A DNA stretch of 64,000 bases from Lama glama. Taxonomy: Eukaryota. Of the stretch, positions 1 to 64,000 are shown piece after piece. A program made the position numbers and the translations under genes. Each line of letters begins with the position of its first letter. Within the stretch, counting starts at the first letter, position 1. A model generated the notes under the pieces. That model was not told the DNA's origin, did no database searches, and worked only from the letters and a program-made list of their open reading frames with translations. The DNA lies in assembly GCA_028534125.1 (NCBI GenBank), contig CM052821.1, positions 17,360,001 through 17,424,000 on the forward strand. Reading direction: 5' to 3'.

Positions 1-377
1 CTCCCAGGATTGAGTGTCCTTACTGAGCATAGGCGAGAGTAAACAATTATCTAGAAGCCAAAATTTGTATTGGTCAAAGGAGCAGACTGAAATAAGTTCG
101 ATATTATCTAAGAATAGCTTGCTGAGGTCAATCGGGGTGAAAGAGGTAATTCCTACTGGAAGGGAGACAGAATCTTGGCAACATCCATCATGCTGGAGAG
201 TGTGGCAACAGAGCAGCATGGCACCTTTTAACATTTGTTTTTAAAGAAACGTTTCCTAAGACTACCTCTTTCATTTAAGCCCCCAGGAAGCATCCTGGGA
301 CTTTTATAAACACCTCCGTATCAGAGAATGGACATCGACTCTCTTGATGTGATTTACTTAAGGTCAATTTTTTTGGT

Positions 378-380
<3 letters not shown>

Positions 381-418
<38 letters not shown>
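381..418. repeat. (CA)19 microsatellite
   Basis: Perfect CA run. Confidence 0.98.
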
Positions 419-423
<5 letters not shown>

Positions 424-431
424 ATATACAT

Positions 432-462
432 ATTATTGAAGTATAGTCAGTTTACAGTGTTG
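432..462 (-). mobile_element. Tiny L1 3'-tail remnant adjoining the (CA)n repeat
   Basis: ttattgaagtatagtcagtttacagtgttg is the reverse complement of the L1 terminus. Confidence 0.55.
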
Positions 463-3400
463 CACAAAGTCAAGTCTTGGTTCAAACTTTGAAAACAGAA
501 ATGGAGGGAAGACACTGAATGACTCAGTGGCTGACGGCTCCATAGTGGGATATTGAAGGACAAGACTGTCTGGGGTACATTTTTAATCCTGGTGCAGAAA
601 GCCATGGAGAGCTATGGAGTCTCTGTGGTATTTTCTCACGTGTCCATTAATGGACATTTGTAGATATATCACAAGAATCTCATGATTATAAAGGATGATC
701 TAAACACCTCTTTCAGTTTAGAGTCAAGACTTGAGCCCAGAGAGATAAATTTACAGAAGGACATACATCTAGAGTGAGTCTAGACTGAATCTCTTTTATT
801 CCTGTGCTCTTTTCTCCTTATGTTATTTCCTCTTGGACAACAAGGTTTGCTATCAGCCGCACATTTCAGTATCACACAGGCAAGTGACCGGGCACACCAC
901 TCCAGTAAACACCTGGCATCATTTAAGTCAATTACTTTGGAGAAGCCTATGGAAATGAGCAATACTAGTCAGTTCTTTCTGGGTGACTATAAATCTCACC
1001 TCCCTGTCCTACACACAAGTATTTGCCTAAAATAAGGAAATTTAAATTGTACTATGGAACCAATTTATACTTTTAAGCTCACTTTTTTGAAGACAAAAAT
1101 TCAAGATAAATGCCAGTACACTTTACCATTCCTCAGTAAAGGCCTCAAAAGTTTCAGTGAATTATAAGACCTATGTTAATGCTTCTCCTTTGTTTTATCA
1201 GGGAGACATTAACCAGACTGTCAAGTTCCATCTAATTACAGAAGTGAATTAAAAAAATGTCAAATTACAAAGAAAGAATCAATCCGTAGATAATATCTCT
1301 AGAACAGTGCCCAACATACAGTGTGCATTCATGAAATACTTGCTGATAGATGAAATGAACTGTGTTCAACCTTTCAAACTAGAGCATTCATTGTAAATAA
1401 GCCACCAAAACAAAATCAAACATTTGTTAGGAGTTATCCTCCCTCCTCTCGCTGACTGCCTTTTTCTACGTTTACAGCCTGTTCCTTTCAAAGCCACATC
1501 ACCACCCAACAGCTATTAAGAACTGACTTACTGTATGTTAAAAATCTGACTCTTTATAAAAATATTAAAATATTTTTCCCTTAATTTGTATTCAGATGAC
1601 AGACAGAAAGGTTTATTGAACAACCTTTAAAATAATGTCTTTAAACAAAAGAATTCTGAGCTTCATACCAGATTCCCAGTCTTGACTTAGATGGTGGGTC
1701 ATATTAACCAGGGATCCTTACTGAAAGTCACTACAGGGGCAAAGGAGGCATTTAGCTAGTAAGCCGCTGCCCACTGAAGTGAATGCTGCAAGTAATCATT
1801 AAGGGCATCTCAGGGTATCAGAGCTGTCAGCCTTTTAAAATGACATTTTAACAACCAGATACTCACCGTCACACTTGATGGCTGCCCACTGCCATAGAGC
1901 CTGCACAGTGGTCATAACAAAAAAGAGTATAGGTCCCCTTTATGGTGACACGCCACGAGGCTAGGGGAAATGCCCTCCTTGAATGGAGAATCCACACTGA
2001 CAGGCACAGAAAGGGCTTAGTCAAGCATATACTTGAAACAGAAGTGGAACAATGGGGGGGCCATCTGTCCCCCTCATTCCCCATAATTTGGTCAGTCTCC
2101 TTATGTGCCAAACACAGGAGGGGCCAACACAGATCATTTGTTTTGATTACATATTCCAAGTAAAGCTGGTGTTTACAAACTTGGAAAGCAAACAGCAGGC
2201 ACCTAACAGGCAAGGCTTCATTCTGCATCACAACCCAAGCCCATGAAGGAGCTGGGAGACTCCTATTCTGACGAACGGACTCACATCCACTCACGTTCTC
2301 GTAACCATGAATGATTGCCTGGTATCAAATAGCATCCCTGTGTAATCAGGCTGGTCCTTGTCTCTCCACCTCTGCTTCTCCCTTTCCCAGGATCTGGGCT
2401 TCCCAGAGGAACCAGATATGACTATGGTTTCAAGAATCTCTAGCTGTGTTCAGGGCTTTGTTGGAAAAAAAATTTAATTTCCTTTGGCTGAGACTAATCA
2501 GCCTATGCTAAACAATTCCCAGCAACTAATTATGCACAATTGAGGCACCAGCTAAGCCAGCAGATCCCTCAACTTCTTGATTAGGGAAAAAAAGGCATTT
2601 TGTGCAATTAAACATTACAACCATTTCCTAGCAGCGGGAGACAGCCAGTTCATGCCACAACATTCATGCACATCATTACAAAAGCATAAAAAAAATCTAT
2701 TTTTCATGAGTGAACAAAACGAAACCCATTGTGAAGGAAATAATCTGTCCCTTGAATTCAATTACACTCTACAAATTTTAGTGCCTACTACGCACAAACT
2801 AAGACTCAAAGTGGATACAAGATAGGAAGACTTTAAGTGGAATGGTGACTGAGGAATCCTTTTTACTTCCTAGATTGAGACTGGAGCATGTGCTTCATTA
2901 GATGAGGGGGAAAATGAGCATGGGCCGGAGATCCTGCTGGAGGTGGGGCCCAGGAGGAGAAAGCGAGCTCCACTGCAATGAATTTATGCAGAATTCTGCA
3001 AGCAGAAAAGTCAAGAAATAGGTGATTTAAATTTTCAGCTAACCTGGAAGTTTGTGTGGTGTGGGAACATAATCTCTCTAGGTGCTGTGAACATTTTATC
3101 CCAGCCCAGCATGAATGTATTGCAGGTTGGCTGTTTCCCTCTGACATTAGATTTTCAGTTCAGCTGGCTGCCTTGGTGGTTTGAAGGCACACTCTAAAAT
3201 TTAAGCAAGATTTCCTAAAGGATAGCTGTCAAAGGGTTTTGACGATAGAACTTCCTTCTGTTTTTCTCTACTTATTAAAACAATGTATAACTACCAGCAC
3301 AGGGCCCTGTAGTTGTAATTTAAAGAAATGCAAACTCCGTGATACGGCCAAATATTCCTCTGCAATCCAAAAGCGTTCTTAATTCCTGATTAAAGTAACC

Positions 3401-4063
3401 CTGTTTTTCTAGGGCCAAACGAGAAGTCCACCCTTAGCCTTTGCTAGAGTCCAAGGCTTCTGGGTCCTACATAGGTTTCAGCTCTAATGCTTTGGCATGT
3501 TGAGGCTATGACCTGGAGAACTGCTTACAACTGATCATTAAGAATGAATTAATTTCAACTCCTTCCCTGACGGGATACAGTGGTCCACACTGCTAGGTTT
3601 AAACCAGAAGAGAGCCTCCTGACAGCAGCGTGCTGCCCCATTACAGTCTCTTTCCTTTTAAGAGATGATTTTCCCCTCTTCACCCTTCTCCGTTCCCCCC
3701 TCTCTTTTGCTATTTGTTTTGCATCTGCACAGCATCTTTGTCTATCCTTGACTCTGCAGGTTGCCTTACAGTTTTCTAATGCAGACACCAGTGCACTTTA
3801 TATTCTTTAAGGGGACCAGGTCTTCTGCTTTGGAACATTAAAAAAAAAAATCACCCAAAAGGAGCACAACCTCACTTTAAAAACAAATGTACGGTGGTTT
3901 CTTCACAATGACAGAATGTCCTCTAAACTTCTATTACTCACAATCACATCACCATGCCAGGGATTAAATATTACAGCTACGAAGAATGCCAAGCACACAG
4001 TCCATATTGCTGTAAGCCTGTCTCATAAGACCATCTTTCTTCCTCCCTGTTGGATTATCTAAA

Positions 4064-4230
4064 GCCTTGCTGCTCAAAATGAGGTCCACAGATGAGCAGC
4101 ATGGACATTATCGGGGAGATTGTCAGAAATGGAGGCCCTCAGGCCCCACTCCAGACCTGTGCAATCAGAGCCTACATTTAGCAAAATCTCCAGGCGATCT
4201 GTATTCACATCAAAGCTTGGAAAAGACCTG
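4064..4230 (+). mobile_element. MER5A-like hAT-Charlie MITE
   Basis: ctcaaaatgaggtcc...cagcat...gaaatg...ctcaggcccca.ccagacct...aatcaga...cacatcaaagcttgg. Confidence 0.8.
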
Positions 4231-4578
4231 CTCGAATGAATTTGACCAACAGCAACAGCACAGGTAGTGAGCACCCATCTGTCCTGTCATCTGATTGTGT
4301 CAGTGGCAGCCCACAAAGGAGCTGTCTACAATACTATCCCTGGACCTCAAACACTAATAATTATCAAATTGCTTATGGAATGAATTCCTCAAATGGAAAT
4401 AAAACTGTTGCAATGTTATGATTTTGAAGTGAATTCCATCTTCTCCGGATCCTTTAAACCCTTTAACCATTCTAAAGTGGCTGATTTATGGGCAGGTAAC
4501 TGGATCCATTTAAGTTCAGATTACCTGGAGCAGCTGCCTGATTGTAATAATAATCTGTTAGTCAACTTACACTTTAAA

Positions 4579-4696
4579 TATGGAAACGAATATATGTATG
4601 TATATGCATGACTGCGACATTGTGCTGTACACCAGAAATACTGTAACTGACTGTACCACAACCCCACCCAAAACCCCAACCCCCACCCTCACAAAT
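4579..4696 (+). mobile_element. Ultra-short L1 3'-tail insertion with C/A-rich tail
   Basis: Matches the 3' end of the L1 at 53195-53280 (aacgaatatatgtatgtatatgcatgactg...ctgactgtac); TSD ttacactttaaa at 4567-4578 and 4697-4708. Confidence 0.85.
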
Positions 4697-4902
4697 TTAC
4701 ACTTTAAAATGGAGAGAGAAAATAGCATTGAGTTACTACCCTCTATGTACTAAAGAACAACTGAAGATGAAAACTTATGTCCTGACTCACAGTAGGGACA
4801 CAGGGGAAGAATCTTCCATCGTTCTATATCCCCTTGCACTTGTTGCAGACACAAAGTCACTTCCTTGCTCCTGCAAAGTTCTCTGGGAACCAGGAAAGCT
4901 CT

Positions 4903-5074
4903 TCAGCACAGAATCTGATTTGTGATCTTCACTTGTGGATAAATCAGATTGCCCTGGCCCCCAAGCATCTGGTCAATCTTGTGGAAGTGGTCTGTGGTAA
5001 CTGTGCTGGAGCAGGATGCCTGCAGGCCCTTCAGAAGAGTAATATCTTGCGCCAGGTTAATTTGTAAATCCTCT
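4903..5074 (-). pseudogene. Possible C-terminal exon remnant of the LAS2-like gene
   Basis: Acceptor ctcattaatttcag| followed by EDLQINLAQDITLLKGLQ...HFHKIDQML, weakly like LAS2 [34 protein letters not shown]; position is colinear with the other remnants. Confidence 0.3.
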
Positions 5075-7160
5075 CTGAAATTAATGAGCATGAAATTACA
5101 CATTCTCTGCCTCTGGCATTCCTATGGCTCATGTGTCTGGATCACAAATGATAACTCTCAGGTTTTTTCCTAGGATCGTTTCTGGCAAGGACAGACGAGC
5201 AAGAGTCACAGCAATCACAGACCAGCCTCATCGCCAAAGAATCAAAATTTCTACAGGGCGGACTCTATGCCATAAAACTCACTTTCATTATCACATCAGA
5301 CCTCAGTTTAAAACTTTAAAATCTTAAATCCAGGAGAGCATCTACATTTTCCATTTGTAGGGAGGCTTATCTGCCTTAAATCTTTGGTTTGACCATCAGA
5401 TTATGCCAGCTGACATTACATTCTCCATACCTGAACACTATGAAACAGGCAGGATGCGTTCAATAATAATACCAGAATAATCATCTGGTAAAAAATATGA
5501 ATTACTTCAGGGTAGTGAGTATTGGCTATTTAAAACTACAGTTAATTCGTATTTTTAAAGTGCGCTATGTGCATTCATGTAGGTATAAACAGACTAAACT
5601 GTATCTGAGTTTTCTTGGTGCATCTTAAGAATCAATTATTTTATGTAATAGCAACTACACCTGGATGGTAGGATCAATAGACATAAATAAGATATTTGAA
5701 AAAATTCAGGTTCCCCCAATTTTTTGACCAATGAATAATAGAAAATTAAGAAGTTACTTTGATACATATTGATCACAACTTTGACGAAGTAAACTTCGTC
5801 AAAAAAATTTAACATAGTACATAGATTTTCTTGAGATAAGTCATGAAAAAAATGTTAAAAATGTCTTCATTGAAAAGATTGAGAGCTTTTTTTTTTTTTA
5901 AACATTCCAGTAACAATGGTCACAGCTTCAAAGCTGGATCATTTAAATAAGTATATCTCTTGATTACTTGAATCACTTCTTTTTTTGTCCCCTGTCTGGG
6001 ACCTTTTTTACATTTCTAATGTAAACAGAGAAAAAGATAGAGCTTTTTGTAAAATCAAGGTGCTCCAGGAAATCTTCTTTTACATGATATGCAAATGTAC
6101 TTTCTACATTTAGAAAATTTCAGTATGGTAGTTTCTAGAATGCGGTCAAGATTGATGGAAAAATAAGAGGAAGCAAAATGCAATCAGGATGACTTTATTC
6201 TAAGAGGTCTAAATCTTGTGCCAGTGTGTGAATGAATGCTGGGTGTCATTACAAAAAAAGCATGATTCATATGGATATCTGTGGAGTGGAGCATTCCCGT
6301 CTAGGTTTGACAATCACAAAAATAGCCTTTAAAGCTCTCACCTGTTGCTTTGACAATCAGTGACATGATGAAATTTTACAACTAAGGCTACTTTCCAACC
6401 TGGTTCAGTGGCTCAGTATTTCTCCTTCTTTTCTTTCCTTTTTTCCCCTGTTAACCAAGTGTAGTATAAACTGAAACAAATGTCAACTGCTGGCAAATTA
6501 GTAAATAAATAAATGATCAGACAGTCACTACTGCTGACAAATTTCTAATGAAACTGGAAAAAAATATTACCACCTCTGTCCAGACTCAGTTTCCAATAGA
6601 TAAGCTAGAAATCTGTCTCTGTTCCTAGCACCCTGGAGTAATAGAAAAGGCAAAATGAACAGTACACATTTACAACCTTGAGTAATATTTTGGAGGTGGG
6701 AGCACAGACTATTTTCCCCAGGGTCATCGATCTGACTGCAAAACAAGGACCATACCTCTGTCCAGACCCACTGGGTGACTGCCAACTCCCTCCTTCACGG
6801 CTGAAGTGTGCAGTGGCCTTAGAGACAATACTCCAAAGAATGTTTCCAATACGCTGAGCAAAAGCAACGCTTTTTCTGGAAGTCTACGTTTCATAATCAA
6901 AACACTGAAACAAGAGGTGAGACTTTGTGGTAATGGAGAAAACGGATTAAGCCAGAAGTTATCAGAGCACAAAGTAGACTGAAGGAAAAGTAAGACTCAG
7001 GTTGAAGCCCTAGGTTGTACGTAACAGATACAAGTTACAGGAAGGAAAAAAAGCACACGTAAGTCAACTAGAAGACTTTTTTATGTTAATAACATTATAC
7101 AGAATGATAGCTAATACCTATTGAACACTGCGTACCAGCATGTGTCTCAGTCCTTTATAG

Positions 7161-7653
7161 TGTGAACGAAAATACTCCAATGTGAGTGAAAATATTGCAA
7201 ACATATCAGTAAACAAAGAATGCTGAAACCAAGTCTTCAGCGGCTGCTGCCACCCCGCAGTGGGGACAGGCCTGCAGCCCAGCCTCCGCAGCCACTCACA
7301 ATGGTGCACCCTGAGCGGACTCAGAATAAGAAAGGAGAGGATACTGGCCCTAGATAGCGAGGTGCTTGTCAAAGGAATGAATTCAATGAGCCCAAATGTT
7401 TGCTTCCTCCCATACATAGATAAGCACTAAATTTTTAACTTGAGATGCCTGATTCTCTTTAGATAACAAGTAATCTTTTATTGTTTCAACTACCTGGTCT
7501 TTGTTGTAAAGCTCCTATATATCCTGGCTCCTCCCCTACTTCTTCGGAGCAGTCCCTTAGAGCAATCTGAGAGGCTGTCATCCCAGCTCGAGTCCTCCTG
7601 CCAAATAAAACATAACTCTTAAATTTTAGGCTGCACGTTTATTTCAGTCGACA
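7161..7653 (+). mobile_element. ERV1-class solo LTR inserted into a MIR
   Basis: TG...CA termini, 4-bp TSD ATAG (7157-7160 and 7654-7657), TATA-like element at 7516-7521, AATAAA at 7604-7609; the flanks rejoin into a MIR-like sequence. Confidence 0.85.
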
Positions 7654-7829
7654 ATAGGTATAAAATCTTTTTTCTTCTCAACAACTCAAATATTTAAAAT
7701 TGCAAAAAAAACCCATGAATTCATTTTACAAAAGGAGCCCTGGGTTTAAGGAAGAATTGGCCATTGTTGATGCTAAATAGTAGATTCCATGGCGAATTTT
7801 AAATCTCACTACTATTACACCGAAGCTGA

Positions 7830-8035
7830 GAGCAGTGTGCGTGTACCACGTGCCTAGCACTGTGCTCAGTACTTCGTATACACTATCAATACTCACAACG
7901 ATGTAATTGTACAGGTACAATTACACTTCTTAAAATATAAGGATACAGAGGCTTACAGAGATGAAACAATGTGCCTAAATGTTCCCAGGAAGCAAAGTGC
8001 AGATATAAAGCTTTAAGTTACATGCTCTTTACACT
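7830..8035 (-). mobile_element. MIR SINE
   Basis: gtgcctagcactgtgctcagtactt...acagaggcttacagagatgaaacaatgtgcc. Confidence 0.65.
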
Positions 8036-8081
8036 GTGATATAGTACTAACCCAAATTTGATTCACATACTTTTGTATAAC

Positions 8082-8112
8082 TGTGTGTGTGAGTGTGTGT
8101 GTGTGTGTGTGT
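8082..8112. repeat. (TG)n microsatellite
   Basis: TG run with one interruption. Confidence 0.9.
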
Positions 8113-9359
8113 ATAAAGAGAGATACATCTTCATATAGCAGTCACTACTGGATGTGTTCCGGGTGACTATATATCACTGATACAGGCTAAGGACTTGGGG
8201 CTGCATGTGAAGATTTCCTAAAATTTCAGTTAAGAAAATATCATCTCTCCAAGTTTTCAGATCTTACTTCCTCATCATGAATTCGTGGTTTAATTTATGA
8301 TATAGGATTCAAGTTTTTTTCCTGGCATGTAAACACATCACTGGAAAGAATGTCTTTTAGCCAAGCAGCTCCAAGCACTTTAGGAGATGAAATCTGGCTG
8401 AATTTATCTCTCTAACTCCTCCTCTATGCCCACCGTTCTCACTGAGAAAGCATTTACGAACTGGTTCCTACAAATGGTTTATCATCTTAAAATGAATAAA
8501 TAACGGGACCCTCTCTTTTCTCCTTTAGTATTCAAGATAACATGTTCAGAGCCTACTGCTTACAGTATTTCAAATCTTTCATTAGTGTTCATGCAGCTAG
8601 AGTAAGATAAATCTTGGACCAGGTGACAGGGAGCAATGCAGTGAAGAAATGGTCATATAGCTCGGGTGATTGGCAAAGGAGATGACTGAATCTGTCTTTC
8701 CTCTCCCCTGGCTCTCCCAGCGCACTTCCACAGCCAGGCTCCAGAGCAGACAGATGCAGACTCTTTGCTAGACTTAAGAATTTCACAGAGAGCTTTTGGA
8801 AACCAAGTGATTAACACCCATTAGCCATCTCTTTCGGCCCTGGCTCATTTCAGGACTTATCTCTGAGCTCCCTTTTTGATAGTTTTTAGTTTTGAAAATT
8901 CCCAGATTTAAGCCCAATTTCTAAGTATGAGCCAGTGTTGTTACATACCATTTTACAATCAACACCTTTTGGCGCCCAGGGTAGGGGGTGAGAATCACAT
9001 TTGGACACCTTGGGAATAACGTATTTCATACATAAGCCTTGAGTTGTCACATGTTTTGCTTTATTAATTCATTGCTAGGTCAAGCAATAGCAGATGACTG
9101 TTTATCAAACAGATGACACATTTTTAATGCGTGATTAAATCAGGATTTATTGTGGCTATCAGAAGCCAGGGAGTCTGTGATTTTCCTTATTTAAAGCTGC
9201 ACTTTGGATACTCTCTGGTTTTACAGTGAGAGATGGTGATTATACACACAAAACCTTACCAGGATGTTAGACCAGAAATAATTTTTGTATGGAAAACACA
9301 AAGCCCATTTTTAAGACCCTAGGATTTTACTATAATGCAGCTTTCATAGTTTATACTGC

Positions 9360-9500
9360 ACTGACACTTCCTAACTGTGTGACCTTGTCAAGTCACTTCT
9401 CCCTGAGCTTCAGTTTCCTCACCTATAAAATGGAAATGGTGCCTTCTTGATAGAACTGCTGTGAGGATTGAATAAAATAGTGTAAAGAAAGCACCAGGAC
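9360..9500 (+). mobile_element. MIR SINE
   Basis: ctgtgtgaccttgtcaagtcactt...cagtttcctcacctataaaatgg...tgtgaggatt. Confidence 0.8.
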
Positions 9501-9699
9501 TGGATGAGTTCAAGAGGAAGTGGTTGCATCCCTTTATCTGGTGAGTGGGGGAGCTCAGTGAGAGACCAGACTTAACAGGGTTCCCACGGCAATAAATACA
9601 TGCAGCACGACAGCACTCACCACCCTACCTTGTCAACATCAGCCTGCTCATCTCTACACTGTGAACTCCTTTGAGCGGGAATTTACTTCTGTAGTCACA

Positions 9700-9850
9700 G
9701 ATATTATAACCCCCATTTTTACAGATGAGAAAACGGAATCTAAGGGAAGTTAAAAATCTGCCTAAGGGTAAACAGCTAATAAGTGGCAGAGATATGATTC
9801 AAACCCAGGTCTACCTGACAGCAAAGACCATTCTTTTCCCAATATTGCAC
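9700..9850 (-). mobile_element. MIR SINE
   Basis: ccccatttttacagatgagaaaacgga...aagtggcagag...gattcaaacccaggtct. Confidence 0.8.
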
Positions 9851-12019
9851 ACCATCTCAATAAAAAGACTGCATGACGAACAGTTCTTAGTGGAGAGGAA
9901 AGTCTGTTGTCTGACCACTGCAACCCAATCTGAGAGCTGCCCAAACCTATCCTTCCACTTTCTATCAAAGTAAAGACGCAGACACTCAACACATGTCTCT
10001 TTCAATGCTATGGGCTACCATTTGCTGAGTTTTTAGTTGGAGAAATTCATTGATATTAAATGGTCTATTATGACTCAATTTGTCAGTGGCAAAATAAAAA
10101 TTAAAACCCAGGCACCTAGATTTCATAGTCCGAAGATTATCAAATTATCTTCATTGGCTTCTGAGACAAATTATTCAGACATACAATTTCCTAATGAATT
10201 ACTTGCCTGTCTAACTCTCCTTAGGTTATGTCTACTTCATCAACTTCACTACTTTTCCCCATAAATCTTGCCTGCACAAAGATTCAGCTTTTATAGTTAA
10301 TTAGGACAAACAAGGAAAATGCAATTCAACTCCACAAAATGTGAATGTTTAATTCTGAACTGATTTTGTAGCATTATACTCAGTAGGACTCTTCCAATTT
10401 TCCAATTAACGAGTTACTGACATTTACAAACATCTAGAATAAAAGAAACCTTTCCTTCCATCACTGTTTGTCAGTTTCATTACTGAATTTTGGGTCTGCT
10501 TTGGGATACTTCAATCATGAAAGTAATCATGTACAGCTGTGTTGGATTCTATTAGCAATAATACCTTAGAGGAGGTTCATTTATGATAAGTGAAACTTTC
10601 TCTGACTCACTTTCATTTGCCATGTAATTCGCCTCAAGGTATTTTAAAATCACATTGTCAAAGCTTTAGCAGGGTGATCCTAAGCATTTAATTCTGAGCT
10701 ATAGTATATAGTATATTTTGAAACAGAGATTTTTTTATGAAGTCCAATATTGACATGCAAATCACTCAGCATTTTTCATTGTCAGCACTGTTTAAATTTT
10801 CTAGATCAGGGTACATCAGTGCTGTATGAGAAAGACACAAATGTATACACATATGCATATACATACATACATACATACATATATACATGTATTTCATAGA
10901 TTGTAGTCATCCATACATATGTATCTATTTACGATCACACTAGGAATAAGTATACACATGAACAGGAGATCTAAAAGGACCCCTCAACCCCAAGACATCC
11001 ACCCTTTCCTTTTCTGCAGGGCTAACTACAATGGGAGAAAGTTGGAGACCACCATCTTTATCCCAGTGACTTCTTATTTAGCCTGGCAATAGAATGATAA
11101 GGAACTTAGAACTAATGGCAAGACTCAAGATGAAAAAGCTTTTGTAATATTCCAAAAGCTTCAACTTGTAGAAAAGATACGCAAAAGTGTGCTTTAATGT
11201 ATATAATTCATAGACTTTGGAATTCTACATTTAGGATGGCCGTGTGATATCAAAGATGCTTTCGGAGAAACTGTAATTTCACTTGGAGACAGCCTACAAG
11301 TCTGTAATGAAGGTACATAGCTTGTAGAAGAACAGAAGAGCTACACGAGAAATTAGCGTATCTCAGAGGTCCAAAGTGAGTAATTTAAGCACTGCATGGC
11401 AGACATTATAGAAGTGGGCATGGCTACCACCTGACATGTACTATCCACACCTCCACTTAAAGAAGTAGCTTAGAAAGGTTATGCATGTGTGTGTAGATCT
11501 ATTGAACAATTTGGTACTGATTTCAAGTGTAGTCTGCCTTCACGTTTCTCCACGGAACAACTGTAGCCTTTACTGGCTTCCATTTGACTCAAGACAAGCT
11601 TAATAAAACATTTGATACTTACTGTGATAGAAAGAGTAAACAACACATAATGGCTATTCCGGGTACCATAAAGCTCAGATATTTGCTTCTTTGACAATTA
11701 GGAATGTATTGCAAGCGTTTGTGCATTATCTGAAAAATGTCACATTTATGTAAACAGACATAATAAAACTGAAATATGTAGGCACTGCTGGTGCTACTCC
11801 TTGTCGGCATCTTCTCTCTAGGAAACAATGTCAAGGAATACTTTTTAAACTCCAGTTATTCGAGATTTTAGCTAAAAATCTATTAGGTCAAAAAATTCTT
11901 TGTTAAACCAAGTAGAAAACTTTGCCCCCTTTGTTAAATATCTACAAACATAATTGAAAAAAAAAAAAGATGTAAAACTAGTTGGAGAAATACCAGAAAG
12001 CCTCAGGCAACCTGCATAA

Positions 12020-12183
12020 TTAAACCATCTTGTCTCCCATTTCCTTTATCTTGTCTTCTTTTGACCCCAGAATTTCCTTCTTGCTTTGCATATTTTTGTG
12101 TAATTGAGATGAAGTATAAAGCAAAGGCTGAACTGTCATCCGACGAGCCCTCAGGATCATCTCAGCTGTTCTGTGAGTAACAT
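12020..12183 (-). pseudogene. LAS2-like internal exon remnant with premature stop / probable frameshift
   Basis: After acceptor tttggtag| it reads DVTHRTAEMILRARRMTVQPLLYTSSQLHKNMQSKKEILGSKEDKI, versus LAS2 [38 protein letters not shown]. RKWE (LAS2 RSWE) follows in a shifted frame; in-frame TAA at 12020-12022. Confidence 0.55.
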
Positions 12184-13754
12184 CTACCAAACTTAAGGGC
12201 TGGATGCACATTCACTAAATGACCCCTTCCCATCTAGACTGTGAGTCACACGGGCCTTTTACAAATTTTGTAAATATAAAGGAGGCATACATTTACCACG
12301 TTTGTTTTCTTCTGTCATCAGCAAAGATAAGCCAATTGGAAACAGGTGAGACAGGCAATTCTCTATTTTTCCTCTAAAGCTTTTCTTTTTAAATTTTATG
12401 GCAACAGGGGGTATGTGTGTACTATTTTATATTGCACGCATGGAATGTCTAATGTTTCTTGGCTAATATGATGGCAAGTAACTCGGACTGGAGAATGGGG
12501 GTTCTTTTTTGAGAGTGAACATGGTAATGTGGAAAGCACACTGGCTTTATGCTCATAAAACATATAACTTGGATTCTCCATTTACTTTGGGCAAGTTACA
12601 TAAATTTCTCATCTCTTAAATGTGGATAACAATATCTGTTTTTCAAACTTAGGAGAATTAACTGGGAGAGTACATGTAAAGACCTTGGTATATGAATAAT
12701 ACCAGCTTCTCACGCCACTTTGGCTTGGTATGATTTCATGGACCTCTTGGGCATTTGATATCTGTTAACTGATCATATTTGGTAGAAACAAAAATCGTAC
12801 AAATGGAGATTTTTGAAAGCCTAGAATTTTTTTCAGGTGTTTTTATTTTTTTTTTTATGAGGGAAAAATAGAACCCAACAACAGAAAACAAAATCACTGC
12901 TGTTCACACATAATTGCATCAATTAGAGATGAGTTGTGAGGGAGATAAAAATGGCTCCTTAAAAGCTTAAAAAATCTGAAAAATACACACAAAACATATT
13001 AAGCATAAAACATATCGTTAAAACATTATATGGTAAGTCCTTCAAGAGGCATAACTTAGTCCCCTAAACCAGACACATCAGGTAGGCAAATGCCAATTCT
13101 TTTACGGTACTAGGATGTCATCTAGTAAATTACCACTTCTGTAGTGCTCTGATGGTCTCAGAACTAATGCTCCTTGTAAAGGTTTAAGTTAGAATGAAGG
13201 AGATGATTTGCTCATCTCATCCTTCATGCATAATTATCAGTAACTGCACAAATCTGGTTTGTATTTGTTCCGTTAAGTACCTACAATGACATTGTTTTGT
13301 ATACAGCCTAACTGTAAGATGCACCCTCTGTCTACACATAGGAAGTTTCCTACATGTTACAATTTAGGTTCAGAATTTTAATAAAATGAGAAACAATCCA
13401 AAAACAAGGCATCCCCAGCTTTTAAATAATGACCACGCACTAGTCTCCTTGCTTTACATGATACATGATGACAAAGGACAAGCTGAAATCCTCATCCAGT
13501 TTGGCAACGACTATGAAAAAAAGAACTTTTAAATTTCTTCCTATAAAATTTTATTTTAAAAAGTGAAACATGGCAAAAAGCGAGTATTCTTGGGTATTAG
13601 AAATCATCTATCTCCCAGCCAGGAAAAGAGGTCTGCTGGAAGGCTGCCCAGGGCACACTGATTTGTTCTTTTTCCTGAATCACTATTAAGGGGCAATTAC
13701 TTTTCATTGGAATTAGGTTTATTCTGTGCAAGTATTAAAAAAAAAAAAAGGCTT

Positions 13755-13827
13755 CTGTACACCAGAAACTAAGACAGCACTGTACATCAATTATACTTCA
13801 ATAATAATGATAATAATAAAACCCCCC
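13755..13827 (+). mobile_element. Ultra-short L1 3'-tail insertion
   Basis: ctgtacaccagaaactaa...atacttcaataataat; flanking repeat aaggcttctg on both sides. Confidence 0.75.
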
Positions 13828-13974
13828 AAGGCTTCTGCATCTTGGAGTTTAAAAGCATAGAAATAGCATACACACAAAATGCAGGATGGGTGGCACCCAA
13901 TTCTGGTCAGAAGGTTCTCTAGAAATCATGTCTTAAGACATCTTATTACCATGAATATTATTTTTAAAATATTC

Positions 13975-15181
13975 CCTGATCTCTTGATTCTTGACATTTT
14001 GGCAGCATTACTGGAGTCCATGTCTCTGTCCTGTTGGCTTTGCTGATACCAGATAGCCCTGGCTTCCCCTGCACCTCACTGACCGCACCTTCTCAGCCTC
14101 TGTTGGCGCTTCCCTCTCTTCCTCCTTTCCCTCTTTCAGATCTGTAAATATGAATCTCCTTTCCTTATCTACACCCCTCTCTTCTTGTCTCATCCATTTC
14201 TGAAATGCTAATGACTCCCATGCTTATATCTGCAGCCATGACCTCCCCCTGGGCTTCAGACTCAGAATATATAACTGTCTACCTGGCATCTGTGCTTGAA
14301 TATCAAAAAGGCATTTTAATCTTAACATGTCCAAAAGAGTATGATTGCTCTCCTCCCAACCCAACCCCATGGCATCCCCATTCAACCAGTTACTCAGGCC
14401 AAAAACCTCTGAGTCATCTTGGATTCTCTCTTGCCGTTACATTCTATCTTGAATCCCTAAGCAAATTCTGCTGGCTCTCCATTAGACTATTTCCTCAATG
14501 CATTTACTTCTCGCTACCTCCACTGCCACCACTCTGGTGGTGGGTGAAGCCACCATCACTTCTCTGCATTATTAAAACAGATCCTGAAACTTGTCCACCT
14601 ACTGCCCACATAAGTGCCAGAATTATCTTTTAACACCCACCGCCCCAATCACATTATTCTTTGGCTTAAAGTTATCCAGAGGCCTCCCATTAAGAGAACT
14701 ATCCAGACACCTGACCATGGTATCAGGTGTAATCTCCCCTCTACCCATCCTTCCCACCTCGCCTGTCTTGTATATTTTTCTCTCCATTCACTACACTCCA
14801 GCCACATGGGCATTCCCTTCCTCCTGCTCCTCGACGATGTAAAGGTCATTCTCACCTTAGAGCTTTTACTTTTGCTGTTCTTTCTACCTGGGACATTATT
14901 CTTCCAGGCCTTTGCACAACCAGCCTCTTCTTACTATCCTGATCTTGCTAAAATGCCATCTCTTTCTCCCTAAGCATCCTTTCCCAAGTCTTCTCTTTCC
15001 ATCAACTTATTTTCATTTTCTTACCAACAACACTTACAACTGTCTGAAATGTCTATTTATTTGCATCTCTAGTGTCTGTCTCCCCTACTGGAATACAAAC
15101 TCCACGAAAGCAAGGATCTTGCAAATATTGTCTATGTGTCTTGGCACATAGTGGTTATTCAGTAAGTATTTGCTGAATGAA
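13975..15181 (+). mobile_element. LINE-2 3' fragment (about 1.2 kb)
   Basis: gctaatgactccca...cttaacatgtccaaaa...tggcacatagtggttattcagtaagtatttgctgaatgaa (L2 3' terminus). Confidence 0.85.
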
Positions 15182-16490
15182 CATTTTTGATGCTTTCCTG
15201 ACCATCATATATATGTAATATAGTATAGCTACACCACATACTAGAGTCAAACATAACAACTGAAATCCTTTATAATAATTTAAAATAATGAAGTCATGCT
15301 CCTGGTCATAGAGTTCAAGGACTGGGAAGGGTCTTAGAAATTATAACAGGTCCTCTTATTTTACAACGTTGGGAGGCTCAGAGAGGGGCAGCAAGCCACA
15401 GACTGTTCACAAAGTGACAGAGAGGTAGTCAGGCCTGGCCAGGTCCCCACACAGCAAATGCAAATTCTTCTACAGTACACATGGGGGATGGTACATACCT
15501 CACTGACTACACAAAGAAACCCAAATCCAGCACCAAAGTGCATGTTCACTATGCACAGCAAGTAAAAACACTATTTTGACTCCATAAATTTGATTTATCT
15601 TAAGTGAATAGGCTTCATAAAAATGGCAAGCTTTTAATTAATAGTACGCTTGCATTAGAATTTAGAAGCCTGTTCAGGGACAACTGAATGACACACGTCT
15701 CTTAAAAATACAGTCAGGAAAGTTTTAACTGATGTTTATAGTTTCTCTACAAAAATTTCCATAAATATCACTTCAGAAAATTTGCATAGCTATCTCATTA
15801 TCTGGGCGACTTTTATTAAGAGACATAATGATGTACGTAATACAGCCCTCTTGAGTGCTCAGGGATCTCCTGGAAGTTGGGAAGGGCCTGGGCCAGTTTA
15901 ATATTTGAGATAATTTTTTTCAATAAAGAAATATTTAGATGAAGTTACCAAAATTATGGATATTTTAAATATTTACATTATACGTATTAACACATTAACC
16001 AACCCCTCAACGAGTGTCTTATTATTCACCAGGATTTTTTTTTTTAATTTCTATTCTTCATGCACTAACAGCTGTATGATCTACTGCCGGGACACACATT
16101 CTAAAATTTTAACAGGAACACCCACTCCTTGCAATGCTGTCCATGAATCTCTAGGACACATACATGCAAATCATGGTAAAAACCCAAGACTAAGGTTCTT
16201 TAAGAAGACCTGGGCCAAGTGAGCCTGCCAGCACCCAGGGCAGATGATGCTGTATCTGATTTTCTTTGCTTTTTACCTTCACGCCAACTGCAAACAAGTG
16301 GTGTGGGGAGAGGATGGCTGGGGGTGGGGGAGACCTTAGCCACCAAAAGGCAGTTGAAATCGAGTGTGCAAAAAGTGAAGGGGGACACAGTCTTTCTGGT
16401 CTCATAAGTTGAAAATCAACCAACCAATCAAGGAAAAATAACTGACATGCCCATCTTCACCTCTCTGAATCCACTGCTTCTCCGACTCTC

Positions 16491-16542
16491 GGGGGTCGGG
16501 GGCATGGGGGGTGTCGGGCGAGGCGGGGTGTGTGTTGGGGGG
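16491..16542 (+). other. Potential G-quadruplex
   Basis: GGGGG-tc-GGGGG-cat-GGGGGG-tgtc-GGG...GGGG...GGGGGG. Confidence 0.7.
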
Positions 16543-17369
16543 AAGGAGTAGCTGCTGGGATTAATAGTTACTGCAGCCTAATCCTGAATGAGGACAATCT
16601 GCTCTGGCCGTGGTCAAATTCTGATTTGCACATTCCAGGCATAAACTGAAATTAAAGCAAAATACCTGTTTACTAGAATGAGTCCCCAAAAGCTTTATTG
16701 GAGTTGCAGAAGTGTGTTCTGAAAGGTCTGTTGTGTCCCGAGAGGCAAGTTATAAGGGAAAGAAAACCAAGCTCATTTCCTTAGGAGTCAGGAAGCAATT
16801 TAACAAGCAAGAGGTAGAAGTGCGTGTGTGTGTCTGTGTGTCCCCATCTGTCTCTCTGGGGAAGGTGGGGAGACGTACAGCCTGAGGTCCCTTTCAACTC
16901 CAGAAAATCAGCTGTACTGTGGGGCTGGGGGATAACGCAGCTCTAATTATCCAAAGGGACCCTATCTCAGGTCTGGTTCTTTCCTCCGCATAGCCAAAGG
17001 TGGGGAAAAAAGAGACACTTGTAAGTGACTGTGTTGGTGGTCCTATTCATCTTTTTTAGCGACATTAACATCTAACAAGCTTTAGTTCCTAATTGTTTTT
17101 ACAAGACTGATGTTTAATCGAAGCTAATGATATCAAGGTACTTGAATCATCACATGAATTAATTTAGCAATATGAATGCTTCATCATATACTCTCTTTAT
17201 TTCTCTCAGTATTAATTATAATCTTTTCCCAAAGAAAGTGAAAATCCCAGAGATGACCTAGATATCCCACTTTTCTACCCACAGTGGGCAGATTCCAAGA
17301 ATCTGACAGACCACAGAAAGACTGGTTTGGGTTAGAGAACAGTTTCTAAGATTTGTCCAAATATGGGAT

Positions 17370-18280
17370 ACTTACACATACTGCACTTTAACACACCATA
17401 ACCAAAACCCAGTAGAAATATGGGCCTGCGATATTAACAGAAATCCACAGAAAAGGAAATACAAATGGCTCTTAAAAGTAAGAAAATATGTTCAGTCTTA
17501 CTCATAAGAAATGCAAATTAGAGCCGAACAAAATACCATCCTTTTCACTTCTAAGATAAGCAAAATTCTACAAGTTGGATTAAGTACATACTGGTCAGGT
17601 AAGGTTGTGGATAAACACGCAGTGCCATACATTGTCAGTGGGACAATATGAACTAGTATAACCTTTAAAGAGGGCAATTTGGTGATATTTATCAATGATA
17701 TAAATGCAATAAATCTTTGACCCAAATTTCCATTACTGTGATTTATCTTACAAATATGCTTGTACATGTATAAAATAATACATGTAAAAGGATATTCATT
17801 ACAACAATTTAATAATAGCAAAATATTGGAAACAACTCAACTGTTCATCAATAAAGACCGAAAACAATTCATGTGTTCACAAATGAAGGACTGGTTAAAT
17901 AAATTAAGATGTACTCATACAATAGAACATCATGAAGCTAAAACAAAGATTGATGAGCCACTTTTTGTGCCATTATGGAAATATCCTCAAGATTCCTTTT
18001 TCAGTGGAAAAAGCAACATACAGAAGAGTGTGCATAGAATGCTATGTTTCGTTTTAAAAAGAAAAGTTATGAATATGAATTTATATTTGCTTATATTTGC
18101 ATAAAGAACATCTGGAGGAATTCTAAGAAATGAATACTGTGATTTTCATTGTGTGTGCACAGTGGTGGGAACTGGCTGGCTGGGGTTATGGAAGACAGTG
18201 AATCTTTTCACTATGTACTCTTTTATATGTTTTGTGTTTTGAACCATCTGGTTGTACCAGAATCTATCTTGTGTGAAGCT
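17370..18280 (+). mobile_element. Old L1 (L1ME-like) 3' fragment
   Basis: gaaatacaaatggctcttaaa...ataagaaatgcaaatt...ttggaaacaac... typical of L1M 3' regions. Confidence 0.8.
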
Positions 18281-18748
18281 ACCTGCTCCAAAAAATAAAA
18301 GTAATGCATTATTGATTTGGATATCACAATTTCTGGATTTTCCAAAAACATCCTGCATATATATTACTTAAAATTCTTTTCTGGCAGATTTTTTTTTTTT
18401 TTTGCCAAGGAAGTCTAATAAATTTCAAAAGATAAACATTGAAAGACATCACATGAATGCATGGGCATAATGAAATGCTTACAGAGATCTACTAATGCCA
18501 GCAGCAAATTAAGTTTCTAGAGAATTAACATTGATTAAATGTCATACTTGTAAAATAATTAGGAACTAAAGCTTATTAGATGGAGAATGCTGAAAAAGAC
18601 AGGCACCACCATCACCTATAGGAAAAGATAAAAATGAAATATTCAGTAGCTATCGCTATCACATGTCATCTCAGTAAGACAAAGGATCTGTTTATTTTTC
18701 TTTTACAGGTTTCTAATATTGGGAAGTTAAAATACCTATTACTCTTTT

Positions 18749-18803
18749 TTTAATTGAAGTATAGTCAGTTCTAATGTGTCAATTTCTGATATATGAAAAT
18801 GAA
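18749..18803 (-). mobile_element. Ultra-short L1 3'-tail insertion
   Basis: aattgaagtatagtcagtt...tgtgtcaatttctg is the reverse complement of the L1 terminus; flanking repeat tactctttt. Confidence 0.7.
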
Positions 18804-20317
18804 TACTCTTTTACTCTTAAAAAGTATATTCAAGCAGTATCTATGAATCAAGGGCATTTAAAATACTGAGCTAAAAGCATAAAGGGCATTTCCTCCAAGT
18901 TTGTTGTTGCTGAAGTTATTTGAGGTCTGGCCTGGATAATTAAAGATAAAATAAGAACCCAAGGTATCCGTATCGAGACATAAGACAAGATAAACTAAAA
19001 TGTACACGTTAAATTCAAAGGAAACACTGTAATTAGAGAAACAGCTCGGGAGCCACAGGCCAAGCAATATTAAGAGTTGTATTTCTCTTTCAAAAGGCAG
19101 CCAAAAACTCACATAGAGTATTTTCAGATGGGCACATAATGTTCAAAATTCACAATTTTAAAGTGACACATTGAGAGGTACCAGACCATGAGGCCGAATG
19201 GGCCAGTGGACAGTAGGAAAAAGTGGTCGTCAGTAGAGACAGCCATTAGGGTGTGGTGGTTTCCTTGGTCTCCCTCAATCAACAGCATACATTAGAGGAT
19301 TTTTGCTCTCTTCCTGGTGGCATCTTTGACAAAAACAGCAGCTCACAGGATTTGTACTCAAGGCTGACTTCGAAAAGAACAGAGCAGTAAGTTTCTAGCA
19401 TTTGCCAGGTTTTGGGGAAAATTAAGAAGAACAATAAATAAACACTGAGGGCGAAATCAACAAAGATGATAAAACGGCCAAAACATTACACTTTGCATTT
19501 TCATCTGCCTTGTACAAGAAAAACAAAAGGGGAAAGAAAGAATGATTTGAGAGTAATTAGGTTGAAACAACCTTCTCAAAATGGTGACAGAAAGCAGATG
19601 ACTAATTTTATTATGCCCAGTGAGAGAGCAAACATTCAAAGAGAATTCTATGTGTACAGAGGATTGAAAAAGAATGAGATTTTTTTTTTGAAAAACAATG
19701 AGATTTAAAAAATACTGGTTAACTATTATGTGGTTTTGATTGTTGAAGACGAGTAAAAGTAATTCATTGGTGTTGAAATTACGGCCTCTTACAAACCTCT
19801 AATAGAAACAGTTCTCATTCAGAAAGCACTTTACAATTTCAGTACAATTGTACATCCATTTTTTCATTTGCTGAACTGGTATTATCATCCCTGTGATACA
19901 GATACTATATATAGAGACCAAAGCTCAGCGGCATTAAGCTACCTGATCAAGGTAGCACAGGTAGAAAGTAGTGCAGTAGAGATTCAAACCTAGTTCATGA
20001 GTCCACAAATTCTGGGCTCCACAGAGCCTCAAGAGTATGTGCAAATAATTAAAAAAAAAAAAAAAAAAGACATTCAGTTCCTCTCTGTAGCATTACCAGC
20101 CAGGGACTAAAGATATTTTGACAGTCTGCACCATGCTGTGCTAAGAGAGTTCTCAAAAATAGGTTCAGTGATAGTTACAGAGATACACAGATGCATTGTC
20201 ACCATTCGGGACCCTCAATTCCCTGAACCCAAAAGGCCAATATAATTTTGAGTCATCAGTTGAGCAAGGAATTGATTTTCCTTTGATTCAAATATTTCTT
20301 TTCTCTTTTTTTTTTTT

Positions 20318-20471
20318 CAGCACAAATGTAGTCCCCCAGTACCACAAATTACACAGTCGAGTTTCCTGCATACGGGGAAATCGCAGGGGTCAGCAATGGA
20401 ATGCAATGGATAAGCCTCGCCCTAGAAAAAGAACCTTTGTGATTATGGTATCTCCCCTGTCAGGGAAGTAT
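20318..20471 (-). pseudogene. RNU1: U1 snRNA processed pseudogene (retrocopy)
   Basis: Reverse complement ATACTTCCCTGACAGGGGAGATACCATAATCACAAAGG...AGGGCGAGGCTTATCCATTGC...GCTGACCCCTGCGATTTCCCC...AATTTGTGGTACTGGGGGACT follows U1 along nearly its whole length. Poly-A tail (T-run 20306-20317); target-site duplication AATATTTC at 20291-20298 and 20473-20480; CpG decay. Confidence 0.95.
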
Positions 20472-20481
20472 GAATATTTCA

Positions 20482-21210
20482 CTGAAAGCATTTACCATAT
20501 TTTGTTTATCCATTTGTCTGTTGATGGACATTTGGATTGTGTCCACCTTTTGGGTATTGTGAATAATGCTGCTATAAACATCGGTATACATGTTTTTGTT
20601 TGAGTCTTTGCTTTCAGTTTTTTGGGGTATATGCCTGGGAATGGAACTGCTGGATTATATGGTAACTCTGTGTCTAACTTTATGAGGAACCCTCAAACTA
20701 TTTTCCACAGTGATTACATCATTTTATATTCCTGCTAGTAGTGCATAAAAGTTCCAATTTCTCCACATCCTTGCCAATATTTAATACTTGTTATTTTTCT
20801 ATTGTTTTGTTTTTGAATAACAGTGGGTATGAAGCAGTATCTCATTATAATTTAATTTCATTTCCTTAATGACTAGTGATATTGAGTATCTTTTATCTTT
20901 TGTTTATTTATCAATCATTTGTATATCTTCTTTGGAGAAATATCTATTTAAGCCCTTTGCACATTTTTGAATTCGGTTGTTTTTATTGTTGTTGAGTTGT
21001 AGGAGCCCTTTATATATCTTGGAATATATATAAATATATATTTATTTCTTATTTCTATAAATCCCTTGTCAGATATATGAATTACAAATATTTTCTTCCA
21101 TCCTGTGTGTTGCCTTATCACTCTGTTAACAGTGCCCTACAAATTTTTTAACTTTAATGAAGTCCAATCTATCTATTTTTTCACTTTTGATGTCAGATCC
21201 AAGAAATCAT
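20482..21210 (-). mobile_element. L1MB-like fragment
   Basis: ttgatggacatttgg...gtgaataatgctgctataaac...ttctccacatccttgccaa...ttctttggagaaatatctatt: antisense L1 3' region. Confidence 0.85.
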
Positions 21211-21339
21211 GGAAGTGATTCCATTTGACTAAGCTCTGATACCATCCCGAGGTAGGATTCTTGGGTCACTCTACAAGTCACCTACAACAAATTGCTTTGT
21301 TACTGATAAATTCCAAATACATTGCAATAAGCTAAAAAG

Positions 21340-21832
21340 CAAAAGATGCATGGGTGACTTCATTGGTTTCCCATTGCCCTTAAGGTTCAAACTCTATGGC
21401 ATGAGTTTTACTTTATAACTCGATCCCTGACTACTTCTTTAACCTCATCTCACCTTCATTTTCTAATTGCAATAATCTGGAATTTCCCGTGCTCTGGAAT
21501 ATTGTACATATGCCCTCTTACCTGCCTTACTTATACTCATCCTTCAACTCTTAAACCAGTCAGCACTTCTTCCAGGAACTTTCCCATGATCTCCCTCATG
21601 TCCACCCAGCATCCATTTGGCCAGAAGGTTAATGTACAGCACCCCACATGGTGTCTATCACAGGTTTTGCTTATGAAATTATTATTTATTTAGCTGTCTC
21701 CACTCTAGATGATAAATTCCATGAGAACAGTGACCCTACCTATAATTTATTTTTATCACCATGTCCTCAGTATCTAGAATAATTCCTGGCACAGTAGATG
21801 CTCAGTAAGTATCTGATGAATAAATGAATAAA
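21340..21832 (+). mobile_element. LINE-2 3' fragment
   Basis: Ends ...cctggcacagtagatgctcagtaagtatctgatgaataaatgaat. Confidence 0.75.
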
Positions 21833-21989
21833 CCAGACTAATGGCTTTTCCCACCCAGTGTTCTATGCCTATCAGTAGTTAAAGAAGTGTTTGCATGGGA
21901 AGGCATAAAATTTAGAGATATGTCCTAAGTTTCCTTGCTTTTCTCAATAATTTCTCTTAAGTGAAGTTTACTTAGCAGACCTTTAATTA

Positions 21990-22150
21990 CAGTATTATTC
22001 TAGGCACTTGATAAATTTTTAATTCATTTAATATTCACAACAGACTGATGAGGTGGGCCCCATTATCATCTGTAATTTTCAGGGAATGAAACAAGAACAC
22101 AGAGATGTTAAGTAACTTGTCCATGGTCACATAGCTACTGACTGGGCTTG
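21990..22150 (-). mobile_element. MIR SINE
   Basis: attcatttaatattcacaac...acacagagatgttaagtaacttgtccatggtcacatagcta. Confidence 0.75.
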
Positions 22151-24963
22151 AGCCCATTTAGAGTTGGCCAGTCTGTACCATATCTTGGCTGTGATGAATT
22201 CCACCTACATGTGAAACAGTATATACTTGAACATTTCAGGCTTACAAGGATGGTCAAGTTCATAATATTTATGGTGTTCTAAACTTGGCTCACATTCCCC
22301 TCAGATTTAGGGTCTGATTTACCTCCTGGGAGTCCCAAGTTTCCTAACTGATGCTCACACACACTTCATCCCTTAACTCTTTCAACTTCCTTTCTCAGAA
22401 ACTGAGCTCACTTCCTCATTCCTTCTGGAGGCTCAGCTGATGCAAACACAGTATTTCAAGTACAGATGGGCCATATTCATTGTCAGGATTAAAAACAAAA
22501 CTAAATTTTATCAGTGTATTTAAATAACTATCTAAAATAACCCTCAGGCTCTTTTCTCAATCTTGGCTGGCAGTACCTCAGCTTATCACCCTAAGGGATG
22601 TTTGAACTATTTTCTTTAAAATTTATGATTTTTCTGTTGCCTTCAATAAAACTAATCTTCAGCCACATTACTGTTATTCTGTTTAAAGAGATACAGAAAG
22701 GTACCTCTTTAAAAACAGTTACTTCCTTCATCCCTCTCAACCTTCTTTCCCTTCCTTCCATCCTTCCTCATTCATTCAATCATTTATTTGAATATTTATT
22801 CCACATTTTCACGGTGCCAGGCACCAGGCTAGATGATGATGATGGAAATTCAACTTTTACCCTCAAGGAGTCAGTATCTTTCCCATTTAAAAAGGTTTGC
22901 CCAATATCATGGAAATTAAACCATGCTATTATTTGGAATACTAAAAAAAAAAAAAAATTGTAAGACAAAAAATGATTTCAACTGGTTCCTCTTTTTCCAT
23001 CTTCATATTCACCCTCTCAAAAGGTTAGAATACAGTTGCATGGAATTCAGTACCATTATTTTGGTTTGAATAATTAAACAGAACATCTCATTTCAGAAAG
23101 TACAAAAGCATGTAACAAAAGGATTTACAACTTTAAATCAAAGTATATAATAGGCAGCTACAGTTGTGAGTTAATCCCCTTAAAGAGAGGAAAAAAATGT
23201 AGAAGCAAAGTAACATTTTAAGGCAAGATGGATGTATTAGAAATTTACCATTGGATGGATTGCAAAATGTCTCTTACACCTGAATAATAAATATAATTTA
23301 TTGATTCTCTCTGAATGTACTAGGGAGATAAAGCATGTAAAATAATCATTTATGCTAAGGACACACAGTAAAGAATCAAAATTATTCTCTGCAGCAAGCA
23401 CTAGGCTGATAGCTAATAGCACATACGTTCATTTTCATACCCCTTGCCCTTTTAAATATATCTCTGAGGAAAGACAGTGGTTATTATTTGGTTTTCCCCA
23501 TGTGAAATTTCTCATGCAGTAAATCTTTAAAAGTTATATGAAAAGTACATTTTTCTTTCATGGATTCTCATTCATAGTTAAGAATGCTTGTGGGTGTATT
23601 TCATTTAGCATGGACAACATTTCCAATTTAACATGTCCCAGAAAATGTAACATTTGCAGCTAATTTCCAACATAACATTTAGAAATAGCTCAAAGTGAAA
23701 ACTCATTATTGGTTTTTGCCATGTTTAAAAGCCAAATGCAAATGAAAACCAAGGCAAGATTATATTTTACTTTTAGATCATGTATTTTGGTTCTCTTTTC
23801 AGAAAACAAGTTTGGTGTAGGTGGTAAGCTTGTAATGTTATTCTTTGTTTAAAACACATGGCAGAAAGGTCTCAGGAAAGAGAGGACAGATTTTCACACC
23901 TGTCATGACCCAAGAATTGTAAATCTGCCTTTGGAAGACAGGCCTTCAAATGGCCAGTTGGGCGGTCATGTTCTCAAAGTCACATATATTATAATAGCTT
24001 CATTTTTTTGTTAATTAATACAGCTCAAATGTTGTCTTTTATATTTCCACAAACTTTTCATCATCGAGGGCTCACATTATGTTTTGCCCAAACTGAACTG
24101 ACTCCCTGGTCTTGCTCATGCATCAGACTTGCAAATGAACAGATGTTCACGTATGTACTTTCCCATATGAACTGGTGACCAGCAGGTCTTATCCTCTTTT
24201 GAGTATTTATAATATTATAAACTACGACACTAATTTTCAATGGGTCTCAATAAAGTAATGAAATATTCATAAATTAAGATTGAAAAATGGTCATTTGTAC
24301 TATTACTTAAGGAAAACCATAGTTGGTCTTAGTGATTTTTTTATATGATTACTCTCTGACAATATGCATAAAATGAAGAAATTCAAAATGACGGAATTCA
24401 CCTTAAAGTTTGAGCCCATGTAAGTAGTTTTTTAAAGTATTAGAGTTGAATGGAAAATGTGACTGAGGTGGAAAATTTTTGCAAACATAAATTTTAAATG
24501 GAGCTTCCAGAAAGGAATAATTTTATGATAACCTATCAAATTTGAGGGGTTGTTTAGATAAGAATTTAGGGATTATTGAGATAAGAATTTTGCCAAAAAC
24601 ATAAATAGCATAAAGAGTATACAGAGGCATTTGCAAGCAGCTTCCACACAGGATTTAACAAATATCTTTCATGCCTACTAAGAATTCCAGATACTGAGAG
24701 TTCCTGAATGGGAGGGAGGAGGCACCTTCAGGTAGGAAATGCCTCTCTGTGGAAGTGACAGGGGCTGAGACCCAAATAAAGACAGGGAGCAGCCCCATCT
24801 CTGGGGAGGGTGGTTCCAGGCAGCGCCCAAAGGAAGCACATCAGTCTCAAATGCACTTTGAAAGTATATTTATTTTTAAATCAAATGCTAAAAGAGTCAA
24901 ATAAAAATTAAATTACAAATTAATGTATCTATAAGTAAGGTGCATATATATTGTGTTCTGACA

Positions 24964-25020
24964 ATATACATGTATATATATATATATGTATACATATGTA
25001 TGTGTGTGTATATATACATA
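24964..25020. repeat. (TA)n/(TG)n compound microsatellite
   Basis: Mixed TA/TG/CA run directly abutting the proposed end of the degenerate exon. Confidence 0.85.
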
Positions 25021-25022
25021 CT

Positions 25023-25599
25023 GATAACTGAATAGATACACATAGATAAATAGTATTTCTATAGAGAAAATGATACATTTCTTAAGTGTTTTGAACTATA
25101 AGCCAGCGGAAGCTAGGAGTAGCTGGATAGCCCGTATCTTGAAAACATTGGCTCACGGTTTGTCCTAATACTTTGCCTTGTCTTTAAGTTCTCTTGGCCT
25201 CTCTGCCAGTGACTCATATTCTGTCCTCCTCTCCTGTGAGCTGGGGTAGGTGAGAAGGGCTGACTGTCTCAATGAAAAACAGGTACAGTCAGCAGTACAA
25301 CTCCATGTCCCACCTTTCTGAACTGAGCACAGAAGCCTGATGAGAGAGAGACCTGCTACCTTCTGCAGAGGTGACTCTGCAGGTGACAGAAAGACAATAA
25401 GCAGGGACACCCAGGGACTTGGCATGGATGCTACTTTGCCAGGATTCATACTCTTCTGTTCTCTGACCCTCTCTGCCTGGTGTGAGTAATTCATCTGCAT
25501 GGACATTAGGTGCCAAATGTCATTGCACACTATGCCTTCCCAGGTTCTGACCACAGGTCAGGCTCTTGCCCAATCTGCCACTGGCCGTTGAGCTATTAT
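25023..25599 (-). pseudogene. Degenerate remnant of the large second exon of the LAS2-like gene
   Basis: One frame reads RHSVQ*HLAPNVHADELLTPGREG (from 25537), aligning without gaps to LAS2 [24 protein letters not shown]; NDI appears in the +1 frame directly after RHSV. The same frame later gives YP(ATPSF)RWLIVQNT (25129-25085), then NVS after a 1-nt shift, versus LAS2 YPRWLTSQKSDLNVS. Multiple stops; boundaries are tentative. Confidence 0.5.
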
Positions 25600-26496
25600 C
25601 TGTCCCACAGAGCATGAGGATGGCCGTACTCTTTCCTCTGATAAAGAGTACTCAGGTGATCTTCCTCATCTCTCAAGACAGCTCAGTGCTCGCCTTAGGA
25701 AGACAGTACTACTACTGGCTTTTCGTCAGACGGTTTCTTCGTGGCAAGATGAGTGTCTAACCTTAGGATGGTATGTTCCGTGCTAGGAATGAGATTGCAA
25801 CCCTGAAACTCAACACAATGACCAAGTCACCAAACCTCTATCTTGGATTACCAGGCTCCTAACTGGTCTTCCTGACTTTTCTTCAATCATCAGAGCTCTC
25901 TGTGTAACACAAAATGAAAGTATCAGTCCACTTACGTATTCACTCATTAATTCAACAAAAATTCACAATTTATTTATTGAAGAGCTACCAGGTGTCAAGC
26001 ACATGTCTTACAAGTGTCAGTGTGATGGTGGCAGGGCTCAGAGTGCAGTCACAGCGTACTGCTTGTGCTCAGCACTGTGTCTGTCAGACTGGATACACAG
26101 TATGCCTTCAACGAAGATCCCCTGAGTGCCTCTACATGCCAAGCCCTACACTGAAGGCAGGGGGCTCAAACCAGAGAGAAATGCTGGCACTGCCCTTGAT
26201 GAACTTGCCAGGATCACCATCGTGCTCAGAGAACTGGCCTCCAGAAAGGAACCTAAAATAACTTGTTCTTTTTCTCCTTTTCCTCCCTCCTCCTGCCTGT
26301 GTCCTTTTCCTCCTCTTCTAGCATTCTAGTCTTGTTAACCCCCTTATCAGAGCTTAACACAAATGTTCCCGTCACTTAACATAAAGCCTTGCCAAACCAC
26401 CCCCCACACCCCCAAAGAAAGAAAGCCTTGCCAATATAGGACCAGTTTCCCTGTTACGTGTTCTCAAAACACCTTGTCTTTCTCCTTTATATCAAT

Positions 26497-26718
26497 CATT
26501 GCTTCTCAACCAGGGATGATTTTGCTCCCCTTCCCAAGGCCACTTGACAACAAGTGGAGACATTTTTAATTGTTACCACTGGGAGAGAGGTGGTTGCTGG
26601 CACACAGTGGATAAAGGACAGGGATGCTGTTAAACATCCTACAAGGCACAGGACAACTTCCTGCAACAGAGAATTATCTGGCCTGAATGTCAATAGTGCT
26701 GAGACCGAGAAACTCTTG
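26497..26718 (+). mobile_element. MER20 (hAT-Charlie MITE) nested in an L2 remnant (about 26330-26885)
   Basis: cattgcttctcaaccaggg..gattttgc...ggagacattttt...gggatgctgttaaacatcctacaaggcacaggac...aatgtcaatagtgctgag..gagaaac matches the MER20 consensus layout. Confidence 0.9.
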
Positions 26719-29700
26719 TATAAATCGTCACAGTTTAGAATAACTGATCTATTTTTTGTCATCACGCAATTAATGTACTTTCCGCCACCAAACCATAAGT
26801 TCCAAAAAAGCAGGGACTAAGTCTGTTTTGCACCATTATATTCCCAAAGACTCACAAGAAGAGGGTCAACAATCATTTACTGAAAGTTGTCTTTAAAGCA
26901 ACGTTAAATCTATTCTCTGAAACAAATTACAACATTCAAGTGATTTCTCTTTACTGCAGGTATGTGCATGAACAAGACAAATTTAATTCTCTGTACTCAG
27001 TGATCATTTTCCAGAAAATGTTGGTTGCGTGCTTGTGTTGTAGCTTTAACTGAGGAGGCACCATTCCAAAATGAAAGTATTCCAGATGAAAATATTGGTT
27101 TTAACATATTAGGAAATTCTTGGACAGTGGACAAGACCTATATAGCACGTATGGCTCCGGCTGCAGTCATCCCTCATACTGTGCAGTACGTGGAACTGAC
27201 AAGTCTTCATGACACAAACAGCAGGAAACCTAACGTGTGCGAGGACCGGCAGGTCACAGAGTTAGCACAGTGACATCATCAAGACATCTCTGAAGAAATG
27301 TTAACACAGCCTCATCTCCTTCATATCTGCTACCTAAGAAAAGTGAGCTTGGCTTCTACTGAGCCAAGTCTTCAGTGGCTGCTAGATCTAAAGCCTCTAA
27401 TTATCATCTTGAGTCATAATATTTGCTTTGAACTTTAATTCAAGTGAACATTCAAACGTGATTTTCATAGAGAAGTCAATTTCTGGAAGTGCTGCAACGT
27501 AAAAACTTTGGGGAAAGGACTCAGTTAATTATTAAAGTGGATCTAAAACAACGTACTAAAACACACTACTTTATAAAAATAAAAAAGTCACTAGTTTACA
27601 GACCTAGACTGTCTTATAAACATGCTACAAATGCACATGGGGCCTGTTTTCATCCAGAGATGTTCCCCTTCTTCGTGAGGCAGTGAATTCTTTAAGTACA
27701 CACAGAGCCTGCATTTGAAAGCATGCAATTTATCTGTTATATTTCCCTGTTGAAATTTTGTATTAAAAAGATGCCTCAGGATTCTAGTTTTAAAGGATAC
27801 GAGCTTAATATTGACTTTAGAAAGGCTTTTCTCCCCCACCGAAAATCTTTGCGTTTCTGGTTCCCACTCCATCAAATACATTTGGGGGAACTTAAGCCCC
27901 TTTTCTTTGGGTTTTTGTATTTGGAAACTCCAATATACAAGGCCCTTTTGACTAGATACTGAAGAAATATAAACATTTCAGCATTCTTGTCCTCAAATCC
28001 CAACTTAGAGCCTCTTTGGATTTTTTTTTCCCTCTGCTATCTGCCCTCAATGAACTTATACTCTTGTGGGACAGGAAGAAAACACAGACTTCTGAGCTCA
28101 ATTTGTATAACGACATTTTTTGAGTGAAAGAATAGATCTCCTTTGACCAGTAAGAAAAGTAAGGCTTAGAGAAGTTAGTTTAAAAAGCATCTTAAAATAG
28201 AGGATTCCTTCCTGGGTCTTTTAAGGGCACACATTGAAAACTTACTTGTTCTATCATTATGAGACGCATGGTCCACACAGGTGGGGAGCAGAGACTCTTA
28301 GAACAGTTTAGTTACAATCTTAACGAATCACAGAGCAGTATCTGCTTCTGCATCTCATTTTAGATACAGTAAAAAGATGTTCTTCAACAGATGAAAGTCA
28401 CTATTGGAGGAGAAATGTCCACTCCTAGCATTTTATTTGGACTGCCCTATAGAGAAGAAAAAGCCAAGAAACATTCCTGCAAAACCGTATTTCCACATAT
28501 GCTGTCTGCCTTTATTGGGATAACTTTGAAAGTAGTGGGTGAGAAGAGTAAAACTTCCTATTACTGTAATGATGGTAAGATAACTGGGAAAGCTAGTATT
28601 TCCTTGGGCATGGACTTGACTGGAAAGTCATTGGATCTGGGACTAATTTTTAATTCATTTTTGTTCCCCACATAATATCTTGTACACTTTAGGTGCTTAA
28701 TAAGTATCTGTTCATTGACTTTGCTTACTGCTCAGATAAGGTGGTATTCAAATAGAATCCGAAAACTTATGAATAAGAAAAAGAAACACTACCCATACCA
28801 ACCTTTTTATGACGACAACAGCAGTACTGAAGACATATATAGTTGTCGTTTTCCTTCATTTAGTAAGTATTCAGAGAGAGGAAGTTTTTTCTCTCCTAAT
28901 ATAATGCCATCCACTGGGGCCACCTACTTTCTAGGTTAAGACAAGAAAAAGGACAAATGATACTATCCTGTCATTATTCTGGGAGACTGGCGACAAACTG
29001 TAGCATGGTGGTCCCACCACGTGAACCAGTTAAATCAGAAATTTCTATCTAAGCAGAGGATTGTCACAGGTGAGTGTTTTAAAGTGACAGAACTAGTGGA
29101 AAAATGGAACAAATGTGGATTAACATGAAACACGTGTCAAGGGCTGGTTAGTATTTTACATGTAATGTTATTATTATTACTATTTTCAGTTCTTGTATAG
29201 CCTTATGAGGTAGGTATTCTCTCCTGGAGAAGTTCAACATGGGAAATGACACATGAAGTGCTGCACAGGGGCAGTAAAGAGACCGGGATCTCAGCCTCCT
29301 GTCTCCTGTGAAGCCCTCCAAGGTAGCATGCAACTCCTTGGCGATTTTACCACGGTTCTCCTTCAGACTCTCTACCTCGCAGGTCTGAACACTTGCTTTA
29401 TTAGCTCACCCAGTGTGGCCCCATTTCTCAGAGGTGAGAATGTGTTACCAAACTGGAGAGACTTATGCGTATTAAGACAGATGTATAATAAGAAAGTTGT
29501 CATGGGCACAAGAAGCCTGGGCTTCTCTAGTTTAAAGCCCTCTAGAGCCTGGGCCTTAAACACAATGCAACACTGCTTCTCTCTTGGTATGCTGCTGGAA
29601 TCCAGGTCTCGTGTTCCTACTTCTACTTTCTGCGGATGGGGACCGCCTTCAGCACCCTGGACTGTTACTCCTTCTACACACAAACACCAGTCATAAGATT

Positions 29701-30171
29701 AAAAAACTCAAAGCTGGCTGTTTATGGTCTCAACCCACACTCAGCATTTCCCAGGCTTGCTTTCTCCTGCTCCTTGCTGCTACTTATGAGCAAAACTACG
29801 TGGGAGACAAAACATAATCAGAAGGTTGTTGGGTGAATAGAAAATGAGAACGAAAAGGAACTCTATCTAAAGGATGGCAATGCTGTTGAAGTGCGAACCC
29901 TGGGCAACAAGAACAACTTGACAACACCCCTCTCTGCATGTTAAGGATGATCCAGGTATTGGTCTTGAATCACTTGAAAGCATTAGTTAAGATTTCCTCT
30001 CCACCCTAGACGGTACCAATATTTACTTCTGTGATCCTCCTTTCTACTCTGCTTCCAGTGAGGACCAAATCCTCTTCTGATGAACCTGTTCCTTATAGAT
30101 ATATATTAACACATTTGTTAGGTTACAGTAAAGTCTTGCTTTTTAAGTAGTTATTTGGTCTCACATTGCAG

Positions 30172-30325
30172 AAGTGGTTTTTAACCTTTTTTGAGTCATC
30201 AACTCCTTTAAGAATGCTTTGAAAGATAAGGACTTTCTCTCCAGAAAAAGCCATGTACAGAAATACAAATATATATTATTTCCAGAATTCTAGAAATTCA
30301 TAGTTGAATCCAAGGTTTAAAATCA
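30172..30325 (+). mobile_element. MER103-like hAT-Charlie MITE
   Basis: agtggtttttaacctttttt...tgaaagataaggactttctctccagaaaaa...caaggttt. Confidence 0.6.
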
Positions 30326-31383
30326 GATAAATGCTTACGATAAATGTGCATATTCTTGCTCTGATCCGTTATGTATTGATATAGTGTTACACTCAGAGTC
30401 CATGGGACCTACGATCCTTATGAACCGGTATTAATTCCACTTCATAAATAAGAAAACTGAAGCTCAGGGAGGTTCAGTGACTTGCTCCAGGGCCAGTAAA
30501 GGGCAGAATAAGGAATTTATCTATGTCTACAGCAGATATAAGACTATCTTTAATTTTTAAGATTACTTTTTATAGATGAAAATGTCATCTTAAACTCAAA
30601 AATATCAAAAAAGAGGGAGTGGAGAAAGAGGGACATGGGTAGTGTTATAACTTTGGAGTATCTAAAGATGGCCACAACTTTTTTCTTTTAATTAGTGAAG
30701 ACATGGATTTTCTCTCTCCCCATTTTATTGAAGGGTAGAAATTACATGAGGTTAAATAACTTCTCAGGTCTTCTTCGTGCTGAGTAGACAGAACTGGAAT
30801 TTGAACAAGGAGGCTGTGTCCTAGAGGCTGAGCTGTTAACTACTCTAGGCGATGTCTGGCCACAGCCTAAGCAACCACTGGCTCCATCCATCTCTGCTGG
30901 CAATGTCTCAGAGTGACGTTGCCAATGGCAGTCAAATAACATACTTTAAGCACACTTGAGGATTATTAACCTGAAGGAACTCTGAACCTTCAAATTCAAG
31001 AGGGTCAGAGTCCAGGGCAACCCTCAGATTATGGCAAGCATGAGATGCATATGCTTTCATTCAGTATTTGAAAAAGATGTGAAGTGGTTTATGTGTTACT
31101 ACAAAAATGGTCCCTTTCTGCATTTTCCTTTTGCGTTGTGTTATATTTTATTAGGCAACAAAGGCTTCTTTTCTTCCTCTCCTGGTAATAAGTAGTGATT
31201 AATCACAATCACCTGTCACACTTAATTTAGCATTCATTCCATGAAAAGATTTTCCATGCGCTCCAAGGTGAAATTTACATTTTAATGTCCATAGATAAAG
31301 AAGTATAGCAGTATGTATTACATTTTTCCCCCACTATGAAAACCATTTTTGGGAATTTAGACTGTTAAATAATCATTCCTTTT

Positions 31384-31531
31384 NNNNNNNNNNNNNNNNN
31401 NNNNNNNNNNNNNNNNNNNNNNNNNNNNNNNNNNNNNNNNNNNNNNNNNNNNNNNNNNNNNNNNNNNNNNNNNNNNNNNNNNNNNNNNNNNNNNNNNNNN
31501 NNNNNNNNNNNNNNNNNNNNNNNNNNNNNNN
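31384..31531. other. Assembly gap (148 N)
   Basis: Run of N. Confidence 1.
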
Positions 31532-32640
31532 ATAAATGGCTCTCCATTTACAGTGTTTCAGTTGGAATCTAACATTGGTTTTACTGGAAATGATGAAAAA
31601 TTACTCTTCCTGGAACATAGAGTTACAAATTAGTATTGGAAATGAGCTGTGTTCATTTAGCTTTGGGAAAATTTAAACTTATTCTGTTATTTCCTTCTAA
31701 GCAATTTATCATGAGGAGGCTTAGTAAAGCAAAAACCTTTAGGAGTCCAGAAAATTTTTCAAGGGGAAAGGAGTCATACCAGTTATGTGATTCATTCATT
31801 CACACATTTATCTAATAAATGAGTTTCATTCAACTTGCAGAAATAGTGACCAAGCCAGGATTAGAAGCCCTGTCTATGCACTGCCATTGTACCCTTTCAA
31901 CCTCACTCTGCTTTGAATGTTACACCCTTCTTCTTTTGTTTTGCAAACAGCTCACATGTCTGGGAGTGTTCTCTGGCCCCAATGACAGGAGTTTCTTTGC
32001 GTCTTCCCTCATAGCATTCATGACAACCTGGCACCATGTTATATACTCATGTGGCTATTGTGTTTCTCCTCAAAAGAATGCAAAGTCCATGAGGGCAAAG
32101 AATCTGTGGCCTCTAATAGTGTCTAGCACTTAGTAGGACTCAATAAATAACTTGGCCGTAAACATTATTCCATAGTTCATATCTTATTCCCTAAAATATC
32201 CATGTTTGCTTTAACTAGAATTTTCGAAAATTAAATATCTTAATGTCCTCAAGTTACAAGACTTCTTAAATAAGAAAAGAGGTCCTAGAAGAAAACAGGT
32301 TCAATGCTGCTACACTGAAATTGAGGGCTTCTGCTCAACAAAAAGCCACCACGAAGAGATCGTAAATACAAGTCTACAAATAAGGAGAAGAAAACTGCCA
32401 CACATATAAGCCACAAATAATTAGTACCCAGAAGAGATCAATAAATTCTAAAATTCAATAAGGAAGATAAATACAAGTTACCCATTAGATAAACAGAATG
32501 GTGAAAGATGTGAACATACATTTTAAAGAGGAGTAAATATGCGTGGCTAATAATGGTCAATAATGACCAATAAAAATAAGATCAATATTCAACCTCTTTA
32601 GCAATCTGGGAAATGAAAACTAAAAATCACAATGACATAT

Positions 32641-33222
32641 ACTCAAAAAAAAAAAAAAAGCACAGACTCAAACTTATTTTTTATACACTTATTTTTATAC
32701 ACTTACTTGCACACCCATGTCCATAATAGCATTACTCACAATAGCCAAAAAGTGGCAGCAATCTGTGTCCATGGACAGATGAGTAGATAAACAAATTGTG
32801 TTTTAATGACACATGGAATACTTACAATAGAATATTATTCAGCCTTTAAAAAGAGGGACATTTTGATACATGCTACAACAACGATGAACCTCGAAGATAT
32901 TATGCTAAGTGGCAACAGGCCAAGCACAAAAGGACAAGTGTTGGATGATATCACTAAATGAGGTACACAGTCAAATCCATAAAGCCAGGAAGTAAAATGA
33001 TGATTGCCAAGGGCTGATGGAAGTGGGGGATAAGAAATTATTGTTCAGTGGGTATGGGGTTTCAGTTTGAGCAGATGAAAAAAGTTCTGGAAAAGGACTT
33101 TCTGGAAAAGGACTGCAGTAGTGGTTGAACAACAATATGAATGTACTTAATGCCACTGAACTGTACCCTTAAAAATGGTTCAAGTGGTAAATTTTGTTAT
33201 ATATGTTTATCACAATAAAGAG
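32641..33222 (+). mobile_element. L1MB-like 3' end nested in an older L1
   Basis: L1 3'UTR motifs (cacacccatgt...aacaatatgaatgtacttaatgccactgaactgta); degenerate TSD aaatcacaat(g/a)a(c/g)atat at 32624-32640 and 33223-33239. Confidence 0.85.
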
Positions 33223-33309
33223 AAATCACAATAAGATATTAATTTATATTCACTAGACTAACAAAAAACCAAAAGCCCCAAATTTCTGACAGTAGCAAGT
33301 ATTTATAAT

Positions 33310-33680
33310 TGCTATGGACTAAACTGTATCCCCTAAATTCATATATTGAAGCCCTGATTCCCTGTTTGACCGTATTGGAGACAAGGCCTGGAAGGAGGTG
33401 ATTAAAGTTAAAGGAGGTCATGAGGGTAGAGGTCTGATCTACCAGTATCATCATAAAAGAAGAGGAGACACCAGAAAGCTTGCTTTCTCCTTCCACCAGT
33501 GAGGATACAGTAGAAGGCAGCCGTCTGCAAGCCAAAAAGAGAGGCCTCGCTAGAATCTGAATCCTGCTGGAACCTGGATCTTGGACTTTCCAGTCTCCAG
33601 AACAGTGAGAAAATAAATCTCTGTTGTTTCAGCCAGCCAGCCTACGGTATTTTGCTAGGCATCCCAAGCAGACTAAAACA
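33310..33680 (+). mobile_element. MaLR solo LTR (MLT1A-like)
   Basis: tgctatggact...ctccagaacagtgagaaaataaat...gcagactaaaaca; about 370 bp; 5-bp TSD ataat/acaat. Confidence 0.9.
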
Positions 33681-35272
33681 ACAATAGTGGAGCAACGCAA
33701 GCTCATATGTTGGGTGCTAAGAGTGGACATGGGGACAGTTGGCTTGGTCCAGCCAATCCAAGGAGGTGCACACTCACAACTTGGCAACTCCACTGCCTGG
33801 TGTGCACTGGAGAGAAATTCCAGCATGTGTGCAACACAAGACCATGGACATGCCTGGTCCAGCTTTTGTATTCACAAAATCTGAAAACAACCAAAATGCA
33901 CACTGAGAGGAGAACAGAAACAATAAATTAAAATAGGTGAATAATGAATTGAAAAACACAGGATGACATTACATCTGGAAAGATAAAGAACATAATATCT
34001 TTGAGGGGAGTATAGGGTCATGGTCACCAATATTCTGTACTTTAAGCTGGGTAGCAGGGCACGTGGAGGTCTTATTATTGTTTTTTAAAATATACATGTC
34101 CACTCTGCATACTCTTATTTTACATATTTAGAATACTTATTAAAAATTAAATAAATGAAATTAATGCCAAAATGCAATATCCAAAGCATATAGCTCAACT
34201 ACATTTCATTCATTTTGCTCCAATTTTTTTTTTGTAAATAATTTTAGGTCACTCCTCTTGCTATGTTCTAACGCTTTTTATTTAACTTCCTCCCTCTTCC
34301 CCAAATAATAAAGAGTTTAAAAAAGTAATTATTCTCAATTTAAAGATTTTTAACTTTTTATTTTGTCCATGAAAAAACTGAGCCCCCTGGGAGCCAATTT
34401 TCCATGCAGACCATGGAATCTGATCTCACAGCCTTCCTGGTCTTGCTCAGACCCATCGTACAATTTCCCAGCATAAGTGTCTATCATATGATAATGCAGG
34501 AGAGAGAGAGAAATGGAAGATCATAAATAAATAGAGTATAAAACTTCAAGTTTCAGGGCATAACTGGAACAGATAACTAAGCAAGCACAATTCAGATACA
34601 ATAAATTATTTGAACTGCATATAGGAGTTGGCTACATAAATCACAATTTTACCAGAAATGCTGCAAAAATCTATGCCAACTAAGAACTGCACTGTGAACA
34701 GTAAAAAAAATCTTCGGTGTGCTCTAACCAGGACTCCACATCAGATGTAAATTCCGAGGGCCATTTAGATACACACCACAGGCGTACATACACGAGCATC
34801 AAGAACAAATTTTTCCCCTCAGGGTGAGAAGGTAGCTGTCCATATGAAAACACAGAGCTATTTTTGTTATGGCCGGGAGGTGGGAGTGATGGTAAGAGGT
34901 CAAGAAATAGTGAGAGCCAAGAGTTAAAAAAAACAACATCAAAACACGGAGACATACCATATTTTACATTTTCCTCCACCAGGGTAAACAAATTATTCTG
35001 GGGACACTGACGATGTGACACATAACTGTTTAGGGACATTCACATATATCATTTTATTTAATCCTCGATATATCATCCTTGATAGGTACTGCTTTTCCTA
35101 TTTTATATACAAAGAGAACGAGAGAAAGATTAGATAACAGTGCAGGTAAGCAGGAGTGCTGGAATTCAAATCTAGTTTGTCTCACTCTAGGTTGGTACTT
35201 TGCCCATCATACTGGTTCTCTATGACTGCCTTAAAATAGATTTTTTAATGACAACAAACTAATTATCAAGTC

Positions 35273-35498
35273 ATAGTGGTATCTCCTACCGTTAGTATAC
35301 TGTAATAGTAGTATACTACTAATAAAGGTTAGGTGCTACTATCACTAATATACTAATGATATGTATAACTAATTACATTATAATATAATGTATTATATAT
35401 GTAATATATATATTACATAGTGATAGTGATAGTAACACCTAACCTTTATTAGTAGTATACTACTATTACAGTATACTAACGGTAGGAGATACCACTAT
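35273..35498. repeat. Long near-perfect inverted repeat (75-bp arms, 76-bp AT-rich spacer)
   Basis: 35273-35347 is the reverse complement of 35424-35498 with a single mismatch. Confidence 0.95.
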
Positions 35499-37630
35499 TC
35501 GTATACTCCGATGCCATGTGGGTGCAGAAGGGCAGGTAGGAGCATGGAGGTTAGTCATCTGGGCAGAAAAGGATGAGGAAGACCCTCTGGGAGAGGCCAG
35601 GCTTGAGCTGGATGTCTAAGGCTGGGCAGGGGTTAGATATGTGAAGGAGGAGTGTGTGTTGGGAGAGAGGGCACTTCAGGCACGACAGAACGGCATCAGT
35701 GAAATCACACAGCATGAAACAGCACAATGTAGAGGGTAGACGGGTGGGGCAGGACATCAGCGTCATGGCACCAACTATAGAGCAGCAATCAAACTGGGGA
35801 TCAAATTGAGCTGAGCCGACAGGGACTGGGTAGCAAGTAGGAAGTGACTCAAGTAGGCAGGCTGTGAAGAGATTAAGTACCTGTTCTAGGAGTTAGAAGG
35901 AACCACAGAAAAGACTGCTGAATAATCCAGCGTGAAATGTCCACTTGAACTGTGATCAAATTCTTATTTAACTTTTCCATTTTTGTACTTTCTGGTTATA
36001 AAAGTCTAACATTTCAAAGATAAAAGTGGTAGAAGGCATCTGCATCCAGTGTCCCCGTGGTCATTTTTCCATAAAAAATCACCAGACATGAGAACGAACA
36101 AAATCTATTTCTTCATGACACATATGAGGCACTGGATGAATTCTGTACAAGCACAGTTATACCAGTAGAATTAAAACTGAGGTTGAGACAAACTCTAAGA
36201 AAACAGAATTAAATAACATCAGTCTTCTCCCTAGTAGTCCTGAACTGCCGGTAACCTTTGAATGCATGGTGTGCACTCACACATATCCATGGGTGTCTCT
36301 CTCTAGAATGTTTTCCCTCGTCTCTTTTTGGCCTGATATCATCTACTCGGCCTTTAAGATTGAGTTGAAGGGTCATTTTTTTTTTCTGGGAGTCTTCTCT
36401 AATCTTCCAACCTGCTTTGGTGCCTGTTCTCTTGGTCCCAGACCTCATGCATACTTCCATCTTAGCACTTGCACGCCGAAGCGGAACTGCGGGTGTTATA
36501 CTGACTTGAACCACCAGTAAACTCTAAGGTTCTTGAAGACGGGCATCATGGTTATTCAGAATAGAGACCATGCTTAACTCTATACCCCTTATTCCAAACA
36601 CATTACTTAGCACATATCTGGCACTAAATAAAGGCCTACAGTTTGTCGGTTCAACATCAGACAAGTACAGGTTGAAAACTAAATGTATCATTCGTAGAAT
36701 AACAAGATGACTTGAGAACAGATTCTTTATTTTTCCACCTCAAAACTACAAATAGATTATGTGGCGAAATGCCCCGAGATATGCAAGGTGGGACAGAAGT
36801 CGCAGACAACATCTCTCTCAGAGTTGCTTTGGGGAGTAGCAACAAGAATTTGCTTTTTTATATCCACTGAAACTCCCGATCAGCCCACCTTCAAATTAAT
36901 AGTTAGGATTTTTCATTATTGTGAAAGAAGAACAACTCTCTCACCCACAAAACAGACTATTACAGCACTGCTGGATCATTTTCTCCATATATGAGCATAA
37001 AAACTAAAACAGGAGCATTCAAGGGATTAATGTTTCAAGTAAAAGAAGCTATAGAGGGCTCTGCCATAATCTTTCAAGAGAATCTTTTCTCTGGTTCTCA
37101 CAAAGTACATTTTCCACACCAAGGGAAATTTGTTATTTGACTTTCAAGGCAAAAAAGACAAAATATTGCCTGGCAATAGTTGTAAGCCCCATTGTGGGCA
37201 GAAAGTTCCTTATTCAACAAGAAAAGAACATTACAGTGAACTAGACATAGAAAAAAATCCAATGCAAAGAGTGTCAATAACTTTTTTAGAGGAGCACCCA
37301 AGTTTCTGTGCAATGCCTAAGACATGCTCTAGCGGGCTGAGTGCAAGAACACCCAGTAGAGAGTTACACTTTTTCCTCCTTTTAGACAGATACAGCTTTA
37401 TCTGAAACATACGGTAGTAATCCTTAGGGTTACTTTTCAGTTTGGTTCAGTTCACTTAACTCTGCCAGACTCTGGAAACAGACATAACTGAGACAGTGAT
37501 GATGCTTCACAGAACTAACTCACAGAAACAGACGCACGCAGCTGAACATTTGTGGTGAGCAAAGATCTGCACGGTGCTACTGCCACTCGGGGCAACAGCG
37601 GGTGGGGGCTCTGAGAAAACTGCGGAGCAT

Positions 37631-37697
37631 CTGAGGTGAGTCTTCCAAGTGTGGCACCTCAGGTGAGTCTCACATGTTAAAAACCTGAGATGAGTCT
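37631..37697. repeat. Three degenerate copies of a 27-bp unit with core CT(G/C)AG(G/A)TGAGTCT
   Basis: Cores start at 37631, 37658 and 37685. Confidence 0.8.
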
Positions 37698-38119
37698 TAC
37701 AGGCCGAGTCTAAATGAGCCCCATCAATTGAAGAAGTGTCGGGCTTGGGTCTCAGGGAGGCTGACCAAAGAATCATCAGCTGAGAATTTTGTAAAGACCC
37801 GAGGGGATTCTCAAAGGTATTAACGTCAAGGGCCATATCTCTCCCTCCCTTTGGACCTGTCTTAGGAGGTTCTCAGTGGTACTGACCCCTGGTCCTGTGC
37901 AGACTATGCTCAGGGCGATCTGATGACGGGGGAATAAATAGTACTGCTCTTTATTCTGAGTAAGGAAATCATACATTAGAGTAACAACAACAACGACAAA
38001 GATGCAGGCGAGGGTGACAGTGTAATGGCCGTATTCTCAACAGAATGAGTATAGCCCAGAATGAAAAAGACAAAGATCTGGAGTCATGGGTGATACACGA
38101 CATGATCACAGCAGCGACG

Positions 38120-38990
38120 CTTCATTCACTGCTTCGTTCTTCAATCAGACTTGACTGGGAACCCTCAGTGCCAGGTTTCTGGGGGGTTACAGTGGTAGAC
38201 AAGACAGTTTAGAGGGCCTTCAATCTTGTGGGGGGACAAGCCAGAGAACAGGTTCTTACAGAACAGTGTTGAATGCCACCCTTGGGGACGCTACAGGGAA
38301 GACACAATAGGAGCACCTACACTGGACTTTATGGAGAGGAAGAAAAGTGATGTCTAAATTGAGGCCAGAAAGAAGAGCTGACCAGAAGAATGGGGTGGTG
38401 AGGAGGAGGGAAGTCCAGTTAGAGGAAACAGCAGGTGAAAAGGTACAGAAGCAAGATGTGTGCTCTGCAGGTGGGGGCAGCTCTGGACAACAGGGCCAGG
38501 AGCACAGGGGGAAGGCAAGGAAGTGTGCGAGTATGTGTGTGTGGTGTGTGTATATGATGTATGGTGTGTGTTTGGGGGGTATGTGTGTGTGTGGTGTGTG
38601 TATAGGGTATGTGGTGTGTGAGTGTGTATGGGGGCTATGTGTATGAGACGTGTGATGTGTGTATAAGACGTGTGGTGTGTGTGTGTGTGATATGTATATG
38701 GTGTGTGTATATGGTGTGGTGTGGTGTGTGGCGTGTATGTGAGGGTGTAGTGTGATGGCAACAGAGATGAGAAACCGAAGCTAGATTGTTAAGTAGGAGC
38801 CAGATCACCAATTGCCTTGAGCCCGCATTAGGGAGTTGAGCCGTATTTCCGCGCCACTGGGAGCCATTACAGCACCTGCGGCACACAGTGACAGCAGCAG
38901 ATCTGTGCTTCAGGAAGCCCCTCGTGCCGCAGCGTGGGAACAGGCTGGACGGGACCAGGCAAAGCCCGGGGGGGGGCGGTTAAGAATCTA
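38120..38990 (-). mobile_element. LINE-2 fragment interrupted by a TG-rich low-complexity tract
   Basis: ttcattcact...gtgccagg...acaagacag...; continues ggagccagatcac...gggagccatt after the TG tract. Confidence 0.65.
38530..38756. repeat. Degenerate (TG)n/(GTGTG)n low-complexity tract
   Basis: About 225 bp of almost exclusively G/T/A dinucleotide-like repeats; explains the His/Thr-rich and Cys/Val-rich ORFs here. Confidence 0.9.
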
Positions 38991-39059
38991 ACCTGCACAA
39001 TCCCAAACCCAGCATCTGGAAATTGTGAAGAATGATTTCAAAGTCCGTTTGGAAGAATG

Positions 39060-39850
39060 AATGAGAACAGGCACGGCTCCTTCCAAGCCCTCCACCCTCC
39101 ATCCTCACCCAGATGCTAAATTCATTTTAAAGTCACTGTAATTTAAATAGAGTGATAATAATGCAGAAATGGTGCGGACAGATGAGCAGCACAAAAAGTC
39201 AAGAAATAAGCCTAAGCATACACGGGAATTTAGGTTACGATAAATGTGGCAGGTGGAATTGTTTTCAAAAATAATTAGGCTTTCATCATACCTAACAACG
39301 AAATAGGTTCCAGGTGATGTAAGAATTTAAGTGTACACAATGAAAACAGGTAAAAACCATTACTAAGCAATTCACAAAAGAAGAAAAACAAATGCTAAAT
39401 AAACATCCCAATTTTTACCCAGCATGATTAGAAAAATTCATAATAATACCTGAATCACTATGCTGCGCACCAGAAACTAACACAACATGGTAAATCAACT
39501 ATACTTCAGTAACAAAATAAATCAAATTGTAATATTTGAATAGTAAAGATACTGACAACTAAAATGTCGCGACAGAGACAATCAAGTACTGTAGAGCCAT
39601 TTAATGTAAAGACGTAGAGCTATTCGAATGACACAAAAAGATATTCATGATATATTGGCAAGAGAATAAACAAGGCTATGGAAGAGTGTGGATATTACAA
39701 CTCTGTTACATATTTGCATATAAAGAAGGGGCAATAGATTTGGAACTATTAACAGTCATTTTCTCCGGTGTTGGGATTACGGTTGGTTTCTGTTTTCTTC
39801 TTAGGTGGTTTGTGAAATTTTCTTGCCATGAGTATATATTACTTTTTTAA
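39060..39850 (+). mobile_element. Highly degraded L1M fragments
   Basis: aagcaattcacaaaagaagaaaaacaaatg...; 3'UTR-like ttaacagtcattttctc...tacttttttaatc. Confidence 0.5.
39446..39522 (+). mobile_element. Short L1 3'-tail insertion
   Basis: ctgaatcactatgctgcgcaccagaaactaacacaacatggtaaatcaactatacttca followed by an A-rich tail. Confidence 0.75.
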
Positions 39851-41472
39851 TCATAAGAAAGTACAAACTCTACTCCCCTTTACAGAGAAGTGTCAAGAAT
39901 AATACTGATAGTGGAGTTAATGAGTCAAGAGGAAAGAGCAAGTGCCTGTCATTGACAGGCAATGCCATTCTGAGTCAAATGTCAGTCAGACAGTCTCTTC
40001 TCTGTGGATTCAAGGAGAAAAACCAACACAGAAAAACTCTACTACTGAACCTCAAAAGAAGAAGGAAAATCCTTGTCACGAAAACCAGCAGAATTACTGA
40101 ATAAATTACAATATATTTTGCACTTCAATTGCATAGATAATGTAGACACTCAAACCTTACTTTCAGACTCAATCCCCATATCACGGCTGCCTATTCATCA
40201 AACCGTGTCAAATACCATAACCAGTACAACTTAGCTGTGAGACCATGCCTCTCTCTTGCATGGGACTATGTCACATTTGTCCGAATCCTCATGTCACTCT
40301 CTGTTTCCTCACTTATGAGACAAGGAGAAGCTGTTTTGTGTACTCTAACTTTGCATATCAAATATAGCATGCAGTAATACGGTAAATTTCATTTTCATCA
40401 TAATCTAATATAAAAAACACTAAATACCACCTTACTTTTGTAATGCGGTTTTCCAATATTCTTCTGTGCATACTAACCTATAGTCTCAAAAAGACCATGT
40501 TTCATGGAGGAGCAGGCATTTAAAAATATTATTAAATTATAGCTTGAAATAATATAATATTTAATAATTTTAATAAAATTTTATTATCATATCAATACTT
40601 TTTATATTTAATTTAATATGGGAATGCTATTAAATATTTCATTTATTTATTAAAATTATTATTATTCTCATTATCCCTACTTATACGGAAAAAGGAAGTA
40701 ACTATCAGAGTTTATTTTCCCAAGGGTTTTACAGGCAGTTACAAATTCAGATTGACACCCAGTATTGCCTGCGTGGTGGTATTTTATTTCAGCTTCTTAT
40801 ACAAATGATGCTTCTTCAACGAGAACAGGAGTTGACTGATTTGATTTTTTCCGCCGTCTATATAATATAGAATTTAATAATTATGGAGATGGAGAGTTCT
40901 GTCTCCTCATCATACTGACAGAGAAACTAAAGCCCAGTGAGAGTAACTCTTCTATCTCAGCTGTCACTGGCCGAACGGGAGCCGGACCTCAAGTCCCTGC
41001 CTATGTGGCTGTGCTCACGGTGCTACAGAGAGACCCAGAGCCCCTGACAGCCACAGCCATTTACCGAGTGTGTTCACACACCCCGAGTTCCCACTGTAAC
41101 CTCGTGAGGTACGATACTGCTGCTGAATACTGTCCTTATTTTATAAAGGGGTAAGTGAATGCCACTTGGAGAATTTAAGTGACTTTAAAACACTTTCAGT
41201 CACAACGCCAAAGGCTTTATACCAAGGCCAGAACTTCTATGCTCTAAAATCAAGACGGGGATGTGTTTTCTCCAATTAATCTTCAATTCGAAGGAATCCA
41301 TTGCTGAAAAAGTTTTGGAAACTTAAAATTATATAGCAATCTGATAAAAAGTTCATGAATTGGAAGACAATTATTTCCCAAGGGGGAAGAAGTCTTTTAG
41401 ATTATATATCTTCTCAAAGCACCAGCTGTCTGCAGATAATTAAAAATTGAACTCAGAATAATGAAAGCTTAC

Positions 41473-41725
41473 CAGTGTTTAGTTTAGCAAGAAACTCAAG
41501 AGTGCTTGGGTCCAAGTTCACCTTTGTGTCATGAATACCAGGAAGCTCACAGCTTAAATGAAAATCATCAATGTAAGCTTCCAGGGCTTCGGAGGCAGAG
41601 GAATATGGCTTCTCTTTGTACTGGATAGAACCATCAACATTAAAGGAGATGCTGTTGAGGATTAAAGACGCTGGAACAGAAGGTTCAGAAGCGCTAAAGT
41701 GACGTTTCTTAACTGACTTTTCCAT
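41473..41725 (-). CDS. First coding exon of a LAS2/C18orf54-like paralogue (LAS2 N-terminal domain); exon 41473-41771
   Basis: Translation [84 protein letters not shown]. Its core [27 protein letters not shown] matches human C18orf54 [27 protein letters not shown] (recalled) at 19/27 positions. Acceptor ccttttttgtgttcag| before 41771; Kozak gccATGG at 41725, with an in-frame upstream ATG at 41755; phase-1 donor ACTG|gtaagc after 41473. Too divergent to be the mammalian orthologue. Confidence 0.85.
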
Positions 41726-41979
41726 GGCTTTCTCAAAATGAGCTGCAATGTCCATTCATTTTCCAAAAACTCTGAACACAAAAAAGGTACACATGGTTTC
41801 AGTTGAGAGGAACGGATGATAATACCCAGAATCCTTGCTAATCTTCATATCCCACGTATTTCCTTTTTACAAATGAAATTACTTTGTATCTCCCTTTATG
41901 TGCTTTGGATATTGAGTGCTCCAGCAATGTTTGTTGATTGACAGTCTCACTGACATGGCCACAAGTGTAAAAACATACT

Positions 41980-42103
41980 GGGGAATAGCTCAGTGGTAGA
42001 GTGCATGTTTGGCATGCACGAGGTCCTGGGTTCAATCCTCAGTACCTCCATTAAAAATAAATAAATAAAAGAGCAAATTCTAACCTAAGTGAAAAAAAAG
42101 AAA
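41980..42103 (+). mobile_element. tRNA-Ala-derived SINE (camelid Vic-1 type)
   Basis: GGGGAATAGCTCAGTGGTAGAGTGCATG...GAGGTCCTGGGTTCAATCCTCAGTACCTCCA with A and B boxes, followed by an (AAAT)n/A-rich tail. Confidence 0.85.
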
Positions 42104-44904
42104 ATATATCAGGGAGCTAAGAGTAGCAGCCTTGCCAGGTAAAGCATAAAATAGAGGGGTTGCTTTTCTTTGTTTTAGTTTTGCTCAATGAAATAAGTAG
42201 TTCTGTCATCCTGAGATCTTTTTATTTGCTACATTAAGACAGGGCAAGCCTTCCGAATCATGTCATAGTTTGCACTTCCTACACCTGTTCCCACCTCACT
42301 GATGGGACAGGGAAAGCCACATGTAAAGACAAGAAGACAGCAACAGGGGATCCTGGCACAAAAGTGATGGCAAACAGGGACAAGGGAGCGAGATGGAGTG
42401 AGTGCTGAAAGGAGTAGAATTTAGTGGGGACATTGGGTCCTCCGATCTTCTGCCACTCTGGCCTCAGTGCAAGAGTTCATTGGCTGTGGACCTCTTTGGT
42501 ATCACCTTGCATCAATCACTGACTCTCCACGATAACTATTAAAAATAGGCATGACAAGTACCCTCAGTTTCAAAATGAGAATATGGTGGCACGTGGAGAT
42601 GAAGTAACTTGTCCAAAGCTATAGAGCAGGGGAACAGCCAAGGCTGAACCCCAGCAGTCGGATTCCAAGCTTGAACTTAACCACTGCCCTGGACCCACCA
42701 GACTACCACTTCACAGGGTGCTGCAACTGCCCGTGTAACCTTTGATTTCTAAATGTCAGCCACATCTAATGTGCCAGCAATGTCCACCAAGGTTGGGTGC
42801 CTAAATTCTATGGTCTCTTATTTCTCTAAAACGCCCGGAGTACGTGGGGGCATGTGCAAGGGGAAATCATCATATATAAGTGCCAAAGAGAGAGTACTCA
42901 CTTTTCTGGTCTTTGAAATTCAAGTGGATATGCTGCATTTCCAGAATGTTAACATTATGTGACATCATAATCCTTACAATTTTCATCTGTGGAATGTTTT
43001 TTAAGTTTCCTCTCATGTAATGGAGTTATACAGAAGCCTCTGACAACCAGAAGAAAACTACAAATTTTCCTACAAAAATGTACGTTAGTAGAAACAAATG
43101 CAATGGGTTCTAGGATGCCTGAAGCTCATTCATGCCCCCCCCCAATCTAAATTTAAAACTTTCATCTAAAGAAAGTGACAGATGATGGAAGAAAGGAAGG
43201 GAAAGAAGGAGAACTAGGAAAAGCACCTTAAGAAGATCCTTACGAGGGATGGAACTAACTAACCTGAAGTCACACATTCTTGGAGATATGATAATAAAAT
43301 GTCTTTTGACTTTAAAGGTCCAGCTAAAAGGCACTTTCTTTGTAAACCATGATCACGATCCTCTTCCTCCTTATCCTCCGCCTCTGGCTTTGTCAGTATG
43401 AATTAGTTACCGTTACAGACAATGCGCTTTAGCATGCGGGAGATGTGGGTTAATCTCAGGTCTGTCTTTTACCAGCTGCATGCCTCAGTCTCCTCCCTAA
43501 CATGCGATTTCTTCATTTTAAATTCTGCTTGCTTAGCTCATAGGATGGCTGTGCTTAATCTGCTGCTGCTTTGCACCAGGATGGCCATATCAGTGGTAAC
43601 ACATTGACATACCTTCAAAATAGCTGGAAAAAGCATCCAACCCCCCAACCCCCAACATACATCCCAGTGCCTTCTTGCCACTCCAGCCGTAGCCCACTTC
43701 ACCTGAAGCCCTCAGACCTTTCCGTGATCCAAAAACTTAAGGGATACCGTCTGGCTCTGCAGGACTCTGCTCCAGCCTACGACTGAAGTCCATTCTATCT
43801 GGTTAGTGTCTGGCCATACAGATTGTTAAATGTTTTGAATATGGTCCCTGAGAGGCTGTGGCTGCAGTACACGTGAATGTTTTTCCTTTCGGCATCCTTG
43901 GTGCTTCACCCCTCCCGTCTCATATTTATCATGGCTTGACCTATATGATAGGTGGGGATGTCTCTTCTTCCCTCTTCTCTTTCCATCATGTCCCAGCGTT
44001 CCCTCTCTGCCTGTCTTTCCCCCAAAACAGCTGAGTGACACAAGCGCCTCCTTCCCTGCACCCCACAGTGGTGAGCTCCACATCCAAGTGAGAGTACCCC
44101 ATCCCACTTGTGCAGCAACCAGAAACCCGTACCCCCATTTAAGTCATTAACAGACTAATGCTTTTACATGTTGGCTTGGGTCATCTGGCCAATGGGATAC
44201 CTCACTGGCCAAGGTCCATCTACGGCAGACGTACCTCAAGATGCAACAGGATAGAAATATGCCTTAATCTGTGGGCTTTGTCCAAGAAACTTAGTAAGCA
44301 AATAAAGCATATTTTACTAGAGAGATATTATCTTACTGGCTGCCAGTCTGACTCTTGAGGAAATTTTGAGCCTTTAAAGATCAAGATATGAACATGCTAT
44401 GTTTTGGGATCTGAATTTTTGTAAAAGACAGAGATATGCAACTGAAGTTTTCTCAGTAGAGAGAACCTAACGGAAACACTTCAAATGTTATCTTAATTGC
44501 AGACACTGTTCAAGTAACATCATCTTTGAAGAATAGTTTACATATCCTGGTCATTAATATTTACAATTCGGAGTTTAGATCACAGGCTAATCTTAGTTAT
44601 TGAAAAAGAATTCAAGAAGAAACAAATGTCTGAAACACATAGCACATTATGGATCAAAAAGATTCTCTTTGAGATTTGTCTGCTAGTGATTGGGTACATG
44701 GTACGTAATGAGCACCACCATGTACTGGTGTGCCCTGTGTGTCTTGTGTTTGGGGTATGTAATACTGCAGAGTAACAGACTGCAGTGTTGTGTAACATGG
44801 TTCTACAAACCCAACTGGCAACCCCTATACACTTGAGGATGAAATGCTTTCCTCCAAGTCTTCCTTCTCATTTATTCAACAAGTATTCACTGTAAATGTA
44901 GTAG

Positions 44905-45160
44905 TAAGGTGATATAAAGCAGAGGTTACGAGTCAGGCTCTCGTACCACGCTGATCAGTTCCAAATCAAGCTGCATGACTTTGGTCAAAATACTTAACTT
45001 CTCTGTCCCTAAACTTCCTCATCTCTAAAATAATCATGACAATAATATCAGACTCACAGGACTGCTATGGGGATTAAAGGAGATAATCTGGGTAATGCTT
45101 AGAACAATGTCTACTAACACAGAAAGTGCTCAGTAAACACAGTAGTAATTATTATTATTA
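44905..45160 (+). mobile_element. MIR SINE (near full length)
   Basis: Core tacttaacttctctgtccctaaacttcctcatctctaaaat...gcttagaacaatg...gtgctcagtaaa. Confidence 0.8.
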
Positions 45161-45414
45161 TTGCCTAGTATGTGATAATATACTACATATGTTCGGTCCT
45201 CCCAATACTGCTAGAACATTCATTTCCTAACAGGACGCACATACTCTGAGGTTTTATTGGATTCCACCGTGCCCAGACAGCCAGTGGCATAGCAACTCTG
45301 GAGTATTAAACACCAAAACAAGAAACCTAGAATTCCACTCAATGTGTCCATTAATCTCCTTAAACTCAGAGTCTATAGATGAAAGGATTATCCTAAAGCA
45401 GGATCGATACTTAC

Positions 45415-45462
45415 CTCATTTCACATCCTAGAATTTTCTGTAGAGCCCAGGAAAGTTGGAGC
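45415..45462 (-). other. Candidate 48-nt non-coding (5'UTR) exon of the minus-strand LAS2-like transcript
   Basis: Acceptor cctctcctctag|G and consensus donor GAG|gtaagtat, 3.6 kb upstream of the first coding exon. That exon begins with an acceptor, so an upstream exon is required. Confidence 0.35.
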
Positions 45463-48400
45463 CTAGAGGAGAGGCATCAGCAAAATTTAAATCATTTCCT
45501 AAATCTCAAGCTTTAAGAGCTACTGTGTTCTGCTCTAGGGACTGCTTTTCTCCCTATGTCATTTAGCTTTTTTCTCCTAACATTTTCAATTTCTCTTTAT
45601 TTCCAGATTGGAATACTCACAATTATTGTTCTTTTTTTAAAAGCGTGGATATGAGCACTTCAACAAAAATAGCTGCCAAAAGACTTTAAAAGATTGTATT
45701 CACTTCAATACAGCAAGACTAATTGGGGAAAACAGCAAACAAGCACACTAGGATTTTATCTGTAGGCCTGTAACCATTCACCGGCACACTGGCAGCATGT
45801 TAAGCAGAATTTTACAATATTGGGTAATGAACAAAAAAAACTCCCTTGCTTGGTGGAAATCTCTATGGACATAATTTGAAGGAGGAGGGAGGGGAGCTTT
45901 TACTCATTCTTTCTAAACTGAATACCATGATCCATCTCTTCTGAATACATTGTTTTTATTACGAAAAAGGTATTAGAATAAGGATAGAAGCTCATGGGGC
46001 TGCCAAGATGCATTTCCCACTAAAATGCACATGCATTTCCCACTAAAACCTCAGCAGAGGTTGTGGCATCTGGAAATATTGTGAGAAAGATTAAAATACT
46101 GGGAAGCAAAAGGCGTTCTGGGTAGTATGTTCAAATTTAATGGAAGAGAAGTATTCCACTTTTGGGGAAAGGTGAAAAGTTTTCTTAACGAAGAGTCAAG
46201 TGATGTGAAAAATATTTTTGTTCCATTACTTCTATATGCAGGTCCTATAGTGGGAGTTATGGACGAAAACAAGGAAATGGAGGAGATAGTTCTTTGCCTT
46301 CTAAAATAGCAGGAGAGAGAAACATGAGTTTGAAAGTTACTTGGCATTGGGCAGTTAGTGTTGGGTTGTCAATGAGTAGCGTCAACAACAGGGGAGCCCT
46401 TGTGCAGCGGGTGCTGGTGAAAGCATCTCACTGGGAGCTGGTGTGCCACGCCCAACTGCTCTCCATGTGCTTTTCCCACTCTGTGACCAAAGCTGACTTG
46501 ACTTCTTTGAATGTGATGAAAGATTTCCACTCTAGAGACTCTTATTTGGGACTTTCTTTAGGTCCTGTGTATACTTTGCAAATGGCAGGAAGGTGCACAC
46601 AAGGACTATGAAACAGGCTACAGTTTTCATCCCTAGTTTGTTTGATCTATAAAACAGGACCATCAGTTGCTTTACTTGAAAGATTCCAGAGGTAAATAAG
46701 ACCATCTTGAATAGTCCAACACTAGAGTATTCTAATTTGGTTGTTCTGGGATAAATTCTATTGTGCTTACAATTCTATTGGGCCAGAAAAGTTGTGGCTG
46801 GTGAGAGTGCTACGATTAGAGCTGAATCCTTGGATTCCTTGACATTGGTTCTTAGATCTCAGGCTCTCAGTTTCCACACATAATTTGCACAGTTTCTAAA
46901 TTTAAAATGGCATAATAATAAAAAAAATCTCTTTTCCACAAGTATGAATATGTAATCGATCTAATTACTACCCTATTATTATAACTTTGCAGACATCTGT
47001 TTGCCAAACACCAAGTAGCTAAAACCAGTCACTTTATAAATGTTCGGTACCCCTGTAAGCTGAACAGCTCACACTGTCACAGGGTATTTAGCCATTTTAT
47101 ACTAGCCCACCTATTTCCTGAAAGCATCATCTAGCATGAGTACTAATACTAATTTGAGAAATAGAATCATGAGCAACCTAACATCTCTGGATGAGCAATT
47201 CCTCCACTTAGTAATCTGCTGTAGTACAACGGGGGCTTCATCTCAGTATTACCTTTCTTCAGTTTCTTTTACACCTTAATTGAGCCTGTCAGCATTTATG
47301 TCACTGAGAGGATAGGAACCCAAGAAATTGTTGATCCACGCTAGAGCAAAAGGAAGAAACAATTTGCTATAAGAATGTGGTAGATCTACTGGAAACCCCA
47401 CCCCAAGAGAATCATTCCTCTGGCTCATACCAAACACACAGCAATGAAAATTTAAAACAAAATTAGGAGGGGTATTGCCACACTTCAAAACAAGCTAAGT
47501 TTCTCTGTGGACTGAACTTTGAACTGAAATAGACACCACTGGGTAGAGACTGGAGTGGCCTACTGGCCTCAGGACTAGACACAGACAGTAGTGATCGGAT
47601 GTACACAGGCTTAGGGAGAGCAGGGACTAAAAGCCCTTCACATGCAGAAGTCAATAGATGTAGGATCACCACATGAAATAGTGAGCTGGAGTGGCCATCC
47701 CCGCCGATGAGCAGAGGCTAAAAATTCTGTGACTGGCACCCAGGACTGTCATCACTGCCTGATTTGGGTAGAGGGAAAAAGCAGAGCTATGAGGCACCCA
47801 ATCTAGTTCCAGATTTAAACTTTCAGACGTAGGAAGGGAACCCCTAGCAATCACAAGAAGATCTGCCTCTCAGTGGTTGACCCCAGGAGGACACAAGGGG
47901 ACAACTACAAAAATTTTAGTCAAGGAGAGGTGATCTTAAGGGAATGAAAAGAGAAATCAACATAACAAAACCCAACAAAAACAACCAAACCCAACTTCTG
48001 CCTAAGATAAACTTGCAAAGAAAAGGCATAATAAAGTACCAAAGTGAATGCAATCAGTGCCCCAAATATAACAACAACAAATATAGGTCAGTTCTTACAG
48101 AAAAGGTGGAATTTGAACCAGACTTGTAGGTGTAAGTTTTGGAACAGTAGAAGAGGTAGGGGAATTTTGAGAAAGAGAAATGTCATATGTAAAATCATGG
48201 AGGTTGAACAAGGAATAATGCTTGGTTTCTGGGACACACTGGAGGGTTGACAAGAAAAGAGTTAGAGATTACGGGGGAGGAAGACGTGCTTTATAAACTG
48301 AGACCGGGCCAAACCACAGTGATGCCTAAGTGCCAGGAACAGAGGCTGAATTTGCTTTGTGAACAACTGGAGTAGGATAAGGATGTAATGAACAAAAAGT

Positions 48401-48699
48401 AACAGCATTACACAGGATGGAGAAGACAGGGAATGTGGAGGTCGTCAGACATCTGGGGAGGTGATGAGAGTGTTAAATGATGATGTCAGTGCTGTAAGGA
48501 TACAATAAAAATGGAGACAGACGTTTTGAAGGTAGATTTCGTAAGTAACAGACGGGGTTAGCCCCCGGGGATAAACAAGAGGGAAAATTTAAATATTTCA
48601 AGTCTGGGAGGCTAGTGCCACGAAAGCAATGGTGAAAATTAGAAAAGGCATTCTCTTAGGAATAAAGAAAAAAAATCTAATTTAGTCATGCTGTGTTTT

Positions 48700-49125
48700 A
48701 CATTTTTATTTTATTTTTATTATCTATTTAAAATATTGTAAGCAGGACGATGGAGAAAACATGAGATGCCTAAGTACCCATCATCAAGATTTAACAAATG
48801 TTTCTATTTTGTCAAACTTGCATCTGATATTTTTAAAGAAATAGTGTTGCAGATACAACTACAGACCAACATCTTCATCTCATTTCCCTCCCTCTTCCCC
48901 CAAAGGCAACCACTGTCCTCAAGTGGGTGTTGTTACATTTCCCCTGTGGGTTTTTTTTATACTTTTCCTACAGTTGGATGTTCCTATAAAACAGAGTATC
49001 ACTTTGTGTACCTTAAAAGAATCTCATCAAATCATTCTGCATATTTCCTTGCCACTTAAAAAACTCTTACTATTGTGCTTTGAACATGTATTCATGTGGA
49101 TGATACAAGCAGTCTTGGTTTATTG
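48700..49125 (-). mobile_element. Old L1 (L1ME-like) 3' fragment inside an L2 remnant
   Basis: T-rich start, then cttccccaaaggcaaccactgtc...cattctgcat motifs; L2-like sequence on both sides (about 48060-48700 and 49125-49200). Confidence 0.55.
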
Positions 49126-49479
49126 AAATGTCATCAAAGGGAAATAGCTAAACTGTAGGTCAGGTGAGAGACCAGAAGTGCTAAGTATTGATCCGAAGTC
49201 GATAAACACACAGGGAATAACTGAACGAGGAGTACGGATTTGTTTTCCAGTCTAGGAGGAGGCATCCACAAGACTCAGTCCTTTCCACATAAAGACCTGT
49301 ATTTTACTTACCTTCGGAAGCCCCAAAGCAGTAATCATGATGCGATACTCAACGTTTGTTGAAATGAATAAATGAATGAATGGATGAATAAATACCCTTT
49401 TCATTGTTGTTTTGTTGTAGAATTTGTTGTAGAATGTTCACTGTTGCAGTGCACAGCTTGGAAACTGACAACCACATGC

Positions 49480-50035
49480 AAAAACTGAACTTATAGAGAA
49501 TTTTGTTTGCCAACACAGTATTTTTTAAAAAGAATCAACATTTTAAAATCGGGACATTTCCTATTTTAAAAAGCCAGATTCCTGGCCTTTATCACAAAAT
49601 CTAAAAATCTGGCAAAACCAGGCTTGTGCATCTGCCTGGCAACAATCAAGGTGAGTAGCTGCAGCCACCTTTAAACAGACCATATGTTTCCAGGTTGACA
49701 CCACCATTTCTTCCCCATTGCCATTCTGACACCAAGGTCAGTTACCACGGACTATTGCTTGCACTGTTGTTTTCCTTATGGTAGGAGATATTTCATTGTA
49801 TTCTAGCCTCCAAGAAAAAAGAAAAAAATACAGACGGACTGAGAGGGCGCAGTGTCTCATGCAAAATTAGAGAGAACATATTTCTTTGCAAAAGTGAAGA
49901 CTGTCCTTAGGTATTTAACATGCAAACAGTGTGTCCAGCTCAGAGAGTCTAGGTCATGAGGAATAGCACTTACTTATTTATTAAATAAACATGAAATTCC
50001 TGGCTCCTGTACAGCATTTCAGTTTGCAACCCAGT
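49480..50035 (+). mobile_element. hAT-Charlie element (MER102-like)
   Basis: aaaatcgggacatttc...ccagatt...atctggcaa and terminus gcatttcagtttgcaaccc. Confidence 0.55.
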
Positions 50036-51598
50036 CTTCTCTTCTCAGATTCTTTTAGGGATGCAATATTTACGAAAGGCACCTCCTCTTTAGCTTTTTA
50101 GTATTTAGTCTCACGTGGCTTTCATTCCAGTAGAAAATGCTAATAACCTGGAAATCTTCCTAATCTCTACCGTCTCTACCACAATGACCCAACAGGACCA
50201 GCCATGACTCTGGCAGAACTATCAGCACATATAATATTCCTAAAAATTGAAATTGTAGTTTGGTTTTGATTTAAATAAGAAAATATGGGAGTGGTTCATT
50301 TTAACTCTAGTCTAGTACTGCCAGCTGGAGGGAAGTAATCAAGAGGTCAGATCTGACTCATCGAGTTGCCATCTTTATATGATGTGAGACAACTCTCTAG
50401 TGACATTTTCTCCATCAAAGATGCATCCCCCGCAAGGGTCCTGAAAGGAGGAAGATGATGAGCTGACAGCATGTGGTGTGATCCCCTGGAGAAGGCCCTT
50501 TCAGACTTCAAGAGGACCCCCATGCAAAGCCGAATATTTCTTTCTTTGAACGTCACTTTGGTGCTTAATCCTCATAGCTGTACAGAATACAGCATCAGAA
50601 AAGGTCGGTGGGGACAGGCAAGCTTAGTGTCCTTAAGTGGGGTGTCCTTGTGGCAGAAAATTCAAGTTCTACTCCAATCTTCTGCTCATGTGAAATAAGT
50701 CCTTTCAGGTCCTTTACATCAATAGAAGGTCATTTTTATTGAGATAATGGTCTTTGATTAGAAGGTAATTTCTTCCAGGCTTCAAAGTAGAGAACATCTG
50801 ACTCTGGTTGGAGAAGCAGACTCTCTGAAAGCAGCTCCAGCCCATACCCTCTGTTTAGATGGGCTTTAGCTGGTTTATTTCCAGCTACAACAGGTTTCCT
50901 TTTCACTGCATTTTAAAGATCCCCTCCACCTCAATCTGTGCCAAACTGCCATTGTCATAAAATTTTTCTTGGGTGGATAAGAGAAAGACAATACACAAGC
51001 ATGCTAGCCGTCATGTCTTCCAGACAACAGGAGGGAATTTTACGTGATTTTAAAGTTTACTCAAATATTTGAAAAAGTTATTTGGGAGATTTAACTTTCA
51101 TAAGTGAATAGTCTTCTCTCACCCTTAGAAGATAATTCCTTCCTGATAAACCCCTGGGAAGGCAAATTCTCAAGTTTAAAATGTACTTGTTAGTGAAATT
51201 AATGGTACACAATGATTTCAATAGTTAACAAACAACATACATAATGAAGAATGATTATTCAATTGACATGTTAATGCAAAAAAAAAAAAAAAAAACCAGA
51301 GAGGTAGAGACAAAAGAAATCAATAAAAACAATGGAAACAATACACAAGATCATTGCTACTATTAATTGGCAAATTACTTTGAGACCTTAATGTAGTCTA
51401 TGCTGACTGTGGATCTGGAGGAGGGCTCTCTTTGCAGCTAGAGTCAATCCTTATAAACGTGACAAAATGCCTAGTAAGTAAAGTATGGTACTAAATAAAC
51501 TTGTCTTTATTCTTGTAATCTATAACTTTATACAGCATCTCAGGGGGTGTGACTGCATATGTATATGGTAAGCAATCAAATTAAAATCCCTCATTTAA

Positions 51599-53289
51599 AT
51601 CAATATCATTAAAATGGACATACTGACCAAGACAATCTACAGATTTAATACAATCCCTATCAAATTACCCAGGACACTTTTCACAGAGCTAGAACAAACA
51701 ATCCTAAAATTTATAGGGAAACACAAAAGACCCAGAATTGCCAAAGCAATATTGAAGAAAAAGAATGAAGCTGGAGGAATAACCCTCCCAGACTTCATTC
51801 AATACTACAGAGCTACAGTCATCAAAACAGCAAGGTATTGGCATAAAAACAGACATATGGATCAATGCAACAGAACAGAGAGCCCAGAAGTAAACCCACA
51901 GACCTTTGGTCAGTCAATCTTTGACAAAAGAGGCAAGAATATAAAACGGAGAAAAGACAGTCTCTTCAGCAAGTGGTGTTGGGAAAACTGGACAGCAGCA
52001 TGTAAGTCAATGAAATCAGAACACTCCCTCTCTCCATACACAAAAATAAACTCAAATTGGCTTAAAGACTTAAATATAAGACAAGACGTGATAAATCTCC
52101 TAGAAGAAAACATAGGCAAAACATTCTCTGACATAAATCTAGTAATGTTCTCCTAGGGCAGTCTACTCAGGCTATAGAAATAAGAGCAAAAATAAACAAG
52201 TGGGACCTAATTAAACTTCTAAGCTTTTGCAAAGCAAAGGAAACCATAAGCAAAACAAAACGACAACCTATGGAGTAGGAGAAAATATTTGCAAATGATG
52301 TGACTGACAAAGGCTTAATTTCCAGAATATATAAACAGCTCATACAACTTAATAACAAACAAACAACCAATCCAAAAATGGGCATAAGATNNNNNNNNNN
52401 NNNNNNNNNNNNNNNNNNNNNNNNNNNNNNNNNNNNNNNNNNNNNNNNNNNNNNNNNNNNNNNNNNNNNNNNNNNNNNNNNNNNNNNNNNNNNNNNNNNN
52501 NNNNNNNNNNNNNNNNNNNNNNNNNNNNNNNNAAAAGTTCACAAATGATAAATGCTGAAGAGGCTGTGGAGAAAAGGGAACCCTCCTATACTGCTGGTGG
52601 GAATGTAGTCTGGTGCAGCCATTATTGAAAACAGGATGGAGATGCCCCCAAAAACTAAAAATAGACTTACCATATGATCCAGCAATCCCATTTCTGGATA
52701 TATTATCTAGAGGGAACTCTAATTTGAAAAGATACATCTACTCNNNNNNNNNNNNNNNNNNNNNNNNNNNNNNNNNNNNNNNNNNNNNNNNNNNNNNNNN
52801 NNNNNNNNNNNNNNNNNNNNNNNNNNNNNNNNNNNNNNNNNNNNNNNNNNNNNNNNNNNNNNNNNNNNNNNNNNNNNNNNNNNNNNNNNNNNNNNNATGG
52901 CTGGACCTGGAGATCATCATTCTAAGTGAAGTAAGCCAGAAAAAGAAAGAAAAATACCATACGATATCACTTATATGTGGAATCTAAAAAAAAAAAAAGG
53001 CACTATGAACTCATCTACAAAACAGAAACAGACTTGCAGATGTAGTAAACAATCTTACAGTTACCAGGGAAACAGGGTGGGAAGGGATCAATTTGGGAGT
53101 CTGAGATTGACAAATGTTAGTCACTATATATAAGAACAGATTTAAAAGTACAGGGAACTATGTTCAATATCTCATAATAACCTTTAATAAAGAATATGAA
53201 AACGAATATATGTATGTATATGCATGACTGGGACATTGTGCTGTACACCGAAATGGATACATTGTAACTGACTGTACTTCAATTTTAAA
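51599..53289 (+). mobile_element. Relatively young 5'-truncated LINE-1 (ORF2 C-terminal part plus 3'UTR)
   Basis: ORF 51614-52156 ([12 protein letters not shown]...[10 protein letters not shown]) is L1 ORF2; further ORF2 pieces (DLPYDPAIP); 3'UTR ends ...ctgactgtacttcaat; TSD aaaatcc(c)tcatttaa at 51583-51598 and 53290-53304; contains two N gaps and disablements. Confidence 0.95.
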
Positions 53290-53344
53290 AAAATCCTCAT
53301 TTAAAAAGCAACCCCTCAACTCTTTGCTTTGCTGACTCTGTTCT

Positions 53345-53750
53345 AATAATATTGCCCCTCAACAAGTCATATATGCCAAGCTCATTCCTACCTCAGGGCC
53401 TTTGTACTTGCTGTATCCTTCATGTAGAAACAACACTCTTCCCCCAGATAGTCACATGGCTTTCAGATCTTGGCCCAGATGTCATCTCATCTCATCAGAG
53501 GCTATCCCTGACTACTCTACCTCAAATAGTGCCTTCTCCCTCACTTTCTAACTCTATATTCTCCTTTAACTTCTGCATAACATGGAGAATGTGCACTTAT
53601 TTATATATTTGTTTACTGTCTGACTGTATCATTAAAAGTTAAGTTCCATGGTTTAAGAGCAATACTTGTTTTGCTCACTAATGTGTAAACCGCCACCACC
53701 CAAAAACTGACATTTGGGTGCTTAATAAGTATTTGTGAAGTAATGAATGA
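53345..53750 (+). mobile_element. LINE-2 3' fragment
   Basis: cctcagggcctttgtacttgctgt...gtgcttaataagtatttgtgaagtaatgaatga. Confidence 0.75.
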
Positions 53751-56700
53751 AGCTGTCATTGGACCCTTGTTTCCTTCAAAACAAAACATTTAAAAGCTAC
53801 ACTTCCACATGCATGTAATACAGTGTCCCACAGTCTCTGAGGCTGTGGATATTAATGTACTATTTTCATTTTATAGGCTACTGAAAAAGAACATATGGCT
53901 CTGTACAGATTCTAATTTAATATAAACTATATATACATACACTGAACTCAATCTATGAGAACAATTCTTTTTCCTTTCAAACGGTTGCTCATTCTGACAG
54001 CGTATCTAGTATGTCCTCTAAACATGGACATTGAAAAGATGTATTTCTTGAAGGACCCAGTTTTGCACCACATAGTCAGTAGAGGCTCAATATCTATTAA
54101 CTCCTCGTGAATTGCTACCATGTAATTCTCCTGTAAACTCTCTCTAGTGGAAAAGAAAAAGAAGTTCTACCTGGATTTCAGACCAGAAAAATGGCCTTTT
54201 ATAGTGCAAATTCCCCCAATATATCTCAAGTTAACACACAGGTTCTAGACACAAAATAAACAAAGGATTGTTTTTCTATTAAAATGATTCTGTTTGCTGT
54301 ATAAAGATAGCCATCAAAATAAATCAATGTTCATGCTTCTCAAGAGAGAAAAACTAAACTATCTATCATTTCCATGATTTTCCTGTTAGTGCCTACACCG
54401 CATACGATTCAACAGCCTCAGCCCAACTCTTCTCCGGTGAACTGCTCACCATCACTGAGGCTAAGGAATCAATACTGCATCCTTATTAGAATTTTCGTCA
54501 TATATCTTCAGATCTTAGTTCTGCTGTTAAAACAACCTCCAGCACTCAGAGCCTAAAATAACAGCTAAATATTAAACATTGAAACCCATATCATTACATA
54601 TCACCCGTTATAATGATGTGTCTGCATATTCAGATGAATGACAGCATCCTAGTATCAGAATAGTTATCAAATTGTTCCTATGTCACAGCTAACATTTAGT
54701 GCTGTTTGAGGCAAGGAAGAAAAACGATTAAATCCATGAATTATCCTCTTATTGATATTTTAAGTCAGGCACCTATTCCTCAGCTAATGATCTTCTCTCA
54801 AAGATTAATTTAGGGCCTATTACTATAATCTAGACGATGATTAATTCGGGGCTTATTAGTAAAACTATATGTGTATCATACAACTATAACAGTTTGAATG
54901 CTCATATTTCATGGGAACATAGCACTGTACAATATTTATGTAAAATTTTACAAAGCACTTTCAGATACATTTTGTCATAAGTCCTTTTAAGCCCACTATT
55001 TCATATGGTGACACATACTAACACACTTCTGATTTGGGACGAGATGTGTGAACAGAGAATAAGTTACTAATGTAGTATCAATTTTATTTCATTTGTTTAT
55101 GTATTTATTTTTATTGTTTGCCTGTTGTATTCCAGGCATTTTTCTAGGTACTGGGGATACCAAGAGGGTAAGACATGAGCCGTGCCCATTACAGCAGTGG
55201 CTGTTTAAGTATGGGAAAAAAATGTATTTTTACACAGCATCAAATAAATTTGTGTGCATGTTTGTATGTGTATATATGTGTATTCATGTATATATGCTAT
55301 ATGTAAAATTTATACATATATTATATATATGCAAATATATTACAGATTACACGTACATATATCTTCTGATCTATGTAAGTCACTGGTTATACTCTGAACA
55401 CACATAATTATTGAAGTTGGAATGGATGCTATAATTTTTTGGAAAATGAAGGTTTAATATGCAGATAATGGTAGCTTTCCTGGAAACACAGAAATATGCT
55501 CAAGTTTCCAGCTGTGATGAAAGAAACTGAGTAATATTTGGGGAAAAAAATGGCTTCTATAGAGTCATCTGAAAGCAGAATTATCTTTAAGAGTAGGGAG
55601 CAATTTACGCAGCTGATTTGAACTTCCTGGGCTAAACATCAGCCAGCCAGACAGTTCAAAGTGCTTCCTCTGGAGATCTGAGTCTTGGAGAGTTTGCTTG
55701 TCTGGAATTCCCAATGAAAAAGGTCAAGTGCCAGAGTGATGAAACTACCGAAGTCCCTAGGAGTTAATTTCTTAAAGCAAAGACCACGTCTCTCCAAAAC
55801 AAACAAACAAAAAACATTAGCTCTGAAAGCAGGGTCCTGTGAAAATGAAATCCTGCTTAGATTCTGGAATAACAGGGGAGGTGGGGAAAAAAAAAAACCC
55901 AAAACAAAGCATACCTACTACTATTTTCAATTTGGTTTGGAGACAACCCCGACTAGAAAATTCATCATAATCTTCATTAAAATCTCAGATGGACTTCATT
56001 TGAATTTCAGACATTTAGTAGTGTCTAAAATTTCACTGAAGTGATAGAAAAGATATTCAAAACATTTTCTTTTCCCCAAGCTAATATTATTCTGAGTCCT
56101 CATTTAGTTTTACTTTAAACATGACTAAAAAGCACCATTTCAAGCCTTTACAATGGCCAGTGTCCTATTTATATAATTACCAACCTATTTTTTTCCATCT
56201 CTACCCTTAAGATATTTTAAATAAATCATTAATTCATCCTCAAATTAATCTTTAGCATTAAATCTGGCTATTCTAAGATTTTACCATAAGTATCAGTTGA
56301 ACAGTGAAATGTGGGGCATGTAAGGTTTAGATAAAGCAAAACCCTTTCTTTCCCATCAGTAACACTGCGCTTTTCCCACTCTGGGTTCAGTGAGAGAATT
56401 TAAGCCCTGATATTCTAAGGTATCCATACTCCTGTGCATGTCGAATGACACTAATTGTGTATCATCCTTGTAAGAATTAAGAGAACAACCAGTCAAAAAA
56501 TTTTCATTTCTGTGTTTCAAACAGGGAACCAGGTTGAGAAAGATCCAGTGTTACTCCATCCAAAATGTCCTTCTGCAGAGGCTGTCTTTGTAATCACGGC
56601 TGACTAATACCTACCCATCTCAATGGTCCTTTGTTGTTCCTCAGTTCACTGTCCTCTGTAGTCAGGAATCCTGCTTCCTCGCTCTCCCTCTTCCTTACCA

Positions 56701-57069
56701 GGATCTCTGCCCATTTCCCCACTCTACCCTCCCACCAAAAGTCTGTACAGGTTACATACATTCTGGAGGAAATCATGCATAGATGGTCTAACTTCATAAT
56801 CTTTTCATAGTGACACATTCCTTTAGGGGCGGGGGAAAGCTGCTAGTAAGTTTTTGTGAACGATTTTGGCTGACAAGAGCTGATGTTCTTGTGCATGGTT
56901 ATCTGAGTCACAACGGCCCCAGGAGGAGGAGGAGGAGAAGCACACGTTCCTTTAGACAGTTGGGTGAGTTATTTCGTGATGCTTTTCCCACAGCGTGTAA
57001 CTTACAGACCTGCTTCTTCCAAGGCTTTGGTTAAAACTAAACAAAAAGTCAACAAACCAAAACCTCTTT

Positions 57070-57818
57070 TATTTGTTTATAACTTAATTTCTTTCTCATT
57101 GAGATAACACTGGTTTGTAACACTATATAGTTTTCGTGTGTATAACATTGTATTTTGACTTCTGTACACACTGCAGTGTGCTCACTACCAAAAGTTACTT
57201 CCCATCCATCAACATACATATTGATCCCTTTTACCCACTTCTCCCTCCCTTGCTTCCCCTCTGGTTACCACTACTCTGTTCTCTGTATCCACATGTTTGT
57301 TTTTGTTTGGTTTGGTTTGTTCACCTGTTTTTATTGTTGTTTTATCTTCCATGTAAGAGTGAAATAATACAGTATTTGTCTTTCTCCATCTGACTCACTT
57401 CACTTAGCATAATACCCTAAGATCCACTTGTGCTGTCACAAATAGGAAGATTTTATCTTTTTAGGACTGAGTAATATTCCACTGTGAGTGTGTGTGTGTG
57501 TGTGTGTGTGTATACATCTTCTTTCTCCATTCATCAACTGATGGCCACTTAGGTTGCAACCATATTTTGGCTGTTATAAATAATGCTGTGATGAACAAAG
57601 GGTGCATATATCTTTTCAAGTTATTGTTTTCATATTTTTTAGATAAATACACAAAAGAGGGATACCTGGATCATACAGTAGTTCTATTCTTAATTTTTGA
57701 GAAAACTCCATACTGTTTTCCATAATGGCTGCACCAATTTACATTCCCACCAACCACAGTGTATGAAGGTTTCCCCTTGTCTCCACATCCTTGCCAACAC
57801 CTGTTATTTCTGGTCTCA
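57070..57818 (-). mobile_element. L1MA-like 3' end with internal (TG)n
   Basis: Antisense L1 3'UTR (atacagtatttgtctttc...ggctgcaccaatttacattcccaccaa); TSD aaaacctcttt at 57059-57069 and 57819-57829. Confidence 0.9.
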
Positions 57819-59241
57819 AAAACCTCTTTAAATATTTCTATCACTTACTTAAATGTTCAAAAAGGTCTTAGGAAAATACCTTTTCCTCCAAGAATTATTA
57901 TAATTCTGTCCCATGTGCCTGGGCCTTTTCTGTCAGGCCACTTACTGTAATGACTTTCTTTGGCATCTAATTTCTTCATGATGGGCTCTCCTTTCAAAGC
58001 AGGAAACCATCTTATATTTCATTTGAAGTGCAAAACTATGACTCGTTTTCTTCATAAGAACAAAGAAAAATGGTAAGTCTGGGCCCCTCAATCTACTATC
58101 TTGTATTACGGAGCCAGTTTTCCATTGCTGATTACTGCTCTCGCCTGGTTTTATCATACTGAGAAGAGGGAGGACTTTTTGTTGTGTTCATTGATCTTTT
58201 CTGTCTTTGATTCTATAAACAGGAACTATCTCTGAGTCGAGCTGTACACTCCGGGATTAAAGCCCAAGCTATTAACACTTTTTCAAAGGGTATACCATAA
58301 TACCACTGTCAGAACCAGGGCGGATAAGAATGCTTGCCTGACAGATCAAATTCTAATTCTAAATGGTAGCATATCCCCTTTCCTGTTAACCTTTATCAAG
58401 ATCACTTGATAATGTTTTCAGCTCAATTAGAATTATGCCTACAGGTTCTGCCAAACTAAAAGTTGACTGTATGCCATTGTTTTATTATCAGGATGTATTG
58501 ATTAATTCTTGCTATAAAGAAGGTAGCATAAGATATACTTACAATAAAATGTTTATATTTGGCAGACATTCTATAATATATATATATAAATGAAAAACTG
58601 TACCTCCACCCCAAAGTTTACTCATTCAGCTACCAGGGGTGAGGGCATACTTTGCAGAAAACTCAACTTGCCACGCTCCCCAGGAAGCAGTTGCAGCCTA
58701 AACTGAACAGTGTCTGAGGGTCATTTCATTCTTTCATTGTCTGGGTGGCCAGTTTGTAACAGCTGCCTTTTAAATGCTATGGATCAAATCATCTCTTTTG
58801 TGCTTCAATGGCACAGATTCTACAGGTTTTGTAGAACTGACCTGAAATAATTTGAAAGATCCAAAATGCAGAAAGTCCTGCGCTCTGAAGAAGCAGGGGT
58901 AGGGGAGGGGGTCTCACCTGGCTGCAGACATCCTTGCAGTTTATTTCTGTGTGGAAGTGGGAGGTGTATGTCTGGGAAAGAATTCGTCAGATTCTTCAAG
59001 TTTTTGTAACAGGACACAAACTTCGTTTTCTACACTTCCAAACTCTGTTTCACATGGGTGCAATTTTATGAATGACATCAGAGACTATCGGCACTTGAAG
59101 CAATTCTCAGAAAATTCATCTTTCAGTGCTTGCCAGAAGTGGGCCTTGAAACAACTACTTTTGAAGGCTACTGTCTAAGGATTTACTAATGACTGGTGTC
59201 ATTTCTGTGTTTGCTATGTTCCAACCTGTATCTAGTAAACT

Positions 59242-59525
59242 AATGTTTCCCAAACTCTGGTATCTGCAGTGTTAGTGTTAACTTGAAGAAAGGTTCCATA
59301 GTCAAATAAATTGGGGAAATACTGGGTTAAACAAAATTAATTACCTTTATTTCCTATTGGACTTCTACGGTTCCTGAATATGCTAGTATAGTGTTGAGTC
59401 TACAAAAGGGAGATTGCAGTCTGTTGCATTTTCCAAGGTAATTTAATGTGAACCCATTTTTGATGAAGTAACTGTTAACATCCAGCATAATTAGTTTTCT
59501 GAAGAACAAAGGTTGAGAAATGCTC
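59242..59525. mobile_element. hAT-Charlie-type MITE
   Basis: TIR-like ends tgtttcccaaact...ggttgagaaatgct and internal ggttccatagtcaaataaattggggaaatactgggttaaacaaa; subfamily uncertain. Confidence 0.6.
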
Positions 59526-60459
59526 CAGAAATCAATACGTCCCGACTCTACTACCTGCATTTCCTGAAGAAATTACTTCCCTGCATTATGATATAATGTG
59601 ATGCCCCTGGATTTTTATAGCGAGTCAGTAAGAAGAAGTGTTTTTAAAATAACTTTTCTATCGTTTTTCATAACATAATTTTAGCATCTATCTATACACT
59701 TTAGACAAACATTCATAGTGTACATTCCTTCCAGAATTTGTCACCAGGTATTGATTACCTCTCTAGGTTTTTTAATGGGCAATGAGACTTATAAACAGTA
59801 AGAGCTTTTTTTTTTTCCCCTCCTCTTGACTGTGAGGGAGCTCAAGCTCAAATGTATGTACTTTAATATTATAACAAACATATTCTGGGTTGCTGAGAGT
59901 TTTTCTTTATAAACAATGTTTTATGTCTTTTGTATTATAATAGGTATCTTGATGTTTAGCTTATATTGTTATAACTGAGTTAATAAATTCCACCCTAATA
60001 AATATAGTGAAGAATGTCAAGTGTGAAGGTGTAATTGAGATAAATCACACAGAATACCTAGTTCAGTATCTCAATAATGGTAAGCATGAAATAAATGGCA
60101 GCTGTAGTTACTACTAATGTTATTACTTTTAATTGTTTTGTCTTTCCCTTTTTCATGTTAATGGTCCAGAAGAATAAAAGATAAAAAGTAAATTTTCTTT
60201 CCTCATTAGTTCTCATCCTCACTCCCATTCCTCAATCAGAAACATTTTTTTTTACTGTTTCACTTTACAAACTTCTGAAAACTACAAAATACATGTTGCA
60301 TTTCTTCATTTATTGTTTTTAGAGTGTTTGTCAAAGTTATCTGTGAAAGAGGGAAATCTGTTTCACTCCCTGTCCGCTCTTTCCTCCTCATTTCATAATG
60401 GTAGTTCTTCTATTAGTTATATTTATGAAGTATAAATAGCGTATGTAAAACTTTGCTTT

Positions 60460-62700
60460 TTTAAAATACACTTTTTGGAATATAGCATATACACAAGAAA
60501 TGCATGAAGTAAAAGTGAACAGCTAGATGAGTTTTCACCCAGTAAACACATCCATGTAACCACAGCTCTGATTAGGATACAGATTTGTACCAATATCCTG
60601 TAAGTTGCCTCCTGTCTCCAAATTATCTTGATTTCTATCCTTATAGTTTGACTGTTTCTAAACTTTTTAATAAATGGATCATATAATTTTTTTGTGTTTA
60701 GCTTCTTTCACTCAACATAATTCTTGTGAGAGTCATCCATTTTCCTGAATGGAGCAGCAGTGCTTTCTTTTTAGTTACATACAGTGTGCCATTAAACACC
60801 ACAATATATTTATCCATTCTACTGTTAAAGAACTTCTGCGTTGTTTCCAACCTTATGCTAGAGTAAATACTGCTGCAATAACCCTTCTTGTGCAACTCCT
60901 TTGCATTATATACATGTTATGCATTTTTGTTGGGTATAAAACCAGGAGTGGTATTGCTGGGTTATATGATAAGTTATGTTACAGTTCAGTAGGTTATTAC
61001 CAAACAGTTTCCCAAAATGGTAATATCAAATTATACGTCCATGAGAAGTGCATGAAAGTTTCAGTTGCCTCATATCCAGGCCAACATTTGATAGTGCCAG
61101 TCTTTTTAATTGTGGTCTCTTTTTCTTCAATATGTCAACTTCACATAGTACCTTAAGATATATTCCACATAAACTGAGGAAATTAGCAGCCCATACTTCC
61201 CTCCATTTGACTTCCCTCCATAAACCTCCAAGCTTATCAGGTATATAATTATTTTTATATGATAAAAGTTTACAACATTTACATTTTCTTTCCTAATTAT
61301 AAGGTAGTTTTGTGCTTTCTCTGTATAGCCTGACTATAAATTAAAAAATCCAATAAATGACAATTACAAAACTATGCTTATATAAATATTATTCATTGTA
61401 AAATAAAATGATGTGATGGAACTTACAAAGCAGGGCATGCAATTCTGTTACTAAATCTGTGATACTCAGTGGAGAATCTTCCAAGTATAAAGGTCAAGTT
61501 CATTCTCCAACAATTGTTTAAAAACATGACATACTGTATGTACACTGCTTCGTATTTGGATTTTTACTTTTTTGTCTAGCTTTTGTGCTCTTTAGGGTTT
61601 CTAATTGCCTTTCTTTTTTCTTGCTGACAGCAGAACACTTACATCACCACTTCATCATTAATTTTGTTTATTTTAGTCATTAATAATTGTAAGAAATCCA
61701 TGTTCTTTGGAAGATATTATTTTTCAGGCCCTCTGACTCTGGCGCTGTGTTCTAACATAGACTGAATGCTCGCTACTACGTAACTGCCATCCTGGGGTAT
61801 CGTTCTACCGCACTCTTCAGTCAGATGCACGGCTTCTCCACTTTTACACTTTCCTCTCTCCTAGGTGCGTTCATTCTTTCTCTCTACATATATATATTTA
61901 TACACACACACACACATATATATACATATGTGTATATGTATATAGTTCCTTTTTTTTCTCTGCTTAAGTGTATTCTTACCAAGTTTTTTCTAAAAGGCTC
62001 AGTGTTGTTTTTTTTTTCCTCCTAAAAGTGCATGTTGGATATAAATCACCTGAATCACTGCATGCCTAAATATGTCTATTTTATGCTCACCCTGGATTGA
62101 CAGTTCTAGGATTAAAAGCATACCTTCTCAAAAGTTTGAAAGCATTGAAAAAATGTTTCTAGGATCTAGTGTTGATAAAAAGACTGATACCAAGTTGATT
62201 CTCATTCCTTTATAGGAAATCTTTTTCTGTTTCTCTTGAAAAGCTCTTAGGATCTTCTTTTTTCATAATGTCCTAGAATTTCAGGAGAATCTGTCTAGGT
62301 CTTTCTTCAGTCACCTTGCTTAGGGCTCAATGAGCCCTTTCAATCTGAAAACATTGTTTAGTTTCAGGAATTTACATCAGTCGTATCCATTCTAGTTTCC
62401 TCCCCCCTCTGCTCCCTCAACGCCTTTTTAGGTTGTTGCAGTGTCTTTCCAACTGATCCTCTTATGTACCTACTTTCTCCAAGTATCTGCCTTTACTTTA
62501 TCAGCTTTTTCTTTTAGTGAATATTTATTTAGCAGTCACATTTTTATATTCTAAAAATTCCATATACTTTTCATCACAGCTGGTCTCGTTTTATGTATGT
62601 TAATACCATCTTGAACATTTCTGAGGTTAATACTTAGAATGTTTGAGAATGTATCTTCTGTCCTCAAATAAACTCTTCTTTCTACAAGTTAAGTTGTTAG
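60460..62700 (-). mobile_element. Cluster of old antisense L1M fragments
   Basis: Antisense L1 3'UTR motifs at 60460-61120 (cttctttcactcaacataa...tatccattctactgtt) and degenerate ORF2-derived T-rich sequence further right. Confidence 0.65.
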
Positions 62701-63714
62701 TCCTCGAGTGTCAGTGGTGATCACTTTACATTTATTAATAGAGAACTAGGTTACTAATGCAAGTAGCTAGCACGAGGTATATAGATACATGTCTTTCTTC
62801 TGAATGACAGGACATGGTAACTGGCAGGCTTTACCTGAAGGCCTAGGGCTGGGAACAGACAGTAAGGTAAGCAGCATGTTACACCTGCCTGTTCCTCACT
62901 AACTTCACGCCAAAATGGGGAGGGTTTTACTCTGGGGGTCATCATCACTACAGATCCACGAATATCTTAAAAGACTGGTTTTCCAGTTTTCGATTGGGGA
63001 ACAATGCTACAATGAAGGGTGATTAGAGGAAAGTAGGGTTGAGTTTCCCAAGTGCTTCATCCTTTAGAAAAATCACATTATTTTCTACCTTCTTATTCTT
63101 CCTGATCTCCCAAATCAGCACAAAATTGGAGCCTATCTGTGGCCCCACTGCCAGGAAGCATGACTCATCCTTCTATTTTTCTTGTATTTGTCCTGAACTG
63201 TAACGTCTGCTCTGGTTTATCTACTTCCCATCTTTTGGAAATTTCTGAAAATCTCTGGTCTCTTGATATCCATTTTAAGAACTGCCCTTTTTATTTTCAT
63301 GTTGACATTCGGGAGGCAGCTGAGGGAGTTTTTGGTCAGTGGGCCTCGGGCCCCTAATCCTTATACAGATTTTTAACATTCGGTTGGCATACACCTAAGA
63401 CAAATAAATAAATATCGACATAAAAACATCATTAGAAATTAATACTCCTGGAAACTGCCTTGAGTCGAGACTTCATCACTGAATCGTCACAGTCTGTGAA
63501 CCAACTTTACCAACAAAGCATTTAGACAGCAAAGGCAATAAACGCAGTTCATTTTTGATCTGTCTGAGGTCACCCAGCTTTACAGAATGGGAGAGACTCA
63601 ATTCAATCAGAAACTCTGTGGGGTCCTAGATATTCTGCAGATTGAATTCGACTGGGAATTTTGTCATGCAGAATTTAACAAGAGTTTTGTCCTTCAGCCT
63701 CCAGCTCCCAGGTG

Positions 63715-63815
63715 CTGTCCCTGGCCTCCCGCCAGAATCTTCCTCCAGACGGCCCCCGAGCGAGCGGGCTTCCGGGGGAGGAGGGGAAGGAGGAGGGCAC
63801 GGAACACCCCCCTTG
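63715..63815. promoter_or_regulatory. Short GC/CpG-rich patch, candidate promoter or edge of a CpG island
   Basis: 7 CpGs between 63730 and 63801 in a CpG-depleted window; ETS-like CTTCCGG, E2F-like TCCCGCC and SP/KLF-like GGGGGAGG motifs; lies 5' of the minus-strand gene. Confidence 0.4.
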
Positions 63816-64000
63816 TTAGGAGGGAAACTGGGAAATCAGCAGGTGTTAGAGGGTGCTGAAGCTCCTTGGAATAGTCCTGGGGCTTACTTCCTCATGTGAT
63901 ATGAAAACCGGAAAGAATAATTTCAAAACTCCAGCACTCCAGAGAAAGGGAAGGAGTTACTTGAAATATTCCAAGTCCAAAATGAACATATGAGATTGGT

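Follow-up and report, generated by a model that had tools for sequence, protein, structure and literature searches.

An alternative first coding exon of GRIP1 is probably a duplicate of the first exon of LAS2/C18orf54

The sequence analysed, called the window in the following, is a stretch of 64,000 nucleotides of the Lama glama genome (GenBank assembly GCA_028534125.1, contig CM052821.1, positions 17,360,001 to 17,424,000). Its minus strand contains an open reading frame of 100 codons counted from the first ATG (41755..41456), with a TGA immediately 5' of this ATG. A second ATG in the context aGCCATGG lies at 41725-41723 (-) and opens the conserved coding part of the exon (41473..41725, minus strand; MEKSVKK...FLAKLNT), which consists of 84 codons up to 41474 and a G at 41473; this G is the first base of a split codon, and the exon junction is thus phase 1. 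The splice donor GT follows at 41471..41472 (-) within CTG/GTAAGC: it was read from the sequence and agrees with the spliced homologues, and reading through it in the 100-codon frame yields further residues and then a stop. The stretch between the two ATGs (41726..41755, minus strand) encodes an in-frame extension of ten residues, and the NCBI models of the alpaca begin here. Upstream of the first ATG, the sequence reads as a short 5' untranslated part with a candidate acceptor (41756..41773, minus strand) made of a pyrimidine tract and CAG (ccttttttgtgttCAG followed by AG, the AG being at 41773-41772). Models or open reading frames of macaque and mustelids read continuously across this point, whereas the models of two bovids, Bos mutus and Ovis ammon polii, have upstream exons joined on. 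The 84-codon frame, the Kozak ATG, the phase-1 GT donor and the upstream AG that had been noted from the sequence alone (in the following, the sequence-only reading) are all present as described, on the minus strand.

The 84-codon frame by itself proves nothing, because open reading frames of such size are common in the window (15 have at least 110 amino acids): it is the homology, not the length, that lifts this frame beyond chance. There is no CpG island around the exon, and the GC content is 0.37-0.44. Two further features of the window are a 135-codon frame at 38354-38761 (-), which is a CA-rich low-complexity repeat (HTHT..., PHT...) and not a gene, and an L1 ORF2-like open frame adjoining a run of N that is either masked sequence or a gap (51614-52156, plus strand, and around 52400-52750).

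A phmmer search of the exon peptide against 1.84e9 representative proteins returned 29 matches. Five represent this exon in other mammalian species (P0001-P0005, E-values between 6e-39 and 3e-12); we refer to these and to the exon of the window as GRIP1-type exons, for reasons given below. The remaining 24, from mammals, birds and reptiles, belong to LAS2/C18orf54 proper, either as proteins or as fragments (E-values between 5e-10 and 1e-3), and those that have a name are called LAS2. With LAS2 of alpaca as the query, tblastn finds 50% identity over 76 amino acids in the window (E 1.4e-12). A profile HMM was built from 24 full-length LAS2 proteins and run on the six-frame translation of the window with all filters off: it detects a single segment, 41725..41498 (-), that corresponds to HMM positions 1-80 of 540 (i-E 1.4e-16). 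The homology to the LAS2 N-terminus that the sequence-only reading had proposed is therefore significant both by phmmer (E 1.4e-8 for LAS2 proteins) and by the profile, and the LAS2 signature DGS..YK.K.Y.SAS.AL.AYIDDF is present in the exon peptide. Two other searches with the exon peptide gave nothing: the best hit of a Pfam scan was HEPN_RiboL-PSP at noise level (E 0.13), with the LAS2 domain PF15792 unmatched, and the ESM Atlas returned no usable match. In several birds (ratites, penguins and others), records named LAS2 and LAS2-like are found on different large scaffolds and encode near-identical proteins; these pairs may be Z and W copies or duplicate assemblies.

The similarity between the exon and LAS2 extends beyond the shared start MAKS.KK at one end and reaches the splice junction at the other. 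Upstream, it begins 5' of MAKS: the GRIP1-type exons resemble the marsupial LAS2 sequence MEI.AHFEKTMAK(P). Downstream, two LAS2 open reading frames that read through the junction (P0008 and P0016) and an exon-skipped isoform of the wombat (P0012) diverge just past KP(N/S)N, and the residue that follows KP(N/S)N in LAS2 is G, A or D, all of which have G-initial codons, that is, phase 1. Judging from these alignments, LAS2 exon 1 appears to share both the boundary and the phase of the GRIP1-type exon. Both the C18orf54-like start and the common phase-1 end of the sequence-only reading are borne out by the alignment and the LAS2 read-through frames. As the similarity spans the upstream stretch and ends at the same junction, the whole first coding exon seems to have been copied, together with its start region and donor.

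The identity of the exon was resolved by P0003, the decisive match, a protein of 1126 residues: it matches the exon over residues 1-83 and is GRIP1 from there on (glutamate receptor-interacting protein 1; DESPYTKSASQTKPP... and PDZ domains), and its NCBI name is GRIP1 isoform X10 of the thirteen-lined ground squirrel. In blastp, the frame of 94 residues matches the N-terminus of the Vicugna pacos GRIP1 isoforms X1/X4/X5 (P0143-P0145) with 100% identity, its 84-residue part corresponding to residues 11-94, and it follows that the exon is already annotated. Residues 1-84 of P0003 were then used as query for related isoforms among proteins of similar length: 89 boreoeutherian GRIP1 isoform models begin with the exon and continue with DESPYTKSASQTKPP and PDZ domains. 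They represent about 45 species, among the named carriers primates, rodents, lagomorphs, carnivores, ungulates, a bat and a mole. Apart from a few records labelled 'hypothetical protein' or 'PDZ domain-containing protein', all bear the name GRIP1. Some are NCBI models, others are UniProt entries whose names do not mark them as NCBI isoform models, and at least one, the Pan troglodytes record 'GRIP1 isoform 10', was annotated by its submitter. All 89 have the same junction: the exon ends on N followed by S, T or R, and continues with DESPYT(K), or with EEFKGS where exon 2 is skipped. The terminal G of the exon, completed by AT or AA of the next exon, gives GAT (D) or GAA (E) and fits the phase of GRIP1 exon 2. 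Among the candidates from the same search there was neither a GRIP2 nor any other non-GRIP1 protein with a LAS2-like head. Thus, the 'uncharacterised' gene of the sequence-only reading is the annotated GRIP1 start of the alpaca, and we consider it highly probable (about 90%) that the exon is an alternative first coding exon of GRIP1 and an exon-level duplicate of LAS2/C18orf54 exon 1.

Among sequencing runs labelled as RNA, the exon is represented by 0.34-0.37 of its sampled words; these runs include three annotated as 'reproductive system metagenome' and four metatranscriptomic ones. P0099, a Bos mutus GRIP1 model named 'hypothetical protein', has an extra exon after the LAS2-like one, and 32 residues of the window at 37875-37970 (-) match this extra exon with 50% identity (E 4.6e-6). 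The match is probably alignable intron sequence that was taken up by an ab initio model.

The join to GRIP1 could be an artefact: the exon might open a separate gene, a LAS2 paralogue 5' of GRIP1, and annotation might have wrongly fused it to GRIP1 exon 2. The exon does resemble LAS2 and nothing in GRIP1, and models of the Gnomon type can be chimeric. Moreover, tblastn finds no other GRIP1 exon in the window, including the 41 kb downstream of the exon, and the exon is probably far from GRIP1 exon 2; as exon 2 lies outside the window, the physical linkage to GRIP1 rests on public annotation. Several findings speak against this reading. The 24-protein profile, applied to all six frames of the window, detects nothing LAS2-like apart from this exon at E-values up to 100, tblastn with all collected LAS2 proteins (about 25) finds nothing beyond the LAS2-like exon, and no protein in the representative search joins a GRIP1-type exon to LAS2-like downstream sequence. 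In addition, the phase matches GRIP1 exon 2 exactly and the same GRIP1 join is present in about 45 species and comes from more than one annotation source (NCBI, UniProt and the Pan troglodytes record). An independent gene is hardly credible on this evidence. The claim of a paralogue of the whole LAS2 gene fails with it: exon 1 alone is present, profile and PF15792 find nothing more and, since the rest of LAS2 is absent from the window, exon 1 appears to have been copied on its own. A supposed fossil remnant of the large LAS2 exon at 25023-25599 is not supported, as neither tblastn with the approximately 25 LAS2 proteins nor the full-length profile finds anything there.

The remaining question regarding ancestry is whether the exon could be a fast-evolving orthologue rather than a duplicate. 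It could not: Vicugna pacos has a separate, genuine LAS2 (P0007/P0047 and cluster members), in which the Pfam LAS2 domain PF15792 occupies residues 161-235, and the earlier statement that the exon is not an orthologue holds. The GRIP1 isoform products are PDZ proteins, and the alpaca GRIP1 P0143 carries no PF15792 domain.

Conservation of the exon is unevenly distributed. The part shared with LAS2 is a core module of 32 residues (41555..41650, minus strand), and 13 columns are invariant across the GRIP1-type exons and LAS2: Y46, K47, Y51, S53, A54, S55, A57, L58, A60, Y61, I62, D64 and L67. This core is invariant even when compared with LAS2 of sauropsids. The flanks of the core are variable, with placental exons being 60-88% identical to the exon of the window (blastp table, human rows included). 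The coding part has exactly 84 residues in 21 of 22 species rows, a count that is biased upward because broken exons would not be annotated; the only exception is the bat with 81 residues, caused by an in-frame deletion of three codons. The start codon shifts between the two ATGs across species: in the horse and two muroid rodents (Peromyscus and Myodes) the methionine of MAKS is replaced and the upstream ATG is used. The upstream extension is present in carnivores, primates, horse, bat and rodents; in Bos it is in a different frame (MNGPCSPFEKAM). Two Logan open reading frames from ruminant-like contigs (P0004 and P0005) are 85-90% identical to the exon of the window and read as frameshifted copies; the frameshifts could be assembly errors or lineage-specific decay.

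Such variability might indicate decay: the exon could be the relic of a LAS2 exon copy that enters some GRIP1 transcripts by accident and has no selected protein function. In favour of this, the flanks of the core evolve fast among placentals, the start codon is unstable, the ruminant-like frames P0004 and P0005 are shifted, and a CpG island is lacking. Against this stands the persistence of the frame: the placental orders that carry the exon diverged roughly 90 million years ago and the length of 84 codons has been kept across them, with the bat deletion as the sole indel, itself in frame, and with no change in the invariant columns of the core, whereas neutral sequence at the distance between rodents and ungulates would lose an open frame. 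We therefore regard a functionless relic as highly improbable.

To place the duplication in time, a phylogenetic tree was constructed from an exon-only alignment of 94 columns and 52 rows, with the human GRIP1 rows left out. The GRIP1-type exons form one clade with support 100/100, which in the maximum likelihood tree joins LAS2 between the therian sequences on one side and those of platypus and sauropsids on the other. From this position, an origin on the therian stem would follow, provided that LAS2 follows the species tree. Shared states weakly favour the same origin: the GRIP1-type exons have AYIDDF and MAK as in therians, versus AYIEDF and MAC/MAS in sauropsids. Every annotated carrier found with residues 1-84 of P0003 is boreoeutherian. 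The sequence-only reading had called the duplicate ancient, but this is not established: the maximum likelihood placement is the therian stem, but attachment to the LAS2 of placentals, marsupials, monotremes or sauropsids is in no case rejected by an AU test (p 0.33-0.45).

The structure of the head was predicted with AlphaFold2 from an alignment of 14 rows. The model is weak overall (mean pLDDT 58.7) and contains a hairpin (residues 36-46) and a helix (residues 54-66); the highest block is 51-60 with a mean pLDDT of about 84, and elsewhere the values are below 70. The head is thus predicted to be a mostly disordered tail with a small hairpin-helix element, a putative docking module, that falls into the core shared with LAS2.

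Taken together, these data suggest the following scenario. LAS2 exon 1 would have been copied, with its start codon and its phase-1 donor, to a position ahead of GRIP1 exon 2. The copy would be usable there because its phase-1 end on a G happens to fit GRIP1 exon 2. Transcripts starting at or just 5' of the exon would splice from the donor between 41473 and 41472 to GRIP1 exon 2, and the scaffold of seven PDZ domains would gain a head of 84-94 residues in place of the short heads of GRIP1a and GRIP1b; this replacement by a LAS2-type head is the step supported by annotation and sequence. The heads of GRIP1a and GRIP1b change targeting, and GRIP1b is palmitoylated. The LAS2-type head may tether the PDZ scaffold to a putative partner of the LAS2 N-terminus, and expression may come from a separate, CpG-poor and probably tissue-restricted promoter. 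More tentatively, the N-terminal exon of LAS2 may be a transferable and autonomous docking module, composed of the hairpin and an amphipathic helix, whose copy was placed ahead of GRIP1 exon 2 early in mammalian evolution; if so, LAS2, an orphan protein, and this isoform of GRIP1 would have a binding partner in common. We consider this possible, but less likely than not.

As a claim of gene finding, the exon is unimportant, as it is publicly annotated as a GRIP1 start in the alpaca and about 45 other species. Its homology to LAS2 is of modest interest, both evolutionary and functional: GRIP1 is a well-studied scaffold of synapses and epithelia, and one of its heads, itself unstudied, would derive from a copy of exon 1 of an orphan protein; the strictly conserved core suggests a partner common to the GRIP1 head and LAS2. 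A shared docking module, if true, would offer the first handle on the function of LAS2 and add a third functional class to the GRIP1 heads. A literature search found no paper that names GRIP1 together with C18orf54, and the homology may therefore be unreported; the exon itself is already known as part of GRIP1.

The closest known systems are the other GRIP1 heads, LAS2 itself and captured exons in general. GRIP1a and GRIP1b are described as N-terminal isoforms of GRIP1 in the palmitoylation literature. As in these isoforms, alternative 5' coding exons on a common exon 2 provide the PDZ scaffold with different heads; the LAS2-type head differs from them in size (84-94 residues versus about 18), in being encoded by another exon and in having a homologue in LAS2. 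With LAS2/C18orf54 exon 1, the GRIP1-type exon has 40-50% identity and shares the MAKS.KK start, the stretch M[DE]I.AHFEK of marsupial LAS2, the core YK...Y.SAS.AL.AYI.D..L and the phase-1 end on a G. It differs in that the serine-rich stretch SSLLAS..S.S of LAS2 is shorter, and in that PF15792 and the conserved C-terminus of LAS2 are missing from both the window and the GRIP1 isoforms: full-length LAS2 has about 500 amino acids, whereas the window matches only HMM positions 1-80 of 540. The arrangement resembles exon shuffling or capture, in that a phase-compatible copy of a 5' exon is reused as alternative 5' exon of an unrelated gene, and it would provide a clean example of exon capture through phase compatibility.
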